From assembly GCA_038217285.1 (NCBI GenBank), contig JBBQPO010000169.1:1-13304 (forward strand): a stretch of 13,304 nt of DNA, read 5' to 3'. Below the pieces are notes generated by a model. That model saw only the letters and a program-made list of their open reading frames with translations. It did not search any database and was not told where the DNA came from. Below are positions 1-13,304 of the stretch, in pieces. Each line of letters opens with the position of its first letter. The stretch's first letter is position 1. Origin of the DNA: Chthonomonadales bacterium. Lineage in GTDB: Bacteria; Armatimonadota; Chthonomonadetes; Chthonomonadales; Chthonomonadaceae. The translations under genes were made by a program, and so were the position numbers.

Positions 1-224
1 CCGGCGGAAGGGCGACTGTCAAGAAATTTCATGCCATCTCCTGCTCCGGTTCCCATACTGTCGAACGGGCAGCAGACGACACAATTGCACTGATTTCCTG
101 GTGGCTTGTTCCCGCACTGTAGCAGGGCAGTAGAAGGAAGATAAAGAATCAGATGGCCTGCCAAACGCTGCGCCAGTCGCGCGGTGGCAGTAAGATTCTG
201 AACAGGCAATGATGCGAGCCTCAA
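1..224 (-). CDS. Continuation of the C39-domain protein in the -1 frame (or a coupled downstream gene starting at TTG 224); runs off the window; probable lead-in to an RHS/YD-repeat region
   Basis: Translated by hand; not in the ORF track. The frame is open from about 305 to the window edge: ...PKPQLRLASLPVQNLTATARLAQRLAGHLILYLPSTALLQCGNKPPGNQCNCVVCCPFDSMGTGAGDGMKFLDSRPSAG. TTG (224-222) overlaps the upstream TGA (223-221). A Cys-rich linker ending in PSAG resembles what precedes the DPVN motif of RHS proteins (inference; the motif itself would lie outside the window). Confidence 0.5.
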   Translation of the reverse strand, partial: MRLASLPVQNLTATARLAQRLAGHLILYLPSTALLQCGNKPPGNQCNCVVCCPFDSMGTGAGDGMKFLDSRPSA

Positions 225-1468
225 TTGGGGTTTTGGGGCACCTGTGCGATAGCAGGCGTTTTTGAAATCTGTCGCAGCGAAATTTGTAACGCCTGTGCGG
301 CCGAGCTACTGGGTAGACAGACGGCAAGGTACGGCCCGGCCTCCATCGCTTTCCATTGCTTCCAGGTCACCTTGCGCTCGCCTCCGGGCCACAGGCCGCA
401 GTCCGAGCACAGATAGGTAACGCCATGAACATCGGCATGCGTCAGCGCGACAAAGTGATCGTGCTCCACAAAAGCTACCAGCGGAGAATTGAGAGTCTGC
501 AATCCGATTGGGTCGGCCTGAAAGGCGATCGACGTGAGTTTGAGTTTGGTGGCGGCCTGTATAACGTCTGCGAGGCTGCTGCCTTCTCCCGTCACCCGGC
601 AGAGGGGACGCACGGCCTTTTTGTCATAGGGCAGATGCAGTCCGCGCAGACACGCGGCCAGGGCTTCGACGCCGCACAGAGGGTCCAGACGCAGGGGTTC
701 GGTGATCCCCATTTTCGAGCGCTCGGCGTGATAGCCCGCGCAGGCGGAAGCATGCCGCAGGAAGAGGGCGGTTTCGCGTCGGTCGACGCCGAGCAAGGAT
801 TTGTGTGAGGTGAGGAGCGTGTGCAGAGTTGCGGCTGACTGGGCATACTGTCCAGAGTAGAACAGTCCGAAACCTATGTCGCGCCGGGCAGTCATTATGA
901 CCGCTTCGGCAATTGCCTTCCCCCGTGCAGACTGCGCGTGCCTGCGCACGGCTCGGCTCTTCGCCACTTGCACCGCTCTTGCAAATTGAATGGCGGAAGT
1001 GAAGTGCGCGATGGCGTCCAGCGGCTCCTCGTCCTTTGCCAGTCTTGCTTCACCCAGCGACAGTTGCAGGCGAGCAGACTGAATAGCAGAGAGTTTGGGG
1101 TTCGCGCTCGGACGCAATCGGTTCTGCCACTGTGCGATCTGACCCTGGGCGAGACTGCCTTTGAGGTGCCCAATGTTGTCGAGAAGCGAAACGTTGTCTG
1201 TTACCAGGCGGTGTTTGGCAGCGGCCTGAAGTTTGTGCGCTTCCTGTGGGGAGAGGGGCCGCAAGTTCTCGCGTAGGGACTTCGGGGGCGGAATGGGATA
1301 ATGAATCGGGGAGACCGGCGGCCGGGAGAGCTTCGTACGGCTCACAGCGGCTTCGTCTGACAATACCCGCGAGGGTAGAGCCAACACAAATGTTCCGGCG
1401 AAACAGAGTGCGCTGAGACCGGCAATAAACCGAACCCGGCGGGGAGCATAACTGTTGTTCCTAGACAT
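221..1468 (-). CDS. Secreted protein with TPR-like helical region and peptidase C39 (cysteine peptidase) domain
   Basis: ATG at 1468 follows AGAAGGG. The N-terminus is a basic then hydrophobic signal peptide (RRVRFIAGLSALCFAGTFVLALP). TPR-like helices include ARRDIGFGLFYSGQYAQSAATL. C39 catalytic motifs are DPLCGVEAL (Cys), VEHDHFVAL (His) and YLCSD (Asp), plus the GSSLADVIQAA helix typical of C39. Confidence 0.8.
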   Translation of the reverse strand: MSRNNSYAPRRVRFIAGLSALCFAGTFVLALPSRVLSDEAAVSRTKLSRPPVSPIHYPIPPPKSLRENLRPLSPQEAHKLQAAAKHRLVTDNVSLLDNIGHLKGSLAQGQIAQWQNRLRPSANPKLSAIQSARLQLSLGEARLAKDEEPLDAIAHFTSAIQFARAVQVAKSRAVRRHAQSARGKAIAEAVIMTARRDIGFGLFYSGQYAQSAATLHTLLTSHKSLLGVDRRETALFLRHASACAGYHAERSKMGITEPLRLDPLCGVEALAACLRGLHLPYDKKAVRPLCRVTGEGSSLADVIQAATKLKLTSIAFQADPIGLQTLNSPLVAFVEHDHFVALTHADVHGVTYLCSDCGLWPGGERKVTWKQWKAMEAGPYLAVCLPSSSAAQALQISLRQISKTPAIAQVPQNPN

Positions 1469-1589
1469 AATCAACCCTTCTTCGGATCGTATGCAAAACA
1501 GTGAACACTCGATAAACTGCGCTCATTTTTCTGTGTTTATTCAGTTTTTCAAAAGATTGCGAAAATGTTGTCTACATACTTTGAATTCA

Positions 1590-1617
1590 TTGACAAGCAT
1601 CGCAACCGTTCTATGAT
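1590..1617 (+). promoter_or_regulatory. Sigma70-type promoter on the plus strand, facing the minus-strand promoter
   Basis: TTGACA (1590-1595), N16, TATGAT (1612-1617), in an AT-rich intergenic stretch. Confidence 0.4.
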
Positions 1618-1620
1618 TGC

Positions 1621-1649
1621 AGTATAACCGAGAATTGATCAATTGCCAA
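1621..1649 (-). promoter_or_regulatory. Sigma70-type promoter for the C39 gene, with a 12-bp palindrome in the spacer
   Basis: The minus strand reads TTGGCA (1649-1644), N17, TATACT (1626-1621). The perfect palindrome AATTGATCAATT lies at 1633-1644. Confidence 0.6.
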
Positions 1650-2065
1650 CAATTTTTTTATCGTTTTGATTCGATGATAATCCGGCTTGAGATGACGTTG
1701 CTGAACTGCGTTTTTCCTGCATAATCGGTTACGTTCGTTTTGGTGCCCTCTAGCGGGCTTTGGAGGGGACATGCCCAGGATTTGTAGGCGTCCTTGTCGC
1801 CGCTGTTTGCGGAAGTCCAAAAGAATAACAGAGTAATGTCTTCTCGACGTGCAAGCACGGGCGCTGGAGGGACGCGAGTATGTCACAATAGTGTTTGCGG
1901 GTGTGGCTCGCGGTGGTTCTCTTTGTTTTCCGGTCGAAACTACGGTGCCCGAGGGGATAGTCTTCTTTCAAAATGTGCAGGGTCGTGAAACGTAGGTTGA
2001 GAGTAGAATCAGGCCGGCAACGACATGTTGTCTCTGCTTCAGAAAAGAGATAGTGAAACGTACTA

Positions 2066-3154
2066 ATGGCTCCGTCTCAGACACTGGAACAGGTGAGCAG
2101 TGGTCGGGAAAACAATCTCGATTTCCTGCGCTTTGCGCTGGCAACTCTCGTCGTGTTCTCCCATAGCTTCGCGTTGCCGGGCTACGCGGCCCTCGAACCG
2201 CTTCGCCGTCTCACCAGAGGGCAAATCGATGGCGGCTCGTTGGCCGTCGATTTCTTTTTTATCATCAGTGGATTTCTGGTCACACAGAGTTGGCAGCGCA
2301 GCAAGGGGGTGGGCGACTATCTCAAAAAGCGGGTGTTGCGTATCTATCCCGGCTTTCTTGTGACGGTGGCACTGTGTGGGCTGGTCGTGGGACCGTTGGG
2401 AGCCGACAGCTTTGCCGCCTACTGGCACACATTTCATCCGGTACGCTTTCTGTACAACACGGCCCAACTGCAGTTCGTGCTGCCGCCTGTGTTCACGCAT
2501 CTTGCCTATCACAGCGCCAACGGATCCCTGTGGACGATCCGCAATGAGTTTCTGTGCTATCTGATGGTGGCCGTCTTCGGCTTGCTGGGCCTGTATCGCT
2601 TTCGGATCGTCCTTCTGGGACTGTTCGGCGCGACGCTGTTGCTGTACATGCGCGAGGTCTATGGACATATCCCGTTCTGTCGCGGTATTGTCTTCCCCGT
2701 GATCGGGCAGTTGGATATGTGGCCTCGCTATCTGACGCAGTATCTGGCGGGCATGTGCTTCTATCTCTATCAGGATCGCATTCCTTATGCCCCGCGCTGG
2801 ATCGGGATAGGGGCGGTCATCGTGGCGACTGCATGCTTCCTGCCGGTGCTTGCGGCGGTGTTGCCGCTCTGCGGAGCGTACCTGCTGTTTGCCTTCGCGT
2901 TCCGTCGCAAGCCGGATTTGCACCATTTCGCGGAACGGGGCGATCTCTCCTACGGCATCTACCTCTATGCCTTTCCCATCCAGCAACTGCTTTTGTTGTT
3001 TGTCGCTCCACACATGGCTCCACTGCTGCTATTTGGGCTGGCGTTCCCGCTTACCGCGTTGGCGGCCTGGGCAAGCTGGCATCTCATAGAAAAACCCTGC
3101 CTACGCTTCAAAACCACGACAGCTCCGCAGCGTGTCGCTGTCGAGCAAAAGTGA
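2066..3154 (+). CDS. Acyltransferase family 3 (OafA/YrhL-like) integral membrane O-acyltransferase, no SGNH domain
   Basis: Motifs RENNLDFLRFALA-LVVFSH, GSLAVDFFFIISGFLVTQS, KRVLRIYPG, NGSLWTI-NEF-CY, GDLSYGIYLYAFPIQQ and SWHLIEKP; about 10 hydrophobic segments; 362 aa. Confidence 0.93.
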   Translation: MAPSQTLEQVSSGRENNLDFLRFALATLVVFSHSFALPGYAALEPLRRLTRGQIDGGSLAVDFFFIISGFLVTQSWQRSKGVGDYLKKRVLRIYPGFLVTVALCGLVVGPLGADSFAAYWHTFHPVRFLYNTAQLQFVLPPVFTHLAYHSANGSLWTIRNEFLCYLMVAVFGLLGLYRFRIVLLGLFGATLLLYMREVYGHIPFCRGIVFPVIGQLDMWPRYLTQYLAGMCFYLYQDRIPYAPRWIGIGAVIVATACFLPVLAAVLPLCGAYLLFAFAFRRKPDLHHFAERGDLSYGIYLYAFPIQQLLLLFVAPHMAPLLLFGLAFPLTALAAWASWHLIEKPCLRFKTTTAPQRVAVEQK

Positions 3155-3239
3155 GGCTGAAGCGCCTGACCAGCCAGCATGAGCGGCATTTTAGCCCACG
3201 TCCGAGGATCACCCCGAAGTCCTCACAGGCACTCTGCTG

Positions 3240-3387
3240 CGTGAATCTTCTGGAGGGGCGCACACTCTGCTATAATGTTAGCGGGAGCCGCGCGCCTGGA
3301 AAGACGGCGCCTACAGCCACTGGGACTGCCCGTCAACCACGGGGGCCTGTCGTAAGGCGACTGCCCTCTCGGTGATGCGAACACCAA
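3240..3387 (+). repeat. Copy 1 of a diverged ~150-bp promoter/5' leader repeat (inverted copy at 8720-8869)
   Basis: Hand alignment of 3257-3354 to the reverse complement of 8851-8754 gives 80/98 identities with no gaps. Similarity continues on both sides with single-base gaps. Confidence 0.9.
3268..3276 (+). promoter_or_regulatory. Extended -10 promoter TGcTATAAT upstream of the beta-propeller/phosphoesterase gene
   Basis: Perfect TGnTATAAT; conserved as TGcTACAAT in the second repeat copy. Confidence 0.75.
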
Positions 3388-3434
3388 TCCATCAACTTTA
3401 CCAGCAAGAAGGACCATCCGTATTCGGAGTCGCT

Positions 3435-6038
3435 ATGAATCGTCTTGAATCGACAACGCCTCGGTCGCGCCGCGCCATCGGAAAACGCAGGATCCTGACT
3501 CTGTTCACGCTCTTGCTCGGTATCGCTGGGCTGGCCTATGCCCGAGACCAGAAGAGCGATCTCCACCTGGGCAAGCAGGCGGACGGCAGCTTCCTTGTCT
3601 CGACGGAACAGCGGATCGAACCGGGAGCGATCGCTTTCGACGGTCGCCCCATCGACATGGCCCTGCATCCGACGAAACTGCTTCTAGCGGTTCTGAACCA
3701 GCACAGCGTGCTACTGATCTCGCCGAAAGGCGTCGTGCCCGATTCCAGTGTATTCTTACGGCACGGGGCGGGATTTCGAGGCGCTCTCTGGTCACCGGAC
3801 GGCAGTCGGCTGTTCGTCAGTGAGGCAGACGGATGGGTCCAGGAACTGGACCTTCAGGGCACACAACTCGTGCTCGGGCCTACTCTCCCTGTGGCGCCGC
3901 CGGGAGCGAAGGGTAATCCACGTCCGGGCGGCATGGCCATCACCCAGAACGGCGCTCGCCTGTTCGTCGCGGTAGCCGACCGCAACGCCGTGGCCGAGAT
4001 CGATCTGGTCACGAATCTCTGGGTGCGCGAATATCCCGTTCAGAACCTGCCGTTCTCGGTGAAATTGAGCCAGGACGAAAAGACCCTGATCGCGACCAAC
4101 TGGGGCGGACGGGAGGTCACCGACGACGACGATCAGGCGGAGAGCGGCAGGGCCACGATCGTCGTGGACCCGCGAGGGGCCGCCGCCTCGGGAACGGTCT
4201 GCCTCATCCGACGCGACAGCGGGAAGACGAAATGCCTGAAGGTCGGGCTTCATCCCACCGCCATCGCGATCCAGGACGACCGCGCCTTCATCACGAACTC
4301 CGCGAGCGACAGTCTGACAGAGATCGATTTGACGGAGCGGAGAGTGGTGCGCACGATCCCACTTCACTGGGGCGCGATGCATCTTTTTGGCAGCATGCCC
4401 TGCGCGTTGGCAATTCGCGACGGGATCGCCTATGTCTGCAACGGCGGGGACAACGCCGTCTGCGAAGTAGACCTGACGGAAGGCCGTGTGCGTGGATTTC
4501 GACCTGCCGGCTACTTCCCAGTAGCCATAGCGCTAAGCAAAAACAGTCGCTTCGCGTTTGTGCTGAACACCAAGGGCAACGGCTCCGTCCGCCGAACGAG
4601 TATTGGTAAGCCAGGCAACGCACACGATTTTCAGGGGACCGTCTCTGTCGTGGATCTGTCGGTGGATCTGAAAGCCGCGACCGCAAAGGTCGCCGCCGAC
4701 AACGGCTGGAATCGGGATCGGAGCGCGCTGCATCCGCGTCTGGCGGTCTACCACGGCGCGATACAGCATGTGCTCTATATCATCAAAGAGAACCGAACCT
4801 ACGACGAAGTGTTCGGGGATCTACCCCAGGGCAACGGCGACCCGAAACTATGCCATCTCGGGGAGAAGTACACTCCCAACCATCATGCCATCGCCCGGCA
4901 GTTCACGCTGTTCGACAACGCCTATGTCGCCGGAACCAACAGCACCGATGGGCATCAATGGTGTACCCAGGCTATGGCGAACGACTATATAGAGCATTTT
5001 TATACCGGCTACCGGACCTATCCATTCGGGGGCGACTGCGCTATGGCGATCTCCAGCGGTGGGTGCCTGTGGGATGCGGCGCTGAAGAAGAAGCGGACAT
5101 TCCGGGACTATGGGGAGTTCTGCGACTCTCATCTGGCCTCTTTCACGCCGAGCGTGAACACCTGGCTGGAGGTCTGGAACGACCGGATGAGCGGCCGACA
5201 TGCCATCGAGCCTCGCTGCGGGACACGGATCGCCGGCCTCCGCCCCTATCTCTGTCGGCGGGTCGTGCAGTGGCCCCTGCTGCAGAGCGACCAGGCGCGT
5301 GCCGACGTCTTTATCGGGGAGTACGAAAAATTTAGCCAGTCGGATACGGTGCCGAATCTGATGATCCTCACCCTGCCCTGCGACCACACGGAAGGGCGCA
5401 ACCCGAACTATCCCAAGCCCCAGTCGATGATCGCGGACAACGATCTGGCCCTTGGGCGTGTTGTGGAGGCGGTATCGCGTAGTCCCCAGTGGAAGAACAC
5501 CTGTATATTTGTGATCGAAGACGATGCGCAGTTCGGCCTGGATCATGTGGATGGCCATCGGACCGTCTACTTCGCCCTCAGCCCCTACACACGCCGGAAA
5601 TATGTCGATCACGAGCTGGCCAATACGGTTTCGATGGTGCGCTCGATCGAGATGATGCTGGGACTCGACCCGATGAACCGCTTTGATGCGCTCACCCCTC
5701 CACTCGCCAACTGCTTCACGGACAGTCCGGATCTTTCGCCGTACACCACGGTTCCCAATAACGTTCCGCTGGATCAGATGAACCGTTCGCTCCGCCATCT
5801 GCACGGCAGTGCGCGCCTCTGGACGCAACGGTCGTTGGCGCTCGACTGGAGCGGGCTCGACCGCGCGGATCCGCAGAAGCTCAACGAGATCGTCAACTAT
5901 ACACTGCGCGACCAGGAGAGTGCGTACCTCGCGCGGGGAGGGGCTTCAAACGCCGGTCGTGAAAAGCCGGGACCGCTTACGCGCGGCGCGGCGCGGCAAG
6001 CCGGGTGTCGAGGGGTGCCGACCTTGCAGTGCCCGTAA
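3435..6038 (+). CDS. Secreted YVTN/YncE-type beta-propeller + phosphoesterase (alkaline phosphatase superfamily) bifunctional protein
   Basis: ATG 3435 follows GGAG (3426-3429). Signal peptide RRILTLFTLLLGIAGLAYA. Propeller repeats: WSPDGSRLFV, VGLHPTAIAI, AFITNSASDSLTEIDL, AYVCNGGDNAVCEVDL. Phosphoesterase motifs: HVLYIIKENRTYDEVFGD, STDGHQW, DHT, EDDAQ-G-DHVDGHR. Confidence 0.9.
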   Translation: MNRLESTTPRSRRAIGKRRILTLFTLLLGIAGLAYARDQKSDLHLGKQADGSFLVSTEQRIEPGAIAFDGRPIDMALHPTKLLLAVLNQHSVLLISPKGVVPDSSVFLRHGAGFRGALWSPDGSRLFVSEADGWVQELDLQGTQLVLGPTLPVAPPGAKGNPRPGGMAITQNGARLFVAVADRNAVAEIDLVTNLWVREYPVQNLPFSVKLSQDEKTLIATNWGGREVTDDDDQAESGRATIVVDPRGAAASGTVCLIRRDSGKTKCLKVGLHPTAIAIQDDRAFITNSASDSLTEIDLTERRVVRTIPLHWGAMHLFGSMPCALAIRDGIAYVCNGGDNAVCEVDLTEGRVRGFRPAGYFPVAIALSKNSRFAFVLNTKGNGSVRRTSIGKPGNAHDFQGTVSVVDLSVDLKAATAKVAADNGWNRDRSALHPRLAVYHGAIQHVLYIIKENRTYDEVFGDLPQGNGDPKLCHLGEKYTPNHHAIARQFTLFDNAYVAGTNSTDGHQWCTQAMANDYIEHFYTGYRTYPFGGDCAMAISSGGCLWDAALKKKRTFRDYGEFCDSHLASFTPSVNTWLEVWNDRMSGRHAIEPRCGTRIAGLRPYLCRRVVQWPLLQSDQARADVFIGEYEKFSQSDTVPNLMILTLPCDHTEGRNPNYPKPQSMIADNDLALGRVVEAVSRSPQWKNTCIFVIEDDAQFGLDHVDGHRTVYFALSPYTRRKYVDHELANTVSMVRSIEMMLGLDPMNRFDALTPPLANCFTDSPDLSPYTTVPNNVPLDQMNRSLRHLHGSARLWTQRSLALDWSGLDRADPQKLNEIVNYTLRDQESAYLARGGASNAGREKPGPLTRGAARQAGCRGVPTLQCP

Positions 6039-6147
6039 CTCTTCCTCGCTGAACGGCTTCAGCGCATGCCACCCATACTGTTGGAGGATCATAGCATTGA
6101 GTTCCAAGCTTTACAATTCGGATACTGGGGAGAAGCCGGAGGCAGTC

Positions 6148-7848
6148 GTGCCGCCGCATTCTGATAAAAAGCGCAGGGTTCTTGCCATTCATCCCCTGTT
6201 CTTCGCGGCTTTTCCCCTTCTGGCGCTTTACGCACAGAACGTCGGCCAAATACCGTTCCATGAGGTCCTCCGGCCGCTCGGGATGGCGTTGCTGGGAACG
6301 ATGGCGGTCTGGCTCGTCTTCCTGCTGCTTACCCGACATGTGCGGAAGGCGGCTCTTGCCGCTTCCGTCGTCGTCCTTCTATTTTTTTCGTATGGGCATA
6401 TTGTTAACCTGCTGCCGCAGGGGCTCCAGAGCCTCGTTATGCCAGCCTCCGTCCTCGTACTGGCCGCTCTGCTTTTCATTATCTTGAGGGGACGGAAGCC
6501 TCTCTACGATGTGACGGCCGTCCTGAATCTGGTTGCTGTCGTTCTCCTCATTCCGTCCTGTTGGACCATCGTGAGCGGTCTCGACAGCAATGCACGGTCG
6601 CTGCACGAGGCTAAACATTCGGAACTCGATGAGTTCGTTCCGGGAGTTCGCGCCGTAGCGACGATCAATCGCCATCTCTCCGACGCCCCAAAAGATGTTC
6701 CGGATGTCTATTATATCATTCTGGACGCTTACGGCCGGGCGGATCGACTGCGCACGTATTACGGGTACGATAACACTCCCTTTATCGATGCTCTGAAGAA
6801 ACGCGGCTTCTATCTCCCCAGTCATAGCGAGCCAAACTATAATCAGACGCCTCTCTGTCTGTCAAGCGCCCTCAGCATGAACTACCTGGTGGATCGTCCC
6901 GGAAAACGCCTGAGCCCGGAAGTGGTACGGCAAATGGTAGATGACAATGCAGTGGCGGCTTGCCTACGCAAGCAGGGATATCACTACGTCGTCGTCTGGT
7001 CCGGACTGGAAGTATCGCGAGTCACAACGGCGGATCTGGTGTTCAACAACTCGCCCGATCTCTCGATCCTCGAAAGCGAGTGGATCAGCCGGACGCCGAT
7101 CGGCACGCTGGCTTCGCACCGGAAGGCCCGCTACAATCGGCACCGCCTCCGTATTCTCGGCGGTTTCAGCGGTCTGGAAGATGCGGCCAGTCTGCCCTAC
7201 CCGAAATTTGTCTTCACGCACATTCTGGCCCCGCATCCCCCTTTTGTCTTCGGCGCAAACGGGGAACCACACGATCCGGTAGGCACGCTGAATCTCTCGG
7301 ATGCGTCGGATCTACTCAAACTCATTACCAAGGACGAGTACCGCCGCGGTTACATCGCCCAACTCCAGTATGTCAACAAGCGTACCCTCGAAGCCATCGA
7401 CATGATCCTGCGAAAGTCCCGCCACCGACCGATCATCATCGTGCAGGGAGATCATGGTTCCCGCATGAGCCTGAACTGGGAGAGCCTGGCCCAGACAGAT
7501 TTACGGGAACCGTTTTCGAACCTCAATGCCTACTACGTACCCGATAAGGTGCGCCGTGATCTCTGGGACACGATCACTCCCGTCAACTCGTTCCGCGTCG
7601 TGCTCAACGATGTCTTCGGTGAGAAATATCCGCGTCTGCCGGATCGCAACTTCTACTCTACCGAGAGCCATCCCTTCGACTTTATAGAAGTGACCGATCA
7701 ACTCGCCCGAATAGCGAGTACGTCGGATCGGATGCACTCCGCCACTGGCGCGGGCGGGCAAAACGATGGAGAAGCACCTCCTAAGAGCACGCCAAGGCGT
7801 GTCGATTCGATCCGGTTTGGAGGGGCGTCGAATACGGGGGATCCCTAG
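6148..7848 (+). CDS. Membrane-anchored sulfatase-like / LtaS-EptA-like (alkaline phosphatase superfamily) transferase
   Basis: GTG 6148 follows GGAGG (6138-6142); the ORF-track start at 5809 overlaps the upstream gene. About five N-terminal TM helices precede PDVYYIILDAY, NYNQTPLCLSS (Thr at the nucleophile position; no CxPxR), FVFTHILAPHPPF and IIIVQGDHG. Confidence 0.85.
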   Translation: MPPHSDKKRRVLAIHPLFFAAFPLLALYAQNVGQIPFHEVLRPLGMALLGTMAVWLVFLLLTRHVRKAALAASVVVLLFFSYGHIVNLLPQGLQSLVMPASVLVLAALLFIILRGRKPLYDVTAVLNLVAVVLLIPSCWTIVSGLDSNARSLHEAKHSELDEFVPGVRAVATINRHLSDAPKDVPDVYYIILDAYGRADRLRTYYGYDNTPFIDALKKRGFYLPSHSEPNYNQTPLCLSSALSMNYLVDRPGKRLSPEVVRQMVDDNAVAACLRKQGYHYVVVWSGLEVSRVTTADLVFNNSPDLSILESEWISRTPIGTLASHRKARYNRHRLRILGGFSGLEDAASLPYPKFVFTHILAPHPPFVFGANGEPHDPVGTLNLSDASDLLKLITKDEYRRGYIAQLQYVNKRTLEAIDMILRKSRHRPIIIVQGDHGSRMSLNWESLAQTDLREPFSNLNAYYVPDKVRRDLWDTITPVNSFRVVLNDVFGEKYPRLPDRNFYSTESHPFDFIEVTDQLARIASTSDRMHSATGAGGQNDGEAPPKSTPRRVDSIRFGGASNTGDP

Positions 7849-8699
7849 GGTGAGTTTGCAGTGCGCTCCCAGTATGCCGCGTCGGAATCTATCCTGACGA
7901 GTTCGTCTGTAATGCCATGCTCCTGACGGTAGTCATCGACGGCCTGTCTGCAGGCGACCAGATGGTAATATTCGTCGATGATCGCATAACCACCCACCGA
8001 TAGCTTTGGATAGATGGACTTCAGACTGTCCATCGTGGACTCGTACATATCCCCGTCCAGCCGCATCACGGCAACCTGCTGCATGGGGGCGGTAGGCAGC
8101 GTGTCTTTGAACCAACCCTTGAGGAAACGCACCTGGTCGTCCAGCAGGTCATAGCGGGCAAAATTTGCCTGCACTTCTTCCAGCGAAACCATGAGATCCT
8201 TCCAGGTATGGTAAGGAATGTCGGCATCTAGCGGGTACTCCTTGTCGGGTGGGGGCAGACCAGCGAAGCTATCGGCCCCGTAGACGATGCGATCTCGCAC
8301 GCCGTAGGCTTTGAGGACGGCCCGCATCAGGATGATCCCTCCACCACGCCAGACACCCATCTCGATCAGGTCGCCCGGCACCTCGTTTCTCAACACCTGC
8401 TCGATACAGAACTGAATGTTGTCCAGACGCTGGATATTCAGCAGTGTCTGTGACATCACCGGCCAATCGTTGCCTTCCAGCCGTTTCGCAGGATCGAACT
8501 GTTTGGGGATGACGATCCGCATGTTGAACGCTTCCGCAGCCACTTTGATCAATTTCTTGACCGGATGCCTCGGCTCGATATAGATGACCTCCTTGTCCCC
8601 ATAGATCATATTAAGCAGGGAGCGTTTCATCAGATCCAGGTAGAGCGCACGCCCGTCGCCCGAATCCGTTGTAGAAGGCAGCCTATCAATCGTATTCAT
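7845..8699 (-). CDS. TylF/MycF/NovP-family SAM- and metal-dependent sugar O-methyltransferase
   Basis: ATG 8699 follows GGAG; the upstream 52 codons of the track ORF are the promoter/leader repeat. Motifs LYLDLMKRSL, VPGDLIEMGVWRGG, ADSFAGLP, GWFKDTLP, RLDGDMYEST and GGYAIIDEY. Confidence 0.92.
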   Translation of the reverse strand: MNTIDRLPSTTDSGDGRALYLDLMKRSLLNMIYGDKEVIYIEPRHPVKKLIKVAAEAFNMRIVIPKQFDPAKRLEGNDWPVMSQTLLNIQRLDNIQFCIEQVLRNEVPGDLIEMGVWRGGGIILMRAVLKAYGVRDRIVYGADSFAGLPPPDKEYPLDADIPYHTWKDLMVSLEEVQANFARYDLLDDQVRFLKGWFKDTLPTAPMQQVAVMRLDGDMYESTMDSLKSIYPKLSVGGYAIIDEYYHLVACRQAVDDYRQEHGITDELVRIDSDAAYWERTANSP

Positions 8700-8719
8700 C
8701 TCTTGCTCCAAAAGGTGAG

Positions 8720-8869
8720 TTGGGTTGCACATTACCGAAAGGGCGATCACTTGTAGGAAAGGCACTCGAGGTTGAGGGGCATTTTCAGCGGCTGTAGGCG
8801 CTACCTTTCCAGTCGTGCGGCTTCCGCTAACATTGTAGCAGAGTGCGCGCCACATTCAGAAGGTTTACG
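8720..8869 (-). repeat. Copy 2 of the diverged promoter/5' leader repeat, upstream of the TylF gene
   Basis: The reverse complement reads ...GGCGCGCACTCTGCTACAATGTTAGCGGAAGCCGCACGACTGGAAAGGTAGCGCCTACAGCC..., matching 3257 onward. It begins at the stop codon of the NoeA-like gene. Confidence 0.9.
8832..8840 (-). promoter_or_regulatory. Extended -10 promoter TGcTACAAT for the TylF gene
   Basis: TGnTACAAT on the minus strand, at the position homologous to TGcTATAAT at 3268-3276. Confidence 0.7.
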
Positions 8870-10259
8870 TTGGAGGATGGCCGCGCAGGAGGTAGAGCGT
8901 ACGTTCGCTGTCCGGTACGGGAATAGAGCGAACAATGTCGAAGCAGCGGCAGAAGGCCGTCTCGAAGCCGGATACGGTGTAGTCCGTAAAAATATCTTCC
9001 CGACTGGCGAGGAGACGCTGCACCTGGGAGTCGCTTTTGGGAACGAACTCGATGATCAGCCACTCCCCAAGGCTCCGAAAGAACCGCGCGACGTTGTCGA
9101 GGGGAACGTTGTTGGCGATCGCCAGATGATGGATCAGCGCGAGCGCCAGCAGCAGGTCGGCAGGCCCTCGGGCGCTTAGAGAGCGGCGCTCCCGGAGCGC
9201 CCAGCCCAGGTCCGGACTCGGGTTGGTGAGATCCCCCAGAAGAGGCAACAGATGTTTCTCTCCGTTCGCCCGACCCTCCAGATAGTTCTTCTCGACGGCC
9301 GCTGGATCGATATCCATGGAGACCGTCTGTATGCCACGACCACTGGCGACCCGACTGAACAGGCCCGTGTTCGCGCCGAGATCCCACGCGGTTTTGGGCG
9401 CAGGAACAACGGTGTCCAGTAGTTCGGCCACCAGTCGGCGCTTGCCGCCCATGGCCTCATCGGAGTAGTTTGTCTCGGTGTAGTATTCCGCCCAGGTGGT
9501 GCCGGAAGGCTTCCATGTCTGACTCCGAACGGCGCCCTCCAGGCTGTCGATCAGACCCAGTAAGGCGGTGCGGCTCATACCGCCCGACCCTCCGGAACGG
9601 CGTACCGCCTCACCCTCGTAGCGTTTCTGCGCCGCGCCGTGCAGATGAATATGTGTCAGCAGTCCGACCTGGAGCCAGGTGCTGCGTGGCAGCAGGCGAC
9701 TGGCCAGGTCCAGCGGAATACCATCTATGTGGACGCGCAACAACTGCTGCAGGCGCACGTCAGTCCGGCTCATGAGGGCCAGCGGCGCCAGGAAATGCTG
9801 GCAGAACTGTTTGTAGGCCGTCCAGGGGCTGCCTTCTTCTACCTTTTCAAAAGAGAGCGTATCGATCAGCGTCGGCTTGCCGTCGCGGAACTGGATGTTG
9901 TAGGCGCTCGCGTCCTTGAGCGTCATCCCGAATCGAAGCGCTTCCTTCTGAATCTGCAGGGTCGCGTGGGCGGCGTCTTTGAGCTGACTGAAACACCATT
10001 CATAGGGATACGAGATAAAGGGAACCCGTTCCGGTCGGAGGATGCGGTAGGCGTCCGGAGTAAGCCGACTCTCGACGCTCTCCTCGATATGGGAGATCAT
10101 CAGGCCCGACTCTACCAGCGCCTGATAGAGTCCGGACCCGGTGAGAAGATCATACTCTTCCTTATAGCTGCGCTGCACCTGACGTAAAAGCGTCTCTTCA
10201 CGATAGAAGATGAACCCGCTGGGATCCCGGAAAGAGCCCGGGTCTACCGACAGGCTCAT
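8865..10259 (-). CDS. NoeA-like protein: kinase-like N-terminal domain + C-terminal class I SAM-dependent methyltransferase
   Basis: Family motifs GSFRDPSG, FISYPYEWCFSQLKDAA, LKDASAYNIQF, LIDTLSFE, QFCQHFLAPL; SAM motif I WDLGANTG; LALALIHHLAI; IIEFVPKSD. The ATG overlaps the upstream TGA (ATGA, 10256-10259). Confidence 0.88.
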   Translation of the reverse strand: MSLSVDPGSFRDPSGFIFYREETLLRQVQRSYKEEYDLLTGSGLYQALVESGLMISHIEESVESRLTPDAYRILRPERVPFISYPYEWCFSQLKDAAHATLQIQKEALRFGMTLKDASAYNIQFRDGKPTLIDTLSFEKVEEGSPWTAYKQFCQHFLAPLALMSRTDVRLQQLLRVHIDGIPLDLASRLLPRSTWLQVGLLTHIHLHGAAQKRYEGEAVRRSGGSGGMSRTALLGLIDSLEGAVRSQTWKPSGTTWAEYYTETNYSDEAMGGKRRLVAELLDTVVPAPKTAWDLGANTGLFSRVASGRGIQTVSMDIDPAAVEKNYLEGRANGEKHLLPLLGDLTNPSPDLGWALRERRSLSARGPADLLLALALIHHLAIANNVPLDNVARFFRSLGEWLIIEFVPKSDSQVQRLLASREDIFTDYTVSGFETAFCRCFDIVRSIPVPDSERTLYLLRGHPPT

Positions 10260-10492
10260 TCTTCGCCGCGCTTTTCCATCCCGATTTTGCCCGCAAACAT
10301 TTTCGCCGTGGAAGCCTTGAGGCGCTGCCAGGAGAGTTTTATCGTGAAGGCCAGGCCGAGAAGCCCTGCCATCAACATTTGCAGCACGTAGCTGCCGCTG
10401 CCCGCGTCGATATAGGCGTGTGCCGGTGCGACGGTTCCGATCAATACGGCTGCAATTACTAGATATACCATGTTACTTGTACTCCTCGTCAT
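10256..10492 (-). CDS. Small membrane protein of the 'AY(I/L)DPG(T/S)GS' type (signal peptide + one TM helix + basic tail)
   Basis: VYLVIAAVLIGTVAPAHA|YIDAGSGSYVLQMLMAGLLGLAFTIKLSWQRLK: an AxA signal-peptidase site directly before the motif, then a TM helix and a basic tail. An alternative start is ATG 10471, which has GAGGAG 10 nt upstream. It is coupled to the NoeA-like gene by an ATGA overlap. Confidence 0.85.
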   Translation of the reverse strand: MTRSTSNMVYLVIAAVLIGTVAPAHAYIDAGSGSYVLQMLMAGLLGLAFTIKLSWQRLKASTAKMFAGKIGMEKRGEE

Positions 10493-10737
10493 TAGGATAG
10501 ACGTACCACGCATAGCAAGAGTTCATCAACAGCGCGAACGAAGCCAGGAAACATTTCACGGAACTTCTGCATGTCGTACCGGATTGACGCGAATGCATGG
10601 CAGTCGTTACGGCGGCTTTCGCGCGGTTTGAGGGAACGTCGCCGTTTCCCCGGCTCTTTTGCGGAGCGTCGCACCGCGAATTTGACCGTCGCCGCTCCGT
10701 CTGCGGTACTATATTGTGTCAGGGAAGGAGTCGGAGG

Positions 10738-11373
10738 ATGTATATACCAAACCCATTTCGAATTGAGAATAACGACGACCTGCACGCCTTCATACGGGAG
10801 AACAGTTTTGCAGCGTTGGTAACCATGGAGGCGAACGGCGCGCCGTTCGCCACGCATCTGCCGTTCCTGCTGGATGCCGCGGCGGGGGAGACGGGGATGT
10901 TACGGGCGCATATGGCGCGGGCCAATCCCCAGTGGCAGCATTTCCAGGCGGGCCGGGAGGCGCTCGTGGTGTTTCAGGGGCCGCATGCCTATATCTCGCC
11001 CTCCTGGTATGCGGCGCAGCCGGCGGTACCGACCTGGAACTATGCCGCCGTCCATGCCTACGGGACACCGCGCTTACTGGATGCGTCCGGCCTGAAGTCC
11101 TTGCTCTACGCGATGGTCGCGCTTTACGAAGGGGTCGGCGAGGAGAGTTGGCAGTTCGAGATGGGGCCGGAGTATGTCGAGCAGATGATGCGCGGCATCG
11201 TCGGGTTTGAGATTCCCATCGCGCGGCTGGAAGGCAAGCTGAAAATGAGCCAGAATCGCAGTGAGACGGATCGCCGTCAGGTCCGCGACGCACTGCGCGC
11301 CAGCGGGCGAGCCTCGGATGCGGAGGTGGCAGCGCTGATGCTGCCAACGGAATCGGCGCCGCGCCTGTCATAG
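10738..11373 (+). CDS. paiB: PaiB-family (FMN-binding split-barrel, 'negative transcriptional regulator') protein
   Basis: ATG 10738 follows purine-rich GGAAGGAG/GGAGG. Motifs MYIP--F, ATHLPF, HMARANPQW, GPHAYISPSWY, VPTWNYAAVH and GKLKMSQNR. Confidence 0.92.
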   Translation: MYIPNPFRIENNDDLHAFIRENSFAALVTMEANGAPFATHLPFLLDAAAGETGMLRAHMARANPQWQHFQAGREALVVFQGPHAYISPSWYAAQPAVPTWNYAAVHAYGTPRLLDASGLKSLLYAMVALYEGVGEESWQFEMGPEYVEQMMRGIVGFEIPIARLEGKLKMSQNRSETDRRQVRDALRASGRASDAEVAALMLPTESAPRLS

Positions 11374-11424
11374 AGGCCGGATGCGCTTGCGAGCGCCCAA
11401 CAATATTGATGCGCAGGGAGCCCT

Positions 11425-13304
11425 ATGCAAGAGAACGAACAACCAACGGAGTCCACGCTGCAGACTCCTGCAGCCGCCGTGACGATACAGATTCCCGACT
11501 TCGCGGTGGTGGTGCTGATCGGTGTGAGCGGCAGCGGCAAGTCCACCTTTGCCCGTAAGCATTTTCTGCCGTCCGAATGCCTCTCCTCGGATGCGTTTCG
11601 GGGAATGGTCAGCGACGACGAGAACGATCAGAGCGCGACCAACGACGCTTTCGAGGCGCTGCACTATATGGCGGAGATGCGCCTGCGTCGGCGCAGGATC
11701 GTCGTGATCGATGCGACGAATGTGCAGGAGGCGGCCCGAAAGCCGCTGGTCGAGCTGGCGCATCGCAACGACGTGCTGGCCGTCGCGATCGTCCTGAACG
11801 TGCCGGAGCGAACCTGCCAGGATCGCAATCGGGATCGCCCCGACCGGCAGTTCGGGCCGCATGTCGTCGGCAATCAGAGCCGTCAGTTGCGCCAGTCTTT
11901 CCCAAACCTGCGTCGCGAAGGCTTTCGGTACATCTTCAAGTTCAATGAGGCGGAGATCGCGAATGTCGGTATCGAGCGCGTGCCGCTCTGGACGGATCGC
12001 CGCAAGGAGGCCGGGCCGTTCGACATCATCGGCGACGTTCACGGCTGCGGTGACGAACTGAGGGCCCTGTTGACGCAGCTCGGGTATGCCGAGCAGGAGG
12101 GCGCGTGGAGGCATGCGGAGGGGCGGCGCGCCGTGTTCGTGGGGGATCTGGTGGATCGAGGCCCGAAGGTGGTGGAGACCGTGCGCCTGGTGCGGAGCAT
12201 GATGTGGGCGGGCGCGGCCCTCTGCGTCCCAGGCAACCACGATACGAAACTGAGCAGGGCCTTGAAGGGCAATCCTGTGGCGAAGACGCACGGACTGATG
12301 GAGAGCCTCGCCCAGATCGAAGCCCTGCCGGAAGAGGAGCGGAATGCGTTCACGCAGGACTATCTCCGCTTCGCGGAGGATCTGGTGTCGCATCTCTGGC
12401 TGGACGGCGGCGCGCTCTGTGTGGCCCATGCCGGAATGAAAGAGGGTTACATGGGGCGGGCGTCGGGGCGTGTACGCGACTTCGCGCTGTATGGCGAGAC
12501 GACGGGCGAGACGGACGAGTTCGGCCTGCCGGTTCGCTATCCCTGGGCCCAGGACTACCGGGGGAAGACCTCGGTGGTCTATGGGCATACGCCGGTGCCG
12601 GAGGCCGAGTGGCTGAATAACACGATCAATCTCGACACCGGCTGCGTCTTCGGCGGCAAACTCACCGCGCTGCGATGGCCCGAGCGCGAACTGGTGCAGA
12701 TTCCGGCGGCGCGGACCTACGCGGAACCCGTGCGCCCATTCCTGCCCGTCGCTGCGGAACCCGAGTCGGTGGAGACGTCGGACGTCTCGCTGCAGTGGCA
12801 GCACGACGAGCTGCTGCGCGCGGAGGATGTGCTGGGCAAGCGGATCGTGACGACTCGCCTGATGCCGAGTGTGATCATCCCGGCCGAGAACGCGGCGGCG
12901 GCGCTCGAAGTGATGAGTCGCTTCGCGGTCGAACCGCGCTGGCTGCTCTATCTGCCGCCCACGATGTCGCCTTGTGAGACGGCTCCGGCAGGCGAACTGC
13001 TGGAACAGCCTGCGGAGGCGTTCGCCTACTTCCGAAATGTGGGAGTCACGGAGGTCGTCTGCCAGCGCAAGCATATGGGCAGCCGTGCAGTCGTCGTGAT
13101 CTGTCGCGATGCCGAGGCCGCCCGGCAGCGGTTCGGCGCGACGACAGGCGAGATCGGGCAGTGCGTCACCCGCACCGGGCGTCGGTTCTTCGACGATGCT
13201 ACGCTGCATCACGGGCTTCTGGAGGAGTTTGGCGCCGCTCTGGAGCGCGCGGGCTTCTGGGAGGAGTTCGGAACCGACTGGGCCTGTTTCGACTGCGAGC
13301 TTAT
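11425..13304 (+). CDS. pnkp: Bacterial polynucleotide kinase-phosphatase-ligase (Pnkp, RNA repair), truncated by the window end
   Basis: Translated by hand; absent from the ORF track because there is no stop in the window. ATG 11425 follows GGGAG. P-loop LIGVSGSGKSTFARKHF, then SSD-FRGMVSDDENDQSAT and IDATNVQ. Metallophosphoesterase motifs IIGDVHGC, FVGDLVDRGP, PGNHD, VAHAG, YGHTP, LDTGCVFGG. Ligase region ALEVMSRFAV, YLPPTMSP, KHMGSRAV. Confidence 0.96.
   Translation, partial: MQENEQPTESTLQTPAAAVTIQIPDFAVVVLIGVSGSGKSTFARKHFLPSECLSSDAFRGMVSDDENDQSATNDAFEALHYMAEMRLRRRRIVVIDATNVQEAARKPLVELAHRNDVLAVAIVLNVPERTCQDRNRDRPDRQFGPHVVGNQSRQLRQSFPNLRREGFRYIFKFNEAEIANVGIERVPLWTDRRKEAGPFDIIGDVHGCGDELRALLTQLGYAEQEGAWRHAEGRRAVFVGDLVDRGPKVVETVRLVRSMMWAGAALCVPGNHDTKLSRALKGNPVAKTHGLMESLAQIEALPEEERNAFTQDYLRFAEDLVSHLWLDGGALCVAHAGMKEGYMGRASGRVRDFALYGETTGETDEFGLPVRYPWAQDYRGKTSVVYGHTPVPEAEWLNNTINLDTGCVFGGKLTALRWPERELVQIPAARTYAEPVRPFLPVAAEPESVETSDVSLQWQHDELLRAEDVLGKRIVTTRLMPSVIIPAENAAAALEVMSRFAVEPRWLLYLPPTMSPCETAPAGELLEQPAEAFAYFRNVGVTEVVCQRKHMGSRAVVVICRDAEAARQRFGATTGEIGQCVTRTGRRFFDDATLHHGLLEEFGAALERAGFWEEFGTDWACFDCEL

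Follow-up and report, generated by a model that had tools for sequence, protein, structure and literature searches.

In the citrate utilization case of Escherichia coli, a promoter was reportedly captured by rearrangement. Promoters that recur within a genome have also been described as putative mobile promoters, defined as upstream sequences of non-paralogous genes in one genome that share at least 80% identity over at least 50 nt (Nijveen, Matus-Garcia and van Passel 2012, PMC3575422). The published families are mostly pairs and mostly have no Rfam match, their mean identity is 92%, and the screen that yielded them deliberately left out duplicated promoter-gene modules (PMC3575422). Here, we describe a pair of upstream sequences in a window of 13,304 nt (the whole stretch of DNA analyzed) from a Chthonomonadales bacterium, contig JBBQPO010000169.1 of assembly GCA_038217285.1. 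Each block holds a putative promoter and a long 5' leader; copy A occupies positions 3244 to 3391 on the plus strand and copy B positions 8865 to 8716 on the minus strand. The ungapped core has 80 of 98 positions identical, which places the pair within the identity range of putative mobile promoters. Relative to the start of the downstream gene, this core spans -178 to -81 at A and -152 to -55 at B, so the overlap with the published window of -150 to -50 is complete for B and amounts to 70 nt for A. An earlier note, made from the sequence alone, had read the pair as a candidate cis-regulatory RNA.

Copy A lies between an Acyltransferase_3 gene (2066 to 3154, plus strand) and a phosphoesterase-family gene, here called PE (3435 to 6038, plus strand; PF04185, E 4.9e-11). 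According to Pfam and NCBIfam, PE has beta-propeller repeats toward its N terminus and an acid-phosphatase/PLC-type domain toward its C terminus. Proteins combining a beta-propeller with a phosphoesterase are highly paralogous, with 12 matches in this genome and matches in all 41 other genomes of the family. The leader of A is separated from the PE start codon by a spacer (3392 to 3434, plus strand), the last part of which (3422 to 3434) carries PE's own ribosome-binding region. Downstream lies a sulfatase-like gene (6097 to 7848, plus strand; presumed TTG start at 6097 after GGAGGA), which is probably cotranscribed with PE. Its match to PF00884, scored on the longer open reading frame (ORF) 5809 to 7848, has an E value of 2.1e-5 and 24.4 bits, below the cutoff of 25. 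Copy B starts at the stop codon of a 464-amino-acid ORF (10259 to 8865, minus strand) and precedes a TylF-family O-methyltransferase gene (8699 to 7845, minus strand; PF05711, E 7.7e-100), whose start codon is separated by 16 nt including a GGAG (8715 to 8700, minus strand) from the last position homologous to A. TylF and the sulfatase-like gene are convergent, and both stop codons fall within one palindromic CTAG (7845 to 7848). The only terminator-like hairpin found for TylF, a consensus match only, lies 64 nt past the gene (7781 to 7768, minus strand), inside the sulfatase-like gene. The Pfam assignments (PF04185 versus PF05711) confirm that the two copies precede unrelated genes. The description of these genes as envelope-modification genes in the earlier note is not established by their domains, which are a beta-propeller with an acid-phosphatase/PLC-type domain, a subthreshold sulfatase-like domain, and TylF. 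Further along the window, the 464-amino-acid ORF and an 85-amino-acid ORF (together 8865 to 10513, minus strand) have no Pfam or NCBIfam match and are syntenic in genus relatives with 79 to 87% amino acid identity, and a PNKP RNA-repair gene with AAA_33, Metallophos, and PNKP_ligase domains (11425 to 13302) runs past the window end.

A repeat search of the window recovered the two copies as an inverted repeat pair of 98 nt (3257 to 3354 and 8754 to 8851, 82% complementary), the same 80-of-98 core that the earlier note had reported for these two noncoding segments; the window contains 15 further inverted pairs, each 20 to 27 nt long. Over the full blocks, MAFFT aligned A and B with 115 of 150 columns identical, the 2 gap columns being scored as mismatches. 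The homology stops at about 3391/8716, and past column 151 identity drops to 6 of 21 columns. All the motifs named earlier were found in both copies, namely, the extended -10 boxes, GCGG-(G/A)AG-CCGC, CTGGAAAG, GCGCCTACAGCC, TGCCCnTCAACC, and GCCCTyTCGG. The earlier statement that most of the conservation lies downstream of the -10 box stands only in part. The leader does share homology as far as 3391, but identity is greatest in the promoter and the initial ~25 nt of leader (35 of 40 in columns 21 to 60) and declines toward the leader's 3' end, with 13, 14, and 10 identical columns in later windows of 20, so that the conservation is not concentrated in the downstream leader. The GCGG-GAG-CCGC element, a 4-bp GC hairpin or palindromic DNA at the presumed 5' end of A (3281 to 3291, plus strand), has its counterpart in B at 8827 to 8817 on the minus strand; the stem is unchanged and the sole difference lies in the loop, and this invariant GC stem speaks neither for nor against structure. 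The AGCAAGA heptamer occurs on both sides (3404 to 3410 for A and 8707 to 8701 for B), outside the well-aligned block, and by reading of the sequences the two line up only if a 3-nt gap is permitted. A 9-nt sequence abutting the -10 box of copy A, CACTCTGCT (3263 to 3271), recurs exactly 33 nt upstream (3230 to 3238), just beyond the A-B homology.

The extended -10 boxes reported for both copies were confirmed as TGCTATAAT in A (3268 to 3276, plus strand; hexamer 3271 to 3276) and TGCTACAAT in B (8840 to 8832, minus strand). Each has the TGn and TATAAT-like hexamer upstream of a gene that characterize sigma-70-type extended -10 promoters. The pattern TGNTAYAAT has 3 matches in the window versus 0.23 expected. 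Genome-wide, TGNTATAAT has 132 matches versus 14 to 47 for controls of the same composition, and 56% of its sites lie at most 250 nt upstream of the start of a long ORF, versus 16 to 40% for the controls. This enrichment of TGnTATAAT and its placement before ORF starts make the promoter reading of the boxes reasonable. No -35 element passed a consensus scan at either copy. From the positions of the boxes, promoter activity is predicted for both copies, with start sites near 3283 on the plus strand and 8825 on the minus strand. A small leader ORF was considered and rejected: the frame that begins with the ATG within the -10 box is 26 codons long in A and 10 in B, it has no ribosome-binding site, and the A-B substitutions show no period of 3 (8/5/6).

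The search for further copies suggested in the earlier note, in the genome and its relatives, returned A and B alone. BLAST against the same genome found the two copies (A against B at E 3.9e-25) and seven other matches with E values of at least 1.6, and nhmmer likewise gave two matches (E 3e-52 for A and 3e-53 for B), the next best having an E value of 2.8. Among relatives searched by BLAST, 0 of 60 had a copy. A profile of the element (R1), which scores A and B at 152 bits, reached 18.3 bits at best in the 41 other genomes of the family, with chance-like alignments. In the other genomes of the order, 1 of 67 gave a match at an E value of at most 0.01 (G006, E 0.005 per genome); it lies inside a 525-amino-acid ORF, and we found no credible copy in this set. 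Loci with PE or TylF homologs in the family (n = 19) held no copy (best E 0.25), nor did the syntenic loci in three genus relatives (best E 0.1), and 16 local-alignment tests upstream of homologous genes gave lowest counts of 1/200 and 8/200. A core pattern scanned against one-genome-per-species contigs gave 21 matches, about chance by our own estimate and with little extension past the pattern, and a second pattern gave none in metagenome contigs. Of the metagenomic TylF loci, 0 of 80 had a copy of the leader, the closest TylF there being only 62% identical. Plasmid and phage collections held no match to the element, and an origin from a plasmid or phage was dropped as a candidate on that basis.

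Comparison with genus relatives shows that the surroundings of both copies have changed. In G002 and G003, the gene order is PE (plus strand), sulfatase-like gene (minus strand), 464-amino-acid ORF (minus strand), and 85-amino-acid ORF (minus strand), and A and B both sit at synteny breakpoints relative to this arrangement in the genus. The PE orthologs of G001, G002, and G003 (77% amino acid identity) have extended -10-like boxes of their own, TGGTATAAT in G001 and G002 and TGGTATACT in G003, which by our count on the sequences begin about 96 to 119 nt upstream of the start codon. Upstream of PE, the sequence common to these three genomes and ours is limited to the 13 nt directly preceding the start codon; this 13-mer, ATTCGGAGTCGCT, is common to the PE spacer here and to G002, and 1 of 500 shuffles scored as well. 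Since the relatives have their own PE boxes and share only these 13 nt, the leader of A is not the ancestral PE leader. The spacer downstream of the 464-amino-acid ORF in genus relatives is unrelated to B, and the idea that B is the native spacer at that site was rejected, as the matching spacer of G002 is dissimilar (192 of 500 shuffles scored as well). With both the PE leaders and the 464-amino-acid ORF spacers of the relatives unlike A and B, neither copy is ancestral where it now stands.

We aligned contigs of four public DNA runs, X1 to X4, to positions 3100 to 9000 of the window; X1 contains a fraction of 0.92 of the sampled words and may be the sample from which this genome came. No run recorded as RNA was found to contain the stretch. 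The contigs of X2 and X4 span the junction from TylF through B to the 464-amino-acid ORF as in this genome. In X3, the arrangement is different. One assembled contig from this single metagenome run (4,098 nt, depth 21.2), an assembly rather than individual reads, carries an A-type leader, TylF, and PE in that order and all in one direction. It begins with window positions 3100 to 3391 (5 differences and 1 gap), followed by 17 unplaced nt (1711 to 1727 of the contig). Next comes TylF, which runs from the start codon (8699) as far as 7869; over these 831 nt it has 120 differences and 2 gaps, corresponding to a nucleotide identity of about 86%. After a further 13 nt, the contig continues with window positions 3394 to 4920 (73 differences in 1,527 nt). 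The A-type leader carries an extra T after 3265, within the presumed -35/-10 spacer of A. This contig is not what a chimera induced by repeats would give, since its leader is A-type to the very end of the homology and the junction of TylF with 3394 is not at a repeat. A second X3 contig (one contig, depth 18.7) joins 6072 to 8874, with about 130 other letters between them by our own arithmetic; X3 thus is without the 2,801-nt segment 6073 to 8873, comprising the sulfatase-like gene, TylF, and copy B, between PE and the 464-amino-acid ORF. X3 retains the sulfatase-like gene beside other sequence (6074 to 7695, 74 differences). The locus of PE, TylF, and the 464-amino-acid ORF is structurally polymorphic among closely related strains.

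The arrangement in X3, together with the end of the A-B homology at about 3391, indicates that the leader most likely belongs to TylF. The distance from the end of the leader to the ATG is 17 nt in X3 and 16 nt in B, and because this spacing matches, we prefer a loss of TylF from behind A in this genome to a gain in X3. A single rearrangement cannot explain both arrangements, since the TylF of X3 is only about 86% identical to the one here; an extra transfer or an old duplication is needed as well. As a calibration, the coding sequences of PE in G001 and G002 are 74.5% identical, and 130 of 175 aligned positions of their leaders are identical. Set against these values, the 77 to 82% identity of A and B is close to the ~86% nucleotide identity of the TylF pair, and no special constraint is needed to account for it.

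The account that we favor, and consider probable, is a lineage-specific duplication and reuse of a promoter and leader in which one copy has lost its methyltransferase gene. A and B would be diverged copies, 77 to 82% identical, of one module consisting of an extended -10 promoter and the conserved ~110 nt of the untranslated leader of a TylF-type gene. The module of promoter, leader, and TylF would have been duplicated or horizontally reacquired, and one TylF would then have been lost. Copy B would still serve TylF, having come or stayed with a gene about 86% identical to that of X3. Copy A, which has no TylF in this genome, would have had its leader fused to the spacer that lies between TylF and PE in X3, and would now drive PE and the sulfatase-like gene. 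One leader would stand before unrelated genes because TylF sits between the A-type leader and PE in the related strain, and the likeness of A and B would reflect common descent instead of a shared RNA sensor. RNA polymerase with the housekeeping sigma factor is expected to start near 3283 and 8825, and the two transcripts would converge on the overlapping stops at 7845 to 7848. At the 5' end, the 4-bp GC hairpin might shield the mRNA or act as an operator. The common promoter may place both units under similar transcriptional control. The duplicated promoter and leader of the earlier note are supported, as is a possible common response of the two transcription units.

That the leader is instead an undescribed structured cis-regulatory RNA, perhaps linked to SAM or SAH, since TylF uses SAM, and kept in both copies by selection, seems to us unlikely. 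In a search of the whole window at an E value of at most 10, Rfam 15 gave one match, elsewhere in the window and not at the leaders, and the elements alone under laxer filters each gave a single weak match, in both cases on the opposite strand and to different families (12.4 versus 56 bits and 16.8 versus 67.7 bits). With no right-strand match at that threshold and no family at gathering score, a known RNA family was ruled out, and the Infernal search proposed earlier ended with no family for either leader. Single-sequence folds of the two leaders were no better than shuffles (z of -0.21 and +0.45), the A-B consensus fold was no better than column shuffles (z of -0.47, +0.40, and -1.01), and a scan for GC-rich hairpins followed by a T run found no terminator-like site in the leaders, the two hits in 3000 to 9200 both lying outside them. 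The best case for structure is one helix, 3319 to 3325 with 3367 to 3373 on the plus strand (in B, 8789 to 8783 with 8740 to 8734 on the minus strand), which keeps its 7 bp through four substitutions: one change is compensatory, two are wobble-compatible, and none breaks a pair. It is the sole candidate covarying helix. Its score was reached in 35 of 1,000 column shuffles for helices of at least 7 bp and in 75 of 1,000 for at least 6 bp, it was chosen post hoc, and it is drawn from two sequences only; we regard the covariation as marginal. The same 3' strand has a competing 6-bp pairing with 3283 to 3288 that is also kept in both copies, and two such pairings are what a switching leader would be expected to have. 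The invariant 12-mer GCGCCTACAGCC adjoins a 3-nt patch in which every base is substituted between A and B, and the only indel among the differences listed for B in X2 and X4, one base missing at 8776, falls on the variable base of TGCCCnTCAACC; both would suit an RNA under selection. Against this, the local GCCCG/CGGGC hairpin of A is absent from B by reading of the folds, identity decays smoothly away from the promoter, and no homolog was found in the other genomes searched or upstream of the TylF and PE homologs searched. A more specific version, in which the ~110-nt leader is a lineage-restricted RNA whose 3367 to 3373 strand pairs alternatively with 3319 to 3325 or 3283 to 3288, thereby switching the TylF, phosphoesterase, and sulfatase-like genes, and which selection has kept at PE after the loss of TylF, is in our judgment highly doubtful. 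The riboswitch, antitermination, or protein-binding RNA of the earlier note found no positive support in the Rfam searches, the fold and consensus-fold z scores, or the terminator scan, and the leader as a regulatory RNA is unsupported. That note had itself named the outcome that would count against it, a pair of copies whose substitutions are random with respect to pairing, and this is essentially what we see, as only two copies were found and the substitutions are not clearly biased toward pairing.

Two readings would make the DNA itself mobile. The block could be a small promoter-bearing element, MITE-like or another kind of mobile promoter, inserted twice independently, as might be suggested by its position upstream of nonhomologous genes, by the synteny breakpoints at both copies, and by a similarity that falls within the published definition of mobile promoters (PMC3575422). 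Such an element would, though, be represented by two copies only, with no match in plasmids, phages, the other genomes searched, or the metagenome pattern scan. We found neither terminal inverted repeats nor direct repeats flanking the copies, and a MITE was ruled out on these grounds and on the copy number. In X3, moreover, TylF is joined just where the homology ends on its 3' side, as would be expected of a module tied to a gene more than of a free element, and two free insertions appear quite improbable to us. Alternatively, the copies could be the recombination arms of a switch that flips the intervening 5.4 kb. They are indeed inverted and flank three genes, and the joints 3391/8699 and 3394/7869 in X3 change strand. 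An identity of about 80%, however, makes a poor substrate for homologous recombination, and the X3 joints are unlike those of a simple inversion, since the sequence after TylF is that from 3394 on instead of the sulfatase-like gene. The TylF of X3 is, in addition, only about 86% identical, and no such joint occurs among those listed for X1, X2, and X4. We consider an inversion switch very improbable.

A leader common to unrelated genes can be misread as a joint RNA sensor, and at this locus the duplication of a module with the loss of one gene, the reading we prefer, would suffice. It took no more than a single contig assembled from a related strain to expose such a history. The locus would be a neat example from nature of a promoter and leader being reused, thereby rewiring a phosphoesterase operon, with no new mechanism. 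Should the leader prove to be a structured regulator, its distribution would be very narrow.

With the riboswitches and cis-regulatory leaders of Rfam 15, A and B share a long 5' untranslated region and conserved blocks downstream of the promoter, and they differ from them in having no family match, no fold signal beyond chance, and no phylogenetic spread. The likeness to putative mobile promoters is closer, as the pair stands upstream of non-paralogous genes (phosphoesterase versus TylF) with at least 80% identity over at least 50 nt and has no Rfam match. Its identity is below the published mean of 92%, and the TylF behind the A-type leader in X3 makes the history paralogous, so that A and B are probably a duplicated promoter-gene module of which one gene was lost. 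Promoter capture offers the other comparison: PE appears to have lost its own promoter, for which genus relatives retain a TGGTATAAT-like box, and is now led by a TylF-type promoter and leader. It differs in that we see neither an insertion sequence nor a tandem amplification here and in that the captured piece includes ~110 nt of foreign leader.

Follow-up and report, generated by a model that had tools for sequence, protein, structure and literature searches.

A widespread, unnamed membrane microprotein encoded with NoeA- and NoeB-like enzymes, and its possible role as an anchor in surface-glycan phospho-decoration

A 13,304-nt stretch of bacterial DNA (hereafter the window) was found to carry a genuine gene for a conserved membrane microprotein of 71 residues, which belongs to a very widespread and unnamed family and whose gene is the first of a conserved cassette running from microprotein to NoeA to NoeB. 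With a confidence that falls slightly short of even, we propose that this microprotein anchors the NoeA/NoeB enzyme set at the membrane for the phospho-decoration of a surface glycan. The relevant features of the window are:

10256..10471, minus strand: microprotein gene, 71 aa plus stop (coding part 10259-10471), identified by homology, hydropathy and charge
10482..10487, minus strand: ribosome-binding site GAGGAG, 10 nt before ATG 10471, read from the sequence
10256..10259, minus strand: ATGA stop/start overlap between the microprotein gene (TGA 10256-10258) and the NoeA-like gene (ATG 10259-10257)
8865..10259, minus strand: NoeA-like protein, 464 aa, identified by homology to Sinorhizobium meliloti NoeA and by structure models
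7845..8699, minus strand: TylF/MycF-like sugar O-methyltransferase, 284 aa (ATG 8699; PF05711, E 1e-99; MycF 4xvz, E 1e-78)
6148..7848, plus strand: NoeB-like membrane transferase, 566 aa, identified by family HMM, hydropathy and Pfam
3372..6038, plus strand: protein combining a beta-propeller with a PF04185 phosphoesterase, immediately upstream of the NoeB-like gene (context only)
2066..3154, plus strand: Acyltransferase_3 (OafA-type) membrane acyltransferase (context only)

The microprotein gene lies within an enclosing ORF at 10256-10513(-), in which an earlier sequence-only reading had seen a protein of 71-78 residues translationally coupled to the NoeA-like gene. Both the gene and its ATGA coupling were confirmed. 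As to the length, the start that fits the relatives is ATG 10471, giving 71 aa, and 26 of the 30 aligned homologues start at this position. The alternative start, ATG 10492 (78 aa), is unlikely; it would put the GAGGAG site inside the reading frame, a point in favour of the 71-aa start. In the resulting protein, a hydrophobic leader ending in AHA (residues 1-19) is followed by YIDAGSGS (residues 20-27), a transmembrane (TM) helix (~28-46), a basic juxtamembrane stretch (K..W.RLK, residues 45-52) and a variable tail.

Searches with the window peptide matched 62 proteins of ~71 aa (E<=0.01), and PAHAYID.GSGSY, Q31, K45 and W48 were invariant among 30 aligned homologues. An exhaustive profile search extended the family to 7657 representatives of clusters at 50% identity at E<=1e-3, and to 773 at E<=1e-10. 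Y20, D22, G26, S27 and Q31 were invariant among 99 diverse members, and the family as a whole is marked by the motif Y-[ILV]-D-[PA]-G-[ST]-G-S, one TM helix and a basic flank with K..W, at a length of ~60-110 aa; the 71-aa window protein agrees with this pattern throughout. No Pfam or NCBIfam model was found for the family, and no description of the motif was found in the literature searched. The earlier remark that this copy has Ala where Pro is usual proved accurate, since motif position 4 is Pro in 111 and Ala in 11 of 126 motif-bearing remote representatives, with Ala characterizing the window's own subfamily (28/30). Small size and the lack of a Pfam or NCBIfam model would also be expected of a chance ORF in an untranslated leader region of the NoeA gene. 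However, protein-level conservation over many phyla with invariant residues and kept length, the presence of a ribosome-binding site, and the annotation of RefSeq/GenBank plasmid copies as hypothetical proteins all speak against this explanation, whose probability we consider negligible, and it was rejected on the 62 matching ~71-aa proteins, the invariant residues and the 7657 cluster representatives.

Charge signals support an N-out/C-in topology that would have the motif face the outside of the membrane: its net charge was -1 in 207/207 sequences, and past the TM helix the flanking residues averaged +3.6, being at least +2 in 98.6%. This agrees with the extracytoplasmic motif proposed in the sequence-only reading, which had also taken AHA for a signal-peptidase site. 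The -3/-1 rule fits that proposal, as residue -1 is A, S or G in 210/210 sequences and residue -3 is A, V, S or G in 208/210. Also in line with cleavage, the uncharged stretch before the Tyr has a median length of 17 residues when the c-region is included, rather few for a TM helix, and leaderless fused forms exist that begin 5-6 residues before the Tyr (P0239, P0243, P0233 and P0237). Taken together, these signals suggest that the leader is probably removed after AHA.

A different topology would arise if the leader were kept, giving an uncleaved hairpin of two helices in which AHAY.DPG.GS forms a tight turn on the outer face; such a variant would fit an anchor role or a partnership with NoeB alike. 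D-P-G and G-S are turn-forming sequences, P0165 consists of two modules in tandem, so that its second leader would be an internal helix, and P0224 goes on from the module to another TM helix and a beta-lactamase-like domain on the outside. Further, the rows of the PMC9758233 supplement available to us list five homologues of Legionella Lani_1193 as 'NO_SP' by SignalP 6.0 (Sec/SPI probability 0.08-0.36), with a cleavage site at 18-19 in two rows. If Lani_1193 homologues belong to the microprotein family, these calls argue against cleavage; the Y-x-D-P/A-G-S/T-G-S family is probably the Lani_1193 family, an assignment based on protein size, with ranges 1-63 and 6-65 matched, on position and on the weak predicted cleavage site. 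Against the hairpin stand the AxA rule, obeyed in 208/210 and 210/210 sequences, the shortness of the uncharged stretch, and the natural leaderless variants that begin just before the Tyr, and we regard it as unlikely while giving it real weight.

The product of the second gene aligned with S. meliloti NoeA at 36.3-36.5% identity over 97% coverage (E 9e-62). Structure modeling (pLDDT 90.9 for the whole protein and 92.2 for the N-domain) revealed a protein-kinase-like fold in the N-terminal domain (~1-215) and, together with sequence motifs, a class I SAM methyltransferase in the C-terminal domain (~270-460). Only kinase-fold chains appeared among the matches listed for the N-domain model (ranks 1-50, similar chains collapsed), with a best PDB E of 6.6e-5 and TMq 0.36-0.51, and this domain had no sequence-level match in PDB or Pfam. 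The best PDB match of the whole-protein model was the kinase-methyltransferase WbdD (4azs, E 5e-8), and many methyltransferases also matched at E ~1e-7; the Pfam Methyltransf_23 match (E 0.002) lies below the cut-off. Among 45 NoeA-like sequences, R26, D116, N121 and D133 were invariant, which keeps the kinase-type catalytic D116-x4-N121 and the metal-binding-type D133 that follows it, and D293xGxNxG, D318 and D343 were invariant in the methyltransferase domain. Homology and both fold matches thus uphold the earlier identification of a NoeA-like kinase/methyltransferase; no report of kinase or methyltransferase activity for any NoeA family member was found in the literature searched.

The gene at 6148-7848(+) is NoeB-like, as a family HMM built from its product and relatives finds S. 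meliloti NoeB on pSymA (E 2.5e-31). It has a GTG start with GGAGG upstream, and is convergent with the microprotein operon, from which it lies one gene away. Five N-terminal hydrophobic segments occur within residues 10-147, followed by an outer alkaline-phosphatase (AP)/sulfatase-superfamily domain; D193 is invariant in the family, T234, the putative nucleophile, is ~96% conserved, and H358, H363 and D435 are conserved. It is this protein that the sequence-only reading described as a nearby membrane transferase with a Thr nucleophile. The Pfam Sulfatase match (PF00884) is marginal at E 1.3e-5, its 25.1 bits lying just above the cut-off of 25, and in the PDB the family profile reached soluble sulfatases only (best E 2e-5), with no EptA or LtaS chain at E<=0.1. 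Homologues are annotated as 'sulfatase-like hydrolase/transferase' or, in one case, 'LTA synthase family protein', and HHpred and Phyre2 tie the Legionella protein Lani_1195 to EptA and MCR-1 according to PMC9758233.

Conserved linkage was evaluated in 80 peptide-centred loci from many phyla. In 71 of them the next same-strand gene downstream is NoeA-like, and a NoeB-like gene is present in 64 and directly follows NoeA in 50, which substantiates the recurrence of such peptides next to NoeA-like and sulfatase/phosphodiesterase-like genes that the sequence-only reading had put forward. The SFRDP motif of NoeA begins 7-41 nt past the peptide stop in 61 of 67 cassettes, indicating that near-zero gene spacing is the rule. 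Eight of the 16 loci without a NoeB-like gene are too short downstream to judge, and about eight fully flanked loci carry the peptide and NoeA with no NoeB nearby. At three loci the peptide adjoins NoeB with no NoeA, NoeB standing directly after it in L018 and L064 and directly before it in L031. Adjacency of the peptide to NoeA was also found in 5/5 NoeA-carrying plasmid lineages examined, pSymA among them. The locus closest to the window is L001 from Chthonomonadaceae, at 75% identity.

The wider gene content was also inspected. The TylF/MycF-like gene is the third of the minus-strand operon, 165 nt after NoeA, where NoeB usually stands, and is not a recurrent neighbour, occurring in one other locus among the 80. 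The beta-propeller/PF04185 protein has a signal-peptide-like N-terminus as read from its sequence, and its family was found in 4/80 loci by HMM and in four loci including the window by blastp clustering (with L001 as the representative); the Acyltransferase_3 gene was not recurrent in the 80 loci. The commonest other neighbours in 81 loci were glycosyltransferases (12 and 10), ABC ATPases (8) and epimerases (6), while Wzy_C/GT4, GDP-mannose genes and a phosphonate pathway (CyTase-Ppm, Ppd and Fe-ADH) occur beside NoeA-less or plasmid copies. This context, including the glycosyltransferases, the MycF-like methyltransferase and the phosphonate-pathway genes, points to an envelope glycan modified with a phosphate-containing group, as the sequence-only reading had supposed for a surface polymer.

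The module also occurs within 93 longer proteins. In 77 of these it forms the N-terminus ahead of a TagF-like (CDP-glycerol glycerophosphotransferase) catalytic domain, and in five the domain that follows it is NoeA-like. The fused partner is thus a cytoplasmic enzyme in 82/93, and is NoeB-like in none. The motif Tyr, Asp, Gly and Ser are invariant in the 77 fused forms, and the fused enzymes use cytoplasmic substrates (CDP-glycerol, ATP and SAM). In L031, the standalone peptide and an unfused TagF-like enzyme are encoded in one operon, the enzyme belonging to the same subfamily as the fused ones (E 3e-96). The five peptide-NoeA fusions all come from metagenome assemblies, and given the ATGA overlap a single-base error could create them; one, P0136, looks frameshifted further on. 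Fusion to cytoplasmic TagF-like and NoeA-like enzymes, and never to NoeB, argues for a module that, oriented N-out/C-in, serves phospho-group enzymes of the cytoplasm as anchor or adaptor.

In the mechanism that we propose, a short Sec-type leader would probably be cut after AHA, leaving a type-I-like membrane microprotein: its mature N-terminus, Y-I-D-A-G-S-G-S, would lie at the outer face of the cytoplasmic membrane, a single helix would span the membrane, and a basic tail of ~25 residues would stay in the cytoplasm. The microprotein would then serve NoeA, a soluble kinase-methyltransferase, as its membrane anchor or adaptor, holding it at the inner membrane face, where lipid-linked glycans are built, and in other lineages the same module would serve as the fused N-terminal anchor of TagF-like phospho-alcohol transferases. 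By analogy with WbdD, in which kinase and then methyltransferase act on the end of a glycan, and with EptA/LtaS-type enzymes, which use a Thr nucleophile to transfer a phospho-alcohol at the outer face, the cassette may decorate an envelope glycan or glycolipid with a substituent that contains phosphate. Linkage, near-zero stop/start spacing, the fusions as Rosetta-stone signals and the predicted topology favour this anchor role. Nevertheless, the most conserved part of the microprotein is the eight-residue motif on the outer face, which anchoring alone leaves unexplained, conservation is poor in the cytoplasmic tail, by which NoeA would be held, and a leader plus a stop-transfer helix is elaborate for a simple anchor. 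The peptide-NoeA fusions could moreover be metagenome artefacts, and three loci pair the peptide with NoeB in place of NoeA.

The sequence-only reading had cast the peptide as a covalent carrier, acceptor or assembly subunit in a relay. Fusions and linkage favour the assembly subunit, whereas a DltX-like covalent carrier or acceptor was not supported. In such a relay, the motif Tyr, Ser or Thr would transiently carry a phospho or methyl-phospho group from the Thr-metal site of NoeB to a surface polymer. Invariance of the motif Tyr, Asp, Gly and Ser in both the 99 diverse members and the 77 fused forms would suit this, as would a conserved cleavage site that would free an N-terminal Tyr and the location of the motif on the same side of the membrane as the NoeB catalytic domain. 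The same membrane placement would suit a microprotein that binds the membrane or outer domain of NoeB as a small subunit, lid or inhibitor, its adjacency to NoeA then reflecting a shared operon only. This second possibility also draws on L018, L064 and L031, and on the presence of NoeB in 64/80 loci, half of the 16 lacking loci being too short downstream to judge. The fusions weigh against both, as none of the 93 long forms has a NoeB-like partner. Against the relay, the fused partners are cytoplasmic enzymes in 82/93, with active site and motif on opposite sides of the membrane; against the binding of NoeB, the TagF-like fusions point to a module that also serves enzymes besides NoeB. A partner or regulator of NoeB is further at odds with the tight stop/start coupling, which is with NoeA and not with NoeB, and with the opposite strand of NoeB in the window, and we think it rather unlikely. 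The relay is in addition hard to reconcile with the ~8 fully flanked loci that have the peptide and NoeA with no NoeB nearby, with a cassette that lacks a DltB-like polytopic channel enzyme, and with the known EptA/LtaS-type enzymes, which take the group directly from a lipid donor. Its model, DltX, offers a microprotein Tyr that acts as an acyl shuttle in a motif either free or fused, but that motif, FXYXXF, is unlike the present one and C-terminal, not N-terminal (available text of PMC12148441). We consider the relay improbable.

A broader proposal would make the module an undescribed and nearly universal bacterial trans-membrane coupling device, whose tail or fusion holds a cytoplasmic phospho-group enzyme (NoeA or TagF-like) while the processed N-terminal Tyr/Asp/Ser motif at the outer face joins NoeB-type chemistry as phospho/methyl-phospho acceptor or as part of the active site. 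We view this as a long shot. Were it true, one microprotein would join the inner steps of glycan phospho-decoration to the outer ones, and would be the missing third part of the 30-year-old noeA/noeB host-range system.

As host-range genes of alfalfa symbionts, NoeA and NoeB have a genetic record going back to 1995; their homologues occur in well over a thousand species, and no biochemical function was reported for them in the literature searched. Nearly always they are encoded together with a third component that has been overlooked, the classical Sinorhizobium operon included, and mutant and reconstitution studies of NoeA/NoeB without the microprotein may have been incomplete. TagF-like fusions and the phosphonate cluster tie the module to the placement of phosphate or phosphonate on cell-surface glycans. 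A small conserved neighbour of NoeA homologues was already on record in PMC9758233; the fit to the -3/-1 signal-peptidase rule is new.

Several known systems share parts of this architecture. In WbdD the methyltransferase domain comes first, and that enzyme is not known to have a microprotein or NoeB partner; the domain order is therefore reversed in NoeA, whose kinase-like domain leads and which lacks a coiled-coil or membrane-binding C-terminus. The match of WbdD to the NoeA-like model covers ~219 columns with TMq 0.32, and the likeness lies in two activities joined in one polypeptide at the inner membrane face, which on the NoeA side is predicted. WbdD of E. coli O9a has two functions, kinase and methyltransferase, and caps the O-antigen with a methyl phosphate group, as described in the consulted part of PMC3482155. 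The NoeB-like protein resembles EptA, MCR-1 and LtaS in its five predicted N-terminal TM segments, putative outer AP-superfamily domain, and conserved Thr with putative Asp/His ligands; it differs in that its family profile reaches only soluble sulfatases of the PDB by sequence. Classical TagF binds the membrane peripherally and has no TM anchor. A catalytic domain of the TagF/TagB family (PF04464) is carried by 77 of the 93 long module proteins and by one unfused enzyme sharing an operon with the peptide, whereas the window has no PF04464-type gene.

Two small membrane proteins deserve comparison. BcsF is a single-pass inner-membrane peptide whose tail recruits cytosolic BcsE without contacting BcsG directly (consulted part of PMC11470070), and its operon likewise pairs a peptide with a cytosolic protein and an AP-superfamily phospho-alcohol transferase, BcsG, which by analogy would be a precedent for an anchor. 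For a tail that would recruit a soluble partner in this way, the fusions of the present module give indirect support. The likeness is one of architecture: BcsF has neither a leader nor a conserved outer-face motif, and BcsE senses c-di-GMP and is no kinase-methyltransferase. Another membrane microprotein, DltX, likewise presents a short motif with an invariant Tyr on the outer face, free or fused depending on the pathway (available text of PMC12148441), yet its FXYXXF lies near the extracellular C-terminus, whereas YIDAGSGS would stand at the mature N-terminus, and DltX fuses to a membrane channel enzyme whereas the present module fuses to cytoplasmic ones. Neither MBOAT (DltB) nor SGNH (DltD) partner genes were found among the scanned window proteins or the recurrent neighbours.

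The closest counterparts are found in Legionella and Sinorhizobium. In the accessible portions of PMC9758233, the Legionella pan-kinome presents NoeA homologues as proteins that join an atypical kinase to a methyltransferase, reports the small hypothetical Lani_1193 in 65% and the NoeB/EptA-like Lani_1195 in 38% of 816 NoeA-homologue neighbourhoods, and places the O-antigen acetylase Lani_1192 beside the trio in Legionella anisa; those portions of the 2022 report give no motif, topology, family size or fusions for Lani_1193. All four gene kinds of Lani_1192-1195 are present in the window. The nodL-noeA-noeB genes form a host-range operon of S. meliloti (Ardourel et al., 1995, via PMC9758233, PMC10945364 and PMC9048898), and the consulted parts of the same three sources term the biochemistry of rhizobial NoeA/NoeB 'hypothesized'. 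The window differs in having no nodL, in the TylF-like gene that follows NoeA, and in its convergent NoeB on the other strand, and since its host is probably an Armatimonadota relative, Nod factors would not be the target. Yet NoeA (97% coverage) and NoeB (HMM E 2.5e-31) are homologous in the two, and the same microprotein ORF lies between nodL and noeA on Sinorhizobium pSymA (L081:3715-3963, HMM E 2e-17), where it overlaps the noeA start as in the window; in S. medicae and Rhizobium plasmids it is annotated 'hypothetical protein'. The window cassette is the same cassette as the Sinorhizobium nodL-orf-noeA-noeB.

The cassette studied here comprises the genes of a 71-aa membrane peptide, a NoeA-like protein (kinase-like plus methyltransferase) and a NoeB-like membrane transferase of the alkaline-phosphatase (AP) superfamily, and its surroundings in the window are as follows.

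Genes of the window (forward-strand positions)
221-1474, minus strand: 417-aa protein with a C39-peptidase-like domain (E 2e-8) and an N-terminal hydrophobic segment
2066-3154, plus strand: Acyltransferase_3 protein, converging on the minus-strand operon
3372-6038, plus strand: 888-aa beta-propeller plus PF04185 phosphoesterase protein, converging on the operon
6148-7848, plus strand: 566-aa NoeB-like membrane protein, GTG start with GGAGG upstream, converging on the operon
7845-8699, minus strand: TylF/MycF-like sugar O-methyltransferase (MycF/NovP-like; PF05711 E 1e-99, MycF E 1e-78), third operon gene
8865-10259, minus strand: NoeA-like gene, 464 codons, second operon gene, its ATG overlapping the peptide TGA as ATGA
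10259-10471 plus stop, minus strand: 71-codon peptide ORF, first gene of the three-gene operon, with GAGGAG 10 nt 5′ of the start
11425-13302, plus strand: Pnkp, a bacterial polynucleotide kinase-phosphatase (RNA-repair gene; TIGR04075 E 5e-280), truncated by the window end

The NoeA-like and methyltransferase genes are separated by 165 nt, and the stop codons of the methyltransferase and NoeB-like genes overlap at 7845-7848. The PF04185 domain encoded at 3372-6038 (+) is of the phospholipase C/acid phosphatase type behind a likely signal peptide. A family HMM detected homologues of this protein in four of the 80 loci retrieved, one of them L001, a peptide-centred locus, and the protein could supply or strip phospho-head groups. 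The flanking genes (an FMN_bind_2 protein, Pnkp and the C39-like protein) look unrelated to the cassette. Between the C39-like and acyltransferase genes the GC content dips to 0.46 at 1501-2000 (0.55-0.68 elsewhere). An Rfam scan of the window returned zero RNA families, and promoter and terminator scanning around the operon gave no convincing signal.

The peptide is a real gene product. It consists of a hydrophobic leader ending in P-A-H-A, the motif Y-I-D-A-G-S-G-S-Y, a hydrophobic helix, the K..W.RLK segment and a tail of variable sequence. Of the 62 related proteins retrieved by a word-indexed search, nearly all have 71 aa, and in the 30 that were aligned PAHAYID.GSGSY, Q31, K45 and W48 were invariant. 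When a profile was run against 1.84 billion cluster representatives, 7657 matched at E≤1e-3 and 773 at E≤1e-10, with lengths mostly of 60-110 aa among the best 150 of the 7657, and the strict motif pattern was present in 126 of the 149 remote representatives listed. The fourth motif position is Ala in 28/30 close relatives; of the 126 motif-bearing representatives, 111 have Pro there and 11 have Ala, so the remark of the sequence-only reading that this copy has Ala where Pro is usual was correct. Across a family-wide alignment of 99 sequences, Y20, D22, G26, S27 and Q31 were invariant. Pfam holds no model matching the peptide or three further family members scanned, NCBIfam has none covering the peptide, PADLOC yielded nothing relevant (one weak match to a methyltransferase region, E 7e-4), and the ESM Atlas contained only unnamed ‘hypothetical protein’ clusters.

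To tabulate gene neighbours, GTDB species-representative genomes were scanned once with the family alignment, by which at least 601 matches to the pattern AY[IL]D[PA]G[ST]GS[YFL] were obtained, 435 were confirmed and the best 80, ranked by similarity to the window peptide, were retained; divergent members and their contexts fall outside this sample. Neighbours were counted by ORF calling and iterated HMMs seeded from the window proteins. Record titles of the 80 loci span Chthonomonadaceae/Armatimonadota (the closest, 75% identity), Chloroflexota, Desulfobacterales, Acidobacteriota, Patescibacteria groups, Planctomycetota, Gammaproteobacteria, Bacteroidetes, Clostridia and others. A NoeA-like gene is present in 72/80 loci, in 71 of them directly downstream of the peptide on the same strand, and a NoeB-like gene in 64/80; both occur together in 60/80. 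The linkage put forward in the sequence-only reading is borne out by these counts. Contig ends truncate two of the eight loci without NoeA, and eight of the 16 without NoeB have <1.8 kb of downstream sequence. Since the conserved SFRDP motif of NoeA begins 7-41 nt past the peptide stop in 61 of 67 cassettes, overlap of the two genes is the norm. NoeB directly follows NoeA in 50/80 loci; in the window this slot is held by the sugar O-methyltransferase and NoeB is convergent on the opposite strand, a gene order that is a variant of the common arrangement. Further neighbours are weakly recurrent polysaccharide-type genes, namely GT2 (12), GT4 (10), ABC ATPase (8) and NAD epimerase (6) among 81 loci, with no additional conserved neighbour in more than 12, and neither the TylF-like nor the Acyltransferase_3 gene of the window is a recurrent neighbour in the 80 loci. 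In two Chloroflexota loci (L013:3308-3827 and L016:4371-4890) NoeA appears as two short fragments of 72 and 121 aa, alongside an intact peptide and one or two intact NoeB paralogues. At L029:1701-2441, 4.5 kb 5′ of a normal cassette, a leader precedes a degenerate D-F-D-S-G-T-G-S-Y-V-L-Q stretch and there is no TM helix; this possible second module was rejected as a secreted-type dual-specificity phosphatase with a degenerate motif only.

The NoeA-like proteins are unusually conserved: across phyla they share 46-84% identity with the protein encoded in the window. The full-length model (pLDDT 90.9) matched WbdD best in the PDB (E 5e-8), followed by many class I methyltransferases, and the N-terminal 220 residues modelled separately (pLDDT 92.2) retrieved, among the matches listed, solely kinase-fold chains (PAK, ROCK1, RNase L, GAK, ASK1, CK2, Rio2 and CDC7; best E 6.6e-5, TMq 0.36-0.51). 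By sequence, a PDB search with the whole protein gave one methyltransferase match only (E 0.3), and the N-domain profile had no match in PDB or Pfam. R26, D116-x4-N121 and D133 are invariant, in agreement with the description in PMC9758233. The NoeB-like protein has five hydrophobic segments within its first 150 residues, a marginal Pfam Sulfatase match and conserved D193, T234, H358, H363 and D435; as a single sequence it had no PDB match, and its profile matched soluble sulfatases only (E 2e-5). The earlier label ‘LtaS-like’ is a fair one for the architecture, with LtaS proper no more than a possible assignment.

The window NoeA-like protein is 36% identical to S. meliloti NoeA over 97% of its length. 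On pSymA of S. meliloti 1021, a family ORF (L081:3715-3963, HMM E 2e-17) overlaps the noeA start and noeB comes next; the classical nodL-noeA-noeB operon has a fourth gene, of 71 codons, between nodL and noeA, as also found in the plasmid loci L086:2248-2463 and L083:3751-3966. This ORF is annotated ‘hypothetical protein’ in plasmids of S. medicae and Rhizobium sp. T136. The peptide likewise lies beside NoeA in Singulisphaera, Novosphingobium (with GDP-mannose genes adjoining) and a deltaproteobacterial plasmid, and adjoins it in all five plasmid lineages examined. Direct tblastn of plasmids with the peptide gave just three weak matches (E 0.1), each slightly 5′ of a NoeA gene. According to PMC9758233, NoeA homologues combine an atypical kinase with a methyltransferase, and of 816 neighbourhoods surveyed there, 65% contain a gene for a small hypothetical protein (Lani_1193) and 38% a NoeB/EptA-like gene. 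The gene cluster that the window cassette joins is therefore already in print, but the nature of the small protein is not. Lani_1193 likely belongs to the peptide family. A full-text search with the motif string found no relevant paper, and in this searchable literature, whose coverage leaves subscription journals aside, the definition and size of the microprotein family, its conserved signal-peptidase site, its place inside the classical nodL-noeA-noeB operon and the reuse of the module as the N-terminus of a TagF-like enzyme appear undescribed.

All 210 sequences have A, S or G immediately before Tyr (−1), and 208 of the 210 have A, V, S or G at −3. Small residues at −3 and −1 are the rule for signal peptidase I. 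The uncharged stretch ahead of Tyr, c-region counted, has a median of 17 residues, which is more typical of a signal peptide than of a transmembrane helix. Because the motif carries a net charge of −1 in 207/207 sequences and the 16 residues past the helix a mean charge of +3.6 (≥+2 in 98.6%), the positive-inside rule predicts that the motif lies outside and the tail inside. The leader is probably cleaved. Arguing against cleavage are SignalP 6.0 ‘NO_SP’ calls for five Lani_1193 homologues (Sec/SPI probability 0.08-0.36) in the PMC9758233 supplement, where two rows of homologues carry a cleavage site at 18-19, and two proteins that would be odd with a cleaved leader: P0165 (161 aa), with two modules in tandem, and P0224 (373 aa), in which the module is followed by a second TM helix and by an outer domain resembling beta-lactamases or transpeptidases.

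Decisive new evidence on the role of the peptide came from a survey of fused forms. A single-sequence search found no longer forms, and only a profile search limited to longer proteins recovered them: 93 contain the module. It is N-terminal to a TagF-like CDP-glycerol glycerophosphotransferase domain (PF04464 on most) in 77 of these and to a NoeA-like domain in five, which misassembly at the ATGA overlap may have created; the remaining 11 are mostly doubtful ORFs, and a NoeB-like domain is joined to the module in none of the 93. The fused forms keep AHA-Y-L-D-P-G-T-G-S: 97% have A at −1, and Y, D, P and the two G are invariant (100%). Some fused forms are leaderless, beginning 5-6 residues ahead of Tyr. 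The TagF-like fusions (P0225, P0228, P0231 and 74 others) are of ~420-450 aa and show a leader, AHA-YLDPGTGS and a TM helix. Searching plasmids with one such protein gave no match.

Loci without NoeA show other partners. The Pseudomaricurvus alkylphenolicus operon (L031:5186-12040) encodes a NoeB-like protein, the peptide, a cytidylyltransferase-PEP mutase fusion, phosphonopyruvate decarboxylase, Fe-ADH and, as a free-standing protein, a TagF-like enzyme of the same subfamily that is fused elsewhere (E 3e-96). Its gene content indicates a putative phosphonate surface-decoration cluster of the type discussed in PMC6697681, and it looks like a candidate hydroxyethyl- or aminoethyl-phosphonate glycan-decoration cluster sharing the same microprotein. 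In L080 the peptide is followed by an NTP-transferase/PEP-utilising enzyme and a large sulfatase-like protein, and in L018 by NoeB, a Wzy_C protein and GT4. Common to these arrangements would be a cytoplasmic enzyme for activated phosphate or phosphonate groups, with the module as its membrane attachment.

The best-supported reading, from sequence and gene context, is that the peptide serves as an N-out/C-in anchor or adaptor for NoeA. By analogy with WbdD, phosphorylation and methylation would occur at the inner membrane face, and, by analogy with EptA/LtaS-type enzymes, a phospho-alcohol would be transferred onto an envelope glycan at the outer face. The poorly conserved tail counts against an anchor, and anchoring does not account for why the outer-face motif is so strictly kept. 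We consider the sequence-only proposal of a DltX-type covalent relay at the peptide improbable, as the DltX features given in PMC12148441 are not found here and the fusion partners lie on the wrong side of the membrane; in its favour, invariant Tyr, Asp and Ser stand at a probably processed N-terminus facing the NoeB domain. For the anchor or adaptor, the closest solved analogue is BcsF, a single-pass peptide co-encoded with the AP-superfamily transferase BcsG, whose tail, according to PMC11470070, recruits the cytosolic BcsE without contacting BcsG.
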